From positions 1,530-65,529 of the forward strand of contig JANYAV010000010.1 of the NCBI GenBank assembly GCA_025361145.1: a stretch of 64,000 nt of DNA. The letters run 5' to 3'. This DNA is from Dehalococcoidia bacterium. Lineage in GTDB: Bacteria > Chloroflexota > Dehalococcoidia > Dehalococcoidales > UBA3254. The translations under genes were made by a program, and so were the position numbers. Each line of letters begins with the position of its first letter. Positions within the stretch are counted from its first letter, which is position 1. Shown in pieces: positions 1 through 64,000 of the stretch. Under the pieces are notes generated by a model. The model had not been told where the DNA came from, ran no database searches, and saw only the letters and a program-made list of their open reading frames with translations.

Positions 1-522
1 ATCCAAGTTAGCCGTCGGCTCGTCAGCAAAGAGTATTTTAGGCTGGTTAACCAAAGACCGGGCAATGGAAGCTCTCTGTTGTTCTCCACCGGAGACCTCA
101 TTAGGATAATGGTTCATCCGATCTTGAAGCCCTACAATTTCGAGCAGTTCTATAGCTCTATTGCGGTATTGCTTGTCTTTGTGTAAACAAAGCGCAGGCA
201 GATAGACATTTTCCAGAATCGTCAATTCAGCAATCAGTGAATATTCCTGAAAGACATAACCCAGTTCCTTTAATCTGAATGCAGCGCTTTCTTCCCCGGA
301 AAGTTTTAAAACGTTTCTATCTTCGATAAAGATCTCTCCGGCGGTGGGCAAATCCAGCAATCCCAGAAGGTGCAGCAGGGTTGATTTACCGGAGCCGCTG
401 CGGCCCATGATGGCCACAAATTCTCCTTGTTGAATATCCAGGGTAATGCCCTTCAAGGCATAAGTGGCAGTCAGGCCCTGTCCATATACTTTTTGCAGGT
501 TATTGATCCTGATGATATTCAT
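1..522 (-). CDS. ABC transporter ATP-binding protein (MacB/LolD-type); C-terminal end cut by window edge
   Basis: Minus-strand ATG at 522. Walker A GRSGSGKST, signature VSGGEQQR, Walker B ILFADEPT. Starts 1 nt after the stop of the upstream permease. Confidence 0.9.
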   Translation of the reverse strand, partial: MNIIRINNLQKVYGQGLTATYALKGITLDIQQGEFVAIMGRSGSGKSTLLHLLGLLDLPTAGEIFIEDRNVLKLSGEESAAFRLKELGYVFQEYSLIAELTILENVYLPALCLHKDKQYRNRAIELLEIVGLQDRMNHYPNEVSGGEQQRASIARSLVNQPKILFADEPTANLD

Positions 523-523
523 G

Positions 524-1777
524 CTAATTACCCCAGATAGCCTTGATAATACTTTGACGGACAATGTTGACGACGGGGATGATTCCGGCCAGGACCGCGG
601 CTACCAGAATACCGCCTATAGAATTCCGGACGTTGACCGGATCGATAACCAGACTAACCAGGCCGATAGAAAGGTCGATAGGATAGCTCTTAAAATAGGG
701 CATGAGACCGTAGCCAAAAAACAAACCGCCGATAACGATTCCCAGTATGGCAAAAAGAAAAGACTGGATCAGATAAGACCCATAAATCACGCTTCTGTTG
801 ATTCCGATTGCTCTCAGGATACCGATTTGGCGTTTTTTATGAACCACATTGATGTAAATAACAATAAACATAACTATGGCAGCTACCAACAGCCCGATGC
901 TGCCGATCAGGGATCCCATGATATCAAAACTTGAGACTACGCCTCCCATAGTTTCGCCGTAGTCGCGCCAGCTTCTTACCTGGCCGTCGATGCCCAAATT
1001 TTTAATATCCGAGATTAATTGAGTCTCATCGACTCCCTTCTCAGTGCGTACCAGTAACTGGCTGGCCCGATCGGCGAAGACCGATACCTCCGTCACTGTA
1101 TTCAACACTGAAGCCATCTCATTTCGGGAAATAAAAGCGAGAGTATTAGCACTGAGACTGCGCGCCTTGAAGATGCCCTTGAGAGTATACTCACGCTGGA
1201 CACTATTGGAGAAGGTCAATCTGACTCTATCGCCTACTTTAGCACCACCCAGAGTAAGACTGGAGAGTGTAGATGCATCTTCTCCGCCGGCGATTTCAAT
1301 CCCCAATACAATTTTATCCCGGTCTCCCGTCTCTAAATAACTGCCGGCTATCAGGCTGCTATGGAGGGTGGTCACCTGGATTTCTTGCTCGGGGTCGATC
1401 CCTATCACGTTCCAGTTTCCGGTCTGGCTCTTATCCTGCGGAGAAGTTTTTTGCAGCCAGTTATATTCGAAAAAAGCCCCGGAATTGAGGTGGGCAGCAA
1501 CGCCGATTACACCTGATTGCTGCGACAATTTGTTCTCTATCTGGCTGACGTGGTTCAGATAAGTCTTGTCAGGATTGGGGCTGATAACAATATTGGCATA
1601 AACGGTGTCTATTTGCTGGCCGTTAATGGCCTCGGTTACGCCTGAGAGAAGAGAAGGGATCAGAATTAAATTGGCAAAGCTTAATGACATTACTAGGATG
1701 ATCATTGATAGTGTCCAGCGATTGCCCTTGATAATTGATTTGTAGGCTAAGAAAAATGAAAGCTTTAGATTTCCCAT
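524..1777 (-). CDS. ABC transporter permease (FtsX/MacB-type)
   Basis: 417 aa ORF with an N-terminal TM, a large periplasmic-type domain and a C-terminal FtsX-like 3-TM block. Adjacent to the ATPase. Confidence 0.85.
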   Translation of the reverse strand: MGNLKLSFFLAYKSIIKGNRWTLSMIILVMSLSFANLILIPSLLSGVTEAINGQQIDTVYANIVISPNPDKTYLNHVSQIENKLSQQSGVIGVAAHLNSGAFFEYNWLQKTSPQDKSQTGNWNVIGIDPEQEIQVTTLHSSLIAGSYLETGDRDKIVLGIEIAGGEDASTLSSLTLGGAKVGDRVRLTFSNSVQREYTLKGIFKARSLSANTLAFISRNEMASVLNTVTEVSVFADRASQLLVRTEKGVDETQLISDIKNLGIDGQVRSWRDYGETMGGVVSSFDIMGSLIGSIGLLVAAIVMFIVIYINVVHKKRQIGILRAIGINRSVIYGSYLIQSFLFAILGIVIGGLFFGYGLMPYFKSYPIDLSIGLVSLVIDPVNVRNSIGGILVAAVLAGIIPVVNIVRQSIIKAIWGN

Positions 1778-1882
1778 TATCCCAGATCCCTTTTAAATTA
1801 ACGGCGTTCAACCAAGGCCAGCGCAGCATTTTTTAGCGTATCAATTATTTTTAGCCAGGACTAAGATGGTTTGAATAGCGAT

Positions 1883-2368
1883 TTATGCCTTGCGGTATTG
1901 TTTCAATAACTGTGCCGCCTGTTTTTCCAGTTCAGGGGCAGAATTAAGCATATTCCCCAATACGTCCACAAAAGACTCCAGTTTCTCTTCATCCATCGAT
2001 TTCAGCAATATCCGGCAGCGTACAGCAGCGGAATCCCAGATTCCCAAGATAGCCTTCTGGCCCTTTTCGGATAATTTACATAAAACTACCCGTCGGTCGT
2101 CAATCTGGGTTTCCCGGGTGATGAAATCTTTTTCAACCAGCTTGTCTACCAGAACGGTGGCGGTGGGCAGGGTCACGTTTAATTCAGAAGCTATGTCAGA
2201 CATGCGCAGGGAGCCTCTAAAATAAAGCATCAGCATGATTTTCAATTGCGGTAAGGTAGCATCCAGGGTTAATAATTCTTCCGGTACCGTAGGTAAAAGC
2301 TGGCGGAAAAGCCGGTCAGCCATGCTTAAAATACTCTCAATCAGCTGGTCTTTGTTGGTGGTTTTCAA
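1883..2368 (-). CDS. MarR family transcriptional regulator
   Basis: 161 aa with a winged-helix segment (LRMSDIASELNVTLPTATVLVDKLVEKDFITRE..DRRVV). Lies upstream of the ABC exporter genes. Confidence 0.85.
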   Translation of the reverse strand: MKTTNKDQLIESILSMADRLFRQLLPTVPEELLTLDATLPQLKIMLMLYFRGSLRMSDIASELNVTLPTATVLVDKLVEKDFITRETQIDDRRVVLCKLSEKGQKAILGIWDSAAVRCRILLKSMDEEKLESFVDVLGNMLNSAPELEKQAAQLLKQYRKA

Positions 2369-2424
2369 TTAATTCTCCTCTGCTCAAACGCATAAAAATT
2401 ATCAGTTAACTAAATATTAGACGA

Positions 2425-2441
2425 TAACTAACCATTAGTTA
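2425..2441. promoter_or_regulatory. Candidate MarR operator: inverted repeat TAACTAA-cca-TTAGTTA
   Basis: Perfect 7-bp arms read directly, about 60 nt upstream of the marR start. A third related half-site, GTTAACTAA, is at 2405-2413. Confidence 0.4.
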
Positions 2442-2495
2442 CATTATAAACGATGATCAGGATATCTACAAAAGGGAGAGCGTTGGGGTAAACGT

Positions 2496-2524
2496 TTGAC
2501 CTTGCTTTACCGCTTTGTTATACT
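2496..2524 (+). promoter_or_regulatory. Sigma70-type promoter TTGACC-17-TATACT for tRNA-Pro
   Basis: Hexamers with a 17-nt spacer. The -10 ends 10 nt before the tRNA 5' end. Confidence 0.6.
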
Positions 2525-2534
2525 CGCATAGTGG

Positions 2535-2611
2535 CGGGGTGTAGCGCAGTTGGCTAGCGCGCAGCGTTTGGGACGCTGAGGTCGGAAGTTCAAATCTTCT
2601 CACCCCGACCA
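2535..2611 (+). tRNA. tRNA-Pro (anticodon TGG), CCA encoded
   Basis: Cloverleaf folded by hand: acceptor CGGGGTG/CACCCCG, D stem GCGC/GCGC, anticodon stem CAGCG/CGCTG with loop TTTGGGA, T arm GGAAG-TTCAAAT-CTTCT, then A-CCA. Confidence 0.93.
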
Positions 2612-2711
2612 ATTTAAACCTTCTTTTCTCTTCGTTTAACAGGCCCTCGCTGGCCTTGAAATCTAAAAATCCAACCGGACTATCTTTTATGTTAAAGCGA
2701 CGTTATATATT

Positions 2712-3287
2712 ATGGACGAGATAAAAATAACCGGGAATTTACCCTTATCGGATGAGGCGAACCTCGTTCAGCGAGCGCAAAAGCAGGATAATCAGGCTTT
2801 CGCTCAGCTATATGAGGCGTACTTTGACAAAATATATCGGTATATATCTTTCAGGGTCCGTAATGATATGGAAGCTGAGGATATGACCCAGCAGGTCTTT
2901 ATGAAAGTCCTGAACTCTATCTCTTCCTATAAAAGTCAGGGAGTGCCTTTTTCATCCTGGCTATACCGGATCGCCCATAATCTGGTGGTGGATTTTATGA
3001 GGCAGCAAAATAAAAAGTCTACGGTGGATATAGAAGGACTGCAATTGATTTCACCTGCCGAAGACACTCAATCCATTATCGAAAAGCAGGCTGATGTGGC
3101 TGCGGTAAAAGAGGCCAGTCGGAAGTTGACTGCTTCACAGCAGGAAGTGTTGTCCTTACGCTTTGCCGGTGAACTGTCCATCAGTGAATGTGCCAGCATC
3201 ATGGATAAGAGCGAGGGGGCCATTAAAGCCCTCCAGCATAGTGCAGTGCAGGCCTTGCGTAAAGCTCTGGTGGTGAATGTGCTATGA
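2712..3287 (+). CDS. ECF-type RNA polymerase sigma-70 family factor
   Basis: 191 aa. Region 2 (YRYISFRV..AEDMTQQVF) and region 4 HTH (LSISECASIMDKSEGAIKALQHSAVQALRK). No SD before the ATG. Confidence 0.9.
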   Translation: MDEIKITGNLPLSDEANLVQRAQKQDNQAFAQLYEAYFDKIYRYISFRVRNDMEAEDMTQQVFMKVLNSISSYKSQGVPFSSWLYRIAHNLVVDFMRQQNKKSTVDIEGLQLISPAEDTQSIIEKQADVAAVKEASRKLTASQQEVLSLRFAGELSISECASIMDKSEGAIKALQHSAVQALRKALVVNVL

Positions 3288-4363
3288 GAAAAGAAGAAAA
3301 GTTCAACAATATATTAAATGAATGTCTCGATCGAATTCTCAAAGGAGAGTCGGTCGAGCAATGTCTGCTTAGTTATCCTGAACAGGCCAGAGAACTGGAA
3401 CCTTTATTAATCACGGCCAAAACCGCTCGGTCTATATCTACCGTTCAGCCCCGTTCAGCATACAAGATTGAGGCAAAACGTCAGTTCCAGGCAGCCTTAA
3501 TACAAATGCAGGTCAAGCAAAATGAGCGCAAAGCGCAATCCAGTCGCCGTTTTCAATGGCGCTGGCAATCTGGCTGGGCCATTGCTCTGGTTGCGGTAGT
3601 TGTAGTCGTTTTAGGCGGGGGAGGCACCGTCGCAGCTGCCAGCGGCAGTATGCCTGACAGCGGCCTTTATCCGATTAAATTAGCCGCCGAGAATGTGCAA
3701 TTGGCTCTAACGATAGGGGAAGTAGCCAAGACGCAATTAAATGCCACATTTGCCGATCGCCGGGTTGAAGAAATTATCTATACCGCTGAGAAAGGTAATC
3801 CTCAGGAATCCCAGGCTGCGGTAGTTCGTTTGAATACCAATTTAATCAATATAAGCGAATTAGCTGCTGGCAAATTAAAGAACAAGTCGGAATCTGCTGG
3901 AGGGTTAGCTCCTCTGATGGCTCCGCAGTCTTCAGACTTGTCTAAAAACGCGGCGCCGCCTATAATAAATTCCGCTCTTGCCCCTTCTCCCCTGGTTACT
4001 CCTGAAATAGCGACAGGTGGTGCACCTACAGAACCGGTTACGCTTGCCTCCCCAGTTAGCGCTAGTTCTACTGCGGCTCCATCTGCATCGTTGGCGGCCC
4101 CGTCAACGGATGCAGATATCGCCGGAACTACAGCTAATAATCAGGCCACGGGACGCTGGGCAGGACCCAACTCGGTCAAGGTGTCCATAACCAAATCTGA
4201 AAAATTGGCGCAAATAATCCAGGATAATTATGCTAAACGTAAGCTAAAGCTGGAGCAAGCTCTGCATAATGCGTCTCCCAAAGCCCGTCCGGCCATTGAG
4301 CAGGCCATTGCTCAGTCCGACCTTGAATATGCTCAGGCCTTGCAGAACCTGGCGCAGAATTAA
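3284..4363 (+). CDS. Putative anti-sigma factor, single-pass membrane protein (DUF5667-like)
   Basis: Overlaps the sigma gene stop by 4 nt. One TM (WAIALVAVVVVVLGGGG), an extracytoplasmic helical domain and a Pro/Ala/Ser-rich linker. Confidence 0.7.
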   Translation: MRKEEKFNNILNECLDRILKGESVEQCLLSYPEQARELEPLLITAKTARSISTVQPRSAYKIEAKRQFQAALIQMQVKQNERKAQSSRRFQWRWQSGWAIALVAVVVVVLGGGGTVAAASGSMPDSGLYPIKLAAENVQLALTIGEVAKTQLNATFADRRVEEIIYTAEKGNPQESQAAVVRLNTNLINISELAAGKLKNKSESAGGLAPLMAPQSSDLSKNAAPPIINSALAPSPLVTPEIATGGAPTEPVTLASPVSASSTAAPSASLAAPSTDADIAGTTANNQATGRWAGPNSVKVSITKSEKLAQIIQDNYAKRKLKLEQALHNASPKARPAIEQAIAQSDLEYAQALQNLAQN

Positions 4364-4539
4364 GGCTTAAAGAAGGCCATAACTACAGTACTTTAATCAG
4401 CTCCCCCCTACCTATCGTCAAAGAGGGAGATGATAATATATAAAGCAGCCGCACTAGAAACAAAAGGCTTCTTTATAGTACTAACTTTTGCCTGACTAAT
4501 CCGTTTATATATTTAGAGACGTATTACTTGAGGAGGTAC

Positions 4540-5298
4540 ATGATGAAAAACAAGATCTTACTAGGGGTGGGTGTGGTGGTAATTTTAGTAATGGCTGTTT
4601 TAACCGGATGCAGCACTAATGGCACGGGGCAGCCTGTTACCGTTAATACAGTCAGTCAGCAAACCGGAATTTGGGTCACTGGAGAAGGCAAGGTTACCGC
4701 TACTCCCGATATCGCAACTTTAACTATCGGGGTTCAGGCGCAAAGCGACAAGGTTTCTGATGCTCAGTCTCAGGCGGCTGTGGCCATGGATAAGGTAATG
4801 ACAGCTTTAACCTCGAATGGCATTGATAAAAAGGACATACAGACCCAGAATTTCAGCATTCAGCAGGTTACCAAGTGGGATGATAAGACCCAAACTCAGA
4901 TCGTCATCGGTTACAGCGTGGCCAATACGGTGTTAGCCAAGATCAGGGCTATGGATAAAGTGGGAGTAATCGTTGACGCGTCGGTGGTTGCCGGGGGTGA
5001 TCTGATCCGGATTAACGGCATTAATTTTTCCGTGGAAGATCCTACCAAATACTATGTACAGGCAAGGGACCTGGCTATGCAGAAAGCTAAAGACAAGGCC
5101 AACCAGATCGCCAAAGACGCCGGCATAACTCTGGACAGACCCAGCTATATTTCCGAAACAAATTATATGCCAGTTCCTTATCAATCAAATTCGTATAAGG
5201 CGGATATGGCTGTAGGCGCAGCGGTCCTAACTACCTCCATTAGTCCCGGACAACTGGATATTACCGTGGATGTTCAGGTAGCCTACGGTATAAAGTAG
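4540..5298 (+). CDS. SIMPL (DUF541) domain lipoprotein
   Basis: ATG at 4540 with GAGGAGG 4 nt upstream (the track ORF starts at an upstream TTG). Lipobox LTGCS; SIMPL-like sequence throughout. Confidence 0.8.
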   Translation: MMKNKILLGVGVVVILVMAVLTGCSTNGTGQPVTVNTVSQQTGIWVTGEGKVTATPDIATLTIGVQAQSDKVSDAQSQAAVAMDKVMTALTSNGIDKKDIQTQNFSIQQVTKWDDKTQTQIVIGYSVANTVLAKIRAMDKVGVIVDASVVAGGDLIRINGINFSVEDPTKYYVQARDLAMQKAKDKANQIAKDAGITLDRPSYISETNYMPVPYQSNSYKADMAVGAAVLTTSISPGQLDITVDVQVAYGIK

Positions 5299-5329
5299 AA
5301 AATCATAAAGGTAAACCGATTATATTAAT

Positions 5330-5366
5330 GGGGAGGGAGGTTCAAGCTTCCCTCCCCTGCTTTATT
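5330..5366 (+). terminator. Intrinsic terminator
   Basis: Stem GGGGAGGGA/TCCCTCCCC followed by TGCTTTATT. Confidence 0.75.
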
Positions 5367-5474
5367 CCTTCTAAAGTACGGGCTAACTGTCAGTATTAAA
5401 GTCCTTAACAATTGCTATCCTAAGACGCTGTTCGACGTTATATAATAAGAATGAATAAGATGGAGGAAGTAAAT

Positions 5475-6344
5475 ATGAGAAATAAAATTTGGAAAATTGG
5501 TGTAGCCCTGGCCTTGGTGGCGATGCTGGTGGTCAGCCTGGCTGTGCCGGCTCTGGCAAAAGGCAACGATAAGGCCGCGAACGCAAATGCAGTCTCGAGT
5601 ATTAATATAGTCAAGGGCAAAGTCACGGCGGTCAATGCCACCGGTTCAACCTTTGAAGTTCAACCCGCCAGTGGTGATGCGGTAACGATTACGGTTGATA
5701 ATAACACCAAATACTATCAGGTCAACGCCGCTCTCGCCGATTTGCCGGCTATCAAAGAACAGTTGAAAGACAAGGTTAAAGAAATGCTGCAAAACCACCA
5801 GGATAAAGGCAATAGTGCCAATCAGCGTGGTTTAGGCAATAAGAATCCTGAAGCAACTCCGACGGTAGATGAAGCCAATGATCCTGAAGAGATGCCTGAA
5901 ATGGAAGCCGGTTTACAAGCTAATGTAGATAGCAATCAGGGCTTCTGGGGGAAAATTAGAAGCGCATTCAACCGCGGCCCTGATTTTGGTCACAAGGCGG
6001 CCTTTACTGACATCGCGGTAGGGGATGGGGTGGTAGTGAATGTTATGCCGAATGAAAATCTGGCCAAGCAGGTACTGATTGTTAAACCCTCCAATATCAA
6101 GACTGTCAAAGGCCAGATTACTGCCGTTACCGCTGATTCTTTAACAGTAACCGCGGCAGACACTACTATGGTAACTTTAAAGTGGGACGCTAATACCGAG
6201 GCAACGATCAAAGGTGCTGTTACAATCAAAGCCGGTCAATATGCCCAGGCTGTTTACAACTCTGAAACCTTAATCGCCAAGAGCATCAATGTCCGGCCTG
6301 AAGCTCCACCAACAACTACACCTACTACCGAAGCAACCAACTAA
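5475..6344 (+). CDS. Secreted protein with two DUF5666-like beta domains
   Basis: ATG at 5475 after GGAGGA. Signal peptide, then repeated VKGKVTAV.../VKGQITAV... modules. Function unknown. Confidence 0.65.
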   Translation: MRNKIWKIGVALALVAMLVVSLAVPALAKGNDKAANANAVSSINIVKGKVTAVNATGSTFEVQPASGDAVTITVDNNTKYYQVNAALADLPAIKEQLKDKVKEMLQNHQDKGNSANQRGLGNKNPEATPTVDEANDPEEMPEMEAGLQANVDSNQGFWGKIRSAFNRGPDFGHKAAFTDIAVGDGVVVNVMPNENLAKQVLIVKPSNIKTVKGQITAVTADSLTVTAADTTMVTLKWDANTEATIKGAVTIKAGQYAQAVYNSETLIAKSINVRPEAPPTTTPTTEATN

Positions 6345-6374
6345 ATTAATCTTTTTAAAAAGTCTAGCTATCAG

Positions 6375-6412
6375 AGGATGGGGCAGTGATGACTGCCCCA
6401 TCCTTATTATTT
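6375..6412 (+). terminator. Intrinsic terminator
   Basis: 12-bp stem AGGATGGGGCAG/CTGCCCCATCCT followed by TATTATTT. Confidence 0.8.
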
Positions 6413-6440
6413 AAGCCATCTTCCCTGAGTCTCCGTAAAG

Positions 6441-6469
6441 TTATCAATTCCGTGCCGTTATGTTATAAT
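6441..6469 (+). promoter_or_regulatory. Promoter TTATCA-17-TATAAT with extended -10 TGt, for argS
   Basis: Read directly. About 55 nt upstream of the argS TTG start. Confidence 0.55.
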
Positions 6470-6524
6470 TCAGGCATAAACTGGATATATTGTTTTCAAA
6501 AATTGTTATAGAAGGTGATTCAAA

Positions 6525-8216
6525 TTGGCTATTTCTGGTCAAATTGATGGAATTATCGCTGCCCGCAATAGGCTCATCGAAATGCTTATTAATGCGGCCA
6601 ACGAAGCACAGAAATCTGGGAAACTGGCCGCGGTGGCGCTGCCTGAAGTCACTCTGGAGCGGCCTCAAAATGCCGATCATGGTGACTACGCTTCCAGCTT
6701 TCCCTTAAAACTGGCCAGAACCGCCCGTGCTAATCCCATGGCTATAGCCGCCGAGCTGGTCAAGATCATGCAGCCCGGTTGTGACATCGCTGATATCGCG
6801 GTAGCTCCGCCCGGCTTCATTAATTTTACTTTAAGGACCAGCTGGTTGACCTCTCAGGTCAACTCCATTCTGGCTGCCGGTCCCAATTATGGCAACAGCG
6901 ATAAGGGCAAAGGCTCCAGTATTCAACTTGAGTTTGTCAGTGCTAATCCCACCGGCCCTCTGCATGTAGGCAATGGTCGGGGCGCCATCCTGGGCAGCGC
7001 GCTCGCGGCAGTTTTCACCGCAGCCGGTTATAGAGTGGAGCAGGAATATTACGTTAACGACGCTGGTACCCAGGTTATGACCTTTTACCGTTCGCTCTAT
7101 GCTCGCTATCAGCAAGCTCTAAATGTAGATATCAGTATGCCGGCAGATGGCTATCAGGGCGCTTATATGCTGGATTTAGCTAAAGAGATCATTTCTGAAG
7201 AAGGCGATCGTTTTCTTAAGATGCCGGAAGCCGAAGGCCTCAAAGGCATAGGCCAAATAGGTATACATAAAATGTTAGCCTGGATACGCCAGGACCTGGA
7301 AATGCTGCGGGTTAAGTTTGATGTCTGGTTCAGTGAAGAGAGTCTGTATAAGAACGGCTTGTATGAAAAGGTCTCCGGGATGCTGCGTAAGAGTGGCTAT
7401 ATGACCGAACGGGAAGGGGCCACCTGGTTTGTCTCAACCGCTCTTGGTGATGATAAAGATAATGTAGTGGTCAGGGGCGATGGTTCTCCCACTTATTTTG
7501 CTTCCGATATCGCCTATCACTATGATAAATTTGTACAGAGAAAGTTCGATAAAGTGATCGATATCTGGGGTTGCGATCATCAGGGGCATGTCTCCCGCAT
7601 GAAGGCGGTGGTGAATGCCCTGGGGGTTGATCCGAAGAGGCTGGAAGTTCTACTCTACCAATTGGTGACTCTTTGCCGAGGAACGGAAATCGTGCGTCTT
7701 TCCAAGCGCAGCGGCGATATGATCACCCTGCGGGAAGTGGTGGAGGAGGTGGGTGCCGATGCTTGCCGCTTCTTTTTTCTCTCTCGCTCGGCAGACAGCC
7801 AGATGGAATTTGATCTGGAGCTGGCTAAAAAACAGTCGCAGGACAATCCCGTTTACTATTGCCAATATGCCCACGCCCGCATCAGCAGCATCCTAAAACT
7901 GGCTAAAGATAAGAGTATAGACTATCAAAAGGGTGATGTTTCATTGCTCACTAGCGAAGCTGAGCTGGTTTTGATACGCAAATTATTGCGGCTGTCCGAG
8001 ATTATTGAGATTATTGTTGAAACTTCGGCTCCTCATCATTTGACCTATTATGCCCAGGATTTGGCCAACGGATTCCACAGCTTCTATAAGCAGTGCCGGG
8101 TAGTGACGGAAGATCAGGCCGTGACCTGCGCCAGGTTGAAACTGGTAGAGTCTACTCGCGTGGTGCTTTCACGAACATTAGAGTTGATGGGCATCACTTC
8201 ACCGGAAAAAATGTAG
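6525..8216 (+). CDS. argS: Arginine--tRNA ligase
   Basis: 563 aa. HIGH-type motif PTGPLHVGNGRG and KMSK-like RLSKRSGD. TTG start with GAAGGTGA upstream. Confidence 0.95.
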   Translation: MAISGQIDGIIAARNRLIEMLINAANEAQKSGKLAAVALPEVTLERPQNADHGDYASSFPLKLARTARANPMAIAAELVKIMQPGCDIADIAVAPPGFINFTLRTSWLTSQVNSILAAGPNYGNSDKGKGSSIQLEFVSANPTGPLHVGNGRGAILGSALAAVFTAAGYRVEQEYYVNDAGTQVMTFYRSLYARYQQALNVDISMPADGYQGAYMLDLAKEIISEEGDRFLKMPEAEGLKGIGQIGIHKMLAWIRQDLEMLRVKFDVWFSEESLYKNGLYEKVSGMLRKSGYMTEREGATWFVSTALGDDKDNVVVRGDGSPTYFASDIAYHYDKFVQRKFDKVIDIWGCDHQGHVSRMKAVVNALGVDPKRLEVLLYQLVTLCRGTEIVRLSKRSGDMITLREVVEEVGADACRFFFLSRSADSQMEFDLELAKKQSQDNPVYYCQYAHARISSILKLAKDKSIDYQKGDVSLLTSEAELVLIRKLLRLSEIIEIIVETSAPHHLTYYAQDLANGFHSFYKQCRVVTEDQAVTCARLKLVESTRVVLSRTLELMGITSPEKM

Positions 8217-8268
8217 AAAATTACTATAAGCTTTAAACTATAAACTAATAACTAACTATGGAGTCAAT

Positions 8269-9240
8269 ATGAAACGAGTTTTTTCAGGGACGCGGCCCAC
8301 TGGTAAATTACACCTGGGGAATTACCTGGGAGCGATACAGAACTACGTAAAATTACAGGATGAATATGAGTGCGTTTATTGCATAGTGGATTGGCATGCT
8401 CTAACCACTTTAACTGATACTAAAGACCTGCAGAATAATATTTTCGAGATGGCGCTGGACTGGCTGGCGGCCGGAATTGATCCTCAGAAGAGTATTGTAT
8501 TCGTCCAATCCCAGGTACCAGAAGTTACTGAGTTGCACCTGCTTTTGAGTATGGTTACACCTTTGAGCTGGTTATTGAGAGTGCCCACCTTTAAAGAGAA
8601 AGCCAAACAGAACCCTGACAATATCAATTATGGGTTGGTGGGATATCCGGTCTTACAAACAGCGGATATCGTCCTTTATAAGGCGGAGGTTGTCCCGATT
8701 GGGGAAGACCAGTTGCCTCACCTGGAACTGGCCAGGGAAATTGTTAGACGTTTTAATAGTTTGCTGGGGCCTACTTTCCCCGAGCCGATAGCTAAATTAA
8801 CCTCATTTCCCAAGGTAGTAGGCCTGGATGGCAAAGACAAGATGAGCAAGTCATTGAACAATCACCTGGAAATTTCGGCCACCCCGGAAGAGATCACGGC
8901 TAAGTTTAAAACCGCGGTGACAGATCCAGCCCGGGTTTACCGCAAAGATCCTGGCCACCCTAAGCTCTGTAATATTTACCGTTTCCAGGAATACTTCAAT
9001 CCCACCCTGGTAGCTGACATTGCCGAAAAATGCTCGACCGCTCAGATCGGCTGTGTTGACTGTAAAGCCCTGGTGTCTAGGGAAATCATCAAATACCTGG
9101 AGCCTTTCAGACAGCGCCGAGCTGAACTAGCGGCCAGACCAGATTATATTCAGGACGTGCTGGCTGACGGCGCGAAACGGGCAAGGGTAATTGCCAAAGA
9201 AACCCTGGCTGAAGCGAAGCAGAGAATGGGAATGGTTTAA
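8269..9240 (+). CDS. trpS: Tryptophan--tRNA ligase
   Basis: 323 aa. TGKLHLGNYLGA and KMSKS motifs. Confidence 0.95.
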   Translation: MKRVFSGTRPTGKLHLGNYLGAIQNYVKLQDEYECVYCIVDWHALTTLTDTKDLQNNIFEMALDWLAAGIDPQKSIVFVQSQVPEVTELHLLLSMVTPLSWLLRVPTFKEKAKQNPDNINYGLVGYPVLQTADIVLYKAEVVPIGEDQLPHLELAREIVRRFNSLLGPTFPEPIAKLTSFPKVVGLDGKDKMSKSLNNHLEISATPEEITAKFKTAVTDPARVYRKDPGHPKLCNIYRFQEYFNPTLVADIAEKCSTAQIGCVDCKALVSREIIKYLEPFRQRRAELAARPDYIQDVLADGAKRARVIAKETLAEAKQRMGMV

Positions 9241-9305
9241 CTAAGAAATCAAAAGGCAAAAGTGAATAAAAATCACTGAATACTAAGAACTATAAAATAA
9301 GACCC

Positions 9306-9343
9306 AAGAAGGCAGGTGGAATTAAGTTTCCACCTGCCTTCTT
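9306..9343. terminator. Bidirectional intrinsic terminator between trpS and the zinc-ribbon gene
   Basis: 16-bp stem AAGAAGGCAGGTGGAA/TTCCACCTGCCTTCTT with A/T runs on both sides. Confidence 0.8.
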
Positions 9344-9365
9344 TATTTCATTTTTACATAATATT

Positions 9366-9701
9366 TTATTGCTTGGTCGCGCGGCTTTTATGATAGCAGT
9401 CAATGCAATAGACCGGTCTGCCAGCGCGAGGCTCGAAGGGTACCTGGGTGTCTTTTCCGCACTCACTGCATTTAACGGCGAAGAACTGCCGAGGGGCGGA
9501 CGGTATAAAAGCCGTCGTTCTTTCCTCAACCTGTTTCTGCGGCCTTTTAGCGGCGCGAGTGACCCGGCAAGCAGGACAGCGCTTGGGTGGATGGTTGTGG
9601 CCCTTGGCCTGGAATGCCTGTTGTTCTTCCACAGAGAAAGTGTAAGGGGCTTTGCAATCGAAGCAGATTAACGATTTTTCCTTAAGCTCCAAGAAAGACA
9701 T
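9366..9701 (-). CDS. Zinc-ribbon protein with two CxxC-x(n)-CxxC modules (paralog 1)
   Basis: 111 aa: CFDC...CPAC and CSEC...CIDC. AGGAGG RBS. Promoter TTGCAA-17-TATACT at 9773-9801 on the minus strand. Confidence 0.8.
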   Translation of the reverse strand: MSFLELKEKSLICFDCKAPYTFSVEEQQAFQAKGHNHPPKRCPACRVTRAAKRPQKQVEERTTAFIPSAPRQFFAVKCSECGKDTQVPFEPRAGRPVYCIDCYHKSRATKQ

Positions 9702-9812
9702 CCTCCTGATAAAATTAGCTAGAGTTCCGCACTTTCAGCGCTGCTGAGAACGCTGGAACTTAGACTTTTTTTAGTATACAACGGAATTATGCCCTTTGCA
9801 AAATATTGCGGG

Positions 9813-10982
9813 TTATCCCTTAGAGACCAGCACTTTTCTTAAATTGAATAAGGCCTGCATCACCGCCCTCCGGCGCAGTGTTGCAGGACGACCGGATAAA
9901 ACACAGGTTAAATTATAACGGCCGTCTTTAGAATCGATGGCGATGTTAGCCAGCGCACTTTCTATGTCTTTTCCAGCCTGCCCGCTAATGGCGATACCGA
10001 TATCGGTAGAATATTTTTCTCTGGCCTGGACTGCTAAATCCGCAGCGCTTATAGCGTTTTCGGCTAATTCGCTGTTGACCACCAAACCACCTTTCAGAAA
10101 AAGGCGGGAATCCTTTGCTCCTGAAAGGGTATAAATTAGCAGTCCGTTTGTGAAGGTCTCAGCTACCGCCAGGCTCAATCCCTGAGCCTGGATTAGACTA
10201 CTAATCGTTTCTTCCAGTATATCGCTATCGGTGCCCCAGACGGCCTCTTTTAAGATGTCCCGCAGGTCGCGTTCATTGGTATTTATTAATTTTAGCGCTT
10301 CAACTCTATTATCGGCTTTGGCAGTTATACGGAGGTGAATTCCGTCGTCTTTAGCATAAAGGGCCAGAGTGGGATTAGGCAACGACATATAGCGGCCTAC
10401 CAACTGGTCTATTTTGGCTTCGGAAATACCCCAGGTCTTGAGAGTGCGAGAGACGATTACGGCACCACCCCGTTTTTGCAATCTGGGGAAGATCTCCTGC
10501 CGCCACATAGGCTGCATCTCTCCGGGGGGACCTGGCAGAGAAACAATGATCTTGCCGTCTCTCTCTATCCACCATCCCGGTGCTGTTCCCAGTGGATTGG
10601 GTAAACTACTTGCGGAGGGGATCAGACAGGCCTGTTTTAAATTATTGTCCGGCATCTCCAATCCCAGCCGGGCAAAATAACCTGTGATATATTCCTTAAG
10701 GCCGGAGTCTATCTCCATTTTTTCATTGAGCAGGCCGGCGATTACTTCCCGTGTGATATCGCCCCTGGTTGGACCCAATCCACCGGTGATTATCACCAGA
10801 TCGGAACGGTCTCTGGCTTGTTTCAAGACAGACAAAAAACGATCGTAATTATCTCCTACAATCGATACAAAATACAAGTCGATGCCCATCAGCGCCAGCT
10901 GGCTAGCGATGAAGGAAGTATGTGTATCCGTCAATTCGCCCAGCAGTAACTCAGTTCCACTAGCTATGATTTCAGCTTTCAT
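9813..10982 (-). CDS. cinA: CinA-like competence/damage-inducible protein (MoCF domain + nicotinamide-nucleotide amidase domain)
   Basis: 389 aa with the N-terminal MoCF-type motif LVIITGGLGPT. Confidence 0.85.
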   Translation of the reverse strand: MKAEIIASGTELLLGELTDTHTSFIASQLALMGIDLYFVSIVGDNYDRFLSVLKQARDRSDLVIITGGLGPTRGDITREVIAGLLNEKMEIDSGLKEYITGYFARLGLEMPDNNLKQACLIPSASSLPNPLGTAPGWWIERDGKIIVSLPGPPGEMQPMWRQEIFPRLQKRGGAVIVSRTLKTWGISEAKIDQLVGRYMSLPNPTLALYAKDDGIHLRITAKADNRVEALKLINTNERDLRDILKEAVWGTDSDILEETISSLIQAQGLSLAVAETFTNGLLIYTLSGAKDSRLFLKGGLVVNSELAENAISAADLAVQAREKYSTDIGIAISGQAGKDIESALANIAIDSKDGRYNLTCVLSGRPATLRRRAVMQALFNLRKVLVSKG

Positions 10983-11177
10983 TTACACCAATATACCTGG
11001 AAATAGATATTTTTTAATCAGCTATTCATATACTAATGCAGTCTGCCACCGACTTCAATCTTTTGTCATAAAGGTTTTTCCGGAATAGGGTAACAAAACG
11101 TTCTGAGGGCTTTGGATTTTATTAAAAGGAACCAAAACATTATAATATAGAGGTACAATCTGACGAGGAGAAACAGA

Positions 11178-12185
11178 GTGACAGTTTTAATGATAGTTTC
11201 ATCCAGTGAACATGCGGGCAAGACCATGCTCTGCGCCGGTTTAGGCAGATACTGGCAGAACTCCGGCCGCAAGGTGGGTTATTTTGAGCCGGTTTTCTCG
11301 GCGGAGGATAAGACCGCTTCCGAGGGAAAAAGTGTGGCGCTGGTACGTCAGGTCCTGGCTTCAACGGAAACCGCTGAAGCTATTAGTCCGCTTGTTTTAG
11401 ATAGTACCATATCGCTTAAAGCGGCCTTTGCCTCTGCCTCACAAGATAAAGATATTATGATAATCGAGGGCAGCTTAGCTCGTGCTGAGTTAGTGGCTTC
11501 CTCTATCGGCGCCAGGGTGCTGGTGGTGCATGATTATGCTTATGATCTGGAGATAGCCCTGCCTGAGTATGCTAAACTTTCCGGGAAGTTGGTTGGGATC
11601 GTGCTTAACAAAATTCCGGCTAAAAAACTCTCTTCAGCGGCTAAAGCAGCTGAAGATGCGATGGCAAAAGTCGGGCTCAAACTGCTGGGAGCAGTGCCTG
11701 AAGATAGAATTTTGGCCGCTCTTTCTGTGGGTGATCTAGCCGATGTTCTGCAGGGCAAGATCCTCAACAATTCTGAAAAAACCACTGACCTGATTGAAAA
11801 TTTCATGATGGGTTCTTCTACCTTTGACCGCGGTGCGACTTATTATCAGCGTAAAAGCAACAAAGCTGTCCTGGTTTGGGGTGAGCGGCCGGGATTCCGT
11901 AAAGCAGCTCTGGCCAGTTTACCTCAGGTCGCACTGCTCACTTCAACCCGTTGTGTCGTGATTAGCGATTCGGCTGTACCCCTGCCCGCCATCCAGCAGA
12001 AAGCGCTGGAAAAAGGGGTGCCGTTGATTTCAGTCCCTGGTAAATTGCCAGAAGTGATTACCAGATTGGAAGAGGCTATGGCGGGCATATCTTTTACTCA
12101 AGAGCAAAAGATGCCGCATTTACTGGAGATGCTGCCCAGAGTATTCAATAAAGCCTTGCTGACGGGCGAGTTCAATCACGGTTAA
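11178..12185 (+). CDS. Phosphotransacetylase N-terminal-like / DRTGG domain protein
   Basis: GTG start after GAGGAG. BioD-like N-terminus (SSSEHAGKT) and a DRTGG-like C-terminal half. Confidence 0.6.
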   Translation: MTVLMIVSSSEHAGKTMLCAGLGRYWQNSGRKVGYFEPVFSAEDKTASEGKSVALVRQVLASTETAEAISPLVLDSTISLKAAFASASQDKDIMIIEGSLARAELVASSIGARVLVVHDYAYDLEIALPEYAKLSGKLVGIVLNKIPAKKLSSAAKAAEDAMAKVGLKLLGAVPEDRILAALSVGDLADVLQGKILNNSEKTTDLIENFMMGSSTFDRGATYYQRKSNKAVLVWGERPGFRKAALASLPQVALLTSTRCVVISDSAVPLPAIQQKALEKGVPLISVPGKLPEVITRLEEAMAGISFTQEQKMPHLLEMLPRVFNKALLTGEFNHG

Positions 12186-12210
12186 TTACAAGACTTTGAT
12201 CGTATTGGAG

Positions 12211-12239
12211 TTTACAAACCTCAGGACTAATAATATAAT
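12211..12239 (+). promoter_or_regulatory. Promoter TTTACA-17-TATAAT for zinc-ribbon paralog 2
   Basis: Near-consensus hexamers, about 100 nt upstream of the GTG at 12342. Confidence 0.6.
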
Positions 12240-12341
12240 TAGTTGGGTGGCACAGGGTATCCTGATGTTTGCTGGCATAATTATAACCGGTAAGCGGGGA
12301 TAAACAGTTTAGAGTCACCCAAGGATAAAGGAGGACATTCA

Positions 12342-12638
12342 GTGGCTTTTACCGACAAGCAGATCCATTGCAGCGATTGCGGCAACGAATTTACATTTAC
12401 CGCTGCGGAGCAAGAGTTTTTTCAAGAGAAAGGTTACACCAATGAACCTAAGCGTTGCCTTCCCTGCCGTCAGGCCAGAAAAGCGGAAAAAGGCGGAGGA
12501 TCTAGAGGCCCAATGCAGAAGTTCCCGGCCATTTGCGCGCAGTGCGGCAAAGAGACTGAAGTACCCTTCGAACCTAAACAGGGCAGGCCGGTATATTGCA
12601 GCACCTGCTACAGCCAGATGAGACAAAATCAGAACTAA
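12342..12638 (+). CDS. Zinc-ribbon protein with two CxxC-x(n)-CxxC modules (paralog 2)
   Basis: 98 aa: CSDC...CLPC and CAQC...CSTC. Shares PKRC and VPFEP..GRPVYC blocks with 9366-9701. AAGGAGG RBS. Confidence 0.8.
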   Translation: MAFTDKQIHCSDCGNEFTFTAAEQEFFQEKGYTNEPKRCLPCRQARKAEKGGGSRGPMQKFPAICAQCGKETEVPFEPKQGRPVYCSTCYSQMRQNQN

Positions 12639-12825
12639 AGAAACTAACTAAAATGTGTTTTTCCGGGCCGGGGGTTAATCTCCCGGCCTGGTTATCTAAA
12701 TTATCGAATAAACTTGATAGGCTGCTGTTTGACCCCTTCACCATATTTCAGACGGAGTTATTAAGACCGGAATCCTGAATTATGGAAGGGGTTATTCGTG
12801 TGGTAAAAAAATGGATTGGTAAAAT

Positions 12826-14655
12826 ATGAAATATAGACAAGATTTAAGAAACATCGCAATTATCGCCCATGTTGATCACGGCAAGACCACTCTGGTGGAC
12901 GGTCTGTTCAGGCAAAGTCACGTTTTTCGTGAGAATCAACAGATGGCCGATTGCGTTATGGACAATAATGCCCTGGAGCGGGAAAGGGGCATCACCATTC
13001 TGGCTAAAAACACCGCGGTTATGTATAAAGGCGTCAAGATCAATATCATCGATACCCCCGGACATGCGGATTTTGGCGGTGAGGTAGAGCGTGTCATCAA
13101 CATGGCGGACGGCTGCCTGCTTTTGATCGATGCGGTTGACGGTCCCATGCCTCAAACCAAGGTGGTTTTACGCAAGGCCCTGGAAAAAAAGATCAGGCCT
13201 ATCGTCATTGTTAATAAGATAGATCGGGAAAATGCGCGTGTTCCAGAAGTGAATAGTATGGTCCAGGACCTGTTCCTAGAGTTAGCTGTTACTGATGAAC
13301 AACTTGATTTTCCGGTTATTTACGCCAGTGGAAGAGAAGGTTGGGCCACTACTGATCCTGTAGGCCGCGGCACGGATTTAAGTCCACTTTTTGATGCTAT
13401 TTTAAAAGAGATTCCCCCCCCGGTTATTGAAGAGGGGCCGTTTCAGATGTTGGTGTCCAATCTGGACTATGATACCCATAAGGGCAAGATTGCCATCGGT
13501 CGTATCTGGCGTGGCAAAGTGTCCCCACATGACCGTCTGGTGGTGATGAATGCGGACGGGACCAATACACCCTTTGAAGTCGGTCAGGTTTTTACCTACC
13601 TAGGTTTAAAATTGGAGGATGTTAAAGAAGCTTCTGCAGGTGATATCATAGCCATTACAGGTATGGAAAAAACCAGTATCGGCGATACCCTGGCTGATCC
13701 TGCGCAGGCCGACGCGTTGCCTCGTATCGAGGTCACCGAACCAACCGTCAAAATGACCTTCGGTGTTAATACTTCTCCGTTCTCAGGCCGTGAAGGTAAA
13801 TTTAGCACAACCCGTCAATTACGCGATCGCTTGTACCGCGAACTGGAAACCAATCTTAGCTTGCGGGTGGCGGATACCGAGACCGCGGATACCTTTCTGG
13901 TTTCAGGCCGTGGTGAACTGCACCTCTCTGTCATGATCGAAACCATGCGTCGCGAAGGCTATGAATTTGAGGTGTCAAAACCGGAAGCTATTATTAAAGA
14001 GATTAACGGGAAGTTGATGGAACCTGTTGAGCATCTTACCCTGGATATCAGGGACGAGTTTATCGGTGGCATTACAGAATTGCTCAGCAATCGTCAGGCG
14101 CAGATGACCAATATGTTCAATGACGGTAAGGGCAATGTTCGCATGGAGTTCAATATTCCTACTAAGGGTTTGATCGGTTTCCGTAGCGCTTTCCTGACCG
14201 CGACTCGTGGTGAGGGCGTCATGAATAGTATCTTTACCGGTTTCCAACCGTGGGTCGGGGAGCTCCACGCCACCCGTACCACCAGCGTTCTGGTGGCCTC
14301 AGAGAGCGGTGAAGCCGTTACCTATGGACTGGATAATGCCCAGGAACGCGGCATGACCTTTATTGATCCGGGAACCCAGGTCTATGAAGGCATGATCATC
14401 GGGCAGACCAACCGTCCGCGCGATGTATCGGTCAATGTCTGCAAAGCCAAGAAGTTGACCAACATCCGCTCATCCACTTCAGATGTTGCCATTAAACTGA
14501 CTCCGCCCATTAGATACAGTTTGGAGCAGTCCATCGACTTCGTTAATAAAGATGAATTGGTGGAAGTCACACCCAAAAATATTCGTCTCCGTAAGAAGAT
14601 CTTGAAGGAAACCTTGCGCTTGCGCGCTCATGCCTCCGACCACGGCGACGATTAA
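12826..14655 (+). CDS. typA: Translational GTPase TypA/BipA
   Basis: 609 aa. G1 [10 protein letters not shown]3 DTPGHADF, G4 NKIDR. Confidence 0.95.
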
Positions 14656-14682
14656 AATCAGCTTATCAACTTAAAATTAAAA

Positions 14683-14716
14683 CCGCCTTGCGAACATCCC
14701 AGCAAGGCGGTTTTTT
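14683..14716. terminator. Intrinsic terminator after typA
   Basis: Stem CCGCCTTGC/GCAAGGCGG followed by TTTTTT. An A-run upstream makes it usable from both strands. Confidence 0.85.
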
Positions 14717-14740
14717 ATTTCATTAATAACTTTAACTTTG

Positions 14741-15139
14741 TTAGGGTACGATCGTCTCCACATTAGAAGTAAAATCCCCACCCAGCCAGACCAGGGGGAA
14801 AGTCAACTTCAGTTCATGCGATTCATTCTGCTTCAGGAAGACCGGCATCTCGTTGGAATTGATCTTCCCGTTCTGGGTCAAGGCAGCTTTAACCAGAATC
14901 GTTCCCTCAGCCCCGCTATTTTTTACCTTGATATCCAGAGTTGCATAATAAGCCGTCTGCGTGCCGGAGGTAGTAGCTACCACGCTTACTACTTCAGGTA
15001 AGGGTTTAACTACGGTCGTGGAACTGGTGGTGTCGGTTGAACTTTTATTGCTGCTCATGGGAAAACAGCCTGTCAGTCCTATTAAAAGGACGATTATTAA
15101 AACTAAGCTAACAGCTCCCCTCAATAGTAATCGACGCAT
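14741..15139 (-). CDS. Hypothetical lipoprotein
   Basis: 132 aa. Signal peptide with lipobox LTGC and a Ser/Thr-rich linker. Confidence 0.6.
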   Translation of the reverse strand: MRRLLLRGAVSLVLIIVLLIGLTGCFPMSSNKSSTDTTSSTTVVKPLPEVVSVVATTSGTQTAYYATLDIKVKNSGAEGTILVKAALTQNGKINSNEMPVFLKQNESHELKLTFPLVWLGGDFTSNVETIVP

Positions 15140-15287
15140 TTTTCCTCCCCGTTATGAGACAGGTCATCACCGCCTATCTCTCAATCGTCCTTAGTATAGC
15201 AATTAGCTTTACCTGGTGCAATAGCTCCAAAGTCATATATTGTCAGGATAAGAATAATACCCGGAGCCTTGAGGGGGGAATTTTGTC

Positions 15288-16316
15288 TTAAACTAGATTG
15301 TAGCGGAAGCCGCCATCCACATAAGTTTTACGGATTTTCCCATTCCAGCGGAGATGCTCGACATGAGCGATGGTCTCGGTAATAGCCAGGCGTTTTTGCA
15401 TCGGGGGGAAGTGGTCCCAGGTCAGACCGTGCATATTCCAGGTCAGTTTGGAGGCAATTTCGTAACAGCTGCTGGGACCGCTGCTCATGGTTGCAACGAT
15501 TTCCTTTTCACGCAGGTTATGATGGTCCAGAATCACCTGCACTCTTCCTTGCAAATCATTGAAAGACGATTCGTGTCCCGGGTGCACCTGCTTAATAGGG
15601 AGATGATCGATCTTGTCCAGGGCATAGATATAGTCTCCCAGCGGATTATCTCCGGAGAGGACATGATAGCTGATATTAGGGCTTATAGTCGGTAGCACAT
15701 GATCGCCGGAAAACAGCAGCTGATTACGTGCCTCATATAAACAGATATGGCCCGGGGAATGGCCGGGTGTCCAGATTACTTCCAGATCAAATTTACCGGT
15801 GCTGATCATTTCTCCCCCATAGAGCATTTGATCGGGAAGTGAAACGATTACGAATTCAAGAGCAGGCATGGAGGCACTACCCAGCGTATCCACCGTAACC
15901 GAGGGTACACCGTGGCTGATTAGCAGCGCATTCATTTTTTCCTTAAATTCATTGAATCTGATGTAGCGGGACTCGATAAGGTCCGCTTCCCAGCGGTGGA
16001 TGAGCATACGAGTTTTGGGAGACAGTTGTTTAATTCTGCCTGCCAAGCCAAAATGGTCCGGATGGCAATGAGTAATAACGATGGTTGAAATATCAGTGAG
16101 TTTTAAACTTAAGCTTTTTAAAGCGGTTTCTAGCATCTGTTGAGTTGCGGGGGAATTCCAGCCAGGGTCAATCAGCAGCCAACCGTCGGTTCCCTGTACC
16201 AGGTAGGAGTTAACGTGTAAAAGCCGGGTCAGACGCTCATCTGCCAGCTCTAGTTGGATCTGGTAAATACCCGGAATAATTTCTTTAATCGGTTGTATTT
16301 TGGCTGGTGTTGTCAT
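15288..16316 (-). CDS. MBL-fold metallo-hydrolase
   Basis: 342 aa with the HCHPDHFG (HxHxDH) motif. Confidence 0.85.
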   Translation of the reverse strand: MTTPAKIQPIKEIIPGIYQIQLELADERLTRLLHVNSYLVQGTDGWLLIDPGWNSPATQQMLETALKSLSLKLTDISTIVITHCHPDHFGLAGRIKQLSPKTRMLIHRWEADLIESRYIRFNEFKEKMNALLISHGVPSVTVDTLGSASMPALEFVIVSLPDQMLYGGEMISTGKFDLEVIWTPGHSPGHICLYEARNQLLFSGDHVLPTISPNISYHVLSGDNPLGDYIYALDKIDHLPIKQVHPGHESSFNDLQGRVQVILDHHNLREKEIVATMSSGPSSCYEIASKLTWNMHGLTWDHFPPMQKRLAITETIAHVEHLRWNGKIRKTYVDGGFRYNLV

Positions 16317-16346
16317 TTCACACGCTTTAAGTCGATGACATGACTA

Positions 16347-16697
16347 TTATTTTTTACTCCCTATTTTAGGTTCCATGCCACTTTGTAACAGGGTTTCTTC
16401 GGATAAATAAATCTTACCTTCATCGGTAACTCTCACGATGTTTTCTTTCATAAAATACTGCAAAGCGGTCGGTTTATAATCCCGCATACCGGAGCCCTGC
16501 AACAATCCCTTTTTCTTCAACCCAATGTCATCAGCGAACTGAGCGGTTTCGGCAGTCAGCGCGTTGTTAGTTCGCAGCGCTTTGAGTACAGACCGCATGG
16601 CTCTCTTTATTAAATATTGGGATGCCATAAAGGCTAACGCCAGCAAGACAATCATGACCAAAATAACTAATAATAAAATAGTGGTTTGTTGGTTCAC
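16347..16697 (-). CDS. Hypothetical membrane-anchored protein
   Basis: 116 aa with one N-terminal TM. No recognised motif. Confidence 0.5.
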   Translation of the reverse strand: MNQQTTILLLVILVMIVLLALAFMASQYLIKRAMRSVLKALRTNNALTAETAQFADDIGLKKKGLLQGSGMRDYKPTALQYFMKENIVRVTDEGKIYLSEETLLQSGMEPKIGSKK

Positions 16698-16771
16698 AGT
16701 TTTTTCTCTAATCGTGTATTCTCAAGTATGTGTATAATACCATCAAAAACTGTCAGAGTAAATCAGTAAAA

Positions 16772-17215
16772 CTAGCCAGTCTCCAAAAGGGCAAATCCGC
16801 TCCTTGGGTGCATCACCCTTTGGGCTTTAACTCCTGTGATCTCATAGAGAATCACTTCAACTACCAGCCAGGTCTTTACCCCTGGTCGCAAGCAGCCGGT
16901 CAAGGTCTGACCGGAACGGCCCAGAGCGGCATGTAAATGCAAGACCGGTTTACCGTCCTCCCCTGGCGCCAGTACTCCTAACCCCATCACTTCATGCGCT
17001 TCTTCTACGGGTAGCAGCATTGGATCTGATGGCATCTGGTCTGAAATACGGGGACCGACCACCACCTGTCCATCGGTGACGCCTCCCACCATAATCAAAT
17101 GGCCGTGGCTGATATTCTTTTCAATCGCAAATTTTTCAATACAGTCAGGGATTTTATCACCATCATCCAGTCGGATCACAAATACCCTTCCCAATTTCCC
17201 TTCTGCCGCTCTCAT
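16772..17215 (-). CDS. PPC (DUF296) domain protein
   Basis: 147 aa. GRVFVIRLDDGDKIPDCIEKFA... resembles the PPC/DUF296 fold family. Confidence 0.6.
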   Translation of the reverse strand: MRAAEGKLGRVFVIRLDDGDKIPDCIEKFAIEKNISHGHLIMVGGVTDGQVVVGPRISDQMPSDPMLLPVEEAHEVMGLGVLAPGEDGKPVLHLHAALGRSGQTLTGCLRPGVKTWLVVEVILYEITGVKAQRVMHPRSGFALLETG

Positions 17216-17226
17216 TGTTTCACTTC

Positions 17227-18336
17227 CTAAAACTGGATAATAAATTTGCCATCCTGGTAAATCAATTGATCATCTATATACACCCGACCGTTTTTCCTCA
17301 TGTCGCAGATCATATCCCAGTGGATAGCGGACTCGTTTTTACCGCCTGTCTCCGGGTAGCTCGATCCCAGCGCCATGTGGAAGCTGCCGTCGATCTTTTC
17401 ATCGAATAAAATTTGCCTGGTGAACCGGGTGATCCCTTTGCTGGTGCCGAAGGCGAATTCACCCACCCTTCGTGCTCCTTCATCCGTATCCAGAGTCTTG
17501 ATCAGAAAGTCCTGATTCTTGTCTGCGCTGGCCTTAACCACCTTGCCCTCTTTAAACCACAACCTGACGCCTGTAACTTCGCGGCCGTTCTCGATTGTGG
17601 GATAAGAAAAATAAACCTGTCCTTCCATAGAGTCTTCCACCGGTCCGGTGAAGACTTCGCCGTCCGGCATATTCTCGTGTCCGTCACAGTTGATAAAAGT
17701 GCGCCCATCGATGCTAAAACGCAGGTCGGTCTCTGGCGCGGTGATATGCACCTGTTTTTTCCCTTTTAACCAGTCAGCAATTTTTTGTTGCCAGGCGGAA
17801 AAGCGTTTCCAATAGCCGATGGGATCATTGATATCTCCCAGGCAAGCAGAATAAACAAAGTTTTCATATTCTTCCAGCCCCATATCTGCGTCCTGAGCAT
17901 AAGCGTTGGTCGGGTATAGAGCATAAGTCCAGCGCAACTCGCCTTTAGCTGCTCGCGACAGGAAGGTTTTCATCAATTCTCGCCTGCTCAGCTGGCTCAT
18001 CACCACTTTGGCCGGATCGATGTTGCTGAGTTCTTTGGTGTTGCTGTCGCCTCCAATGGATATCCGCACATCATAGGTGTCATATATCAATTTGGTGGGC
18101 GGCGCCACATGCTTAAGCTGATCATCAGAAGCGTATTTATAGAAAAGTTCATCCATACCGCCGGGGGAGGAGATAAGGTAGGGGTAACCTCCCGCTTTTA
18201 GAACATTAACGTAGATTGCCTTTAACAGTGGTTCCGCTGCCGAGTCTCCCATGATAGCGGTCTTATCGCCCGGTTTCACAGCCACTGAATAATTTACCAG
18301 CAGCTCTGCCAATTTTTCCACTCTAATATCTGCCAT
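17227..18336 (-). CDS. Aminopeptidase, M29 (AmpS/PepS) family
   Basis: 369 aa. End-to-end similarity to thermophilic-type aminopeptidases, recognised by eye. Confidence 0.75.
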   Translation of the reverse strand: MADIRVEKLAELLVNYSVAVKPGDKTAIMGDSAAEPLLKAIYVNVLKAGGYPYLISSPGGMDELFYKYASDDQLKHVAPPTKLIYDTYDVRISIGGDSNTKELSNIDPAKVVMSQLSRRELMKTFLSRAAKGELRWTYALYPTNAYAQDADMGLEEYENFVYSACLGDINDPIGYWKRFSAWQQKIADWLKGKKQVHITAPETDLRFSIDGRTFINCDGHENMPDGEVFTGPVEDSMEGQVYFSYPTIENGREVTGVRLWFKEGKVVKASADKNQDFLIKTLDTDEGARRVGEFAFGTSKGITRFTRQILFDEKIDGSFHMALGSSYPETGGKNESAIHWDMICDMRKNGRVYIDDQLIYQDGKFIIQF

Positions 18337-18385
18337 TTTATTCTCCCTTATACCTTTTCATTCCTTCCTCCTCGATGGGGGAAGG

Positions 18386-19240
18386 TTAGGATGAGGGTGC
18401 TGATTTTCCCATGATCGCGTCGCTTACCCTGCACACCCGCACCATTTCTTTAACATCATGCACGCGTACAATTTCAGCCCCTTTCGAAATCGCGATGGCA
18501 ACCGCAGCGGCAGTACCTTCTACCCTCTGGTTAGTCGGCAAGTTCAGTACCATTTTGATAAACGACTTTCGCGAGGGTCCTACCAGAACCGGTCTATTCA
18601 ACGTTTTTAATTCTTCCAGCCGTCGAATGATTTCCAGGTCAAATTGCCAGGTCTTGCCGAAACCCAGACCTGGATCTATAATAATCTTGTCAGAAGACAC
18701 TCCAGCCTTTTCAGCCAGACTGATGCTGGTGTGTAGAGAATCGATGACCTCGCGCATAATATCATTATAATAAGCTGTATCTCGTTTGGCACAAGCGTCA
18801 TAACCTCCCTTGTCGCGCTGGTTGCTCATCAGTATCAGAGGAGCGCCTGTTTTCGCCGACAGTTCGGCTAGACGTGGTTCCTTTTTAAGTCCCCACTGGT
18901 CATTGATTATCGCAGCCCCGGCCTCCAGTGCCTGCCGAACTAACTCGTACTTGGTACTATCTACGCTGATGGGAATGGGGATCTCAGCGGCGATCTGTCG
19001 GATGGTCGGAATCACCCGGGTTAATTCATCCTCCAACTCCACTTCCGGAGCCCCGGGACGGGTTGATTCTCCGCCGATATCCAGTATATCCGCGCCTTCG
19101 GACGCCATGCGTCGCGCTTGGGCTAGAGCTGATTCCGCGCTGGTCAGACCGTCACCTGAAAAAGAATCGGGTGAAACATTGATAATCCCCATCACATAAG
19201 TCCGCTCTCCCCATTTGAATTCGCGATTTCCGCAGCGCAT
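18386..19240 (-). CDS. folP: Dihydropteroate synthase
   Basis: 284 aa. GIINVSPDSF and GADILDIGGESTRPG motifs. Confidence 0.92.
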   Translation of the reverse strand: MRCGNREFKWGERTYVMGIINVSPDSFSGDGLTSAESALAQARRMASEGADILDIGGESTRPGAPEVELEDELTRVIPTIRQIAAEIPIPISVDSTKYELVRQALEAGAAIINDQWGLKKEPRLAELSAKTGAPLILMSNQRDKGGYDACAKRDTAYYNDIMREVIDSLHTSISLAEKAGVSSDKIIIDPGLGFGKTWQFDLEIIRRLEELKTLNRPVLVGPSRKSFIKMVLNLPTNQRVEGTAAAVAIAISKGAEIVRVHDVKEMVRVCRVSDAIMGKSAPSS

Positions 19241-19389
19241 CAGGGTGTCTCCGTTTATAGTAGTTTATAGCTTGTTATCATTTGTTTGTGATTTCTTTTT
19301 AGCTGATTATCTTCTGCTGGTTATTGGTTATTATATCAGGTTCCATTTTAAAATTTGTAATTTTAAAGTTACCTCATTGCACTTACTCT

Positions 19390-19731
19390 ATGGACTCTAT
19401 TGAAATGCTTTCTGTCATTCTGGATAATTGGCATAAGCCCCTTATTTTTGTGGACTACAATCACATTATCCGTTATTTGAACAAACCGGCTAAAAAGAAG
19501 TATGCCAAATATGGAGATGTTGTGGGTAAGAGTCTTCTTGATTGCCATAATGAGAACTCCTGTCGGCTGATCAAAGAAGGATTTGCCACTTTGCAAACAG
19601 GGGCTGAAGAAGTGCTGTTGTCAGATACACCTAAGAGTCGTTACTATATTCATGCCGTCCGCGATGAACAAGGCAATCTATTGGGTTATTACGACCGCTA
19701 TGATCCACCCATAAAAACTAAGTCGCTTTAA
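19390..19731 (+). CDS. Stand-alone PAS-like domain protein
   Basis: The start is uncertain: ATG 19390 is chosen over the track's 19324, and there is no clear SD. PAS-like core ...FVDYNHIIRYLNKPAKKKY... Confidence 0.5.
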   Translation: MDSIEMLSVILDNWHKPLIFVDYNHIIRYLNKPAKKKYAKYGDVVGKSLLDCHNENSCRLIKEGFATLQTGAEEVLLSDTPKSRYYIHAVRDEQGNLLGYYDRYDPPIKTKSL

Positions 19732-19888
19732 GCGGACCTGTTTTAACCTCTGCACGGGAATTTTAGTTTATAAATATCACGTTTGCCTCCCTCTTTCATT
19801 CCGTGTTATCATTTCGGTAGTCTCAAGTAATAAGTTATTTATTAAAAGTTATTAGTTTTGAGAAAAGGTGAGATACAAAAGGTTTGTT

Positions 19889-20992
19889 ATGGTAGACGAC
19901 ATTATAAAAATGATACGTATTGATATGGGACGCTTCGGTGCTTATTCCGCCGCCAAGTCTCCAGAGGTTGTTGCGCGTAAACTGGGCATCCCGGAAGAGG
20001 ATATTATCAAGCTTGATGCTAACGAAAATCCCTACGGCTGCTCCGCTAAAGTGCGCAAAAAACTCGCTGAATATCCCTATTATTACATTTATCCCGATTC
20101 TAACCAGACTGAGCTGCGCGAGTCGCTTTCCCAATATGTCGGTCTGGGCACGGAATACCTGGTGGCCGGCAACGGCAGTGACGAGTTGATCGATCTACTG
20201 CTGCGTATTTTGCTTTGTCCCGGCGATGAGGTGATTGTTAACGTCCCTACTTTCGATATGTACCGTTTTAGCACCGAGGTCTGCCGTGGTAAAGTAGTCA
20301 ACGTTTTACGCAGAAAGGATTTTACCGTTGACGTGGCGGCTGTCAAAGCGGCCATTACGGAAAAAACTCGCCTTATCTTTTTAACCAGCCCCAATAATCC
20401 TACTGGCACCCTTGTGCCTGAAAAAGATATTCTGGAGTTGCTTAGAACCGGTCTGCCTGTGGTAGTCGACGAGGCCTATTATGAATTTTGCGGTCAGAGC
20501 GTAGTAAAACTGGTGCCGCAGTATCGCAACTTGATTGTTCTCAGGACCTTCAGCAAATGGGCGGGCATCGCCGGTTTGCGCGTGGGTTATGGGATCTTTA
20601 CTCCTGACCTGGCGCACGTATTGATCAAGGTCAAGCCGCCTTACAACATCAATCTGGCTGCCCAGGTGGCGGTCCAGGAATCCATTAAAGATTCTGAATA
20701 TTTACTGGGCACGGTCAAGAAAATGACCGAGGAACGCTCCCGCCTATTTGGTAAATTGCAAAAGTTGGACTTTCTCAAACCAGTGCCTACGCAAGCCAAT
20801 TTCATTCTCTGTGAGGTGCTTCGCGGTGATGCTAAAAGCATTCAGGATGAACTTGAGAAACTTGGTATTTTAATCCGTTATTACAATACGCCACTTCTGA
20901 ATAATTATATCCGAATCAGCGCTGGCAAGCCGGCACAGACCGATAGAATAATCGCGGCGCTGGAAAAAATAGGGGGGAAAGCCAATGGCTAG
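19889..20992 (+). CDS. hisC: Histidinol-phosphate aminotransferase
   Basis: ATG at 19889 (the track ORF starts at GTG 19868). PLP-lysine motif [17 protein letters not shown]. Confidence 0.9.
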
Positions 20993-21572
20993 AACGGCAA
21001 TTGTTAAACGCAATACCCAGGAGACCAGCGTAGGCCTGGAATTAAACCTGGATGGACGGGGCAAGTGGGAAATCGCCACTGGTATCCGTATGTTCGATCA
21101 TTTGCTCTCCCAGTTGGCACAGCATGGAAAATTCGACCTTAAAGTAGCGGCTAATGGTACGGATATGCATCATGTGGTTGAAGATGTGGCTATTTGTCTG
21201 GGAAAGGCCTTCGCCGAAGCCCTGGGTGAGAAACGCGGGATCGTGCGAATGGCTGATGCCCTGGTACCAATGGACGATGTGCTGGTCATGGTGGCGGTAG
21301 ATCTCAGTGGACGCGCTTATACCGTGCTGGATTTACCGTTCAAAGACAATGATATGACAGGTTTCCCATCCGACCTGGTACGCCATTTTCTGGAGTCATT
21401 TGCCGCGGAGGCGCGTATGAACCTGCATGTTATGGTCAGATATGGCGCCAACGATCATCATAAGGCCGAGGCAGTCTTTAAAGGCTTGGGCAGGGCGTTG
21501 GATAAAGCCACCCGCCAGGATCCCCGTCTGGGCGGAGAACTACCGACCACCAAAGATTTTTTGGAGAAGTAG
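20985..21572 (+). CDS. hisB: Imidazoleglycerol-phosphate dehydratase
   Basis: 195 aa. [11 protein letters not shown] and [17 protein letters not shown] motifs. Overlaps hisC by 8 nt. Confidence 0.93.
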
Positions 21573-21593
21573 GAATTAATCACTAATAAAGGC

Positions 21594-21628
21594 AAGGAGA
21601 GGTTCGCAAGAACCTCTCCTTTTTGTTT
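21594..21628. terminator. Intrinsic terminator between hisB and purC
   Basis: 12-bp stem AAGGAGAGGTTC/GAACCTCTCCTT, GCAA loop, then TTTTGTTT. Confidence 0.85.
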
Positions 21629-21663
21629 AATTTAGCTTTAAATGGTGGCACTTTTTAAATATT

Positions 21664-22575
21664 TTATTTCAAGGGCTGGCCGGTTAGGCGCTCGTAGGCT
21701 TTACGGTACAGATTGGCGGTGGATTTAATGACCTCTGGCGGCAGCATGGGAGCCGGCGGCTCCTTGTTCCAGCCTGAATGGGCCAGCCAGTCCCGTACCG
21801 GCTGCTTGTCGTAGCTGGGTTGAGATTGCCCTACTTTATAATATTCCATGTCCCAGAAGCGGGAAGAATCGGGGGTCAGGAGTTCATCGATAAGGATCAG
21901 TTTATTGCCAAGCAGGCCGAATTCCATCTTGGTATCGGCGATTATGATGCCCTTTGTTCGTGCATAGCCACGGGCAAAATTGTAAATTGTGATACTGGCC
22001 CTCTTGATTTCCTCTGCCAGGGTAGAATCCACAACTTCTTTCAGTTCTTCCATGCTCATCGGCATATCATGGCCCTTGTCGGCTTTGGTGGTCGGAGTAA
22101 AGAGTGGCTCGGGTAGTTCCTGGCTTTCCTGCAAACCTTTGGGTAGGGTATAGCCGCAGGCGGTCCCGGTCTTGCGGTAATCTTCCCAGGCTGAACCAGC
22201 TAGGTAACCGCGCACTACACACTCTACATTGATACGCGCCAATTTCTTAACCAGCATGGAGCGGCCGACCAAATAATCAGGGTATTTGAAGCGCTTTTTC
22301 AAAGAAATCAGATCATCCAGTCGATTCACATCTTCCAGGGTTTCGATCATATGATTGGGAATTAATTTCTGGGTTTGTTCAAACCAGAAAGCTGACAATT
22401 TGTTCAATACAGCTCCCTTATCCGGGATGCCACACGGCAGAACCACATCGAACGCTGAGATACGATCGGTCGCCACGATTAGTAATTGATCACCCAATTC
22501 ATAGGTGTCTCTTACCTTACCGTGTCCGAAGACGGGCAGAGGCAGATCGGTTTTTAATAAGACCGGAGTATTCAT
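21664..22575 (-). CDS. purC: SAICAR synthase
   Basis: 303 aa with the GKVRDTYE motif. Confidence 0.92.
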   Translation of the reverse strand: MNTPVLLKTDLPLPVFGHGKVRDTYELGDQLLIVATDRISAFDVVLPCGIPDKGAVLNKLSAFWFEQTQKLIPNHMIETLEDVNRLDDLISLKKRFKYPDYLVGRSMLVKKLARINVECVVRGYLAGSAWEDYRKTGTACGYTLPKGLQESQELPEPLFTPTTKADKGHDMPMSMEELKEVVDSTLAEEIKRASITIYNFARGYARTKGIIIADTKMEFGLLGNKLILIDELLTPDSSRFWDMEYYKVGQSQPSYDKQPVRDWLAHSGWNKEPPAPMLPPEVIKSTANLYRKAYERLTGQPLK

Positions 22576-22595
22576 GGATTGACTTTCTCCTTCCT

Positions 22596-23963
22596 CTAAT
22601 TTGACTGAATAGTTCCGCGTACCCGTTTAGCAGTAGCTTTTTTCACGGATTGATCGCCGCGCCACTGCGCTTCGGTTAAACCCAGGCGGTTAAAAATCTC
22701 GTTGACATGGCCCAGGTAATATTGATAATCGAAAACGCCTTCCAGTTCTTTTACTGTGATGACTTCCATTACACCAGCATCACGCTTTAGCAATGTCATG
22801 AACCTGCGGTTGTTTTTCCAGGCTTTCATGGCGTTTCTTTGCACCAATTCGTAGGCTTTTTGACGGCTTAATCCCTTGCCTATCAGCGTCAGCATGACCC
22901 TCTGTGAGAACACCAGTCCCTTGGTCATTTCCAGGTTCTTCTTCATCCTCTGTGGGAAGACTTGCAGGCCGCTCAGGACGGTGGTGAATAAATTTAAAAT
23001 ATAGTCCAGAGCCAGACAGGAATCTGGCAAAATCACACGTTCGTTAGAGGAATGACTGATGTCTCTCTCGTGCCAGAGGACCTGATTTTCCAGGGCTGTA
23101 ACTGCGTGACCGCGAACTAAACGGGCTAGACCGCTGACGCGTTCGCCCAGTTCAGGATTGCGTTTGTGCGGCATGGCGGAAGAACCGGTTTGACCGGCAG
23201 AGAAAGGTTCTTCGACCTCATGGACTTCAGTTTTCTGTAACGCCCGTAATTCAGTGGAGAATTTATCCAGTGAACTGGCGATGATGGCTAGAGTGGTCAC
23301 GAATTGGGCGTGTCGGTCTCTCTGTAAGACCTGGGTGGAAATTGGCGCAGGCTGCAATCCCAGCTTGGCGCAAGCCTTTTCCTCGACCTCGGGTGGAACG
23401 GTAGCATATGTGCCGACCGCTCCTGAAACCTTGCCAACCGCCATTACTTGTCTGGCTTCGCCCAGGCGGCGCAGGTTGCGCCTCATCTCATCCAGCCAGA
23501 CTGCCAGTTTCAGGCCGAAGGTGATAGGCTCGGCGTGGACTCCATGCGTGCGTCCAATCATGATAGTATATTTAAATTCGATAGCCCGGCGGGCAATGAC
23601 TTCAATAAGCGTTTTAATATCTTCAGTCAGAAGGTCGATGGCTTCAATCAACTGCAGGCTGGTAGCTGTGTCCATGATATCGGAGGAGGTCAAACCCAGA
23701 TGGATGTAGCGGGATTCGTCTCCCACGCTTTCAGCCACCGCTCCCAGAAAGGCGGTCATATCATGGTGAGTCTCTTTGAGAATCTCCTCCATGCGCTTCA
23801 TGTTGCAACGGGCCATCTTGATGCGGGGAATGGCTTTGCGGGGGACTACACCGATTTCGGCCCAGGCATCACAGACTGCGATTTCCACATCCAGCCATTT
23901 ATTAAATTTGTTCTCATCCGACCATACTCTTTTCATATCAGGGCGGGAATAGCGCTCAATCAC
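22596..23963 (-). CDS. purB: Adenylosuccinate lyase
   Basis: 455 aa with the SSAMPHKRNP signature. Confidence 0.93.
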   Translation of the reverse strand: MIERYSRPDMKRVWSDENKFNKWLDVEIAVCDAWAEIGVVPRKAIPRIKMARCNMKRMEEILKETHHDMTAFLGAVAESVGDESRYIHLGLTSSDIMDTATSLQLIEAIDLLTEDIKTLIEVIARRAIEFKYTIMIGRTHGVHAEPITFGLKLAVWLDEMRRNLRRLGEARQVMAVGKVSGAVGTYATVPPEVEEKACAKLGLQPAPISTQVLQRDRHAQFVTTLAIIASSLDKFSTELRALQKTEVHEVEEPFSAGQTGSSAMPHKRNPELGERVSGLARLVRGHAVTALENQVLWHERDISHSSNERVILPDSCLALDYILNLFTTVLSGLQVFPQRMKKNLEMTKGLVFSQRVMLTLIGKGLSRQKAYELVQRNAMKAWKNNRRFMTLLKRDAGVMEVITVKELEGVFDYQYYLGHVNEIFNRLGLTEAQWRGDQSVKKATAKRVRGTIQSN

Positions 23964-23966
23964 GGT

Positions 23967-24425
23967 TTAGCTCCTTGCCAGGTCAGTTCGATATTTTTCG
24001 TAGGCGTCGCGTATACTATTATACTTGAGTCCAAGAATTTCCGCAGCTAAGTAGGCCGCGTTCTTAACTCCCCAGCTTCCTACCGAGACACAGGCGACCG
24101 GTATCCCTCCCGGCATCTGGACGATGGAATAGAGGGCGTCTATTCCTTTTAAATCGCTGGAGGCCAGTGGTACCCCGATGACCGGCAGGGTAGTCCAGCT
24201 AGCGATCACTCCTGGCAGGTGGGCGGCTCCGCCCGCAGCGGCAATAATAACTTCAATACCCTGTTCGCGGGCGGCTTTGGCGTAGTCGCGGGCTTTGTCC
24301 GGTGTTCGGTGAGCAGAAATAATATTAACCTCGCAGTCAATCCCAAAATTTTTTAGGATATCAACCGCCGGCTGTATCATTTCTGTATCCGATTTAGACC
24401 CCATCACAATGGCAACTTTTGGCAT
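23967..24425 (-). CDS. purE: 5-(carboxyamino)imidazole ribonucleotide mutase
   Basis: 152 aa. GSKSD and GGAAHLPGV motifs. Confidence 0.93.
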   Translation of the reverse strand: MPKVAIVMGSKSDTEMIQPAVDILKNFGIDCEVNIISAHRTPDKARDYAKAAREQGIEVIIAAAGGAAHLPGVIASWTTLPVIGVPLASSDLKGIDALYSIVQMPGGIPVACVSVGSWGVKNAAYLAAEILGLKYNSIRDAYEKYRTDLARS

Positions 24426-24465
24426 CGTCTTTCTCCCAATCCAAATTATGTTCTGATCTACCCAC

Positions 24466-24519
24466 TGTCATTCTGAGCGTTAGCGAAGAATCTCATGGTG
24501 GGGGATTCTTCATCGCCCT
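24466..24519 (+). repeat. Intergenic hairpin repeat, copy A1 (TGTCATTCTGAGCG..CGAAGAATCTCA..GGGGG)
   Basis: Shares the core TGTCATyCTGrAGC...GAAGrATmTCA..GGGG with copies at 43888, 50068 and 54376. A second hairpin GAAGAATC/GATTCTTC follows. Confidence 0.7.
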
Positions 24520-24534
24520 GGCAGATATTTTGTT

Positions 24535-25818
24535 TTAAAATTTAGCGATATCGCCCCGGTACTGGGCTCCCTCGAAATGTATCCTGGGTAGATTTGCATA
24601 TATCTTTTTTCTGGCTTCCTCGGTAGTTTTACCGGTCGCGACAACACTTAATACCCGGCCTCCGCAGGTCAGGACTTCTCTGGGTTTATTACCGACCTTT
24701 GTTCCGGCATGGAAGACCATAACATCTTTGTCTACATCATCCAGTCCGCTGATAGGGAAGCCGGTCTTATAATCTCCCGGGTATCCGCCTGAGGCCATTA
24801 CCACCCCTACACAGACCTCTTCGCTCCAATTGGGTTGCACTGACTCCAATTTTCCTTCGATAGCCGCTAGAATGATATCCAGCAGGTCAGATTTCAAGCG
24901 AGGCATAATAATTTGGCACTCGGGGTCGCCAAAACGGGCATTATATTCCAGTAATTTGGGTTCTCCATTATTGATCATTAAACCGGCGTATAAGACTCCC
25001 TGGTAAGGCCGTTTTTCAGCCGCCATGGCCTTTATGGTAGGTTCGATGATTTTGGAAATAATCTTTTTGCCCAGTTCGGGAGTGTAAAAATAAGGCGGAC
25101 TATAGCTGCCCATACCGCCGGTATTGGGCCCCAGGTCTCCGTCCATAATCCTTTTATAGTCACAGGCAGACACAGTAGGAAGTACTGTTTTTCCATCAGT
25201 AATAGCGAAGAAGCTCATTTCCTTGCCGCGCAGCTTTTCTTCAATGATCACCTTTTCACCTGCCGTGCCGAAGGTTTTGGATTCCATGACGCTGGCAACG
25301 GCCTGAAGCGCTTCTGCCAGTGTTTCTGCCATTATTACACCCTTTCCGGCTGCCAAACCATCAGCCTTGATAACCAGCGGAGCACCTTTTAGTTTGACAT
25401 AATCCTTAGCCGCGGCTACATCGCTAAAGGTCTGACTCTCGGCGCAGGGAATGCCGTATTGTTGAAAAAGGGCTTTAGAGAAGGCTTTACTGGCCTCAAT
25501 CTGGGCAGCAGCTTGAGTGGGACCGAAGACCGGAATGCCTGTTTTTCTGAAATGGTCAACTATTCCTTCAGCCAGGGGACCTTCCGGTCCGACTACGACC
25601 AGTTCAATCCCTAGCTCATTGACTGCTGTAGACAAGGAGGCGATATCACTTGCTTTGATATTAAGATTGGTGCTTTGCAGGACAGTGCCGGCGTTACCGG
25701 GAGCGCAGAATAACTTAGTTATCTTTTTACTCTGAGCGAGTTTCCATACCAGAGCATGCTCGCGGGCTCCACTACCGACTACCAGGACCTTCAAATTCTT
25801 CCTCCTGGGCTTAATCAA
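24535..25818 (-). CDS. purD: Phosphoribosylamine--glycine ligase
   Basis: 427 aa. ATP-grasp fold with GPNTGGMGSYSP. Confidence 0.93.
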   Translation of the reverse strand: MIKPRRKNLKVLVVGSGAREHALVWKLAQSKKITKLFCAPGNAGTVLQSTNLNIKASDIASLSTAVNELGIELVVVGPEGPLAEGIVDHFRKTGIPVFGPTQAAAQIEASKAFSKALFQQYGIPCAESQTFSDVAAAKDYVKLKGAPLVIKADGLAAGKGVIMAETLAEALQAVASVMESKTFGTAGEKVIIEEKLRGKEMSFFAITDGKTVLPTVSACDYKRIMDGDLGPNTGGMGSYSPPYFYTPELGKKIISKIIEPTIKAMAAEKRPYQGVLYAGLMINNGEPKLLEYNARFGDPECQIIMPRLKSDLLDIILAAIEGKLESVQPNWSEEVCVGVVMASGGYPGDYKTGFPISGLDDVDKDVMVFHAGTKVGNKPREVLTCGGRVLSVVATGKTTEEARKKIYANLPRIHFEGAQYRGDIAKF

Positions 25819-25877
25819 CTAAAAACAAAAAACACCTTCTCATTAGAGATAAGAAAAAATGACCTTAATACCTAACA

Positions 25878-27569
25878 CTATTCCCACTCGATGGTGGAAG
25901 GTGGCTTGGAAGTGATATCGTAAACAACCCGGTTAATACCGGGGACTTCATTAACGATGCGGTTGGAAATACGCGCCATAAGGTCATACGGCAGGCGCGC
26001 CCAGTCAGCGGTCATGGCATCATCGCTGGTAACAGCCCTGATCGCTAGTAGATGGCCATATGTGCGGAAATCACCCATGACGCCCACTGATCTTACGTCA
26101 GTTAATACGGCAAAACTCTGCCAGACCTGCCGGTAAAGGCCGGCGGCCTTAATTTCGTGCATAACAATGTAATCGGCTTCCCGCAGCAGATCAGCTTTTT
26201 CTTTGGTTACTTCGCCGATAATGCGGATGGCCAGACCTGGACCGGGGAAAGGTTGTCGCCAGACCATATCGTCAGGTAATCCTAATTCGCTACCGACTTT
26301 GCGAACCTCATCCTTAAAGAGAGAGCGCAGGGGTTCCAGTAATTGCATCTGCATATCCGCGGGTAGCCCGCCAACATTGTGATGGGTCTTAATCTTGGCC
26401 GCGGCTTTGCTGCCGGAAGACGCGCTTTCGATAACATCAGGATACAATGTGCCTTGGGCCAGAAAATCAACCTTGCCTATTGTGCGGGCTTCTTCTTCAA
26501 AAACCCGGATAAATTCCTCGCCAATTATCTTACGCTTGGTTTCGGGATCTATCACACCCTTTAACCTTTTTAAAAAGCGCTCGGCCGAACTGGAAAGGCG
26601 GATATTCATTCCTAGGTTTTCTTTGAACGTGACCATGCTCCGCTCAACCTCTTCCTTGCGCATCAGGCCATGGTCGACGAAGATACACGTGAGTTGATTA
26701 CCGATGGCGCGGTGTATTAAAACAGCAACTACCGAGGAATCTACGCCACCGGACAGCGCACAAATTACTTTGCCGTCTCCTACACGTTCACGTATGCGAC
26801 TGACGTTTTCTTCGATAAAGTTACCTATAGTCCAGTTGCCGCGGCAACCGCAAATCGAATAAACAAAATTGTTCAGTATAGTCTTGCCTTCGGGAGTATG
26901 CACTACTTCAGGATGGAACTGGAGACCGAAGATGCCTTGATCGTTCCCCATCACGGCCACAGGGGAGTTCTCAGTATAAGCCAGAGAAGTGAAACCTTTA
27001 GGCATTTGTTCGATTTTGTCCCCGTGGCTCATCCAGACTGTTAGAGTTTCAGGTAGACCATTGAAGAGGGGTGAATCCATGCGGCTCAGGTGCATCACAG
27101 AGTGACCGTATTCCTTATGGTTTCCGGGGGCAACAACCCCTCCCAATTGTTTGGTGATGCTCTGCATGCCGTAACAAATACCCAGCACCGGGAGATGTTT
27201 CTCAAATACATATGAGGGAGCTAGTGGGGCATCCTTTTCATACACGCTGGATGGACCGCCCGACAGGATAAAACCTTTAGGATTAAGTGAGGCGATTTTT
27301 TCCCAGGGTGTGTCATGAGATACCAGTTCGCAGTATACCTGAAGTTCGCGTACTCTGCGGGCGATTAACATGCTGTACTGGGAACCAAAGTCAATAATAA
27401 CAATAGCTTCGCGTTCAGGTTCAGCGGCAGGTTCTTTGGTCATCACTGATTTTTGTCCGGTTTTATGCTCAGCTATCTCAAGGTATGTGGATACTTCAAG
27501 ATCATTGCTGGTAGATACACGACGGCTCTGGTTCTGAGATAAATTTTGTGGATTTTTTGCTGTTTCCAT
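25878..27569 (-). CDS. guaA: GMP synthase (glutamine-hydrolysing)
   Basis: GATase motif GICYGMQ and PP-loop SGGVDSSV. Has an N-terminal extension of about 50 aa if ATG 27569 is used; the alternative start is 27443. Confidence 0.92.
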
Positions 27570-27657
27570 GATACTAAAAAGCTTATCATTGTGCTATACT
27601 TACGTCAAGTATTTTGGAATTGTACTTGAACTTTTTCTGTAATTATAGGCAGGAAAG

Positions 27658-28284
27658 ATGGAAGATCAATTATCGGAAAAACTTCGTAAACAAATTAAAA
27701 AGGCCGTTGATATTCTTAGTAAGGGGGGAGTAATTGCCTTCCCCACGGATACTGTCTATGGATTGGGCACCGGTATTTATAACCAATCCGGCATAAAAAG
27801 GATTTTCGATATAAAAAAGCGCTCGACCGGGGTGGCCCTGCCCGTTTTACTGTCGGACGTTGCGCAGTTATCTGAAGTGTCCATGACTTTGTCCGCCCAG
27901 TCCTGGCGCTTAATCAAGGAATTTATGCCCGGAGGGTTGACTCTGATCGTTTATCGCAGCCAGATGGTATCCGATCTTATTACCGCTGGTGGGGATACAG
28001 TGGCCGTCAGAATTCCGGATCATCCTGTTCCGCGTGCTCTGATAAAAGGTATTGGTATGCCGATTGTCGGGACTAGCGCGAATATCAGTGGTAAGCCCAC
28101 TTTGATTTCAGCGGAAGATGTGCGCCGCGAGTTGGGGAACGCCGTGGATATGGTCATTGACGCAGAACCGCCTCCTAATGGGAAGGAATCTACCGTGGTA
28201 GACATGGCGAGTGATATACCCGTAGTTCTCCGCGAAGGTGCTATTTCCAGGGCTCAGATAGCCAGAGTAATTGAATTAGGATAA
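27658..28284 (+). CDS. tsaC: L-threonylcarbamoyladenylate synthase (YrdC/TsaC-type)
   Basis: 208 aa. FPTDTVYGLG and VGTSANISG motifs. Confidence 0.85.
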   Translation: MEDQLSEKLRKQIKKAVDILSKGGVIAFPTDTVYGLGTGIYNQSGIKRIFDIKKRSTGVALPVLLSDVAQLSEVSMTLSAQSWRLIKEFMPGGLTLIVYRSQMVSDLITAGGDTVAVRIPDHPVPRALIKGIGMPIVGTSANISGKPTLISAEDVRRELGNAVDMVIDAEPPPNGKESTVVDMASDIPVVLREGAISRAQIARVIELG

Positions 28285-28288
28285 AACA

Positions 28289-28729
28289 ATGTTGATCGCT
28301 GTTGGCTCCGACCATCGAGGAATAGAATTTAAAAAATTTATTATCAATTGTTTGATTGATATGAAACTGGAGTGTAAAGACTTCGGTTCATTCAGCGCTG
28401 AGTCAGTGGATTACCCTGATATTGCCGAGAGCGTAGGAAAAGCCGTGGTAAGCGGTCAGTGTAACTATGGCATTCTGATCTGCGGGACCGGCATCGGCAT
28501 GAGTATGGCAGCTAATAAAGTTAAGGGCATTCGGGCGGCTCTATGTATTGATGATTTTATGGCCGAACGGGCCAGACTACATAATGACGCCAATGTAATT
28601 TGCCTGGGGGCGGAAAGGGGTGAAGCGGGGGTTAAACAGATGCTTAATAAATTATTTTCCACACAATTCGAAGGCGGCCGTCATCAGCACCGTTTGGATA
28701 AAATGGCTAAAATGGAAACTTCCTGTTAG
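28289..28729 (+). CDS. rpiB: Ribose-5-phosphate isomerase B
   Basis: 146 aa with the ICGTGIGMSMAANK motif. Confidence 0.9.
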   Translation: MLIAVGSDHRGIEFKKFIINCLIDMKLECKDFGSFSAESVDYPDIAESVGKAVVSGQCNYGILICGTGIGMSMAANKVKGIRAALCIDDFMAERARLHNDANVICLGAERGEAGVKQMLNKLFSTQFEGGRHQHRLDKMAKMETSC

Positions 28730-28758
28730 TTGACAGGAGATATTCAATATATTAAAAT
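28730..28758 (+). promoter_or_regulatory. Consensus-like promoter TTGACA-17-TAAAAT immediately after the rpiB stop
   Basis: Read directly. Precedes the leader ORF by about 28 nt. Confidence 0.65.
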
Positions 28759-28785
28759 AGCCAGTATATTAGGAATTGTTAGAAT

Positions 28786-28875
28786 ATGAATTTGCAGAAA
28801 TTAAACACCGGCCTGGTACTTATTGTAGTTGTCGCACTACTGTGCGAACGGCCTGGTGTGTCTGCTGAAAATTAA
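28786..28875 (+). CDS. Candidate branched-chain amino acid leader peptide (29 aa)
   Basis: MNLQKLNTGLVLIVVVALLCERPGVSAEN. Nine of the ten consecutive codons at 28813-28842 encode Leu/Val/Ile. Followed by a terminator and the ilv-leu operon. Confidence 0.55.
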   Translation: MNLQKLNTGLVLIVVVALLCERPGVSAEN

Positions 28876-28902
28876 GCCAAAACAACTTTAGATACACATC
28901 AG

Positions 28903-28930
28903 GCCCGGGAAGAAACCCCGGGCTTTTTTA
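28903..28930 (+). terminator. Intrinsic terminator (candidate attenuator) upstream of ilvD
   Basis: Stem GCCCGGG/CCCGGGC, 7-nt loop, then TTTTTTATT. Located 180 nt before the ilvD ATG. Confidence 0.75.
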
Positions 28931-28991
28931 TTGGTAAATTAAATAGTTCGATAAAGAGGGAAAAGGGAGCTTAATTGTATTCTAGCATTGA

Positions 28992-29020
28992 TTGACTTTG
29001 AATCTGGGCTATGCTATGTT
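28992..29020 (+). promoter_or_regulatory. Possible second promoter TTGACT-17-TATGTT between the attenuator and ilvD
   Basis: Hexamer match only. Confidence 0.3.
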
Positions 29021-29111
29021 TTGTTTGAGATTTGATATCAAAATTCCCAAGCTGAGGAAGTCATTATCAAGAATAATACCCGTAATGAAAATACGACAGA
29101 AGGAATAAGTC

Positions 29112-30776
29112 ATGAAAAGCGATGCAATAAAAAAAGGTATTGAGCGGGCGCCGCATAGAGCATTGCTGTATGCTTTGGGCTGTACTAGAAAAGAAATGGA
29201 TAAGCCCTTTATTGGTATTATCAATAGCTACAGTGAGATCGTGCCCGGACATATGCACCTGGATGAGATCTCCAAAGCTGTTAAGGATGGCGTGCGCGCC
29301 GCGGGTGGAGTGCCTTTCGAAGTAAATACCATTGCGGTTTGTGATGGGATAGCCATGAACCATTCTGGCATGAAATATAGTTTACCCAGCCGTGAACTGA
29401 TAGCTGACTCAGTGGAAACAGTGGTTGAGGCGCATGCCTTTGACGCACTGGTTTTTATTCCGAATTGCGATAAAATCATTCCAGGGATGTTGATGGCCTC
29501 TCTCAGATTGAATTTGCCCTCTATCTTTATCAGTGGTGGTCCTATGATGGCGGGGAAGTTAGCTACTGCGGAAGGCAGCAAAATAGTCGACCTGAGTTCT
29601 ACCTTTGAAGCAGTCGGGAAAACTATCTCCGGCAAAATGACTGAAGATGAGCTGGCTGATCTGGAACAGGCTGCCTGTCCCGGCTGCGGTAGCTGCTCAG
29701 GAATGTACACAGCCAATACTATGAATTGTCTTACTGAAGCGGTCGGTATGGGCTTGCCCGGTAACGGTACCATTCCGGCTATTGATATTAGGCGCCGCAG
29801 GCTGGCTAAAGAAGCCGGTCAGCAAATTTTGCAATTACTGGCAGATAATGTGCGCCCTCGCGATATTATCACTTCAAGATCGATACAAAATGCTCTGACC
29901 GTGGATATGGCGCTGGGCGGCAGTACCAATTCCATTTTGCATTTTTCTGCCATCGCTCACGAGGCAGGTCTAGAATTTCCGCTGACTCAGGTCAATGAAA
30001 TCAGCGAAAAGACTCCCTATATCTGTAAACTGAGCCCGGCAGGAACTAATCATATTGAAGACTTGGACCGCGCGGGTGGGGTTCCAGCTATTATGAAACA
30101 GGTCAAGAATTTAATCCATAAAGATACCAAAACGGTTTCTGGTAAAACCACGGGACAGATAATTTCAGCTGCGCGGGTGGTTGATCCGGAGGTGATCCAC
30201 TCGCCTAAAACAGCTTATTCTCAGAAAGGCGGCACCGCTATCTTATTTGGCAATCTGGCGCCCGAAGGGGCAGTCGTCAAGCGGGCTGCTGTAGTACCTG
30301 AAATGATGGTTCATACCGGTCCTGCCCGGGTTTTTGATTCCGAAGAACTGGCGACAAAAGCGATCGTAGCTGGTTCAATTAAGGCAGGAGATGTGGTTGT
30401 GATACGTTATGAAGGACCCAAAGGAGGGCCTGGCATGCGTGAAATGTTGACCCCAACCTCTATGATCGCCGGCATGGGTCTGGATAAGCAGGTTGCCCTG
30501 ATCACGGATGGGCGTTTCTCAGGAGCTACCCGCGGCTCTTCCATCGGACACGTTTCTCCCGAAGCTGCTTCCCGCGGCCCAATCGCTATTGTTAAGGAGG
30601 GAGATATCATTAAAATTGATATTCCCAACTATAAACTTGAAGTCGAATTAAGCGCTAAAGAGATCGCCAAACGCCTGGCCAAATTGCCTGTCTTTGAATC
30701 GAAAATTAAGTCCGGCTATCTCAAACGTTACGTTGATAGAGTGACTTCTGCCAGTACAGGCGCGGTTTTCAAATAG
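29112..30776 (+). CDS. ilvD: Dihydroxy-acid dehydratase
   Basis: 554 aa. CDKIIPGM and [15 protein letters not shown] motifs. Confidence 0.95.
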
Positions 30777-30794
30777 AAGGAGACTAGAATTACC

Positions 30795-32513
30795 ATGAAA
30801 TTAACAGGCGCTCAAATATTATGTGAAAGTTTATTAAAAGAGGGGGTCGACGTTCTGTTCGGCTACCCCGGTGGGGTAGTCCTCCCCCTGTTCGATACTT
30901 TTCCCCAGTATCCGGCCTTACGACATATATTGGTGCGTCATGAGCAGGGAGCTGCTCATGCGGCGGACGGCTATGCCCGCGCTACTGGTAAGGTAGGTGT
31001 CTGTTTGGCTACTTCCGGTCCCGGCGCTACTAATCTGGTTACCGGTATTGCTAACGCGCATCTGGATTCTGTTCCCATGGTGGCTATCACCGGACAGGTA
31101 GCGCGTTCTTTTATTGGTAAAGACGCCTTTCAAGAAGTAGATATCACCGGTATTACCTTGCCTATCACCAAGCACAACTTTCTGGTCATGGAAGCTGGGC
31201 AAATTGCTCAGGCAGTCAAAGAGGCTTTTTATCTAGCCAGGAGTGGACGGCCAGGGCCGGTCTTAATCGACATTCCGAAGGATGTCTTTATTGAGCAGGC
31301 GGAGTTTAATTATCCCGCCAAAGTAAATTTGCCCGGCTATAATCCGACTGTACAGGGCCATCCTGCTCAGATTAAAAAAGCGGCGGAGATGATCAATAAC
31401 GCCTGTCAGAAGCCTTTGATTATCGCTGGCAGAGGCGTGGCTATTTCAGGCGCTTTTAATGAATTGAAACAGTTAGCCGAAACTGCTCATATACCCGTGA
31501 TCACCACGTTGCTGGGTATCGGTTGTTTCCCTGAGTCGCATACTTTAAGCTATGGTATGCTGGGCATGCACGGCACGGCTTATGCTAATTGGGCTGTTAG
31601 CGACGCTGACCTGGTGATCGCGATCGGTATGCGTATGGACGACCGTGCGACTTCCAAGTTCAACGAGTTTGCCCCCGCTGCTCGCATTATACATATAGAC
31701 ATCGATCCCGCTGAAATAGGTAAAAACGTGCGCGTGGATGTCCCGATCGTGGGTGATATTAAAAAGGTCTTGATCCCCCTGATTAAATTGGTTAAGTCCA
31801 ATCAACATGTAGAGTGGATAGCGCAATTAGATGCCTGGCGCAAAAAAGCCCCGATGGTCAGCAGCCGAATAAAGAACTCTAAAGTTTTACTGCCGCAATA
31901 TGTCGTGCATAAGATATATGAAATTACCCGGGGCAATGCCATCGTAGTTGCCGGTGTCGGACAAAATCAAATGTGGGCTGCCCAACATTTCTGGTATGAT
32001 CAACCCAATAGTTTCATAACTTCCGGTGGTTTGGGAACTATGGGTTATGAGTTACCTGCTTCCATGGGGGTTAAGGTGGGTTGTCCGGATGAAACCGTCT
32101 GGTGTATCGCGGGCGATGGCGGTTTTCAGATGACACTGCATGAATTGGCAACGCTGGTGCAGGACAAGATAGGTGTTAAAATCGCTATTTTAAACAACGG
32201 TTGTTTGGGCATGGTCAGACAATGGCAGGAGCTGTTTTATCAAAAAAATTACGTGGATACCCCCCTCTCTTGTCCGGATTTCGTTAAACTGGCCGATGCT
32301 TATGGCATACCCGCTCTGAGGGTCAGTACCAGTCAACAGGTTGTCCCGGCTATTAAAAAAGCCATGGCTACCGACGGTCCTTTCCTGATAGAATTTGTGG
32401 TGGCCCCGGAAGAAAATGTTTATCCGATGGTCCCTCCCGGTGAAGCCCTGTCCAAGGTATTATTAGAACCTGAGAAAGAGGTGCATGTATGGTCTCAACA
32501 AAACACACCCTAG
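30795..32513 (+). CDS. ilvB: Acetolactate synthase large subunit
   Basis: 572 aa. TPP motif GGLGTMGYELPASMG...GDGGFQM. Confidence 0.93.
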   Translation: MKLTGAQILCESLLKEGVDVLFGYPGGVVLPLFDTFPQYPALRHILVRHEQGAAHAADGYARATGKVGVCLATSGPGATNLVTGIANAHLDSVPMVAITGQVARSFIGKDAFQEVDITGITLPITKHNFLVMEAGQIAQAVKEAFYLARSGRPGPVLIDIPKDVFIEQAEFNYPAKVNLPGYNPTVQGHPAQIKKAAEMINNACQKPLIIAGRGVAISGAFNELKQLAETAHIPVITTLLGIGCFPESHTLSYGMLGMHGTAYANWAVSDADLVIAIGMRMDDRATSKFNEFAPAARIIHIDIDPAEIGKNVRVDVPIVGDIKKVLIPLIKLVKSNQHVEWIAQLDAWRKKAPMVSSRIKNSKVLLPQYVVHKIYEITRGNAIVVAGVGQNQMWAAQHFWYDQPNSFITSGGLGTMGYELPASMGVKVGCPDETVWCIAGDGGFQMTLHELATLVQDKIGVKIAILNNGCLGMVRQWQELFYQKNYVDTPLSCPDFVKLADAYGIPALRVSTSQQVVPAIKKAMATDGPFLIEFVVAPEENVYPMVPPGEALSKVLLEPEKEVHVWSQQNTP

Positions 32514-32992
32514 TAGCTCTGGTAGAAGACAAGCCAGGCGTTTTGAATCGCATGGTCAGCCTCTTCAGAAGGCGTAATTTTAATATTGAAAGCATCGCGG
32601 TGGGCAGCAGCGAAATGTCCAATTTCTCGCGCATTACCTTTGTCGTGGACGGTTCTCCTACGATGGTTGAACAGGTCAGGAAACAACTTATGGGAAAGGT
32701 GGTAGAAGTAGTTAAAGTCACTGATATTACCGATAAAAATATTGTAATCCGTGAGCTGGCTTTGATCAAAATCAAAGCTCCTTCCTCTGCGCGCAGCGAG
32801 ATCATCCAAATTGTGGATATCTTTCACGCTGAGATTGTGGATGTGACCCAGGAGTATTTGACTATCGAGATCACCGGGCCGGAAGATAAAATAGAATCTC
32901 TTCTTGATCTTCTTAAACCTTTTGGGATCAAGGAACTAGCGCGCACCGGCCGCATTGCTATGACCTGCGGTACCCTGGTTGATGAAGAATAA
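32489..32992 (+). CDS. ilvN: Acetolactate synthase small (regulatory) subunit
   Basis: 167 aa. ACT domain LVALVEDKPGVLNRMVSLFRRRNFNIESI. Confidence 0.9.
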   Translation: MVSTKHTLVALVEDKPGVLNRMVSLFRRRNFNIESIAVGSSEMSNFSRITFVVDGSPTMVEQVRKQLMGKVVEVVKVTDITDKNIVIRELALIKIKAPSSARSEIIQIVDIFHAEIVDVTQEYLTIEITGPEDKIESLLDLLKPFGIKELARTGRIAMTCGTLVDEE

Positions 32993-33005
32993 CAAAGGAA
33001 CGAAC

Positions 33006-34529
33006 ATGAAAAATAGAGTAATTGTATTTGATACGACCTTAAGAGATGGAGAGCAAGCCGCCGGAGGCACTCTCAACATTCAGGAAAAACTGGAGATTGC
33101 CAGGCAGCTGGAAAAGCTCAAAGTGGATGTTATCGAAGCCGGCTTTCCCATCAGTTCCCCGGGTGATTTCGAATCGGTCAAACTGATCTCTAAAGAAGTA
33201 CGGAACGCTTCAATTTGCGGTTTGTCTCATGCCAACCCCGCTGCTATAGAGCGTGCCTGGGAAGCTGTCAAAGGCGCCGCCCAGCCTCGTATCCATATCT
33301 TTCTTTCTTCATCAGAGATTCACCTTTTGCATCAACTTAAAAAAAGCCATGACGAGATTTTACAGGCATCCCGTGAAATGGTGGCTAAGGCCAAAAAATA
33401 CACCAGCGAGATTGAATTTTCGCCGATGGACGCCAGCCGGACCAATCCTGAATTCTTGTATCAGATAGTTGAGGCTGTCATTGCCGCTGGTGCGACCACC
33501 GTCAATATACCGGATACGGTGGGTTATGCCATTCCTCAGGAATGGGGCAAGCGTATTGCAGGCATTTTTAAAAATGTCTCTAATATCGATAAAGCAGTTA
33601 TCAGTGTGCATTGTCATAATGACTTGGGGCTGGCCGTTGCCAATAGCCTGGAAGCCGTCAGGCAGGGCGCTCGGCAGGTGGAATGCACTGTTAATGGTAT
33701 TGGAGAACGGGCTGGTAATGCCTCGTTGGAAGAGATTGTGATGGCTATCCGCACCCGCCAGGATTTTTATAAATTGACCACGGGGATTGATACTACTCAA
33801 ATATATAGCACCAGTCGTCTGGTTAGCGAGTTGACTGGGTTCACCGTTCAACCCAATAAGGCCATCGTGGGAGCTAATGCTTTTCGGCATCAGTCCGGTA
33901 TTCACCAGGACGGCGTAATTAAGTTGCCCATTACCTATGAAATAATGGATCCCAAAGATGTCGGTATATCTGCCAGTAGCCTGGTTTTGGGCAAGCTTAG
34001 TGGACACCATGCCTTTAAGGAGAGATTGGCCGAGTTGGGTTATCATTTGGATGAGGATGACCTCAGCAGATCCTTTCAGGCTTTCAAAGAGCTGGCTGAA
34101 AAAAAGAAAGAAATCACCGATAAAGACATCGAGTCCGTGGTAGCTCAGCAAAAACGAACCGTCGCTGAATTATATTCTTTGCAGATGGTTCAGGTATCCT
34201 GTGGGAACGGCATGCCTACTGCTGCCGTCAGGTTGACTGGACCCAAAGGTGAGACCCTTGCTGATGCGTCGTTGGGCACCGGTCCGGTCGATGCAGTTTA
34301 TAAGGCTATTAACCGTATTGTAGGTGTCTCCAACAAGTTGACCGAGTTCACAGTTAAGTCGGTTACCGAGGGTATAGACGCTCAGGGAGAGGTTTTAATC
34401 AGGGTTGAGAGTGATGGAGTCACTTATACCGGCCGCGGCGCGGATACCGACATAATCGTAGCCAGCGCTAAGGCTTACATGAATGCCTTGAATCGTCTGC
34501 TGTCTGTTAAAAAAGCAGTTAAGAAATAA
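33006..34529 (+). CDS. leuA: 2-isopropylmalate synthase
   Basis: ATG at 33006 ([17 protein letters not shown]). [12 protein letters not shown] motif and a C-terminal LeuA dimerisation-type domain. Confidence 0.9.
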
Positions 34530-34551
34530 TCAATATCGAGGGGATGTTGGA

Positions 34552-34953
34552 ATGTCACCGGATTTAACCATGGCTATTCGGCTGCTGTTAGCCGCCGTTC
34601 TGGGTGGAGCGATTGGATTTCAGCGCGAAAACGCCGGCAAACCAGCCGGTTTGCGCACTCATATGCTGATTTGTATCGGCGCTGCCCTGTTCACTCTGGT
34701 GGGTATTTTTGCCTTTAGTGGCACTGTCGATCCTGGGCGCATGGCTGCTGGTGTGGTATCCGGTATCGGTTTTCTTGGCGCGGGGGCTATCATCTTCCGC
34801 TCCAGTGATGGTTATATTGCCGGCTTGACTACGGCAGCCACAATGTGGGCGGTGGCCGGTATCGGAGTTGCTGTGGGCTCTGGGTTCTATATAGCTTCGG
34901 CTGTCGCAACCGCGATTATTTTGATTATTTTGTTCATACCTCATATCAAGTAA
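34552..34953 (+). CDS. MgtC/SapB family membrane protein
   Basis: 133 aa, 4-5 TM, N-terminal ...GGAIGFQRE... typical of MgtC-family proteins. Confidence 0.8.
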   Translation: MSPDLTMAIRLLLAAVLGGAIGFQRENAGKPAGLRTHMLICIGAALFTLVGIFAFSGTVDPGRMAAGVVSGIGFLGAGAIIFRSSDGYIAGLTTAATMWAVAGIGVAVGSGFYIASAVATAIILIILFIPHIK

Positions 34954-34987
34954 TTAAATAAAGCAATACTAGAAAAGGTGAAAGAAA

Positions 34988-36238
34988 ATGATGACATTAG
35001 CCGAAAAAATATTAGCTGCTCATTCCGGCAAGAAAAAAGTAATCGCCGGAGAGTTTATTAACTGTAAAGTTGACCTGGTTATGGCCAATGATGTTACTGC
35101 GCCCATCGCCATAAACGAGTTCCGTAAGCTGGGAGTGAAGGTTTTTAATCCTAAGAAGATCGTCTTTGTGCCTGACCATTTCACTCCTAATAAGGACATC
35201 AACTCAGCCGAGCAGGTTAAGATGATCCGTGAGTTTGCCCGCGAAACAGGTGTTGGTTTTTTTGAGATGGGCAGGGTAGGTATCGAACATGTACTGCTGC
35301 CGGATAAAGGTATTGTCTTACCCGGCGATGTTGTTATCGGTGCCGATTCTCATACCTGTACTTACGGTGCGATTGGGGCCTTCTCCACCGGTATGGGGTC
35401 TACCGATATTGGCTCCGCTATGGCTACCGGTGATATCTGGATGAAAGTTCCGCACACCATAAAATTTGTCTTCCGCGGCAAATTAAATAAATGGGTCAGT
35501 GGCAAGGATTTAATTCTGTATACTATTGGTCAGATTGGTGTAGACGGCGCTTTATATGCCTCGATGGAGTTCGCCGGTGAGGCCATCGAAAATTTGTCTA
35601 TGAGCGGGCGTTTCACCATTGCCAATATGGCGATTGAGGCCGGGGCTAAAGCCGGTTTGTTTAAGGTTGATAAAAAGACCCTGGAGTACCTGGCGCCTAG
35701 AGCGAAACGTAAATTTAAAGTTTATGAGCCGGACGCTGACGCAGAATATTCTCAAATCTTTGAATGGGATGCCTCGAAGATCGAACCTATGGTGGCCTTC
35801 CCTCATTTACCTTCTAATACTAAACCGATCAGTAAAGTGGGCGAGGTTAGAATCGATCAGTCGGTCATCGGTAGTTGTACTAACGGCCGTTTGGAAGACC
35901 TGCAGATCGCCGCTAAGATCTTCAAGGGCAAAAAGGTTCACCCTGAAGTTCGTTGTATCATATTACCCGGCACCCAGGAAATTTACCTGGAGGCCATGAA
36001 ACTGGGTCTGGTAGAGACCTTTGTCAAAGCAGGGGCCGTATTTAGCACTCCCACTTGTGGTCCCTGCCTGGGAGGGCATATGGGTATTCTTGCTAAGGGA
36101 GAGAGAGCTATCTCAACCACTAACCGCAATTTTGTGGGCAGAATGGGTAGTCCTAAATCTGAAGTTTATCTGGCTAATCCGGCTATCGCAGCGGCCAGTG
36201 CTATCGCCGGCAGAATTATCTCGCCGGAGGACCTGTAA
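34988..36238 (+). CDS. leuC: 3-isopropylmalate dehydratase large subunit (short, archaeal/HacA-like type)
   Basis: 416 aa. [16 protein letters not shown] and TCGPCLG cluster ligands. Confidence 0.92.
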
Positions 36239-36359
36239 AGGATTTCCCTCCCTTTTTCAATTTCCTCTTTCCTGCGGTCGTAGATCTCCCGATTCTATCG
36301 GGGGAGAGAGGATCAAAGATGAGGGGCAAGAATAACCACGGGAATATAAGGAATCAGAT

Positions 36360-36842
36360 ATGACTAAGATGAAAAAGTCCTGGGTGGCAAGGCTGCAAGA
36401 TAGTAAGGGCTATCCTAAGGTGGAACCTATCAGCGAGAGAATGAGTGCCCGCTGGGGGACAGGGACGATGGTGATTCCAGCTCCCATGGACGTAGATACC
36501 TTCATGAAAATGGTGCCTGCAGGGAAATTAACCACTATCGACGAAATTCGGCAGGCTCTCGCTATAAAATATGGCGCCACCATCGGTTGTCCGACCAATA
36601 CCGTAATTTTTAGCGGGATTGCTGCCCATGCTGCGGATGAATTGGCTTGCGCTGGTGAGAAGGATATCACCCCTTACTGGCGCACCCTGGGCAATGATGG
36701 AACTCTAAATCATAAATACCCGGGGGGAGTGCAAAAACAAGCAACCCGTTTAAAAGAAGAAGGTCATACTGTTTTGTTTTTTAAAGGCAATAAGCTGCCT
36801 AAAGTTCAGGATTATGAAAAAAAATTAGCCAAATTAATATAA
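36360..36842 (+). CDS. MGMT-family / alkyltransferase-like (ATL) DNA-binding protein without the catalytic Cys
   Basis: 160 aa. VPAGKLTTIDEIRQALA and TPYWRTLGNDGTL align with the MGMT HTH and PCHRV region, but the Cys is replaced by Tyr (PYWR). Confidence 0.6.
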   Translation: MTKMKKSWVARLQDSKGYPKVEPISERMSARWGTGTMVIPAPMDVDTFMKMVPAGKLTTIDEIRQALAIKYGATIGCPTNTVIFSGIAAHAADELACAGEKDITPYWRTLGNDGTLNHKYPGGVQKQATRLKEEGHTVLFFKGNKLPKVQDYEKKLAKLI

Positions 36843-36929
36843 CCTCAAATTTTTAATGATAATCGAGGTATATTAAGTTCGACAGATTCCATAACTCAAG
36901 ATAAATTTTACCTTGATCAGGAGAATTAA

Positions 36930-37421
36930 ATGAAATTAAAAGGGCAAGTTCATAAATATGGTGCAAATGTTGATACGGATGTCATCATCCCAGCCCGCTA
37001 TTTAAATGTTTCGGATCCTCTGGAACTGGCCAAACACTGCATGGAGGATATCGATGCCCAGTTCGTGAAGAAGATGAAACCAGGCGACATAATTGTGGCT
37101 GATACCAACTTTGGCTGCGGTTCGTCTCGTGAGCATGCTCCCCTGTCTATCAAATCGGCCGGGGTTTCCTGCGTGATCGCCAAGACCTTCGCCCGCATTT
37201 TCTTCCGTAACGCTATTAATATCGGTCTGCCTTTGCTGGAGTGCGTTGAGTGTGTCGAAAAAACTAAAAACGGGGATACTTTGGAAGTTGACCTCGCCGC
37301 TGGCAAAATCTTAAATTTGTCCACGGGTCTGGTCTTTACCGCTAAACCCTACCCTGATTTCATGTCTGAACTGATTAAGGCTGGCGGTTTGATCAATTAT
37401 ACGAAAAAAAGATTAGCGTAA
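36930..37421 (+). CDS. leuD: 3-isopropylmalate dehydratase small subunit
   Basis: 163 aa with the GCGSSREHA motif. Confidence 0.92.
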
Positions 37422-37435
37422 AGGAGAAAGCTAAA

Positions 37436-38536
37436 TTGAAATTTAAACTAGCAGTTCTACCTGGTGACGGCGTTGGGCCTGAGCTGATGAATGAGGAAGT
37501 CAAGGTTCTGGAAGCCCTAGGAAAGCGTTTTGGGCATAGTTTCGACCTCAAATACGGCTTAATCGGTGGAATTGCAATTGATAAAGAAGGTACGGCGCTC
37601 TCAGAAGATACCCTGGAAATGTGCCGTCAATCCGATGCGGTCGTTATGATTGCTGTCGGCGGTCCTAAATGGGATAACCCCAAGGCTAAGGTCAGGCCAG
37701 AAGACGGTTTATTAGCCCTGCGTAAGGGTTTGGCCCTTTTTGCTAATATCCGCCCCGTCTTTACCAATGACATCATGGTGGATGCTACTCCCTTAAAAGC
37801 GGATATTGTAAAAGGTACGGATTTGATCGTGGTTCGCGAACTGACCGGAGGGTTGTATTTTGGCAGGCCTAAGAGACAATGGACTACCACCCGCGGTCGT
37901 AGAGCAGTTGATACGATGTCCTATTCCGAGCAGGAAATCGAACGCATTGTCCGCGTAGGATTTGAACTGGCCCGTAAACGCCGTAAAAAACTCACTTCCG
38001 TGGATAAAGCTAATGTGCTTCAATCTTCCCGTTTATGGCGGCAGGTTACCAGTGAAGTGGCTAAAGATTATCCGGATATTGCTCTGGATAATATGTTGGT
38101 AGATACTTGCGCTATGCGTTTAATACAGAAACCCACTTATTTCGATGTAATTGTCACGGAAAATACCTTTGGTGATATCTTAACTGATGAAGCCTCGCTG
38201 CTGGCTGGTTCGATGGGTATGTTGCCCTCTGCTAGTCTGGCTGGTGTTCCACAGGAAGGCAAAAAGATATTAGGTTTCTATGAGCCTATTCATGGCAGCG
38301 CTCCTGATATTGCCGGACAAAATAAGGCTAATCCGATTGCCAGTATTCTCAGTTTGGCCATGATGTGCCGCTATTCTCTGGGCTTGTCCCCTGAAGCTCA
38401 AGCTCTGGAAGAAATTATCGCGGCCGTTCTGAAAGAGGGTTACCGCACACCGGATATCATGAGTGAAGGCAAAAAAATGGTGGGGACTAAAGAAATGGGC
38501 GACGTGGTAGCTAAAAAAATCGCTAAATATACGTAG
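37436..38536 (+). CDS. leuB: 3-isopropylmalate dehydrogenase
   Basis: 366 aa. TTG start after AAAGGAGAAAG. NTFGDILTDEAS motif. Confidence 0.92.
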   Translation: MKFKLAVLPGDGVGPELMNEEVKVLEALGKRFGHSFDLKYGLIGGIAIDKEGTALSEDTLEMCRQSDAVVMIAVGGPKWDNPKAKVRPEDGLLALRKGLALFANIRPVFTNDIMVDATPLKADIVKGTDLIVVRELTGGLYFGRPKRQWTTTRGRRAVDTMSYSEQEIERIVRVGFELARKRRKKLTSVDKANVLQSSRLWRQVTSEVAKDYPDIALDNMLVDTCAMRLIQKPTYFDVIVTENTFGDILTDEASLLAGSMGMLPSASLAGVPQEGKKILGFYEPIHGSAPDIAGQNKANPIASILSLAMMCRYSLGLSPEAQALEEIIAAVLKEGYRTPDIMSEGKKMVGTKEMGDVVAKKIAKYT

Positions 38537-38581
38537 TTTTAATCATTTGAATTTGTAATTTGGGATTTACATCAGGACATT

Positions 38582-40165
<1,584 letters not shown>

Positions 40166-40186
40166 TCTTAATCCGGGTTAACTCTA

Positions 40187-40226
40187 TTAACTTTTGACCT
40201 TTGATCTTTGACTTTTAACTTCTCCC
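40187..40226. repeat. Tandem heptad element TTAA-CTTTTGA-CCTTTGA-TCTTTGA-CTTTTAA-CTTCTCC (copy C1)
   Basis: Abuts the rtcB stop codon (40227-40229). Related copies at 41782, 42421 and 54342. Confidence 0.7.
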
Positions 40227-41687
40227 TTACCCCTTTATCACTCCTATCGGGACACATCTTGCTATCTTCCTGGAAATCCCCGCCTTCTCGGTGATTTCCA
40301 CTACTTCCGCCACATCCTTGTAGGCTTCTGAGGCTTCTTCAGCCAGCGACACTAGACTATCGCATTTCACCAGTATGCCTCGCTTACCTAGCTTATCAGC
40401 TACGTCGCCGCCACTTAGACCTTTTTTAGCTGCGGTGCGGCTTTGCATCCGGCCTGCCCCGTGGCAGGTCGATCCGAATGTATCTTGCATGGCTGTTTTT
40501 GTTCCTACCGCGATATATGAGTAGCGGCCCATGTCCCCCGGAATCAAGACCGGTTGGCCGATGTTGCGGTAAATGGCCGGTATCTCTGGATGGCCAATAG
40601 GAAACGCTCGCGTTGCTCCCTTGCGGTGTACACACAGGGTTTCGGTTTTACCTTCCACAGCATGCTCTTCCAACTTGGCGATGTTGTGCGCCACGTCGTA
40701 GATTTGCTCCAACCCTATCTCTCGCGGGCTTTTATTTAGCACTCTAATAAAGGACTCCCTGATCCAGTGGGCGATACACTGGCGGTTGGCCCAGGCATAG
40801 TTCGCGGCGCAAGCCATAGCTGCCAGATAGTCTTGTCCTTCCGGTGACTGCACCGGGGCGCAGGCCAACTGTTTGTCCGGCAGAGTTATACCATAACGAC
40901 GGGTAGCTTCAGCAAGAGTCCTGATGTAGTCATCGCAGACCTGATGGCCTAGTCCACGCGAGCCGGTGTGTATCAGAATCAAAATTTGACCGGTTTCGAG
41001 AATGCCCATCGTCCGGGCTGTTACACTGTCGTAAATCTGATCTACCGCCTGTATTTCCAGAAAATGATTGCCTGATCCCAGCGTTCCTATCTGCGGCAGG
41101 CCGCGTTTTTTGGCTTTTAGACTCACTTTATCCGGATCGGCCCCTTTCATGCAGCCTGACTCTTCGGTACAAATCAGGTCGTCTGCCTGTCCTAAGCCCT
41201 TTTCTACCGCCCAGGCCGCCCCTTTAATCAGGACTTTATCCAGTTCCTTCTCACCGATTCTCAATTTGCCCTCTGATCCCAGCCCAGAGGGTACATTGGA
41301 GTACATGGCATAAACCAGTTTTTCTATATTGGGTTTGACCTCTTCAAGGCTCACATTGGTGCGTAGAAGCCTGACTCCGCAGTTGATGTCGAATCCCACT
41401 CCTCCCGGCGATACTACCCCGTCTTTGACCCGCGTAGCTGCTACTCCGCCGATGGGAAAACCGTAACCGAAGTGGATATCCGGCATGGCCAGAGAATAGC
41501 CTACAATACCGGGTAAAAAGCTGACGTTGACCACCTGTTCGAAAGCCTGGTCTTCCCAGATTTGCGCCAGCATCTTTTCACTGGTGTATATCCTGCCCGG
41601 AACCCGCATGCCCGCTTTATAGCTGGGTCGGATCTCCCAGCGGTTTTCATCTATTTTGTGGATTACGTCTTTCCACCCTGCGGCCAT
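40227..41687 (-). CDS. rtcB: RNA-splicing ligase RtcB
   Basis: 486 aa. GSGNHF, HTGSRGLGHQV and CHGAGR motifs. Confidence 0.95.
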   Translation of the reverse strand: MAAGWKDVIHKIDENRWEIRPSYKAGMRVPGRIYTSEKMLAQIWEDQAFEQVVNVSFLPGIVGYSLAMPDIHFGYGFPIGGVAATRVKDGVVSPGGVGFDINCGVRLLRTNVSLEEVKPNIEKLVYAMYSNVPSGLGSEGKLRIGEKELDKVLIKGAAWAVEKGLGQADDLICTEESGCMKGADPDKVSLKAKKRGLPQIGTLGSGNHFLEIQAVDQIYDSVTARTMGILETGQILILIHTGSRGLGHQVCDDYIRTLAEATRRYGITLPDKQLACAPVQSPEGQDYLAAMACAANYAWANRQCIAHWIRESFIRVLNKSPREIGLEQIYDVAHNIAKLEEHAVEGKTETLCVHRKGATRAFPIGHPEIPAIYRNIGQPVLIPGDMGRYSYIAVGTKTAMQDTFGSTCHGAGRMQSRTAAKKGLSGGDVADKLGKRGILVKCDSLVSLAEEASEAYKDVAEVVEITEKAGISRKIARCVPIGVIKG

Positions 41688-41781
41688 TTTAATTTCCTTT
41701 GCTTGTTTTTATTTGTGATCTGTATCTAGTGATTTAAGATTTATTTGGTTATTGGATTTTATATCTATTTCTTCTTTCTTG

Positions 41782-41799
41782 TTTTACCTTTGATTTCTT
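41782..41799. repeat. Heptad element copy C4 (TTTTA-CCTTTGA-TTTCTTC)
   Basis: Ends at the archease stop codon. Confidence 0.5.
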
Positions 41800-42219
41800 C
41801 TAAATATCCAAGATCACTTCTGCTGTAAAACTTCCGTCCTTCAGTTTCTCTACTTTCAGTTTATGATAGGTGGCGGATTTTATCCCTCTTTTTATTTGGT
41901 GTCGTGACAGATCTGCCTTCTCTCCGAAACAGTGGGCTTTAAGCTGTGATTTACTGATTTTAACGATCTCGAACCTGCTGAAGAGCAGCATCTCGGCGTC
42001 GAAAACATAAATTAGTTCATTTAACCATTCAGCCAGCAAGGCTTCCCTGTCCGGTGCGCTAATTGAAATTTCTTTAGTTAGCCTTTCCTCGATGTTATCG
42101 ATATCGGTGATTAGACTCAGCATTCCCAGCGCGGCGTTGGTATAAACTTCCGACCAATCCTCGCCGAAAGCACGGATGCCGATATCGGCGGTAGTATCGA
42201 TTATTTCAAAATTATTCAT
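41800..42219 (-). CDS. Archease
   Basis: 139 aa. N-terminal TADIGIRAFG and a position upstream of rtcB. Extended -10 TGcTATAAT at 42233-42241 and no SD, so the leader is short or absent. Confidence 0.85.
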   Translation of the reverse strand: MNNFEIIDTTADIGIRAFGEDWSEVYTNAALGMLSLITDIDNIEERLTKEISISAPDREALLAEWLNELIYVFDAEMLLFSRFEIVKISKSQLKAHCFGEKADLSRHQIKRGIKSATYHKLKVEKLKDGSFTAEVILDI

Positions 42220-42420
42220 CGCTTATGCAACGATTATAGCATTTGAAATGGAATGTACGCACATGTTAGCAGGGCTTATAAAGTGGATTTACGAATTGAA
42301 ATTTATATGTTGATTCTTCTTTCAATTCAGTCTTTCAATTTTGCCTTTTCGAAGATCCCGCATGAGCAAAGCTAATCGGGAGAGGCCCTTTATCTATCGG
42401 GAGAATCGAATCGGGATGAT

Positions 42421-42439
42421 TTTTAACCTTTGACTTCTC
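42421..42439. repeat. Heptad element copy C2 (TTTTAA-CCTTTGA-CTTCTCC)
   Basis: Ends at the thioesterase stop codon. Confidence 0.5.
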
Positions 42440-42871
42440 CTAGGCATTCGCCGGTGGTACCGTCGTTCCCGTAGCTTTAGCTATCACTTTCCCATTTTGA
42501 TTGGTCACCGTCATTTCGGATATTCCCACTCTGCCGCCGCTTCGCAATACTCGGCCTTCAGCAGTCAACACATCACCCGGCGCAACCGGGGAGAGTAGAT
42601 GAATATTAAACTGGGTGGCCAGGCTGGGCAGGCTCATTGAGTTAATCGCCAGGGAAAAAGCATAGTCCGCTGCGGCCATAATGATAGAACCGAAAACTAC
42701 TCCATTAAAATTAACGTATTCCGGCAGCATTTTCATCGATACCTTGGCATATCCCGGCGAGAGCTCCAGTACCTTGATCTTATAGAAAGAGGCGATTGGC
42801 TCTCCCTCCATCTTTTCCATCAAAGCCGCCAGGTTGCCCTTGTTCCCGGGTTTGGTTTCCGGATCAGCCAT
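42440..42871 (-). CDS. PaaI/hotdog-fold thioesterase
   Basis: 143 aa. Hotdog-type core ...NFNGVVFGSIIMAAADYA... Confidence 0.75.
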   Translation of the reverse strand: MADPETKPGNKGNLAALMEKMEGEPIASFYKIKVLELSPGYAKVSMKMLPEYVNFNGVVFGSIIMAAADYAFSLAINSMSLPSLATQFNIHLLSPVAPGDVLTAEGRVLRSGGRVGISEMTVTNQNGKVIAKATGTTVPPANA

Positions 42872-43021
42872 TTTTAATATCCTCAGACTGTATTTGAACT
42901 TGCTGGCCTCATTATATCATACGAAGATTAGCTAAAAAACCAGTCACGTTATCATCGATTCATATGTTATAATACAAAGCATAAGACTGGAAAATATCAG
43001 CTAGCTGCATAGGAGGCTAAG

Positions 43022-43324
43022 ATGTCTATTTATTTGATGCTGACCACCCTCACCGACGCGGGCAGAAAGAGCCTTCAGGAAGACCCTGAAGTCCTGAAAG
43101 AGCTTAATAAAGAAACTGAGGTTCAGGGGATAAAGGTCATGTGTCAGTATGCTCTGCTTGGCCAGTATGACTTTGTCAGTATTCTGGAAGCCCCCAGCAA
43201 TGAGGGTATCGCTAAATTGGCTATCCGTATGAGCGCTCGTGGCACTACTCAGACCCTTACTATGGCTGCTATTACGCTGGATAATCTTATCGCCGCTCTA
43301 AAAGAAAAAAGCACTCCCTGGTAA
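43022..43324 (+). CDS. GYD domain protein
   Basis: 100 aa. LGQYDFV motif and the typical length. Confidence 0.8.
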   Translation: MSIYLMLTTLTDAGRKSLQEDPEVLKELNKETEVQGIKVMCQYALLGQYDFVSILEAPSNEGIAKLAIRMSARGTTQTLTMAAITLDNLIAALKEKSTPW

Positions 43325-43348
43325 TTAATGGCTTGATAGGTAATATTA

Positions 43349-43888
43349 ATGCATCATTCGCTGCATCTGTACGGTAAGCATCAGCACCGTTTAATCCATC
43401 TATATATATCACTGGCCGGTTGGTCTAAAATACCTGTGATCGGTTGGTTTGTGAAAGCTGTGGCCAACACTTATGCCAGATTAGGCCACAGCGGCTATTA
43501 TCTTACTCTCGCTGAAGCGGAGAAAATAGTTGATCTTTCAGAGGATATCTCTCTGGGACCTTGCAGTTGCCGGGAGGAATTCCATAATTGCGATCATGCG
43601 GTCATGAGTGAGATAGTCCTGGGCCGGGGCGCCCGGGATGTTTATGCCGACCGTCAGAGAGAATTCTGCGCGGTTTCCAAAGATGAGGCCAAAGCTATTT
43701 TAAAGCAAGCCCACGCCGCCAAGCTGACCCACAGCATCATGCGCTGCGGTAAAAACTTCTATGCGATCTGCAACTGCTGTAACTGCTGCTGCGTTCCCAC
43801 GCGCCTGCGCCACGATTACGGCATCGGATTGGCTCTGGTACGTAACCCCAATGTAGTCACAGACTTCGAAAAACAGCGTTTGTCCTAG
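43349..43888 (+). CDS. Cysteine-rich hypothetical protein (putative metal/Fe-S binding)
   Basis: 179 aa. CSC..H.CDH and MRCG....AICNCCNCCCVP clusters. Family not recognised. Confidence 0.55.
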   Translation: MHHSLHLYGKHQHRLIHLYISLAGWSKIPVIGWFVKAVANTYARLGHSGYYLTLAEAEKIVDLSEDISLGPCSCREEFHNCDHAVMSEIVLGRGARDVYADRQREFCAVSKDEAKAILKQAHAAKLTHSIMRCGKNFYAICNCCNCCCVPTRLRHDYGIGLALVRNPNVVTDFEKQRLS

Positions 43889-43930
43889 TGTCATTCTGGA
43901 GCGTAGCGAAGAATATCAGTGTGGGGATAA
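43888..43930 (+). repeat. Intergenic hairpin repeat, copy A2
   Basis: GTGTCATTCTGGAGCGTAGCGAAGAATATCAGTGTGGGGA, starting at the stop codon of the Cys-rich gene. Confidence 0.7.
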
Positions 43931-44066
43931 AGCTGTTCATGGTGAATCCCTTAGCTTAACCTGACTGATATCTCTTTTTTGTGTTTGTGTGGATATCGGA
44001 TTTGGAGCGAAATGTAGCCCCTTCTTTCAAAACGAAATACTAATAACTATTAACTAAAAACTATTT

Positions 44067-44723
44067 TCACGTAAAATCACGTCTCTCAATCCATCCCTCT
44101 TTCAAACCCTGTAAAACGGCCTCAGTCCGTGAATCCACGTCCAGCTTGCTGAAAATATTACTCAGATGCGCTTGCACCGTCCGTACGCTGATCTTCAGAT
44201 CGCTGGCAATTTCTTTATTGCGTAGTCCTTTAGCGGTCAGTTTGAGTACTTCCAGTTCACGGGGATAGAGATCAAGATTATTCTTTTCCCTTCTCTTGTC
44301 TTCACCAATTTCGCGGATGATTTTATGGGCTGATGCCCGGTCTATGATATGGTCTCCTGCGTGCGCTAAACGCACGGCAGTGGCTAGTTCGCGGATGGGG
44401 GTATCCTTGGTCAGGTAACCCGCCGCTCCGGCTCGTAGTGAAGCAAGGATATATTTCTGGTATTTGAAAGCGCTGACCATCAGTACCGCGGTCTCCGGTG
44501 ACTCTACTTTAATGCGTTTGGTAGCTTCGATACCGCTAAGCTTGGGCATGGTGAAATCGATAATCGCTACATCTGGCTTTAATTCGTTAGTCAACCTGAC
44601 TGCTTCTTCACCATCCGCTGCTTGGCCTATTATATCCAGTCCGTCTTCATCACGCAGCAGTCTGCACAGGCTTTCTTTAAAGGTGGGCTGCTTGTCGGCC
44701 AGAATGACTCTGATTTTATCCAT
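44067..44723 (-). CDS. NarL/LuxR-type response regulator (no adjacent kinase)
   Basis: ATG at 44723 after GGAGA (MDKIRVILAD...). Receiver domain plus LuxR HTH LRNKEIASDLKISVRTVQAHLSNIFSKL. Confidence 0.88.
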   Translation of the reverse strand: MDKIRVILADKQPTFKESLCRLLRDEDGLDIIGQAADGEEAVRLTNELKPDVAIIDFTMPKLSGIEATKRIKVESPETAVLMVSAFKYQKYILASLRAGAAGYLTKDTPIRELATAVRLAHAGDHIIDRASAHKIIREIGEDKRREKNNLDLYPRELEVLKLTAKGLRNKEIASDLKISVRTVQAHLSNIFSKLDVDSRTEAVLQGLKEGWIERRDFT

Positions 44724-44856
44724 GATTAAAATTCTCCAGGGTTTGCTGTTTTTATTTGATATTTGGATTTTGATTAGGTTATTGCCGAATGTCCCGCACA
44801 AATTCGGGATATCTTGTTTCTTATTTACTGTTTTTAATTTGTAATTTTGACTTATC

Positions 44857-45618
44857 CTACCATACATGCGGTATCAGCGCTTTACGCTTGGCCGGATACT
44901 CGGGGAAATTGCGGCGGTACCATAGGTCATTCGCACGGGCGCGGGGCACCAGGTTGGCCGCCGTCCACAGCGCAAAGGAAAGACCGGCTAAAGACCAGGT
45001 GGCGATCGCCCAACCCGTCCAGATCATAATCTCACCCAGATAATTGGGGCAAGAAATCCAGCGGAACAAGCCGTTATAAGCAATTTGGTAGCTGGGTTCA
45101 CCCTCTTTGCGCAGGTTGTGCAGAGTAAAATCCGCCTGTCTATTGATGATAAAACCCAGAATAAAGATCAAGATACCGATGATAAAGCGGGGATCGTTTA
45201 ACCAGCTGTTCGTGTATCCCGGTGATAGGGTAAAAATGTAGCGGCCGTTCAAGTAGCTATTTACACCATTGAAGATAAAACCCAGTGCCACTATCATGAG
45301 AGGCATCCGTTTGTCGCCGTCACGTCTCTGTAGTGGATAAAAGAAGGCCCGTTGAATATAGTGGGCTTCCCACAGGATCAACATCACGATTATAGGCAGA
45401 GTGTCGCGGTTTTGCCCCAGTACGAAAAAGACCGCGAAAATAATAGGCGAAGTACATTCCATTATAATCCAGCCGGTTGAGCTTCTTATGGTTGCGCCCC
45501 AATGCGCGGCGATGTGGCGGCCGTAAGGTGCGACTACGAAAAAAAGTGACACAAAGATCACTGCCGCTAACGCGAACCAGGCCATCAATATATAATTGTA
45601 TAAGATCAACTCGCTCAT
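44857..45618 (-). CDS. 3-oxo-5-alpha-steroid 4-dehydrogenase (SRD5A)-like membrane reductase
   Basis: 253 aa, multi-TM. APYGRH and NRQADF..LRK......GLFRWISCPNYLGEI motifs. Confidence 0.7.
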   Translation of the reverse strand: MSELILYNYILMAWFALAAVIFVSLFFVVAPYGRHIAAHWGATIRSSTGWIIMECTSPIIFAVFFVLGQNRDTLPIIVMLILWEAHYIQRAFFYPLQRRDGDKRMPLMIVALGFIFNGVNSYLNGRYIFTLSPGYTNSWLNDPRFIIGILIFILGFIINRQADFTLHNLRKEGEPSYQIAYNGLFRWISCPNYLGEIMIWTGWAIATWSLAGLSFALWTAANLVPRARANDLWYRRNFPEYPAKRKALIPHVW

Positions 45619-46634
45619 TATTTCCTGGCCTTTTTAGGGTCGGAACCCTTTAATTCCAGTAGACCGGTCGCTTGAAACCAGCGGAAAGTATCTACCAGAG
45701 TATCGCGTAAAGGCCGGGGTTGGTAACCCAGTTCGCGGGAGGCCCGTTCATGGCTGATGTTTTTGTTTGCTTCGCAGAGTGCTTTGATCGATACACTGGA
45801 ATAAAGTTGGCGGTTGCCGGTCAATTGATTATATAGCGTCGCTACGGGAGCGCCCGTGCGGGCTACCCAGGCCGGTACGGTCAGGCGCGGCGCTGGAGTA
45901 CCCCAGATAGACTCAACGTGGTCTGCCAGTTCCTTGACGGACGCCCATTGACCGGAGAGCATATATTTAGCCCCTAGTGGGGCATCTTTTTCAGCGCGTA
46001 TGGCGGCATTCACCACGTCGCGGACGTCCACCCAGTCAAACCCGCCTTCAATCAGGGCTGGCAATTTGCCCTGGGCCAGGCTTATCAGCACTTCTCCAAG
46101 AAAGGAAAGCTGGTAATCATGAGGGCCTAATACCGCCGTAGGATTGAGTATGACAGCGTCCAGTCCCTGTTCAATCCCTTCGCGCACTTCTCTTTCGGCA
46201 GCGGCTTTAGAGCGATCGTAGGGCGGGCAGTTATAGCCGTCCACCAGTGGCCGCCGCTCGTCGACAGGGATATTTAGGGGAGTCTGTACCATGGAGTGGA
46301 TAGAACTGAAGTGGACCAGTCTGCGCACTCCGCATTTGAGACAGGCTTCCACCACGTTGTGGGTTCCGGTGACATTGATGGGCTCTATAGATGGCCAATC
46401 ATTCATCGAAAGGGAGATGGTAGCCGCCAGATGGTAGACCACTTCTATGCCTTCAAAGGCTCGCTCAAGAGAGGCTGGGTCGCAGATGTCAGCCTGGACA
46501 ATTTCCATATCCAGGTCTTCGGTGCCTCTGCGGTTGTTATGTATCAAAGCGCGCACCTGTCGATTTTCTTTTAAAAGCGCGCGTGTCAGATTCGCCCCTA
46601 TGTGTCCAGTTGCTCCAGTTATTGCCGTTATCAT
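45618..46634 (-). CDS. NAD(P)-dependent epimerase/dehydratase (extended SDR, dihydroflavonol-reductase-like)
   Basis: 338 aa. GATGHIG Rossmann motif. Its stop overlaps the next gene's ATG (TAATG). Confidence 0.8.
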   Translation of the reverse strand: MITAITGATGHIGANLTRALLKENRQVRALIHNNRRGTEDLDMEIVQADICDPASLERAFEGIEVVYHLAATISLSMNDWPSIEPINVTGTHNVVEACLKCGVRRLVHFSSIHSMVQTPLNIPVDERRPLVDGYNCPPYDRSKAAAEREVREGIEQGLDAVILNPTAVLGPHDYQLSFLGEVLISLAQGKLPALIEGGFDWVDVRDVVNAAIRAEKDAPLGAKYMLSGQWASVKELADHVESIWGTPAPRLTVPAWVARTGAPVATLYNQLTGNRQLYSSVSIKALCEANKNISHERASRELGYQPRPLRDTLVDTFRWFQATGLLELKGSDPKKARK

Positions 46635-46709
46635 TGGCTGTAATTATACCATAAACAACAACAGAAATTGCCTGAAATAGCGCAGTCGGATTGATTGATT
46701 TAGAGCTAT

Positions 46710-47819
46710 TTAAATAATCTCCTGGTAGTACCAGTGATAGGCTTCTGGCGAGGCGCTTTGTTGACTGCCCAGCACCTTTAATCTTCTCAGTTTCAGGATG
46801 ATGTAGACCTCTTTGCCGATTGTCAGGCTCATCTCGTGGGCCAGTTCCGTCGGCATCTCAGCCCTGATCATGTTATTGCCCACTTTGACATCTATCTTGG
46901 CCGAAGTTGTGCTCGTATCAAGGGCGGCGATTTTTCCTTTATAGCGGTTCACCGAGGGTCCGGGCGGTAAAACATCTGATACGTAAACGTCCCGCGGTGA
47001 AATAGCGATCTTCTGCATTGCGCCTTCATCGTGCGGCAGTATAATCAGCATACCGCCGCAATCTACTTCCATCAGTCCCGGCACCAATTGGCGGCAGGCT
47101 GTACATTCCAGAATATTCAATGAACCCACGAAGTCTGAGACGGCTGGAGTGGCCGGGGAGAAAAAGATTTCCTGCGGTTGCCCCACCTGTTCGATACTTC
47201 CACGCACCATCACCGCCATACGATCGGCCAGCTCTTCGGCCTCTACGTGATTATGCGTGATATGTATGGTGGTCACCCCCATTTCCTGATGGATTCTGCG
47301 CAGCTCTAGCCGCAGGTATTTGGAGGTCTGAACGTCCAGACTGCTCAGGGGTTCATCCAGCAGCAGGATTTGAGGTGACGGCGCTAGCGCTCTGGCCAGA
47401 GCGGCTCTCTGTTTTTCACCACCGCTTAAAGTGCGCGGGTCCCTCTCTAACAGATGGCTGATGCCTAATAATACTGCCAGGTCGTTAAGGCATTTCTGTT
47501 CCACTGAATAGGGCAGCTTTTTTTGTTTCAAACCGAAGAGAATGTTATCTCTGACATTTAAAAAAGGGAATAAAACATAGTCCTGTGGAACATAACTCAG
47601 GCCTCTTTCCTCGGGTGCCTGCCTGGTGATGTCCTTCCCGTTCAGCTGTATCCGTCCCGATTTGATTCTATGCAGCCCCGCCAGACACTCCATGAAGACC
47701 GTTTTACCCGCGCCCGAAGGTCCCAGGATAACGAAATATTCCTTGTCTTGAATATCTACGCTCAAATCCCTCAGGGTAAAGTCACCAATTTTAAATGAAA
47801 GGTCTTTTATTTCGATCAT
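46710..47819 (-). CDS. modC: Molybdate/tungstate ABC transporter ATP-binding protein with a C-terminal TOBE/Mop-like domain
   Basis: 369 aa. GPSGAGKT, LSGGEKQR and LLLDEP motifs. Confidence 0.85.
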   Translation of the reverse strand: MIEIKDLSFKIGDFTLRDLSVDIQDKEYFVILGPSGAGKTVFMECLAGLHRIKSGRIQLNGKDITRQAPEERGLSYVPQDYVLFPFLNVRDNILFGLKQKKLPYSVEQKCLNDLAVLLGISHLLERDPRTLSGGEKQRAALARALAPSPQILLLDEPLSSLDVQTSKYLRLELRRIHQEMGVTTIHITHNHVEAEELADRMAVMVRGSIEQVGQPQEIFFSPATPAVSDFVGSLNILECTACRQLVPGLMEVDCGGMLIILPHDEGAMQKIAISPRDVYVSDVLPPGPSVNRYKGKIAALDTSTTSAKIDVKVGNNMIRAEMPTELAHEMSLTIGKEVYIILKLRRLKVLGSQQSASPEAYHWYYQEII

Positions 47820-48622
47820 ATGACGTATTTCCGTCCGGTTACTTTACGGATAATCAGGAGGGCCGTTAGTGAGATGACAACCAGAATAACAATCAAAGCC
47901 ACGGCCTGGCCAATGTTAGCGGATGATAGGCTGAGAGAGATAGCGATGGGCAGTGTCTCGGTTTTGAAGGCCGTAGCTCCGGCCAGTGTGACTGTAGCGC
48001 CGAATTCGCCGGTAGCGCGCGCCCAGGTCAGGATGGCAGCGGCTATCAGGCCGTTCTTGGCCAGCGGCAGGACCACCCGGAAAAAGGCGGCCGGTTGGCT
48101 GCATCCCAGTGTACGGCTAACCTGTTCGTAACGTGGATCAATACTATCAAAGGTGGATTTCAAAAGACGAATCGCCAGCGCGCTGACGATAGTGAACTGG
48201 GCCAGAACAATCCCCGGTACTGAAAATACGAAACGTAATAGATGGTTGTTAATACCTTCTCCCATCGGAGTATTAAAGAAAACCAGCAGCGCCGCACCGA
48301 TGGCTACCGGCGAGATCACAATAGGCAAGTCCAGCAGGCTGTCTACCAGGCTCTTGCCCCAGAACTCATTGGTAGAAATCGCGTATGCCACTGGAATAGC
48401 GATAGCGATTGCCAGTATGGTGGTGATAGTAGCGGTAATCAGACTCAATTTAATGGCAAACAGGGTTTCCGGCGCGACCAACGCGTTAACCATTGTTCCC
48501 CAGTCTGTAAAGGTCAACAGAGAAACGATGATCACTACAAAAAATAGAGTTAGCAGAGCCAGGGCGCTGATGGTGGCTGCCCTGAAAGCCCTGTCACCGC
48601 CCGCGCCCTTTAGCTTTTTCAT
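47816..48622 (-). CDS. modB: Molybdate/tungstate ABC transporter permease
   Basis: 268 aa with 5-6 TM. Overlaps modC by 4 nt. Confidence 0.85.
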   Translation of the reverse strand: MKKLKGAGGDRAFRAATISALALLTLFFVVIIVSLLTFTDWGTMVNALVAPETLFAIKLSLITATITTILAIAIAIPVAYAISTNEFWGKSLVDSLLDLPIVISPVAIGAALLVFFNTPMGEGINNHLLRFVFSVPGIVLAQFTIVSALAIRLLKSTFDSIDPRYEQVSRTLGCSQPAAFFRVVLPLAKNGLIAAAILTWARATGEFGATVTLAGATAFKTETLPIAISLSLSSANIGQAVALIVILVVISLTALLIIRKVTGRKYVI

Positions 48623-48644
48623 TCTTTCACCCGTGTAAACTCAC

Positions 48645-49523
48645 TCATTTAATTAGTGCTTTATAATCCTCAGGTAATTGATATTCTCCCCCGATTTTGG
48701 CTTGAGGTGCAAATGTACGGGCTTCGGCTTCCGTTGCATTATATCCCCATTTCTTAAAGATGTCCTGTCCTGCAGGTGAGACCAGAAAATCAATGAATTG
48801 AGCTGCCAGGACTTTATCTTTGGTAAAGGTAGAGATTGCTGCCGGGATGTACGCTAGCCGGGGCAGTTGTTCTGGTTTTATCATGATGCGTTCGATGTGC
48901 TGAGGGTCCCAATCCTGAAAAACGCTCCAACCTATCACCGCATCCACTGACTTCAACGAGATCAGGGTGGCTGTGGCATCACAGGAGGTAGCCTGAGTCA
49001 CAATATTCGGGAAAACCGATTCTATCAGCTTGTTACTATCTAGGATTTCAACCGCGTATAGTCCTACGCAAACGCTATCCGGGTTGCCGATGCCCACTTT
49101 CAATCCGGTTTTGGCCAAATCAGATAGGGATAGGATATTTTGGGGGTTGCCTGGTTGGACGCAAATAGCCGGCACCAAATAGGCTAATATTTTTGTGGTG
49201 GTTGGATCAATAACTTGTTTTTTCTCAGCTTTGGCTAAGTAATCCGGGGAGCCGGGAATATAGATATCTCCGGTTTTGGCCAGTTCCATTTGAGATAAGA
49301 CTGTTCCTGAACCGCCGTAAGTCAGATAGACTTTGACTCCGGTCTTTTTTTCAAAGGCCGCTGCTGCCTCATTCAGGGGTGGTTTGCTCGCCGAGCCAGC
49401 AAAGACGGATAGTTCTTTGGTTGCTATGGTATTGGTTTCAGTTCTATTGGTTGTCTGGCAACCTGCCAGGAAAGTCATTACCAATGTTGCTATTAAAATT
49501 AAAACTAATATACTTTTACGCAT
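48645..49523 (-). CDS. modA: Molybdate/tungstate-binding lipoprotein (ModA/WtpA-like)
   Basis: 292 aa. Lipobox LAGC and a periplasmic binding fold. Mo versus W specificity cannot be told from sequence by eye. Confidence 0.8.
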   Translation of the reverse strand: MRKSILVLILIATLVMTFLAGCQTTNRTETNTIATKELSVFAGSASKPPLNEAAAAFEKKTGVKVYLTYGGSGTVLSQMELAKTGDIYIPGSPDYLAKAEKKQVIDPTTTKILAYLVPAICVQPGNPQNILSLSDLAKTGLKVGIGNPDSVCVGLYAVEILDSNKLIESVFPNIVTQATSCDATATLISLKSVDAVIGWSVFQDWDPQHIERIMIKPEQLPRLAYIPAAISTFTKDKVLAAQFIDFLVSPAGQDIFKKWGYNATEAEARTFAPQAKIGGEYQLPEDYKALIK

Positions 49524-49599
49524 TTTTATTTATGATTCTTCCTTTAATTATTTTAATGGTCCACCGATTTATTTAGGCAGAATCATACTCATGTATCCA

Positions 49600-49740
49600 T
49601 TCCTCTTCTCCTTTCCAAGGTTGGGAAACAGTGCCGTTTCCAGCGCTGCCGTCGATCCCTCCGATGACTCGGGGGGATACCGGCTGTTCACCCTGTCCCC
49701 AGAAAATCGGGAGTTAGGTCAGACAGCTTTAGAGAGTCCT
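49600..49740 (-). promoter_or_regulatory. Structured leader copy 1 (candidate Moco/Tuco riboswitch) upstream of modA
   Basis: The minus strand ends ...CCCCCGAGUCAUCGGAGGG...GGAAAC-loop-GUUUCC...GGAAAGGAGAAG. Shares long conserved blocks with copy 2. Confidence 0.5.
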
Positions 49741-49787
49741 TTCACAACTAGTTGGATTTACTTTTATAATTGGGTGATCAAACGAGT

Positions 49788-49830
49788 TAAAAACAAAATA
49801 GCGCTTCTCCACTAAGGAGCGCGCGCTATT
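49788..49830 (-). terminator. Intrinsic terminator between the two leader copies
   Basis: Minus strand AATAGCGC(gcg)CTCC-ttagt-GGAG(aa)GCGCTATT followed by TTGTTTTT. Confidence 0.75.
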
Positions 49831-49849
49831 GTTTTACATAAATAGACCA

Positions 49850-50020
49850 TTCTTCTCCTTTCCAAATGGGAAACAGCGCCGTTTCCAGCTCTGCCGTCGA
49901 TCCGATTTACCTTAAAGGGTTTGGGCGAAGCCCATAAGAATAGCGGGAGACCCTTCATGGTGCCGGATACCGGCTGCCGACCTTGTTCATTTCGAAGTTA
50001 GGCCCAGCAGCTCAAGAGAT
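49850..50020 (-). promoter_or_regulatory. Structured leader copy 2 (candidate Moco/Tuco riboswitch, with an extra inserted hairpin)
   Basis: Same conserved blocks as copy 1 (CAGCCGGUAUCC; AUCGACGGCAGnGCUGGAAACGGCnCUGUUUCCCA; GGAAAGGAGAAGA). The short CCGAG hairpin of copy 1 is replaced by a longer hairpin, which adds about 45 nt. Confidence 0.5.
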
Positions 50021-50032
50021 TTATCTTCTTTT

Positions 50033-50061
50033 AAGTTAACATCTTAATTTCTACCTGTCAA
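50033..50061 (-). promoter_or_regulatory. Promoter TTGACA-17-TAACTT (minus strand) directly upstream of leader copy 2
   Basis: Read directly on the reverse complement. Confidence 0.5.
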
Positions 50062-50067
50062 CTTCGT

Positions 50068-50145
50068 ACAGCTTTGCTGTCATCCTGGAAGCCTCGAAAG
50101 GCGAGGCTGAAGGATCTCAGGGGGTGGACTTGAATCTCGAAGCTC
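50068..50145 (+). repeat. 78-nt hairpin repeat copy B1
   Basis: About 94% identical (5 mismatches in 78) to 54376-54453, in the same orientation. Nested stems ATCCT..AGCCTCG-loop-CGAGGCT..AGGAT. Confidence 0.85.
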
Positions 50146-50174
50146 TTCTGACAACTCATACCTGATACCTCGTA

Positions 50175-51302
50175 TTACTTACACACAAACCCACCCACTA
50201 TCGATTTATTTATTTCAAGACTGACCGCAATTGCCGATGCCCCAGCGATAGCCCGATATAACCTTTCAATTTTAAAATCCTTCGCATATCCATATCCGCC
50301 GTGAATTCGTCTGGCCATTTCCACCACTTCCATGGTGGTCGGCACTACAAATAGTTTTGCCGCCGCTGCCTCGGTCATCCATTCAGGATCTGCCTGATCC
50401 TGCAAAAAAGCCGTTCTATAAGTCATCCACTTGGCGGCTTGGAGTTTAGCGTACATATCAGCCATCATCCAGCGGATTCCCTGTAGCGTTGATATTGGTT
50501 TTCCATCGGACATTCTGGACTTGGCGTATTTCACAGCTTCATCTAACGCTGCTTGCGCCATGCCCACACAGGCAGCGCATTGCTCGATTTTTTCCGCGGC
50601 TATCCAGTGTTGCAATATCTTTAAGCCTTCACCTTTCTCACCCAAAATATGTTCTTTGGGGACTCGTACATCCTCCAGATAGACATCAACAGCCTCCACC
50701 CCGCCTCCCCCCATCAAATCCCAAACCTTCGTAACTGTATACCCCTTTACGTTTTTATCAATTACAAAGGCCGTGCATTTACCTGTCTCATCTTTGGCAT
50801 AGAGCACCGCGTAACCCTCTCTTGCGCCAAAAGTACTGAAACGCTTCATTCCATTAATAATATAATCATCCCCGTCAGGCCTGGCAGTTGTTTTTAATGA
50901 TCGAGCATCCGAGCCGTTGTCTTCTTCAGTGAATTGGATGCTGGAGTATACTTTTCCTTCGCAAACTTTTGGTAGGTACTGAGCTTTTAACTTCTGCGAA
51001 CCAAAATGAACTATACATTCAGGGATGCTGTTGTTAAAGCCTAGCAACCACCAGACTCCCGTACCAGAATATGCTAGCTCTTCACAGGCCAGGACACATC
51101 CCAAATTGCCAAAATCGGATCCCCCATACTCCTTTGGGATAGTCATCCCCAGCAGCCCTATCTCGGCCATTTTCTTTAAAAGATCATCTGGAACCTTTCC
51201 CTCACGGTCAATCTTTGAAGCTAAGGGCTCAATTTCATTTTTGGTAAAATTCTTTACCATTGTTTGCAGGATTAGTTGCTCTTCACTCAACTTGAAATTC
51301 AT
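50175..51302 (-). CDS. Acyl-CoA dehydrogenase
   Basis: 375 aa with ACAD-like architecture throughout. AGGGGGAA RBS and a TATAAT box upstream. Confidence 0.85.
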   Translation of the reverse strand: MNFKLSEEQLILQTMVKNFTKNEIEPLASKIDREGKVPDDLLKKMAEIGLLGMTIPKEYGGSDFGNLGCVLACEELAYSGTGVWWLLGFNNSIPECIVHFGSQKLKAQYLPKVCEGKVYSSIQFTEEDNGSDARSLKTTARPDGDDYIINGMKRFSTFGAREGYAVLYAKDETGKCTAFVIDKNVKGYTVTKVWDLMGGGGVEAVDVYLEDVRVPKEHILGEKGEGLKILQHWIAAEKIEQCAACVGMAQAALDEAVKYAKSRMSDGKPISTLQGIRWMMADMYAKLQAAKWMTYRTAFLQDQADPEWMTEAAAAKLFVVPTTMEVVEMARRIHGGYGYAKDFKIERLYRAIAGASAIAVSLEINKSIVGGFVCK

Positions 51303-51570
51303 TTGTGGTTCCCCCTACCCGCATTATACTTGATACAACGCTTAAATAAACGCTGATATTGCCAAGCCTGGCTGAATCAAGGGTGAGCAGAACACGGTTA
51401 CCTTTATACCTTGTGGAACCCGTGGATGACCCAGGCTGAGCTTACAATAACTAAGGTAATAAACTAACATCGTTTATTTTGAATAAGTTGTTGGCTATAT
51501 AGAGGTGGTAAGGAGTGCTTCTCATCTTATCGGTAATTCTTTGCAGTATTGCAGCGCTTGTCCACATAGA

Positions 51571-52071
51571 TCATTGATTTTTAGCAAATTTATTAAGCGC
51601 ATTGTGGGTGGCAAACACAGATACTCTATCTAAAGTCCCCCAGCGCAGAGCCTGGGTTGGACAGGTAGCCGCGCACATTGGCGTCTGCCCGTTCTCTACT
51701 CTATCCAGACACATGTCGCACTTCTGCATTAAGCCATCTTCACCGAATTGCGGTGCTCCGAATGGGCAGGCCTCCAGGCAGGCTCGGCAGCCTGTGCATT
51801 TGTCCCTTTCGACTATCACAATCCCATCCGGTCGCTTGATAATAGCTCCGGTAGGACAAGCCGTTATACAGGGAGCTTGAGCGCAGTGCTCGCAGGAAAT
51901 CGAAATAAAGCGTCTTTTAACCTCAGGAAAAACTCCGCTGGTGACTTCCTCCACCCTTCGCAGCTTTATTGTGCCGGCTTTGATGCCTTTCCACTGTTTG
52001 CAAGCCACTTCACAAGCCTTGCACTTGATGCACCGGTCTGAATCGAAATAAAAGCCATATTGCCTCTTCAA
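51571..52071 (-). CDS. 4Fe-4S dicluster (DmsB-type) electron-transfer subunit
   Basis: 166 aa with four Cys groups (CIKCKACEVAC, CEHCAQAPCITACP, CTGCRACLEACP, CDMC...CAATCP). Confidence 0.88.
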   Translation of the reverse strand: MKRQYGFYFDSDRCIKCKACEVACKQWKGIKAGTIKLRRVEEVTSGVFPEVKRRFISISCEHCAQAPCITACPTGAIIKRPDGIVIVERDKCTGCRACLEACPFGAPQFGEDGLMQKCDMCLDRVENGQTPMCAATCPTQALRWGTLDRVSVFATHNALNKFAKNQ

Positions 52072-54341
52072 GGCTGCGCCTCTTCAATCTTGCTTATCTT
52101 GACCAGCGTCTGTTTGGCCATTTGCGAATGAAATTTGTCAAATAGCTTTTCATTAGCATTGTATAAATTATTGACCTCGCTTCCTCCGTCGAACTCATTA
52201 TAACCTGGTAAACCCAGCTCATCGCAGCCTTGCCACCAGCCTCTTTTGGTCATCAAGACCTCAGGTGAAATACCTGCAAAATACTCTGCCTTAAATTTAC
52301 TCCACCCGTGCGGAGACTCCACTCTGACCCAGTCGCCATCTGCGATTCCGTATTTTTTTGCCGCGGCCGGATTAATCTTCAACCATGGATATGGCTGCTG
52401 TTCACGCAAATATGGCACATCCTGCATAAAGCTGTGGTGGCTATAACGGTGCGCATGCACATCGCTGAGCACCAGCGGATACTCTTTAAGCAGTTCAGGT
52501 GTTTCTGCTATGCCCTCCGGGGGGCCCTGGTATACAGGGAGGTAATTCAGCTTACTAACACCGTCGCAGCTGTCTTTACCTCCGAGAAATTCGTTATAGC
52601 ACTGAACTTTGCCGTGAGGCAGATCTTTAAATAACTGGGTATATCTCTGATATTGCGGCGCTGGCGCAGGCTGAGTCCTCTTGATAAATATCCCTTTCGG
52701 GCTATTCCGCAGTTCTTCCAGGCTAATACCCGAAGGCGCTAACTGCTCCCGTAAACAGGCATCCATGTTCCCATTCCAGAAGTCCTCTCCATAACCCATT
52801 TTGACCGCCAGGTCTAGATATATTTGCCAGTCCGAGCGGGATTCTCCCAGCGGCTCAATAATTTTATTATAGATACCCAGCCACGTGCCTTCTTTAACGT
52901 TTTTTATGCAGATCTGATCGCTGTGTTCATAGCTAGTACAGGCAGGTAACACTATATCGGCATAATCTACGTGAGAAGCGTGGTAAATGTCCGCCACGAA
53001 CATAAAATCCAGCTTTTTAAGGGCTTCGGCTACTCTTCTTGGATTTCGGGTGGCGGAAAGAGGGTTTGAGCAAGATGCGTTGAGCACCCGCAGCGGATAG
53101 GGTTTGCCGCTTAAAATGCTCATTAGAGCCTTGTAATAAGCCGAGGTTGGGCCATGTGGCATAAAGCCCATTTTTTGATACCACTTCGGTGTCTCAGGAG
53201 CCACCAGTTTATCCACCAGATCAGTTGGCGCTTTTTCATTTAATTTAGCTATTTGATTAGTCTTAATCAGTGGAGCGCCCACCTGGGGAAGTCCACCCAG
53301 CAACCCCCCCGGCACGTCCAGGTTGCCTGTAATAGCGGAGATCAGGCAAATAGCTGAAACCACCGCCGTACCATCATTGGTTTGGTCGCCCACTCCGTTG
53401 CCAATCTTAATGAAGCTCGGTTTGATAGTGCCCATCATGCGGGCTGCCAGTCGAATCTTATCCGCAGGTATGCCTGTCTTGTTCTCCGCCCATTCGGGAG
53501 TATTTCGTTGTACATAAGCTGCTAGCTTATCGAAACCGTAGCACCACTTCTCTACGAAGTCGGCATCGTATAAATTTTCATTGATAATTATATTCAGAAT
53601 AGCCAGCGCTAGAGCGCCGTCTGTGCCCGGTCTGACCGGCAACCAGACATCGGCTTTCGCACCCAAAGGGTCCAGCATGGGCCGTATATCGATCATCTTG
53701 CTGCCAGTTTCTAGGGCATTTAATATGTCATTCGGCTGTCCCAAATTGATTCCGGAGTTCTCGCAGTTGCCCCCCCAGTTTACGATCAATTTGGTCTTGC
53801 TCCAATCGTCCGGCGCTATGCTTCGAAATCCGATAGTCGCCTTGCAGGCTGCCATCCTGGGAGTCGCGCAAAGTGCGCTATGCAAATAATTCGGGCTGCC
53901 ATATACATTCAGAAATCGTCTTCCGAATGTATCTAAAACCGGCCAGATCTCCGGAGATAAAACTCCAAACGACTCAGCTCCGTATTTTCTCTTGTTTTCC
54001 TTTAATTTATACGCGATAGTCTCCAGGGCTTCGTCCCAGCTAATGCGGGTAAATCGTCCCTCTCCTTTGTCGCCTGCTCGTTTCATCGGATATTGCAAGC
54101 GCTTTGGAGCATATAAAAATTGAGGGCCTGTGTTGCCTTTCGCACATAATGAAGTACAACCAGCCCCCCAATTATTAAAAGCTTCAGGATTGCCCTCTAC
54201 CCGCACGAATTTCCCCGCAACTACATGACATAATATGCCGCACTTGGGCTTAGCGGCCCCGCACCCGTGACAGAAAGTGGGGATTATTTTATTGTTCGGA
54301 TTCAAATCTGCTATCGTTGTTCCCTCATCTTTCTGGGTCAT
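52068..54341 (-). CDS. Molybdopterin (bis-MGD) oxidoreductase catalytic subunit, cytoplasmic type
   Basis: 757 aa. N-terminal FeS motif CHGCGAAKPKCGILC, no twin-arginine signal, MopB-family blocks. Overlaps the FeS subunit gene by 4 nt. Confidence 0.85.
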   Translation of the reverse strand: MTQKDEGTTIADLNPNNKIIPTFCHGCGAAKPKCGILCHVVAGKFVRVEGNPEAFNNWGAGCTSLCAKGNTGPQFLYAPKRLQYPMKRAGDKGEGRFTRISWDEALETIAYKLKENKRKYGAESFGVLSPEIWPVLDTFGRRFLNVYGSPNYLHSALCATPRMAACKATIGFRSIAPDDWSKTKLIVNWGGNCENSGINLGQPNDILNALETGSKMIDIRPMLDPLGAKADVWLPVRPGTDGALALAILNIIINENLYDADFVEKWCYGFDKLAAYVQRNTPEWAENKTGIPADKIRLAARMMGTIKPSFIKIGNGVGDQTNDGTAVVSAICLISAITGNLDVPGGLLGGLPQVGAPLIKTNQIAKLNEKAPTDLVDKLVAPETPKWYQKMGFMPHGPTSAYYKALMSILSGKPYPLRVLNASCSNPLSATRNPRRVAEALKKLDFMFVADIYHASHVDYADIVLPACTSYEHSDQICIKNVKEGTWLGIYNKIIEPLGESRSDWQIYLDLAVKMGYGEDFWNGNMDACLREQLAPSGISLEELRNSPKGIFIKRTQPAPAPQYQRYTQLFKDLPHGKVQCYNEFLGGKDSCDGVSKLNYLPVYQGPPEGIAETPELLKEYPLVLSDVHAHRYSHHSFMQDVPYLREQQPYPWLKINPAAAKKYGIADGDWVRVESPHGWSKFKAEYFAGISPEVLMTKRGWWQGCDELGLPGYNEFDGGSEVNNLYNANEKLFDKFHSQMAKQTLVKISKIEEAQP

Positions 54342-54368
54342 TTAACTTTTGACCTTTGACCTTCTCTC
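54342..54368. repeat. Heptad element copy C3 (TTAA-CTTTTGA-CCTTTGA-CCTTCTC)
   Basis: Directly abuts the oxidoreductase start codon. On the minus strand it reads GAGAAGGTCAAAGGTCAAAAGTTAA-ATG. Confidence 0.7.
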
Positions 54369-54375
54369 AAAACTG

Positions 54376-54453
54376 ACAGCTTTGCTGTCATCCTGGAAGC
54401 CTCGAAAGACGAGGCTGAAGGATCTTGGGGGGTGGACTTGAAACTTGAAGCTC
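54376..54453 (+). repeat. 78-nt hairpin repeat copy B2
   Basis: Near-identical to B1. Lies in the predicted 5' UTR of the oxidoreductase (minus-strand promoter TTGACT-17-TAAATT at 54477-54505). Confidence 0.85.
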
Positions 54454-54674
54454 CTTACTTTTGAACTGTGATTTTTAATTTAATACACACCTATTTTATA
54501 GTCAATGTCTTAATTTATTTTGATTTAGCAAGGCCTGAATCTCGCGAAACTAAAAGCTTTAAGCTTAAGCAGGTTATTTTTCCCCTTTGTTTCTTATTTC
54601 TTATTTGTTATTTAGTGTATCACTATTTTAAACAGTCGGTTTGACGCTGTGTTAACTGTTATGCTAGCATAGTT

Positions 54675-54690
54675 ATGAACATATGTCCAT
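54675..54690. promoter_or_regulatory. Imperfect palindrome ATGAACATATGTCCAT just upstream of the DUF134 gene RBS
   Basis: 14 of 16 positions are symmetric, with a perfect ACATATGT core. Located 18 nt before the ATG. Confidence 0.35.
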
Positions 54691-54707
54691 AATATCGGAG
54701 ATAAATT

Positions 54708-55427
54708 ATGCCTAGGCCTATCAAATGCCGCAGAGTATGTTGCAGCCCTGAAATCTTTTATTTTAAACCGGCTGGCATACCTTTACATGTCCTGGATCAG
54801 GTTGAACTCACTGTTGAGGAGTTGGAAGCCTTGCGCTTAAAAGACCTGGAAGGACTACATCAGGCTCAGGGGGCGGTGCAGATGAATGTTTCAAGGCCTA
54901 CTTTTCAACGCATCCTCACTTCAGCTCGCCGCAAAACCGCTGAAGCACTCTCGCAGGGTAAAGCTATCCGCATCAACGGGGGCTCCTACGTGTTATCCGA
55001 AAATATATTAAGTGAAAGGGAGAAATTATTGAAAATTGCAGTAGTCTCAGACAACGAAACAACCATTAGTCAGCACTTTGGCCGAGCACCCTATTACATC
55101 ATAATGACGCTGGAAAACGGCAAAGTGGTAAAACAAGAAAAATTTGAAAGAGGTGCTTCGGGTACCTGTGCTTGCGGTCACGGCGGACACGAAGAGCATC
55201 CTGCCTCACACGGCGCGGATTCTGAATCTGCTGCTAAACATAACCGAATGGTTGATCCCATCGCCGATTGCCAGGTTTTAATTGCTGGCGGTATGGGATA
55301 TGGCGCATACCAGGCTTTGAAAAGTCGCAATCTTCAGGTCTTTATTACCGCAGAATCATCTATTCAGAAAGCAGTTGAACTTTTTTCCGCAGGCAAGCTC
55401 GATAACCTTATGGAACGTCTGCACTAG
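54708..55427 (+). CDS. DUF134 (predicted DNA-binding) fused to a NifX/NifB-like FeMo-cofactor-binding domain
   Basis: N-terminus [10 protein letters not shown]...[27 protein letters not shown]-terminus KIAVVSD...[11 protein letters not shown]...[16 protein letters not shown]. Confidence 0.75.
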
Positions 55428-55467
55428 GTCAGTTTTCTCAAAATATACAATAATTCAGGAGAGTTGC

Positions 55468-56475
55468 GTGATACAAACCGATAAAATCAAATCAATTGTT
55501 GAAAATATTCCTGTGCCCGGGATATTTCGCAGAATAGGGCAGATGAATCTACTCAAGAGTATTGAAGTTACTGATCAATCAGTTGAGATAGTCTTAAGTT
55601 CCACTGGATTGGAGGAAGAATCCCAGTTGTGGATACAAAACTCTATTCAGGATGATATTGCCAGTTTGGCTGGCGGACTTAAAGTAAAAATAAGTTTTGT
55701 CGAGACCGCTCCCAGGGAACTAAACGTTTTCGGCAAGATCATTGCTGTCATGAGCGGTAAAGGCGGTGTAGGCAAATCGCTGGTCAGCGGTTTAACTGCT
55801 ATTGCCCTCAGGCGTGCCGGTTTTAGTGTGGGTATTCTGGATGCGGACATTACCGGCCCCAGTATCCCCAAAATGTTTGGCGTTAAGGATCGCCCTTCTT
55901 TTAATGCCAATGCCATGCTTCCGGTCGTGACCCATACCGGCATTGAGATTATGTCTCTTAACCTGCTTTTACCCACTGAGGAAGAAGCGGTCATCTGGCG
56001 TGGGCCTATGATTGGCAAAGTTATCACCCAATTCTGGGAGGAAGTCCTCTGGGGTAAGCTGGATTATCTTATTATTGATTTACCGCCGGGAACCGCGGAT
56101 GCTCCCTTAACCATTCTTCAACAGGTGCCTGTCTCGGGGATCATTATAGTCTCTACACCCCAGGACCTTACTACCATGATCGTGAAAAAAGCCGTCCATA
56201 TGGCGGCAACCATGCAGAAACCCATTCTGGGTGTGGTGGAAAACATGAGCTACCTTTATGTGCCGGAGATTGATAAAAAGATCGAGTTGTTCGGTAAAAG
56301 CCGGGTGGATGAAATGGCCCGGGCTGCCGGTGCCCCGGTTATCGCTGTCTTGCCCATAGATCCTGCTCTGGCGGCTCTCTGCGACAAGGGTGAAATTGAA
56401 AAATATGATAATGAGATAATTTCCCAGATCGGACACAAAATTTACGAATTGGCTGGGGTCTTAAAACAAACTTAA
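55468..56475 (+). CDS. Mrp/NBP35/ApbC-family P-loop ATPase lacking the CxxC cluster motif
   Basis: GTG at 55468 after AGGAGAG. Deviant Walker A MSGKGGVGKS. The position of the usual CPxC reads VPEI (ENMSYLYVPEIDKKIELFG). Confidence 0.8.
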   Translation: MIQTDKIKSIVENIPVPGIFRRIGQMNLLKSIEVTDQSVEIVLSSTGLEEESQLWIQNSIQDDIASLAGGLKVKISFVETAPRELNVFGKIIAVMSGKGGVGKSLVSGLTAIALRRAGFSVGILDADITGPSIPKMFGVKDRPSFNANAMLPVVTHTGIEIMSLNLLLPTEEEAVIWRGPMIGKVITQFWEEVLWGKLDYLIIDLPPGTADAPLTILQQVPVSGIIIVSTPQDLTTMIVKKAVHMAATMQKPILGVVENMSYLYVPEIDKKIELFGKSRVDEMARAAGAPVIAVLPIDPALAALCDKGEIEKYDNEIISQIGHKIYELAGVLKQT

Positions 56476-56531
56476 AATAATCCCTTTCTCGAATTGGCGT
56501 TGCTTGTTAGATGTTCCGCAGATAGTCTGAT

Positions 56532-56678
56532 CTAATTGTTTTCAGCCTTAGCGGCCTCTAACGCAATTTCTAGGTCTTCTAGTTGCTGCCACATTGAAAG
56601 CGGCACTGAATGGGCCGGCCATCGGCTTTTAAGGTCGGCAATTTTTTCTTCGATTTCTTTAATTTTTTCCGCATTCAT
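56532..56678 (-). CDS. Small conserved-looking protein (48 aa, RWPAHS motif)
   Basis: Not in the ORF track (<60 aa). MNAEKIKEIEEKIADLKSRWPAHSVPLSMWQQLEDLEIALEAAKAENN. AGGGG RBS 9 nt upstream. Confidence 0.5.
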   Translation of the reverse strand: MNAEKIKEIEEKIADLKSRWPAHSVPLSMWQQLEDLEIALEAAKAENN

Positions 56679-56757
56679 TTAGGCAACCCCTGTGGTTTCA
56701 TCCCCCAGTCACCCTTGGAATCTGTATTAAAAGGCCAACTGCCTTTAAATACTAACC

Positions 56758-56949
56758 TCAGCCAAATCTGCGGGGTTGCGGCCCGCAAGAGCTGTCGCCG
56801 GAAGATCGAGAACTAATAGGGGAAAAAACCCGTTCCAGGTCTCGCCCACCGCACTTAGGGCATTTCTCTTCGTTTTTACTGTGAAAAAAACCCAGTTTTA
56901 ACTCAAATTTCTCGCCGCAATTTTTACATTTATATTCATATACCGGCAT
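56758..56949 (-). CDS. FmdB-family zinc-ribbon protein
   Basis: MPVYEYKCKNCG...CPKCG with a Ser-rich tail. AGGAGAAG RBS. Confidence 0.85.
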   Translation of the reverse strand: MPVYEYKCKNCGEKFELKLGFFHSKNEEKCPKCGGRDLERVFSPISSRSSGDSSCGPQPRRFG

Positions 56950-56967
56950 TTTATTCTTCTCCTGATG

Positions 56968-57147
56968 TTATTCATTTTTAATTGCTTGCATCGGGCAAAA
57001 ATTTACACAGGTTAAACAAAGCTGGCATTTATCCTGATCAACCTCAGGTAATCCGTTTCCTTTCTGAGTGATAGCCCCAAATTCACACACCTTTATGGCT
57101 GGACAGTGATGATTTTGCGGGCAACGTTTAGCGTCAATTTTTATCAT
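56968..57147 (-). CDS. Small ferredoxin-like 4Fe-4S protein (59 aa)
   Basis: Not in the ORF track. MIKIDAKRCPQNHHCPAIKVCEFGAI...DKCQLCLTCVNFCPMQAI, containing CxxCxxCxxxCP plus three further Cys. Confidence 0.6.
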   Translation of the reverse strand: MIKIDAKRCPQNHHCPAIKVCEFGAITQKGNGLPEVDQDKCQLCLTCVNFCPMQAIKNE

Positions 57148-57200
57148 TTACAATCAAATCTCTTCTTAAAATTATTTTGGTTGTTATCCGTTTTGCCTGT

Positions 57201-57398
57201 TTACTTAATCTGTTTTTTGGTCGAGAAATGGAAAGGGGCATATAACGGACAAAAGCCGATTGCGGCGGTTAATATTAAGATAGCTCCTATCACCCACAGG
57301 ACGATCTGCGCTACCCCGCTCACTGCTAGAAAAGCAATTAATACCACAGTTATTCCTAAGATAGCCCTGATGATTCGATCCATTTTCCCCATATTCAT
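57201..57398 (-). CDS. DUF2892 (YgaP-like) membrane protein
   Basis: Two TM with ...GFCPLY.. at the C-terminus. ATG 57398 is preferred because GGAGGAGA lies 7 nt upstream. Confidence 0.75.
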   Translation of the reverse strand: MNMGKMDRIIRAILGITVVLIAFLAVSGVAQIVLWVIGAILILTAAIGFCPLYAPFHFSTKKQIK

Positions 57399-57641
57399 TA
57401 TCATTCTCCTCCATAATTCACCTTCTTTTTCTCGGTAAAGGTCTCATCTTGCGCTCCTTGTTACCTATGTAAGGTGAGACCTTATAAAACCCCCGTCTCC
57501 TATACCCGATTAGTTACTTTTACCCTCCATATGTCCCGTATGAACGGAAGTGAATCGGGATTGCCTTTTGCTTTTATTCACGTTTGTAATTTTTATTTGT
57601 GATTGCTAATTTGTTTGTCTCTTGTCTCTTTTAGCTTTAAG

Positions 57642-57911
57642 CTAGTTTCTGATCGTCAACCCACTCCGGCCTGGTATATTTACATAATCAATGGTGCTGT
57701 TTTCAGTGTAGGGTTTAAGGTCATCAATCATTAACAGGTCGATACCATTTACTTCAATTGTTGTTTCGTTCTCTTTTGGCTCTTCCAGAGCCAACCCAAT
57801 GTTGGGACCGTTTCAGCCCATTCCCTTATACATTACACGTAGATACTTGCCGGGATTGACACTCAGGATTTCTTTTATCTTATTTCTAGCGTCATCAGTT
57901 ATTTTGATCAT
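57642..57911 (-). CDS. HesB/IscA-like protein with an in-frame TGA (candidate selenocysteine) - or a nonsense pseudogene
   Basis: ATG 57911 (GAGGGG RBS), TGA at 57815-57813, TAG at 57644-57642. The frame stays open on both sides. The TGA replaces the conserved Cys of ..GGGCxG.. (here KGMG-U-NGP). Confidence 0.6.
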
Positions 57912-57959
57912 TATTCCCCTCATATAGTTTTATTATTTACTGTCGATTTCATTTAAGCT

Positions 57960-58301
57960 TTATTTTGGGTTAGCTTTTTTCAGGATTGCATCTACCTTCG
58001 ATCGAATCGCTTGCTCGGGATTGGCACCTATAATTTCATCCACCTGCTTGCCTTCAACAAAAAATTTCTGTGTCGGTATGCTCATGACTTTATACTTTTC
58101 TGAGGTTAGCGGGTTCTCATCAACATTCAATTTACAAAATTTAAATTTACCGCTGTATTCCTCAGATAATTTGTCATAAATTGGTAGCACCATGCGGCAA
58201 GGACTGCACCAGGGTGCCCAGAAGTCAATCTCGGTAGGGATCTTTGACTTTAAAACTTCTTCTTCAAAATTCTGGTCGGTGACATCGATTACTTTACTCA
58301 T
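57960..58301 (-). CDS. trxA: Thioredoxin
   Basis: 113 aa. Active site WCSPC. Overlaps the fur-family gene by 8 nt. Confidence 0.9.
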   Translation of the reverse strand: MSKVIDVTDQNFEEEVLKSKIPTEIDFWAPWCSPCRMVLPIYDKLSEEYSGKFKFCKLNVDENPLTSEKYKVMSIPTQKFFVEGKQVDEIIGANPEQAIRSKVDAILKKANPK

Positions 58302-58755
58302 TTTTCAGCTCCTTTTCAGCGACTGATTTATTACTATCCTGGCATTCCTTACATGTTCCTTGCAGACAGAGTTCAACTTTTTCGATCGTGAACCCCTGTT
58401 TATCCTGTATTGCTTTAATTAGTTCTGTAATCAGCGGGCTCTCAAAATCAGATACTTTTCCACAACCTTTACACAGCATATGCTGGTGCTCCAGGGATTG
58501 CTTTAACTCGTAACAACAGCCTTGTTTACCCAGTCTGTGCTCATCGATGAGCCCCACTTTTTTAAAGAGCGTCAGGCTTCGGTAAATAGTCGCTAAACTA
58601 ACAGACTCATCTTTTTTGCTTGTCAGTTGATAAAGCTTTTTTACATCAATTGGTCCGCAGGATTTGCGGATTAACTCCAGGATTAGTTGCCGTTGTGGAG
58701 TTAAAACATATTTTTCCAACTGGTTGCTATGTTTGCGATTGCGAATCATTCTCAT
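58294..58755 (-). CDS. Fur-family metalloregulator (Fur/PerR/Zur-like)
   Basis: 153 aa. Winged helix plus CKGCG...CKEC. No SD. -10 TACACT ends 7 nt before the ATG, so the mRNA is probably leaderless. Confidence 0.85.
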   Translation of the reverse strand: MRMIRNRKHSNQLEKYVLTPQRQLILELIRKSCGPIDVKKLYQLTSKKDESVSLATIYRSLTLFKKVGLIDEHRLGKQGCCYELKQSLEHQHMLCKGCGKVSDFESPLITELIKAIQDKQGFTIEKVELCLQGTCKECQDSNKSVAEKELKNE

Positions 58756-58784
58756 AAATTAAAGTGTACTACCTGGCACGCATA

Positions 58785-58810
58785 TTGTCAAATGATGGGA
58801 TATTTGACAA
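58785..58810. promoter_or_regulatory. Perfect 9-8-9 inverted repeat TTGTCAAAT-N8-ATTTGACAA overlapping the fur -35
   Basis: Read directly. The left arm contains the minus-strand TTGACA (58786-58791), spaced 17 nt from TACACT (58763-58768). Confidence 0.55.
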
Positions 58811-58946
58811 GTTTGGGTAAGCATCGTCCCGAATGTCTTTGAAAAGGTCATAAAAACGGTTGCATCGAGATTGTAACAAGAGTAAACTAAAAAGATTGAT
58901 CAAAACCAGAGTTTAATTCGATTCTGAAGATTCAGAGGATATTTAT

Positions 58947-61604
58947 GTGACCATGCTCAAAACTCGCCATCCGATAAAGCAACAGAGTGCCCCGGCACTG
59001 ATCGATACCTCCGAAGTAATATCGCTTTCTTCTGATGAATTGCTAAATCGGTTGGGCAGTTCCACCTCTGGTTTAAGCCCTGAAGAAGCCCAAAAGCGGC
59101 TTGAAATATATGGTTCCAATGAGGTTATTAAGAGTAAAAAGCGCTCTGCTCCCCTGGAGTTCCTTGCCCATTTTAAAAGCCCCATTACTATTATCCTCGT
59201 TATCGCTGCTATTGTGTCCGGTTTTGTCGGTGATCCTTTGGATGCCGGTATTATCCTGCTCATTGTTTTAGTCAGTGTGACCCTCGATTTTACCCAGGAA
59301 TACCGCGCCGAGAAAGCCGCCGAAGCCTTGCGTAAAAGGGTCGCCACTACTGCTACTGTTTTTAGAAATGGCACCAAACAAGATATCGAGAACACTGAAC
59401 TGGTTCCCGGGGATATAATCCAGCTCTCAGCCGGAGATATCGCCCCGGCCGATGCCAGGATCATCAGCGCCAGGGATTTCTTTGTCGATCAATCTGCTTT
59501 AACCGGGGAGTCTTTCCCGGTAGAAAAGTCAGTCGAACCTATTTTAAGCACTATTGCTTCAGATTCAAAAAAATGGAACAACTACCTCTTTATGGGGACT
59601 TCTATCACCGCTGGCGCCGCTACCGCAGTTATCGCCAGAACCGGGAGCTCTACTCAATATGGAGAAATCGCCCGTAGCAGTGCCCAGAGAAAACCCGAGA
59701 CCGAGTTTGAAGGCGGCTTGAAGCGCTTCGGCTACCTGATTATGCAGGTGACCTTTGTCCTCGTTATAGCAGTGTTTTTTATCAACGCTTTATTTAAACG
59801 CAATATCATGGACTCACTGCTGTTTTCAGTCGCTCTGGCGGTGGGCTTAACACCTGGTTTGCTTCCGGTGATTCTTTCCATCAATCTTTCCAGGGGCGCG
59901 ACAGCCATGTCAAAAAAGGGTGTCATTGTTAAAAGGTTAGCTGCCATTCAGAATTTTGGCAGCATGGATGTCTTGTGCTGTGATAAGACTGGGACCTTGA
60001 CTGAAAATAGGGTCACCGTTATCCGGCATGTAGACATGGATGGGAATGATTCAGAAAAAGTATTTTTGTATTCCGTGATTAACAGTCGCTACCAGACTGG
60101 ACTGCGTAGCCCACTGGATGATGCCATTCTCAAACATGAGGAAATTAATACCGATCGATTTCAAAAAGTAGATGAAATTCCCTTTGATTTCATTCGAAAG
60201 CGCCTGTCTATCGCAGTTCGCGAAAACGAACAGAATATTTTAATCACCAAGGGAGCTCCTGAGGAGATTGATAAGGTTATCTCTCATTGCGAGTTAGGCG
60301 CAGAAATTTTTGAACTCACCAGCGATCTTCGTAAAAAGATCGACCGTGAATACCGTGATTTAAGTACTCAGGGATTCCGGGTCCTGGGAGTGGCCTACCG
60401 CAAGGTGGAGAATAAACCTGTATATAACATCGCCGATGAAAATAATCTGGTTTTTCTTGGATTTATCGCCTTTACAGACCCGATCAAGGAATCTGCAGGG
60501 GAATCACTGGAGCTTTTAAGATCAGCGGGAATTAAGTTAAAGATCTTAACCGGCGATAGTGAAATCGTTGCCGGCAAAGTCTGCGATTTATTAGGTTTTC
60601 AGGTTTTTCAGTACCGTCGGGGCCGGAAATATGATGAGAAAAGCGGGGCTGTAACACGCACCATTGAAGTTGAACCCGTTAATATAGTACAAAGTAGCGA
60701 AATTGAGAATATCGATGATGATGCCTTAGCCAGAATCGTTGAAAAGGCGGATATTTTTACTAGAGTAACGCCCGCTCAGAAGAACCGTATTCTTATCGCC
60801 TTAAAAGCCAACGGCCATGTAGTTGGCTATATTGGAGATGGTATCAATGATACTCCTTCGATGAGGGTGGCTGATGTTAGTATTTCTGTTACCAATGCTG
60901 TTGATATAGCTAAAGAATCAGCCGATATCATCCTTATGCGCAATGATTTGAAAGTTATCTCTGATGGTGTTAAAGAAGGCCGCAAGACTTTCGGCAATAC
61001 CATGAAATATATTCAGATGGCTATTAGTTCTAATTTTGGCAATATGTTCAGCGCTGCTGGGGCTTCCTTGTTTTTGCCTTTTCTTCCAATGCTACCTGTC
61101 CAGATTCTATTAAACAATCTGCTCTATTCTTTCGCCCAATTGGCTTTGCCCAGCGATAATGTAGACCAGACTTATATTCAGAAACCACAGCGCTTAAGGA
61201 CTGCTTTTGTCCGCAATTTTATGATCGCCTTCGGACCGGTCAGCTCGCTCTTTGACTTCGCTACCTTTTTTGTAATGATCTATGTTTTTAAAGCTGGGGC
61301 GCCTCTTTTTCAGACTGCTTGGTTCGTGGAATCTTTGTTTACTCAGTCACTGGTGATCTTTGTTATCCGCACACGGACCGTACCTTTCTTCCGCAGCAGA
61401 GCCAATAAATTGCTGGTAATCAATGTCTTTGTCATTCTTTTATTAGCATTGGTACTACCCTTTACTCCCCTGGCCAAGGTGTTTGGTTTTGTACCGTTGC
61501 CAACGACTTTCTTGCTCATACTAATAGGCTTTGTTGTAGTTTATCTGGGACTGGTGGAGATGATGAAGGTCTGGTTCTACCGCAGATTTGCTAATAGCGA
61601 GTAG
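58947..61604 (+). CDS. mgtA: Mg2+-importing P-type ATPase (MgtA/MgtB type)
   Basis: 885 aa. CCDKTGTLT and GDGINDTPS motifs, 10 TM. The start is GTG 58947 or ATG 58953 after AGAGGA. Confidence 0.9.
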   Translation: MTMLKTRHPIKQQSAPALIDTSEVISLSSDELLNRLGSSTSGLSPEEAQKRLEIYGSNEVIKSKKRSAPLEFLAHFKSPITIILVIAAIVSGFVGDPLDAGIILLIVLVSVTLDFTQEYRAEKAAEALRKRVATTATVFRNGTKQDIENTELVPGDIIQLSAGDIAPADARIISARDFFVDQSALTGESFPVEKSVEPILSTIASDSKKWNNYLFMGTSITAGAATAVIARTGSSTQYGEIARSSAQRKPETEFEGGLKRFGYLIMQVTFVLVIAVFFINALFKRNIMDSLLFSVALAVGLTPGLLPVILSINLSRGATAMSKKGVIVKRLAAIQNFGSMDVLCCDKTGTLTENRVTVIRHVDMDGNDSEKVFLYSVINSRYQTGLRSPLDDAILKHEEINTDRFQKVDEIPFDFIRKRLSIAVRENEQNILITKGAPEEIDKVISHCELGAEIFELTSDLRKKIDREYRDLSTQGFRVLGVAYRKVENKPVYNIADENNLVFLGFIAFTDPIKESAGESLELLRSAGIKLKILTGDSEIVAGKVCDLLGFQVFQYRRGRKYDEKSGAVTRTIEVEPVNIVQSSEIENIDDDALARIVEKADIFTRVTPAQKNRILIALKANGHVVGYIGDGINDTPSMRVADVSISVTNAVDIAKESADIILMRNDLKVISDGVKEGRKTFGNTMKYIQMAISSNFGNMFSAAGASLFLPFLPMLPVQILLNNLLYSFAQLALPSDNVDQTYIQKPQRLRTAFVRNFMIAFGPVSSLFDFATFFVMIYVFKAGAPLFQTAWFVESLFTQSLVIFVIRTRTVPFFRSRANKLLVINVFVILLLALVLPFTPLAKVFGFVPLPTTFLLILIGFVVVYLGLVEMMKVWFYRRFANSE

Positions 61605-61684
61605 CAACCAGTTAGAGCGTCTTGCTTCTGAAAAGTACGTCTAATGTTGGGGTACAGTACGTTGTACCTGATACGTACGTTAAA

Positions 61685-62632
61685 TTAAATAATATTCCGG
61701 CGGCGGAAAGTGAACAGCATGACACCCACCACCAGAAACACCAGGATAAGCAGGGCCAGGAACAGTTGAATGCCACCTTTTTCTGTTCCACCGGGTAGCA
61801 TAATATATATCCCGGTCGCTATTAAAAAGGGCAAACCTATTGCAAATAGCAGTGTCAGCATGCGGATGGATCGGTTAGACCGGTAGCCACTCAGAGTGTA
61901 ATCAGCGTCTTTAAAGACCGCAATTGTCTCAGCATATTCATCTAGAGTCTCACATATCCTGTTCAAATGATCCATGAGATCACTGAAATAGAGGGTTAAG
62001 TCAATTTGTGAAAACCGCTTGAGCTTTTTTTCCAGTTCGGTTATAAGCGGTCGGCTGGGAAACATCACGCGCCTTTGAGTAATAATATCCCTGCGCAGAA
62101 AACTTAACTCCACAGCCACTTCTACATTCTCGTTAAAAACATTATCTTCGATATCTTCCATTAAATTGAGGATCTTATCCAAAACTTTAAAATAGCTGTC
62201 TATGGCTCGATCTATGATCTGATAAAGAAGGTAGCCGGGACCGTGGCTAAGAAATTGCTCCCGGGTGTCCTCTCTAAGTTCGCATTCTCTAAACAAATCG
62301 TCTGCGGCTTTAAGCTCCGTAGGTCGTAAGGTAATCAGTAAATTATCCCGTACGAAGGCTGACCATTGCCTTCTTGAACTTACCCGCTTAGCTTTGTCAT
62401 ACACAGAGAAGTGGAAGACGGCGAAAAGATAATCAGGGTATTCTTCGACTTTAGGAACCTGCCTGATGCTGAGAACGTCCTCAAGGTCTAAAGGATTTAA
62501 TTTATATTGGTCTGCTAAATACTTGATGCTCTCTTTGGTAGGTTGCACGATATCCACCCAGGTCAGACCACCCCAGGTAATTGTCTTTAAATTGTATTGT
62601 TTCTTCTCCGGATTATTTTCAGAAATCGCCAC
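61685..62632 (-). CDS. CorA-like divalent cation transporter homolog lacking the GMN motif
   Basis: 315 aa with CorA-like cytoplasmic domain and two C-terminal TMs. The loop reads GIYIMLPGG where CorA has GIYGMNF. Confidence 0.7.
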   Translation of the reverse strand: MAISENNPEKKQYNLKTITWGGLTWVDIVQPTKESIKYLADQYKLNPLDLEDVLSIRQVPKVEEYPDYLFAVFHFSVYDKAKRVSSRRQWSAFVRDNLLITLRPTELKAADDLFRECELREDTREQFLSHGPGYLLYQIIDRAIDSYFKVLDKILNLMEDIEDNVFNENVEVAVELSFLRRDIITQRRVMFPSRPLITELEKKLKRFSQIDLTLYFSDLMDHLNRICETLDEYAETIAVFKDADYTLSGYRSNRSIRMLTLLFAIGLPFLIATGIYIMLPGGTEKGGIQLFLALLILVFLVVGVMLFTFRRRNII

Positions 62633-62729
62633 TTTTCTTTGATTCTCCCGAATAATTTCAAGTATATTGTAACACTTGGTAGAGAATTTACAATTACTTA
62701 TAAGATTATACCAACATGGTCGGTTTTAC

Positions 62730-63377
62730 TCAGTTGCCTTGTGCTAAAAGGAGTAGCTTGCGGTAGGCCGCTCCTGGGTCGGGCTGAGTCAGTATGGCGC
62801 TGCCCACGCAGATCTCGTTAACCCCGGTTTGGGCGATCTGGGTGATATTATTCTCTTTCACTCCGCCGTCTATGCTGATGGTTAAATGAGGCCTGGCCTT
62901 GCGCAGTTCAATAATTTTCTCCAGTACCTCCGGTAAAAATTTAGCTCCGTAAAAACCCGGATGTACAGAAAGGAAAAGTACGCTGTCTACTGTATCTGTT
63001 AGAGGTAGTATACTGGAGACCGGTGTCTCCGGATTCACCGCCAATCCTGCTTTCATCCCCAATTTACGGGCGGCTGCGATTACTTTGGACGGATCAGGGG
63101 TAGCTTCATAATGAAAGACGGCTTTAATGGCACCTGCATTTTTATAGCCTGCCAGTTGAGTCTCGGGGTTTTTCACCATCAGGTGAACTTCCCATTTTAA
63201 ACCGGCCGGTAGCCCCTTTATCTGCTCACAGGTGATGCTTTTTGAAGGCACGAATTGGCCATCCATGATATCTACCTGGACGAAGTCCGTATAGCTGACA
63301 GCTTGCAGCATCATTTTGTTAAAAGCCGTAATATCATCGGTTAAAATCGCCGGTACCACTCTAATCTGTCTGGCCAT
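62730..63377 (-). CDS. rpe: Ribulose-phosphate 3-epimerase
   Basis: 215 aa with the VDIMDGQFVP motif. Confidence 0.9.
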   Translation of the reverse strand: MARQIRVVPAILTDDITAFNKMMLQAVSYTDFVQVDIMDGQFVPSKSITCEQIKGLPAGLKWEVHLMVKNPETQLAGYKNAGAIKAVFHYEATPDPSKVIAAARKLGMKAGLAVNPETPVSSILPLTDTVDSVLFLSVHPGFYGAKFLPEVLEKIIELRKARPHLTISIDGGVKENNITQIAQTGVNEICVGSAILTQPDPGAAYRKLLLLAQGN

Positions 63378-63466
63378 TTTCCCTCCCCAAACAATGCGCT
63401 AAAGTAACTCTAATAACTATATAGTTTGGGGCTTCTTCTTGGCAAGAAACGATATTAGTGAGTAAT

Positions 63467-63517
63467 CAAGGAGTCGTCCTTGCCTCCACAAACTCAATGT
63501 TGCAAGGAGACTCCTTG
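63467..63517. other. Long near-perfect hairpin (16-bp stem, 18-nt loop) between the DUF1801 gene and rpe
   Basis: CAAGGAGTCGTCCTTGC ... GCAAGGAGACTCCTTG. A T-rich run follows only on the plus strand. Confidence 0.4.
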
Positions 63518-63523
63518 ATGCTT

Positions 63524-63883
63524 TTATTTCCTTTTCGCCAGGTTTTCTTTAACCCTGTACCTGACCACCTTTTCCACCAGATCGAAGGGGATTGTTTGAT
63601 CCAGCGGGAACTGGATCGTTCCTTTGCCGGTAATGTAAGGAGATAACTCTTTTTTGAAGGACTCAATCCCCGATGGTGCGGGATAAAATCCGATGTGTTT
63701 CTTAAAGGCAGCAAAATAGACCAGGTTGCCGTTTAATTTGAAGGCTGGCATCTGGTAGCTGATCGCTTCCACGGCCTCTGGCGCTGCCTTGTGTATCGTC
63801 TGTCTCATTTTTTCCAGCATTGTCTGAATATTCAGCGGAAACGAATTTATGTATTCATCTATATTTTTATAACTTGTATCCAT
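63524..63883 (-). CDS. DUF1801 (YdhG-like) domain protein
   Basis: 119 aa. ...IDEYI......ML..R..I....P...E.ISY.MPAF... pattern. Confidence 0.75.
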   Translation of the reverse strand: MDTSYKNIDEYINSFPLNIQTMLEKMRQTIHKAAPEAVEAISYQMPAFKLNGNLVYFAAFKKHIGFYPAPSGIESFKKELSPYITGKGTIQFPLDQTIPFDLVEKVVRYRVKENLAKRK

Positions 63884-63913
63884 CGTTCACCTGCGTGATC
63901 GATCTTGGAATTT

Positions 63914-64000
63914 CTATTTTGGAGGATTAAGCGTATTCTGATAAGCCACGGCCAGTTCCTCTCCCTTCATCACAATATTACCATCTTTGACCTCAAGTGG
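63914..64000 (-). CDS. C-terminal fragment of an unidentified CDS running off the window
   Basis: Open minus-strand frame ...PLEVKDGNIVMKGEELAVAYQNTLNPPK-stop. Confidence 0.35.
   Translation of the reverse strand, partial: PLEVKDGNIVMKGEELAVAYQNTLNPPK

What the first reader, a model, noticed from the sequence alone, without database searches (positions are those of the whole stretch)
28730..28930. Leu/Val/Ile-rich leader peptide with alternative hairpins and a terminator upstream of the ilv-leu-cimA operon
A near-consensus promoter (TTGACA-17-TAAAAT, 28730-28758) starts right after the rpiB stop. It drives a 29-codon ORF (28786-28875, MNLQKLNTGLVLIVVVALLCERPGVSAEN). Nine of the ten consecutive codons at 28813-28842 encode Leu, Val or Ile. 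Three mutually exclusive pairings can be drawn by hand. First, CACCGGCC (28806-28813) pairs with GGCCTGGTG (28850-28858) and encloses the regulatory codons. Second, CCTGGTGTGT (28852-28861) pairs with ACACATCAGG (28894-28903), giving 10 bp with one G-U. Third, the terminator GCCCGGG/CCCGGGC plus a U-run lies at 28903-28930. The downstream operon makes exactly these three amino acids: ilvD, ilvBN, leuA, leuCD, leuB, and cimA for Ile via citramalate. This is the classical ribosome-mediated attenuation layout. It is mainly documented in Proteobacteria and Actinobacteria, so it would be notable in this lineage. There are two caveats. Hairpin 2:3 overlaps the terminator 5' arm by only 1-3 nt. A possible second promoter (28992-29020) lies between the terminator and ilvD.
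Basis: partly seen in the sequence, partly recalled or inferred. Interest (0 to 1): 0.65.

Follow-up and report, generated by a model that had tools for sequence, protein, structure and literature searches.

The report
Branched-chain leader-peptide attenuator before ilvD
A 29-codon mini-gene rich in leucine, valine and isoleucine codons, followed by a transcription stop signal that can be switched off by alternative RNA folding, sits in front of the branched-chain amino-acid operon of an uncultured Dehalococcoidales bacterium; the mechanism is classical, but it is apparently undescribed in this phylum and belongs to a multi-copy family of such switches.

Summary
The 2:3 helix is longer than drawn: 12 bp, overlapping the terminator stem by 5 nt.

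The element is conserved in 9 of 10 genomes of the window's family, always between rpiB and the ilv operon. All nine leader peptides keep a Leu/Ile/Val run. Both the terminated fold (1:2 plus 3:4) and the antiterminator (2:3) hold up across relatives with compensatory changes.

It matches no Rfam family. It is one copy of a lineage-specific RNA scaffold found in 103 of 363 genomes of the order, with up to 10 copies per genome. In other copies the codon run matches the downstream gene:
- Val run before valS
- His run before a hisS/hisZ-like gene
- Met-Met-Met before a homocysteine-synthesis gene
- Thr/Lys run before asd

That correspondence is the signature of ribosome-mediated attenuation.

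Caveats:
- A second promoter (P2), conserved in relatives, lies between the terminator and ilvD. The attenuator therefore gates only transcription from the first promoter (P1).
- In this genome the antiterminator covers only the base of the terminator stem.

Verdict: a real attenuator, most likely responsive to branched-chain amino acids. It is a new member of a known kind, in a phylum where I found no report of this mechanism.

The parts
28730..28758 (+). Promoter P1: TTGACA, 17-nt spacer, TAAAAT. It abuts the rpiB stop codon.
   Evidence: 11 of 12 consensus positions. A TTGACA with a 17-18 nt spacer and a TAnAAT-like -10 box is present upstream of every family copy.
28771..28774 (+). Shine-Dalgarno-like AGGA, 11 nt before the leader ATG. 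The spacing is rather long.
   Evidence: Read from the sequence. The ATG is invariant in the alignments. SD spacing in relatives is also long, so translation initiation is inferred, not shown.
28786..28875 (+). Leader peptide ORF, 29 codons: MNLQKLNTGLVLIVVVALLCERPGVSAEN.
   Evidence: Orthologous ORFs are present in 9 family genomes.
28813..28842 (+). Regulatory codon run LVLIVVVALL: 9 of 10 codons are Leu/Val/Ile.
   Evidence: All nine orthologues have 7-9 of 10. A 9-of-10 window occurs in 6 of 7059 small ORFs of the genome.
28805..28813 (+). Segment 1 (ACACCGGCC), the 5' strand of the 1:2 anti-antiterminator. It lies directly upstream of, and overlaps, the first regulatory codon.
   Evidence: Helix 1:2 is 88% paired across 11 sequences, and 3 pairs show changes on both sides.
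28832..28847 (+). Inner hairpin UCGCAC-UACU-GUGCGA inside the 1:2 loop. It may stabilise the fold or act as a pause element.
   Evidence: It is 93% paired, with one C-G to U-A compensatory change.
28850..28861 (+). Segment 2 (GGCCUGGUGUGU). It pairs either with segment 1 or with segment 3.
28894..28905 (+). Segment 3 (ACACAUCAGGCC), the 3' strand of the 12-bp 2:3 antiterminator. Its last 5 nt are the base of the terminator 5' arm.
   Evidence: 9-12 of 12 pairs kept in all 11 sequences, gaps excepted. (92% paired against 20-46% when slid). (30 sequences: 8 of 13 pairs with changes on both sides; 0 of 500 shuffles reach the observed score).
28901..28930 (+). Intrinsic terminator: a 9-bp stem (AGGCCCGGG / CCCGGGCUU), a 7-nt loop and a U-run.
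   Evidence: (-17.3 kcal/mol). (98.5% paired in 30 sequences, 5 pairs with changes on both sides).
28992..29020 (+). Second promoter P2: TTGACT, 17-nt spacer, TG-n-TATGTT (extended -10). It lies between the terminator and ilvD.
   Evidence: The -35 box, the spacing and the TGn-TAT..T box are conserved in all family members and in a genome of another family that lacks the leader.
29112..40165 (+). Regulated operon: ilvD, ilvB, ilvN, leuA, MgtC-family ORF, leuC, 160-aa ORF, leuD, leuB, cimA.
   Evidence: The next gene (rtcB family) is on the opposite strand.

Best explanation
The element is a ribosome-mediated (leader-peptide) transcription attenuator that makes transcription from promoter P1 into the ilvD-ilvBN-leuA-leuCD-leuB-cimA operon depend on the supply of charged Leu, Val and Ile tRNAs.

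Proposed working:
1. P1 starts an RNA at about 28765, and the 29-codon leader is translated.
2. When branched-chain amino acids are plentiful, the ribosome runs to the stop codon at 28873. There it occludes the 3' part of segment 2, or segment 1 re-pairs with segment 2 behind it. Segment 3 stays free, the 9-bp terminator forms, and the transcript ends at about 28930.
3. When any of the three amino acids is short, the ribosome stalls on the first five to seven codons of the run (28813 to about 28833) and covers segment 1. Segment 2 then pairs with segment 3 over 12 bp and sequesters the five bases at the foot of the terminator stem. RNA polymerase reads on through P2 into ilvD.
4. With no translation at all, 1:2 and 3:4 form and transcription terminates.
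5. P2 supplies a second input that this attenuator does not control.

What is shown: the sequence features, their conservation, the compensatory changes in all three helices, and the match between codon run and downstream gene in paralogous copies. What is inferred: translation of the leader, where the ribosome stalls, the actual termination and read-through, and the relative strengths of P1 and P2.
For: Anatomy and energies: 1:2 plus inner hairpin -21.8 kcal/mol, terminator -17.3, 2:3 -19.0.

Conservation: covariance model R1 finds the element in 9 of 10 family genomes, always between rpiB and the ilv operon. In one genome ilvB follows instead of ilvD.

Leader peptides: all keep a Leu/Ile/Val run, with synonymous or Leu/Ile/Val-interchanging substitutions.

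Terminated fold: 94% of cells paired, 11 cells with changes on both sides against 4.4 in shuffles, 0 of 500 shuffles as high. RNAalifold predicts the same fold independently.

Antiterminator: 2:3 was not part of the search model, yet 92% of cells are paired against 20-46% when slid. On a structure-blind MAFFT alignment of 30 scaffold members, 8 of 13 pairs have changes on both sides and 0 of 500 shuffles reach the observed score. The alignment columns shared by 2:3 and 3:4 covary with both partners. In relatives the antiterminator covers 7-11 nt of the terminator arm.

RNA-level conservation: the reading frame over segment 2 differs between copies (RPGVS versus RAWRVS) while the nucleotides are conserved, so the constraint there acts on the RNA.

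Codon run matches gene in paralogous copies:
- VVVVV before valS
- H-rich runs before a hisS/hisZ-like gene
- MMM before the homocysteine-synthesis gene, in 8 of 9 further loci fetched (the other reads MIM) and in the first one seen
- TLTTTYTK before asd

Against: A conserved promoter (P2) lies between the terminator and ilvD. ilvD can therefore be transcribed without passing the attenuator, and in relatives a further hairpin with a U-run follows P2.

In this genome 2:3 overlaps only 5 nt of the terminator arm. Equilibrium folding with a masked ribosome footprint often lets a 9-bp 2:3 helix coexist with the 7-bp G-C core of the terminator, so antitermination must rely on kinetics.

The Shine-Dalgarno-like AGGA sits 11 nt from the ATG, and further away in several relatives.

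Other members of the same scaffold precede genes unrelated to amino acids: an ABC-F protein, MFS and ABC transporters, a GNAT acetyltransferase and methyltransferases. The scaffold as such is therefore not specific to amino-acid sensing.

Confidence: 0.78

Rival explanations
1. The unit is a stand-alone small gene. P1, the 29-codon ORF and the terminator make a short hydrophobic peptide (a membrane micro-protein or a toxin-like peptide) that has nothing to do with ilv regulation, and ilvD is transcribed only from P2.
For: The unit has its own near-consensus promoter and a strong terminator. P2 is conserved downstream. The peptide core LxLIVxVALxC is fairly conserved within the family.
Against: The hydrophobic stretch is only about 12 residues, too short to span a membrane. 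Outside the run, conservation follows RNA pairing rather than the reading frame: compensatory changes alter the amino acids, and one family member reads segment 2 in another frame. The alternative helix 2:3 covaries, which a peptide gene does not need. Paralogous copies carry Val, His or Met runs matched to the downstream gene. Linkage to the ilv operon is strict.
Confidence: 0.06
2. It is a leader-peptide attenuator that reports general translation status or drug-induced ribosome stalling rather than Leu/Val/Ile supply specifically. This would resemble the leaders of ABC-F and erm-type resistance genes.
For: Members of the same scaffold precede an ABC-F ribosome-protection-like gene, drrA-type ABC and MFS transporters, a GNAT acetyltransferase and methyltransferases.
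Against: The copy in the window, and all eight orthologues, sit before branched-chain biosynthesis genes and keep a Leu/Ile/Val run. Copies before valS, the hisS/hisZ-like gene, the homocysteine-synthesis gene and asd carry the matching codon runs. This argues that the codon run sets the specificity.
Confidence: 0.09
3. In this genome the element acts mainly as an insulator or is a relic. The terminator stops transcription coming from rpiB and P1, the antiterminator is too weak to matter, and regulation of ilvD rests on P2 alone.
For: The window's 2:3 helix overlaps the terminator by only 5 nt. Equilibrium folds allow both helices to form together. P2 is present.
Against: The 5 sequestered bases are the foot of the stem next to the U-run, which must pair for hairpin-driven termination (established knowledge of intrinsic terminators; the B. 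subtilis trp leader works with a 4-nt overlap, recalled from memory). The ORF, the codon run and all helices are intact and nearly identical in the same-genus genome. That is not what a decaying relic looks like.
Confidence: 0.05

Closest known systems
Escherichia coli ilvGMEDA leader (ilvL) and ilvBN leader (ivbL): multivalent attenuation by Leu, Val and Ile
   Same: A short leader peptide of about 30 codons carries mixed runs of Leu, Val and Ile codons. It is followed by alternative helices and an intrinsic terminator in front of branched-chain biosynthesis genes. One sensor serves three amino acids. (From my own knowledge of the E. coli system.)
   Different: There is no sequence or Rfam relationship. 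The phylum is different (Chloroflexota). A conserved second promoter lies between the terminator and the first gene. The operon combines ilv, leu and cimA. The RNA belongs to a multi-copy lineage-specific scaffold.
E. coli trp operon attenuator (Rfam Trp_leader RF00513)
   Same: The logic of four segments is the same: 1:2 anti-antiterminator, 2:3 antiterminator, 3:4 terminator, with the regulatory codons at segment 1.
   Different: The element scores only 21 bits against RF00513, whose gathering score is 41, so it is not a member. The shared part of segment 3 is only 5 nt here. An extra inner hairpin sits within the 1:2 loop.
Leader-peptide attenuators of ilv/leu operons in Gram-positive bacteria: Staphylococcus aureus ilv-leu (PMC5794164), Listeria Rli60 (PMC5864092), Corynebacterium ilvBNC uORF / ilvB-II motif (PMC10272879), and Actinobacteria in general (PMC1262725)
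   Same: A Leu- or Ile/Val-rich upstream ORF governs termination before branched-chain biosynthesis genes outside Proteobacteria. These systems also combine the attenuator with further promoter-level control.
   Different: The sequences and structures are unrelated, and none of these papers was found to cover Chloroflexota. I took only titles and abstracts from them.
Leaderless mini-ORF attenuator of ilvD in other Dehalococcoidia: P2-type promoter, about 12-17 codons such as MNEQNVTLVLIVMKQSP, a GUGGG box, then the terminator GCCGUCC...GGGACGGC
   Same: Same gene, same order of bacteria and the same presumed signal. The window's P2 promoter is the promoter of that module (earlier scan note e1-2374410).
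   Different: It is a non-homologous design. The window's leader is a separate cassette with its own promoter, placed upstream of P2. In the window's P2 region, neither the mini-ORF nor the second terminator is present.
T-box leaders (the usual RNA control of ilv-leu and aminoacyl-tRNA synthetase genes in Firmicutes; reported upstream of ileS and trp genes in Dehalococcoides, PMC2494555)
   Same: T-boxes also form a paralogous RNA family. It spread to many amino-acid and tRNA-synthetase genes and is re-targeted by changing a codon. The regulated genes overlap with those here (valS, hisS-like, ilv).
   Different: T-boxes bind uncharged tRNA directly and need no translation. No T-box was detected here. 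In the present family the re-targeting is by a run of codons in a translated ORF.

Membership tests
Classical ribosome-mediated (leader-peptide) transcription attenuator | A short ORF with a start codon and a ribosome-binding site lies close to the promoter. | tested here: met
   The ORF is 28786-28875 and starts 28 nt after the -10 box. The ATG is invariant in 11 aligned sequences. An SD-like AGGA lies 11 nt upstream, a long spacing. Translation itself was not shown.
Classical ribosome-mediated (leader-peptide) transcription attenuator | The ORF carries a run of codons for the amino acid or acids made by the downstream operon. | tested here: met
   The window has 9 of 10 Leu/Val/Ile codons, and all nine orthologues have 7-9 of 10. 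The operon encodes ilvD, ilvBN, leuABCD and cimA.
Classical ribosome-mediated (leader-peptide) transcription attenuator | An intrinsic terminator lies between the leader ORF and the first structural gene. | tested here: met
   A 9-bp stem plus a U-run at 28901-28930. The stem is 98.5% paired in 30 relatives.
Classical ribosome-mediated (leader-peptide) transcription attenuator | An antiterminator helix excludes the terminator and is conserved. | tested here: met
   A 12-bp 2:3 helix shares 5 nt with the terminator arm here and 7-11 nt in relatives. It shows covariation. Equilibrium folding in the window allows partial coexistence of the two helices, so exclusion is partial.
Classical ribosome-mediated (leader-peptide) transcription attenuator | An anti-antiterminator (1:2) is placed so that a ribosome stalled on the regulatory codons masks its 5' strand. 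| tested here: met
   Segment 1 (28805-13) ends in the first regulatory codon. The helix is conserved, and 3 pairs have changes on both sides. The footprint geometry is inferred.
Classical ribosome-mediated (leader-peptide) transcription attenuator | A short terminated transcript exists in vivo, and read-through rises on starvation for the cognate amino acids. | not testable with these tools
Classical ribosome-mediated (leader-peptide) transcription attenuator | The attenuator is the only route of transcription into the operon, with no promoter between terminator and first gene. This is typical but not strictly defining. | tested here: not met
   Conserved promoter P2 lies at 28992-29020.
Rfam leader families (Trp_leader RF00513, and by the same scan every other family of Rfam 15, including the curated amino-acid operon leaders) | The score reaches the family's gathering threshold. 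| tested here: not met
   No family reaches its threshold in the window at this locus. The best sub-threshold match is Trp_leader at 21 bits against 41. Six related loci gave no match at E up to 0.1.
T-box leader | T-box covariance-model match (specifier loop and antiterminator bulge). | tested here: not met
   Neither Rfam scan of the region found a T-box match.
Dehalococcoidales 'GCCCRGG' attenuator scaffold (defined here by models R1 and R2) | Segment 2 (GGGCUUGGYGUGU-like), a complementary segment 3 that runs into a GCCCRGG...CCYGGGC terminator with a U-run, and a leader ORF that spans segment 2. | tested here: met
   The window scores 84.8 bits (E = 6e-24) with R2, though it is one of the 30 sequences that model was built from. 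The same model finds matches in 103 of 363 genomes of the order.

The most novel reading that the evidence does not exclude
The ilv leader is one copy of a lineage-specific attenuator cassette that has duplicated: promoter, translated leader, a three-helix switch and a GCCCRGG terminator. The cassette has spread within five families of Dehalococcoidales to at least a dozen kinds of gene, with up to 10 copies per genome.

It would be re-targeted simply by changing the codon run in the leader:
- Leu/Ile/Val for ilv
- Val for valS
- His for a hisS/hisZ-like gene
- Met for homocysteine synthesis
- Thr/Lys for asd

That would make it a translated counterpart of the T-box family. The same switch also sits before ABC-F, MFS, ABC, GNAT and methyltransferase genes, where it may sense drug-induced or other ribosome stalling.
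Probability: 0.6. Interest if true: 0.75.

Novelty: new member of a known kind. Interest (0 to 1): 0.58.

Why it matters
Ribosome-mediated attenuation is a textbook mechanism, documented mainly in Proteobacteria, Actinobacteria and some Firmicutes. This finding gives a well-supported case in Chloroflexota (uncultured Dehalococcoidales), and it matches no curated RNA family.

It implies that transcription and translation are coupled closely enough in these slow-growing anaerobes for a ribosome to steer RNA folding. It also shows that these small genomes regulate branched-chain synthesis through tRNA charging.

The wider observation may matter more. One RNA scaffold is reused before biosynthetic genes, tRNA-synthetase genes and resistance-like genes, with the codon run matched to the gene. 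That offers a natural set of re-targeted attenuators. It could be added to RNA family libraries, would improve annotation of metagenome-assembled genomes, and gives a compact set of switches to test in reporters.

Tried and rejected
1. Known RNA families. Rfam scans of the window at gathering threshold, of the region at E up to 10, and of six related loci gave nothing usable. The element is not a known family and not a T-box.

2. A second leader ORF starting at the ATG inside P2. One relative would read MFCVRLDIIIIRGKPSF. I rejected this because the ATG lies inside the -10 hexamer and is replaced by TATTTT in three relatives, whereas the -35 box, the spacing and the TGn motif are conserved. 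The region is a promoter.

3. The leader upstream of ilvD elsewhere. Model R1 found no match in 63 other ilvD loci from Dehalococcoidia, Firmicutes and others. The cassette is confined to particular families.

4. More copies in the window's own genome. A pattern scan for GCCCRGG-type terminators gave 10 hits. Apart from the ilv leader, the three with the strongest upstream pairing, which I inspected, lie inside coding sequence. Model R2 finds exactly one copy in this genome.

5. Ribosome-masking model. Equilibrium folding with a 30-nt masked footprint was ambiguous: a 9-bp 2:3 helix and a 7-bp terminator core can coexist. I report this as a weakness.

6. Full-length general model. I used the shorter alignment A4 instead.

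8. Literature. Searches for leader-peptide attenuation in Chloroflexi or Dehalococcoidia found no description. The held library is incomplete, so absence there is not proof.
Full report
**Observation**

- rpiB ends at 28729.
- TTGACA (28730-35), a 17-nt spacer and TAAAAT (28753-58) follow at once.
- An AGGA lies at 28771-74.
- The ORF 28786-28875 encodes MNLQKLNTGLVLIVVVALLCERPGVSAEN.
- Codons 10-19 (28813-42) read LVLIVVVALL.

The minimum-free-energy fold of 28765-28935 contains three helices:
- ACACC-GGCC (28805-13) paired with GGCC-U-GGUGU (28850-59);
- an inner hairpin at 28832-47;
- a 9-bp terminator, AGGCCCGGG (28901-09) with CCCGGGCUU (28917-25), followed by six U.

No shuffle of 200 folds as well (z = -2.6).

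GGCCUGGUGUGU (28850-61) pairs with ACACAUCAGGCC (28894-28905) over 12 bp. It therefore shares 5 nt with the terminator 5' arm.

A 9-of-10 Leu/Ile/Val window is rare. It occurs in 6 of 7059 small ORFs in the six frames of this genome.

The operon downstream is ilvD, ilvB, ilvN, leuA, an MgtC-family ORF, leuC, a 160-aa ORF, leuD, leuB and cimA. The next gene, of the rtcB family, is on the other strand.

**Lineage**

The window lies in a 1.7-Mb, 25-contig metagenome-assembled genome. The nearest named ilvD loci are Dehalococcoidales or Dehalococcoidia MAGs at 74% identity or less. The order as sampled includes single-contig genomes of 1.4-2.1 Mb, which I take to be the cultured dehalogenating genera. 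This fits Dehalococcoidales, phylum Chloroflexota.

**Conservation in the family**

A DNA search found the region in relatives. I built a covariance model from four copies (R1). It found the element in 9 of 10 genomes of the window's family, and the one without it is 61% complete.

In every case the order is rpiB, a TTGACA-type promoter, the leader ORF, the terminator, a second promoter, then ilvD. In one genome ilvB follows instead.

The leader peptides are:
- MNMYSQKFNTGLVLIVNVALVCARPGVSAQI
- MNLITGLSLIVVVALVCNRPGVSAIHD
- MNPNSWNTELVLIVIGALTCGGFGVSQIYK
- MKPDNRNTRLALIVIVALTCDGFGVCPVR
- MKVKIWNLRLSLIVIVALACGGFGVSPKNS
- ...MTYQNQNTSLNIIVLVALLCQGLDVSLD
- MVITVSNTSLVVTVLIALHCGGLGVLSCRR
- MFWMNWNANLVLVLIAPEVQRAWRVSGSK

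Each has 7-9 Leu/Ile/Val in ten codons. Differences within the run are mostly third-position changes or Leu/Ile/Val interchanges.

Outside the run, conservation follows the RNA.
- GGCC/GGCC in the window becomes GAAC/GUUU or AGAC/GUUU in other genera. This changes the amino acids but keeps the pairs.
- One member reads segment 2 in a different frame.

**Structure tests**

On the 11-sequence alignment:
- The terminated form (1:2, inner hairpin, 3:4) has 94% of cells paired, five pairs with changes on both sides, and no shuffle of 500 as high.
- RNAalifold predicts the same fold on its own.
- The 2:3 helix was not in the model, so the alignment is not fitted to it. It has 92% of cells paired, against 20-46% when the partner is slid by one to three columns.

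On a structure-blind MAFFT alignment of 30 members of the wider scaffold (A4):
- 2:3 has 8 of 13 pairs with changes on both sides. That is 21 such cells against 8.3 ± 2.2 in shuffles, and 0 of 500 shuffles reach it.
- The terminator has 5 of 9 such pairs.
- Alignment columns 99-104 belong to both helices and covary with both partners. This is what a switch requires.

**Energetics and geometry**

- 1:2 plus the inner hairpin: -21.8 kcal/mol.
- Terminator: -17.3 kcal/mol.
- 2:3: -19.0 kcal/mol.
- The full terminated fold (-48.2) and a fold forced to contain 2:3 (-45.0) are close, so the RNA is poised between the two.

Segment 1 ends in the first regulatory codon. A ribosome with its A site on roughly the first five to seven codons of the run would cover segment 1 and leave segment 2 free. 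A ribosome at the stop codon (28873) would cover the 3' part of segment 2.

There is one weakness. With a 30-nt footprint masked, equilibrium folding often lets a shortened 9-bp 2:3 helix coexist with the 7-bp G-C core of the terminator. The five shared bases are the foot of the stem next to the U-run. That is the part that must close for termination, so antitermination is plausible, but here it depends on kinetics. In relatives the antiterminator covers 7-11 nt of the arm.

**The second promoter**

TTGACT, a 17-nt spacer and TGc-TATGTT (28992-29020) are conserved in -35 box, spacing and extended -10 box, but not in the spacer sequence. This holds in all family members and in a genome of another family that lacks the leader cassette.

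I considered that an ATG inside it starts a second leader ORF and rejected the idea, because three relatives have TATTTT there.

The attenuator therefore gates P1-derived transcription only.

In six of the nine family members, P2 is followed by a further conserved hairpin with a U-run (AUAAGGGGUAGACCGUCCUUUAGGGGCGUUUAUUUUU), and a seventh carries a more divergent hairpin in the same place. The window and two relatives lack it.

The same promoter-plus-terminator module lies before ilvD in many other Dehalococcoidales. In five loci it contains a leaderless mini-ORF rich in branched-chain codons (MNEQNVTLVLIVMKQSP, MNTQNVMLVLVVMKQSP, MNSYNLVLALIVISGYQ, MNCNYVILVLVTDT, MNIELVILVIHT).

The window thus carries a second, non-homologous solution placed upstream of the older module.

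**A wider family**

R1 also hit weaker copies in three other families. They share these features:
- segment 2 (GGGCUUGGYGUGU);
- a complementary segment 3 that runs into a GCCCRGG...CCYGGGC terminator;
- a TTGACA promoter;
- a leader ORF that spans segment 2.

Model R2, built on 2:3, found matches at E up to 1e-5 in 103 of 363 genomes of the order. They fall in five families plus two weak singletons, with up to 10 copies per genome. An even sample of 401 genomes of the class gave three genomes with strong matches, among them the window's own. The window's genome has exactly one copy.

The codon run follows the downstream gene:
- SVVVVVT and DLVVVVS before valS;
- IIHHHAHHTNHH, VIHHAHV and IIHHHAHH before a hisS/hisZ-family gene;
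- TLTTTYTKNDTKK before asd;
- MMM before the homocysteine-synthesis enzyme (Pfam HcyBio), in 8 of 9 further loci fetched (the other reads MIM) and in the first one seen;
- Ala-rich leaders before a class I/II aminotransferase.

Other copies precede an ABC-F ribosome-protection-like gene, drrA-type ABC and MFS transporters, a GNAT acetyltransferase and SAM methyltransferases. The match between codon run and gene in several independent classes is the strongest computational evidence that translation of the leader sets the switch.

**Comparison with known systems**

In working principle the element is a classical attenuator. It is closest to the multivalent E. coli ilvGMEDA and ilvBN leaders, and to the ilv/leu leaders of S. 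aureus, Listeria and Corynebacterium (PMC5794164, PMC5864092, PMC10272879, PMC1262725; titles and abstracts only).

It belongs to no Rfam family and is not a T-box. T-boxes are the RNA control reported for ileS and trp genes of Dehalococcoides (PMC2494555).

Literature searches found no description of leader-peptide attenuation in Chloroflexi or Dehalococcoidia. The held library is incomplete, so this does not prove that none exists.

**Limits**

The following are inferred, not shown:
- translation of the leader;
- the stalling positions;
- actual termination and read-through;
- the balance between P1 and P2.

**Verdict**

The element is a new member of a known kind in a phylum where I found no report of this mechanism. 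It carries extra interest as one copy of a re-targeted, multi-copy attenuator scaffold.

Noticed in passing
Related loci L017-L037, L120, L128-L131, L147-L168 (genomes of the same order): A multi-copy family of leader-peptide attenuators shares one RNA scaffold. It occurs in 103 of 363 genomes of the order, with up to 10 copies per genome. Copies lie before valS (Val runs), a hisS/hisZ-like gene (His runs), a homocysteine-synthesis gene (Met-Met-Met in 8 of 9 further loci fetched, Met-Ile-Met in the other, and in the first one seen), asd (Thr/Lys) and an aminotransferase (Ala-rich). Copies also lie before ABC-F, ABC, MFS, GNAT and methyltransferase genes.
   Followed up: partly
L009, L010, L012, L014, L015, L016 downstream of P2, and L005. 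The module is absent from window 29021-29111.: A conserved hairpin with a U-run (AUAAGGGGUAGACCGUCCUUUAGGGGCGUUUAUUUUU) lies between P2 and ilvD in most relatives. An upstream G-rich box could pair with the terminator's 5' arm. The module has no ORF and no Rfam match, so it is a second attenuator with an unknown signal. It has been lost in the window's genome.
   Followed up: partly
L039, L049, L053, L056, L059 (other Dehalococcoidales), upstream of ilvD: A different attenuator with no sequence similarity lies directly before ilvD. A P2-type promoter is followed by a leaderless mini-ORF of 12-17 codons rich in Val/Leu/Ile, then the terminator GCCGUCC...GGGACGGC.
   Followed up: partly
window 49592-50030, minus strand: Two tandem molybdenum-cofactor riboswitch aptamers (Rfam RF01055; 49.2 and 40.2 bits, both above the gathering score).
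   Followed up: no
window 34552-34953 and 36360-36842, plus strand: Two ORFs unrelated to the pathway are embedded in the leu part of the operon. One is a 133-aa MgtC-family protein between leuA and leuC. The other is a 160-aa ORF between leuC and leuD, with only a weak methylguanine-methyltransferase DNA-binding-domain match (E = 8.5e-4, below threshold). No ilvC is present in this operon.
   Followed up: no
window 28721-28738: A 6-bp inverted repeat (TCCTGT-TAGTTG-ACAGGA) spans the rpiB stop codon and the -35 box of P1. It is not conserved in the same-genus genome, so it is probably fortuitous.
   Followed up: partly
L015 (genome G007): In one family member the leader and P2 are followed, after about 450 nt, by ilvB rather than ilvD. 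The link between the leader and the ilv operon survives this rearrangement.
   Followed up: no

What the first reader, a model, noticed from the sequence alone, without database searches (positions are those of the whole stretch)
57642..57911. Unlisted HesB/IscA-like gene with an in-frame TGA at the conserved Cys position: selenocysteine candidate
The six-frame track shows nothing of 60 aa or more between trx and the DUF2892 gene. Yet the minus strand reads ATG (57911, with GAGGGG 4 nt upstream), 32 sense codons, TGA (57815-57813), 56 more in-frame sense codons, then TAG (57644-57642). The conceptual product is MIKITDDARNKIKEILSVNPGKYLRVMYKGMG[U]NGPNIGLALEEPKENETTIEVNGIDLLMIDDLKPYTENSTIDYVNIPGRSGLTIRN. 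This is HesB/IscA-like, and the TGA falls exactly where this family carries its first cluster-ligand Cys (..GGGCxG..). A hairpin CCAAC-AUUGG-GUUGG (plus-strand coordinates 57791-57805), with a possible lower stem, begins 8 nt after the UGA and could be a bacterial SECIS. HesB-like proteins are an already named bacterial selenoprotein family. The neighbours are a thioredoxin and a Fur/PerR-like regulator, which fits a redox role. The alternative is a nonsense-mutated pseudogene.
Basis: partly seen in the sequence, partly recalled or inferred. Interest (0 to 1): 0.7.

Follow-up and report, generated by a model that had tools for sequence, protein, structure and literature searches.

The report
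Unannotated HesB-like selenocysteine gene
A small, unannotated gene in a sediment Dehalococcoidia bacterium almost certainly encodes an IscA/HesB-fold protein whose only reactive residue is a selenocysteine read from an in-frame UGA; it is a divergent member of a selenoprotein family that is already known, so a good catch but not a new kind of thing.

Summary
On the minus strand, ATG 57911, TGA 57815-57813 and TAG 57644-57642 define an 89-codon frame. With Cys substituted for the TGA, its product passes Pfam's HesB/IscA threshold.

The selenocysteine reading is strongly supported.
- The same codon is TGA (never TAA or TAG) in 11 further orthologs, down to roughly 40-50% identity by eye (50-87% measured for six), and in five independent assemblies of the same species.
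- Related proteins have Cys at that column.
- dN/dS downstream of the TGA is 0.08-0.22.
- The motif is U-x-G-P, the signature of the known HesB-like selenoprotein family.

The real candidate lies next to it at 57794-57776. It has a 7-bp stem and a UGGAA loop that starts 25 nt after the UGA. It meets all four published bacterial SECIS criteria, shows compensatory changes at three pairs and has frozen synonymous sites. It is lost in distant Cys-type genes.

The organism is a Chloroflexota/Dehalococcoidia bacterium, a class reported to hold selenoprotein-rich genomes. Sec machinery could not be checked, because it is not in this window.

The product scores below NCBI's two curated HesB selenoprotein models and has no Cys at all. 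Its function is unknown; a Trx-linked redox role is inferred.

The parts
57642..57911 (-). HesB/IscA-like selenoprotein CDS. It has 89 codons, with Sec at codon 33, and ends in TAG. The product is MIKITDDARNKIKEILSVNPGKYLRVMYKGMG-U-NGPNIGLALEEPKENETTIEVNGIDLLMIDDLKPYTENSTIDYVNIPGRSGLTIRN. It contains no Cys.
   Evidence: Searches give the sequence. Pfam PF01521 scores 34.1 bits against a cutoff of 26.3. The best NCBIfam hit is NF038090 IscA_HesB_Se. Orthologs were found. dN/dS values are.
57813..57815 (-). In-frame TGA, read as UGA = selenocysteine at codon 33, within the motif G-U-N-G-P.
   Evidence: The codon is TGA in all 12 distinct orthologs examined and in 5 independent assemblies of this species. 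Homologs have TGT or TGC (Cys) at this position. It aligns with the conserved Cys of HI1723 and AQ_1857.
57776..57794 (-). Candidate bacterial SECIS hairpin UUGGCUC-UGGAA-GAGCCAA. The 5' arm is 57794-57788, the loop 57787-57783 and the 3' arm 57782-57776. The stem starts 18 nt after the UGA and the loop 25 nt after it.
   Evidence: The hairpin alone folds at -10 kcal/mol with z -3.25. Pairing is 89% across 12 orthologs, with double changes at 3 pairs, against 25-46% in slid controls. RNAalifold picks it. Synonymous sites are frozen in the stem codons. The hairpin is lost in distant Cys-type genes. It meets the four bSECIS criteria quoted.
57791..57805 (-). It is present in the sequence but not conserved, and it competes with the real hairpin for the UUGG at 57791-57794.
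   Evidence: Pairing is 71% in 9 sequences and 63% in 12 sequences, which 295 of 500 shuffles reach.
57806..57818 (-). A 5-bp mini-stem that encloses the UGA (GGCUG-A..-CGGUC). It is conserved but shows no double changes, so it is probably a by-product of the codons GGC-UGA-GGN-GGN-CCN.
57916..57921 (-). Shine-Dalgarno-like GAGGGG, 4 nt before the ATG.
   Evidence: Orthologs L001 and L002 have AGGGGTGGA in the same place.
57960..58301 (-). Thioredoxin gene. It lies immediately upstream, 48 nt before the hesB-like start, and is probably co-transcribed.
   Evidence: PF00085 with E 1.7e-29. TIGR01068 scores 108.2 bits against a cutoff of 96.8.
58294..58755 (-). Fur-family regulator; Fur and PerR cannot be told apart. 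It overlaps trx by 8 nt. In ortholog L001 a Fur gene directly precedes the hesB-like gene.
   Evidence: PF01475. Fur and PerR models score 74 and 72 bits, both below their cutoffs.
58763..58791 (-). Sigma-70-like promoter match (TTGACA-17-TACACT) just upstream of fur. It is a possible start of a fur-trx-hesB transcript.
   Evidence: This is a consensus match only; the number of such matches in the region is not above shuffles.

Best explanation
Positions 57911-57642 (minus strand) hold a genuine, expressed selenoprotein gene of the HesB/IscA (A-type carrier) fold.

Mechanism of decoding. The UGA at codon 33 is decoded as selenocysteine. SelB bound to Sec-tRNA(Sec) would be recruited by a coding-region hairpin, UUGGCUC-UGGAA-GAGCCAA, whose apical loop starts 25 nt downstream of the UGA. 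The Sec replaces the first of the three cluster-ligand cysteines of IscA-type proteins and sits in a tight beta-turn.

Likely function. This clade has lost the C-terminal Cys that most relatives keep and contains no Cys at all. It therefore cannot bind an Fe-S cluster in the classical three-Cys way. I infer that it acts through a single selenol. That selenol would be oxidised to a selenenic acid or a mixed selenenylsulfide and recycled by the thioredoxin encoded immediately upstream, under a Fur/PerR-type regulator. This would place it in redox or metal stress handling.

What is shown and what is inferred. Shown: the conserved UGA, the Cys homologs, selection downstream of the UGA, the covarying hairpin, the fold and the gene neighbourhood. 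Inferred: actual Sec insertion, co-transcription with trx, and the redox role.
For: (1) The same codon is TGA in W, L001, L002, L004, L005, L006, L007, L008, L009, L048, L049, L050, L051 and L052. It is never TAA or TAG. The same TGA-containing ORF, which translates identically, is present in a public MAG and four independent SRA assemblies.
(2) There are Sec/Cys pairs. P0003, P0004, P0006, P0020 and P0023 have TGT or TGC at the column. Of the 150 best cluster representatives, 48 are Sec-type and 70 are Cys-type.
(3) Nei-Gojobori dN/dS downstream of the TGA is 0.22, 0.19 and 0.08 in the three pairwise comparisons, with differences concentrated at third codon positions. The most conserved protein motif, NGIDLL, lies after the TGA.
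(4) The hairpin is 89% paired, with compensatory changes at three pairs (G-C/A-U, G-C/U-A, C-G/U-A). Its covariation score is reached by 2 of 500 shuffles, and slid controls pair at 25-46%. The stem codons are frozen: nCU 12/12, CUG 12/12, GAG 11/12. Invariant residues outside the stem use synonymous codons freely. Mean hairpin energy is about -7.6 kcal/mol in Sec genes, against -0.6 to -3.0 in Cys genes.
(5) All four published bSECIS criteria are met (criteria quoted, PMC13188914; energies).
(6) The UxGP motif is that of the known HesB-like selenoprotein family TIGR01911. The best NCBIfam hits are NF038090 IscA_HesB_Se and TIGR01911. The family has 75Se-labelling support in Methanococcus maripaludis (PMC11097638).
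(7) The host lineage is Dehalococcoidia, a class listed with genomes holding 46-49 selenoproteins (PMC13326102).
(8) The standard genetic code applies. TGA ends 5 of 46 family-supported genes, and no other gene in the window is split by a TGA.
(9) The fold is confirmed. An AlphaFold model of the 87%-identical ortholog has pLDDT 85 and matches IscA, SufA and HI1723 at TM 0.68-0.77.
Against: No selA, selB, selD or tRNA-Sec lies in the 64 kb window, and the rest of the genome could not be read. No RNA-seq run holds the locus, so expression is unproven. The product scores below the curated cutoffs of both HesB selenoprotein models: 56.6 against 85 for NF038090 and 34.2 against 66.35 for TIGR01911. 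No second selenoprotein gene was found in the window or in 33 related loci. None of the 33 reference Dehalococcoidia loci carries the gene at the syntenic place. The hairpin lies inside a conserved peptide motif (LALEEP), and the covariation rests on few independent events. The redox/Trx role rests only on gene order, and the trx gene is absent between fur and hesB in ortholog L001.
Confidence: 0.88

Rival explanations
1. It is a nonsense-mutated pseudogene of a Cys-type HesB/IscA gene.
For: Gene callers in all public assemblies stop at the TGA and emit a 32-aa stub. No Sec machinery is visible in the window.
Against: The TGA is at the identical codon in 12 distinct orthologs, down to roughly 40-50% identity by eye. 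dN/dS after the TGA is 0.08-0.22, and there are no frameshifts or further stops. A covarying hairpin follows the TGA.
Confidence: 0.02
2. The UGA is read through, but not as Sec. It could be decoded by near-cognate Trp or Cys tRNA, or the organism uses a code in which UGA is a sense codon.
For: Many database entries show Trp at the column. TGA is a rare stop codon here, ending 5 of 46 genes. Sec machinery is unverified.
Against: The 'W' entries are gene-caller artefacts: 6 of 6 checked have TGA in the DNA and do not translate to the stored protein under code 11. TGA terminates 5 family-supported genes, and none of about 60 other genes contains an in-frame TGA. Homologs carry Cys, not Trp or Gly, at the column. 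The hairpin fits the SelB-type SECIS consensus.
Confidence: 0.05
3. The gene does encode Sec, but the protein is still an Fe-S or iron carrier rather than a Trx-coupled redox protein. The selenolates of two subunits, or a partner protein, would supply the ligands.
For: The fold is that of IscA, SufA and ErpA, and Sec occupies the first ligand column. Nearby genes encode an Mrp/NBP35 Fe-S ATPase, a FeMo-cofactor-domain protein, ferredoxins and a Fur-family regulator. Of the Sec-type relatives, 41 of 48 keep a C-terminal Cys that could act as a second ligand.
Against: The window protein and its two closest orthologs have no Cys or His at all and lack the C-terminal tail. Classical A-type carriers need three Cys. 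DsrR shows that this fold can serve roles without cluster binding. The gene follows trx directly.
Confidence: 0.3
4. The locus encodes two separate small proteins: a 32-36-aa N-terminal peptide ending at the TGA, and a 50-aa protein restarting at TTG 57794.
For: Both pieces appear as ORFs. C-terminal fragments are stored as proteins in public databases (P0002, P0039, P0043).
Against: The two pieces together form one domain that matches the profile and the solved structures end to end. The TTG lies inside the hairpin stem with no ribosome-binding site. Cys-type homologs are single polypeptides.
Confidence: 0.01

Closest known systems
HesB-like selenoprotein family (TIGR01911 HesB_rel_seleno; motif UxGP). 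It was described by comparative genomics in Deltaproteobacteria, Clostridia, Actinobacteria and methanococci, and confirmed by 75Se labelling in Methanococcus maripaludis.
   Same: It is a small single-domain HesB/IscA-fold protein of about 90 aa. Sec lies at the column of the first conserved Cys, within the motif U-x-G-P. Cys-containing homologs coexist with Sec forms. Remnant SECIS-like hairpins occur in Cys forms derived from Sec forms.
   Different: It scores only 34.2 bits against a cutoff of 66.35. Its host is a Dehalococcoidia bacterium. It has no Cys anywhere. It sits in a fur-trx context.
NCBIfam NF038090 IscA_HesB_Se (IscA/HesB family protein subfamily)
   Same: This is the best-scoring curated model for the window protein and for every relative tested, with the alignment starting at position 1.
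   Different: The score is 56.6 bits against a cutoff of 85. Only positions 1-89 of 101 are matched, so the C-terminal Cys-rich tail of the model is absent. That tail is present in L006 and L007 as ...SGCEGCSSC.
A-type Fe-S carriers IscA, SufA and ErpA (PDB 1R94, 1S98, 2D2A, 1X0G, 2APN)
   Same: The fold is the same, with TM 0.66-0.77. The same turn carries the first ligand residue.
   Different: The carriers use three Cys (C-X(n)-C-G-C). Here the first is Sec and the other two are missing.
DsrR of Allochromatium vinosum (PDB 2K4Z)
   Same: It has the IscA fold (TM 0.75). From my own knowledge, not tested here, DsrR lacks the carrier cysteines, which would make it a precedent for non-carrier roles of this fold.
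   Different: DsrR has no Sec, and it sits in a sulfur-oxidation operon.
Bacterial SECIS consensus of Zhang and Gladyshev (bSECISearch model)
   Same: The loop is 5 nt, the stem 7 bp, G occupies loop positions 2-3, the UGA-to-loop distance is 25 nt, and the energy is -10 kcal/mol. All are within the published ranges.
   Different: No curated Rfam SECIS model matches. The element is specific to this protein family and lies entirely within the codons L-A-L-E-E-P-K.

Membership tests
HesB/IscA superfamily (Pfam PF01521 Fe-S_biosyn) | Profile match above Pfam's gathering score | tested here: met
   The score is 34.1 bits against a cutoff of 26.3, over residues 2-88, with U replaced by C.
HesB/IscA superfamily (Pfam PF01521 Fe-S_biosyn) | IscA-type fold | tested here: met
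   The AlphaFold model of the 87%-identical ortholog P0001 has pLDDT 85. The top PDB matches are IscA, SufA, HI1723 and AQ_1857, with E 1e-5 to 2e-4 and TM 0.66-0.77. The window protein itself could not be submitted.
A-type Fe-S carrier (IscA/SufA/ErpA) | Three conserved cluster-ligand cysteines: one mid-protein, plus a C-terminal C-G-C | tested here: not met
   The product has 0 Cys. The first position is Sec, and the C-terminal motif is absent because the protein ends ...SGLTIRN.
HesB-like selenoprotein (TIGR01911) | Score at or above NCBI's curated cutoff | tested here: not met
   The score is 34.2 bits against a cutoff of 66.35.
HesB-like selenoprotein (TIGR01911) | Sec motif UxGP at the conserved HesB Cys column | tested here: met
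   The motif here is G-U-N-G-P. The family motif is quoted. The column aligns with the Cys of HI1723 and AQ_1857.
NF038090 IscA_HesB_Se | Score at or above the curated cutoff | tested here: not met
   The score is 56.6 bits against a cutoff of 85. It is the best hit, and all 13 relatives tested also fall below the cutoff, at 34.8-68.7 bits.
Bacterial selenoprotein gene (general criteria) | In-frame UGA conserved among orthologs, with coding conservation on both sides | tested here: met
   12 of 12 distinct orthologs have TGA. dN/dS is 0.0-0.11 upstream and 0.08-0.22 downstream.
Bacterial selenoprotein gene (general criteria) | Cys-containing homologs aligned at the UGA | tested here: met
   P0003, P0004, P0006, P0020 and P0023 have TGT or TGC in the DNA. 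70 of the 150 representatives are Cys-type.
Bacterial selenoprotein gene (general criteria) | SECIS: apical loop of 3-9 nt and upper stem of 4-16 bp | tested here: met
   The loop is UGGAA (5 nt) and the stem is 7 bp.
Bacterial selenoprotein gene (general criteria) | SECIS: G in the first two loop positions (G[G|U]) | tested here: met
   The loop is U-G-G-A-N in 12 of 12 Sec-type genes.
Bacterial selenoprotein gene (general criteria) | SECIS: 16-37 nt between the UGA and the apical loop | tested here: met
   The distance is 25 nt in all 12.
Bacterial selenoprotein gene (general criteria) | SECIS: folding energy of -7.5 kcal/mol or lower | tested here: met
   The energy is -10.0 kcal/mol for the 19-nt hairpin and -15.0 for UGA+41. 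Two of the 12 orthologs are weaker, at -1.9 and -2.8.
Bacterial selenoprotein gene (general criteria) | selA, selB, selC (tRNA-Sec) and selD present in the genome | not testable with these tools
   None lies in the 64 kb window. The rest of the genome (e.g. MAG GCA_043723745.1) cannot be read here. The class Dehalococcoidia is reported to hold genomes with 46-49 selenoproteins.
Bacterial selenoprotein gene (general criteria) | Selenium actually incorporated at the UGA | not testable with these tools
   This needs 75Se labelling or mass spectrometry.

The most novel reading that the evidence does not exclude
The window clade (W, L001, L002) may be a functionally distinct offshoot of the HesB-like selenoproteins. 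It would be a Cys-free, C-terminally shortened protein with a single selenol that has left Fe-S carrier chemistry altogether. In this reading it works with the adjacent thioredoxin, under a Fur/PerR-type regulator, as a Trx-dependent selenol peroxidase or reductase, or as a selenium or metal chaperone. It would then be the first functional handle on a selenoprotein family whose role has stayed unknown for twenty years.
Probability: 0.25. Interest if true: 0.55.

Novelty: new member of a known kind. Interest (0 to 1): 0.35.

Why it matters
First, the gene is missing from public annotation of this organism. Every assembly stores only a 32-aa stub, so one selenoprotein of a poorly known sediment Dehalococcoidia lineage is recovered.

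Second, a large metagenomic group of UxGP HesB-like proteins falls below both curated NCBI models. At least 48 cluster representatives in public protein collections carry a spurious Trp at the Sec position, because gene callers switched to a code in which UGA is a sense codon. This is useful for curators and for selenoproteome surveys.

Third, the family-specific SECIS is now defined, with covariation and a Sec-versus-Cys contrast, and could be turned into a search model.

Fourth, a Cys-free single-Sec variant sitting next to trx and fur is a clean starting point for finding out what HesB-like selenoproteins do.

Tried and rejected
- The genome-contig scan with the HesB alignment found no relative in 185k reference genomes.
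- A second scan with the adjacent ATPase named the lineage, but none of the 33 loci has a HesB-like gene nearby.
- I looked for tRNA-Sec in the window and in 24 related loci and found none.
- I looked for sel genes among about 60 window ORFs and found none.
- I looked for a second selenoprotein in the window with two TGA-aware scans; only the HesB gene is credible.
- I looked for Sec/Cys pairs between window proteins and related loci and found none. The in-frame stops seen there lie at HSP edges, gaps or non-homologous stretches, not at Cys columns.
- No RNA run holds the locus.
- Rfam gave no SECIS match at either the gathering or the permissive threshold.
- The mini-stem around the UGA is not accepted as functional, because it shows no double changes.
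- The 20-aa fragment upstream of L002 could not be shown to be thioredoxin.
- Fur versus PerR could not be resolved.

Full report
**1. The observation**

- The ATG is at 57911, with GAGGGG 4 nt upstream.
- 32 sense codons follow, then TGA at 57815-57813, then 56 more sense codons, then TAG at 57644-57642.
- The mechanical ORF list shows only a 36-aa and a 50-aa piece here, and nothing of 60 aa or more between the thioredoxin gene (57960-58301) and the YgaP-like/DUF2892 gene (57201-57404).
- With Cys put in place of the stop, the 89-aa product passes Pfam's gathering score for PF01521 (Fe-S_biosyn, the HesB/IscA domain). The match spans residues 2-88, on both sides of the TGA (34.1 bits against 26.3).
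- Two TGA-aware scans of the whole window found no other credible split gene.

**2. Is the TGA real and conserved?**

A word-indexed protein search returned four relatives, and their DNA was fetched.
- P0001 is 87% identical. It is stored with 'W' at the column, but its DNA has TGA.
- P0002 is a 50-aa C-terminal fragment. Its contig holds the whole frame with TGA at the same codon.
- P0003 and P0004 are 55-57% identical and have TGT (Cys).

A metagenome scan added six loci at 50-66% identity, all with TGA at the same column.

An exact look-up of the neighbouring thioredoxin found the same locus in an NCBI MAG (GCA_043723745.1) and in four independent SRA assemblies. Each has the same TGA-containing ORF, translating identically, and each is annotated only with a 32-aa stub. 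A sequencing error is therefore excluded, and the gene is unannotated in public data.

An exhaustive profile search of 1.84 billion cluster representatives gave 433 relatives. Among the best 150:
- 48 full-length proteins carry 'W' at the column;
- 70 carry Cys;
- seven are N-terminal stubs of 32-41 aa ending in Gly (six of them exactly 32 aa), and several are C-terminal fragments.

I checked six 'W' entries on DNA, and all six have TGA. The Trp is an artefact of gene callers choosing a code in which UGA is a sense codon.

**3. Is the downstream half translated?**

Nei-Gojobori dN/dS was computed between the window gene and its two close orthologs. Upstream of the TGA it is 0.11, 0.11 and 0.0. 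Downstream it is 0.22, 0.19 and 0.08. Differences are concentrated at third codon positions. The most conserved peptide motif of the family, NGIDLL, lies after the TGA. There are no frameshifts or further stops in any ortholog. A pseudogene is excluded.

**4. The genetic code**

Of 46 family-supported genes in the window, 23 end in TAA, 18 in TAG and 5 in TGA. None of the other roughly 60 ORFs needs a TGA read-through. UGA is therefore a normal stop in this organism and is recoded only here.

**5. The SECIS**

It is 71% paired in nine sequences, with the central pair broken in six of them. In twelve sequences it is 63% paired, a value reached by 295 of 500 shuffles.

The adjacent hairpin UUGGCUC-UGGAA-GAGCCAA (57794-57776) overlaps it by four bases and is the conserved one.
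- RNAalifold selects it.
- On twelve distinct Sec-type genes it is 89% paired, with the five inner pairs essentially always formed.
- Three pairs show changes on both sides: G-C/A-U, G-C/U-A and C-G/U-A.
- Its covariation score is reached by only 2 of 500 shuffles, and slid controls pair at 25-46%.
- Alone it folds at -10 kcal/mol with z -3.25.

Synonymous sites separate RNA-level from protein-level constraint. The stem codons are nCU in 12/12, CUG (six-fold Leu) in 12/12 and GAG in 11/12, and the single GAA is compensated on the other arm. Invariant Gly, Glu, Asn and Leu residues outside the stem use their synonymous codons freely, and the last loop position varies freely.

In Cys-type genes the hairpin is gone in the distant ones: L053 at -0.6 and L054 at -2.7 kcal/mol, each with 3 of 7 pairs. 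It is degenerate in the closest ones: L003 at -3.0 and L055 at -1.6, each with only four Watson-Crick pairs. This is the 'remnant SECIS' pattern described for a Sec-to-Cys conversion of a HesB-like protein in Desulfitobacterium (PMC1794560).

The hairpin meets all four published constraints of the bacterial SECIS consensus: loop 3-9 nt, stem 4-16 bp, G in the first two loop positions, 16-37 nt from the UGA to the loop, and energy of -7.5 kcal/mol or lower (PMC13188914). Here the loop is 5 nt (UGGAA), the stem is 7 bp, the distance is 25 nt and the energy is -10 kcal/mol. No curated Rfam model matches. That is expected, because bacterial SECIS elements are specific to each gene family.

A further 5-bp mini-stem enclosing the UGA (57818-57806) is conserved but shows no double changes. 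It is probably a by-product of the codons GGC-UGA-GGN-GGN-CCN.

**6. What family is it?**

The 2026 review lists the HesB-like protein as a known prokaryotic selenoprotein family (TIGR01911) with the Sec motif UxGP. The window product reads G-U-N-G-P, and 32 of 48 Sec-type relatives read U-G-G-P.

A profile of the family hits two solved structures, HI1723 and AQ_1857, with the Sec column on their conserved Cys. An AlphaFold model of the 87%-identical ortholog (pLDDT 85) matches IscA, SufA, HI1723, AQ_1857 and the IscA-fold protein DsrR (TM 0.66-0.77). Residue 33 lies in the turn between two long strands.

Against NCBIfam the best hits are NF038090 'IscA_HesB_Se' (56.6 bits, cutoff 85) and, third, TIGR01911 (34.2 bits, cutoff 66.35). 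Thirteen relatives tested, both Sec and Cys types, also fall below both cutoffs. The gene is therefore a member of the wider UxGP HesB-like group, but it lies outside what the curated models capture.

One real difference stands out. 41 of 48 Sec-type relatives end with a C-terminal Cys (...SC...CC...GC). The window protein and its two close orthologs end ...LTIR(N/S) at a conserved TAG and contain no Cys or His at all.

**7. Organism and Sec competence**

The adjacent P-type ATPase finds its closest relatives (70-81% identity) exclusively in Chloroflexota/Dehalococcoidia/Dehalococcoidales MAGs from fens, peat and sediments. The sequencing runs holding the locus are sediment metagenomes. Moco riboswitches confirm a bacterium.

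The BSepDB paper lists Dehalococcoidia MAGs with 46 and 49 selenoproteins (PMC13326102), so Sec decoding is known in the class. I could not test the machinery in this genome.
- The window has only tRNA-Pro and no sel genes.
- Related loci hold no tRNA-Sec.
- Neither the window nor the related loci hold a second selenoprotein.

This is the main gap.

**8. Context and likely function**

The fur-family gene (58294-58755) overlaps trx (57960-58301) by 8 nt. The hesB-like gene starts 48 nt after trx and has its own Shine-Dalgarno sequence. A sigma-70-like match lies just upstream of fur, and no terminator-like site separates the three genes. In ortholog L001 a Fur gene directly precedes the hesB-like gene. 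More distant orthologs have other neighbours, for example an ArsR-like regulator in L004.

Further downstream lie a YgaP-like membrane protein, a ferredoxin, a zinc-ribbon protein, an Mrp/NBP35 ATPase, a DUF134/FeMo-cofactor-domain protein and a molybdopterin oxidoreductase.

The function of HesB-like selenoproteins is unknown, even in Methanococcus maripaludis, where the protein is 75Se-labelled (PMC11097638).

The window protein keeps only the first ligand position, as Sec, and has no other thiol. I therefore think a classical Fe-S carrier role is unlikely. I favour a single-selenol redox function recycled by the co-encoded thioredoxin. This is inference from anatomy and gene order. A carrier role, with ligands supplied by a dimer or a partner protein, remains a serious rival (about 0.3).

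**9. Verdict**

The SECIS is relocated by some 11 nt. The kind of gene is already known (a HesB-like selenoprotein), so this is a new, divergent, unannotated member rather than a new system. Interest is modest, about 0.35. The side findings add practical value: a family-specific SECIS with covariation, curated models that miss a large clade, and widespread 'Trp' mistranslations in public protein sets.

Noticed in passing
Loci L001, L048, L049, L050, L051, L052; proteins P0001, P0005-P0152: At least 48 of the 150 best cluster representatives of this family are stored in public protein collections with Trp at the Sec column. In 6 of 6 checked, the DNA has TGA. Gene callers evidently switched to a UGA=Trp code on short contigs, which hides selenoproteins as 'normal' proteins.
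   Followed up: partly
window 49592-49746 and 49839-50030 (-): Two tandem Moco/tungsten-cofactor riboswitch aptamers score 40.2 and 49.2 bits, both above the gathering score. They lie upstream of a WtpC-like tungstate/molybdate ABC transporter (46710-49523, -). The tandem arrangement was not analysed.
   Followed up: no
L003:291-334, L055 (Cys-type homologs P0003, P0006): The closest Cys-type homologs keep a degenerate copy of the hairpin after the TGT codon, with 6-7 of 7 pairs but only 4 Watson-Crick, at -1.6 to -3.0 kcal/mol. This suggests recent Sec-to-Cys conversion. These Cys forms also lack the C-terminal Cys.
   Followed up: partly
window, 46 family-supported genes: TGA is a rare stop codon (5 of 46; TAA 23, TAG 18) for a genome region of 47% G+C.
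   Followed up: no
proteins P0007 (1259 aa), P0058 (2014 aa), P0126 (1881 aa): Very long proteins match the HesB-like profile in 16, 7 and 5 separate stretches. They may be multi-repeat HesB-domain proteins or compositional matches.
   Followed up: no
window 57405-57641 (-); L001:685-836; L002:348-600: The spacer after the hesB-like stop is A-rich with short direct repeats (caagagacaa..., caagatacaagatacaa in the orthologs) and a CCCG...CGGG inverted repeat. No terminator-like site was called there.
   Followed up: no
window 40227-42219 (-): An RtcB RNA ligase gene with an archease gene next to it. In bacteria this pair is more often linked to RNA repair modules.
   Followed up: no
window 54708-56475 (+): A DUF134 / dinitrogenase FeMo-cofactor-domain fusion protein is followed, with overlap, by an Mrp/NBP35-type Fe-S ATPase, next to a molybdopterin oxidoreductase (52068-54341, -) with Cys at its active-site position. 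Together with the ferredoxins nearby, this forms a metallocofactor-maturation neighbourhood.
   Followed up: no
L041:10132-12160: The ATPase ortholog in a long-read MAG (MFD03726.bin.2.26) is broken by several in-frame stops or frameshifts. These are probably assembly errors.
   Followed up: no
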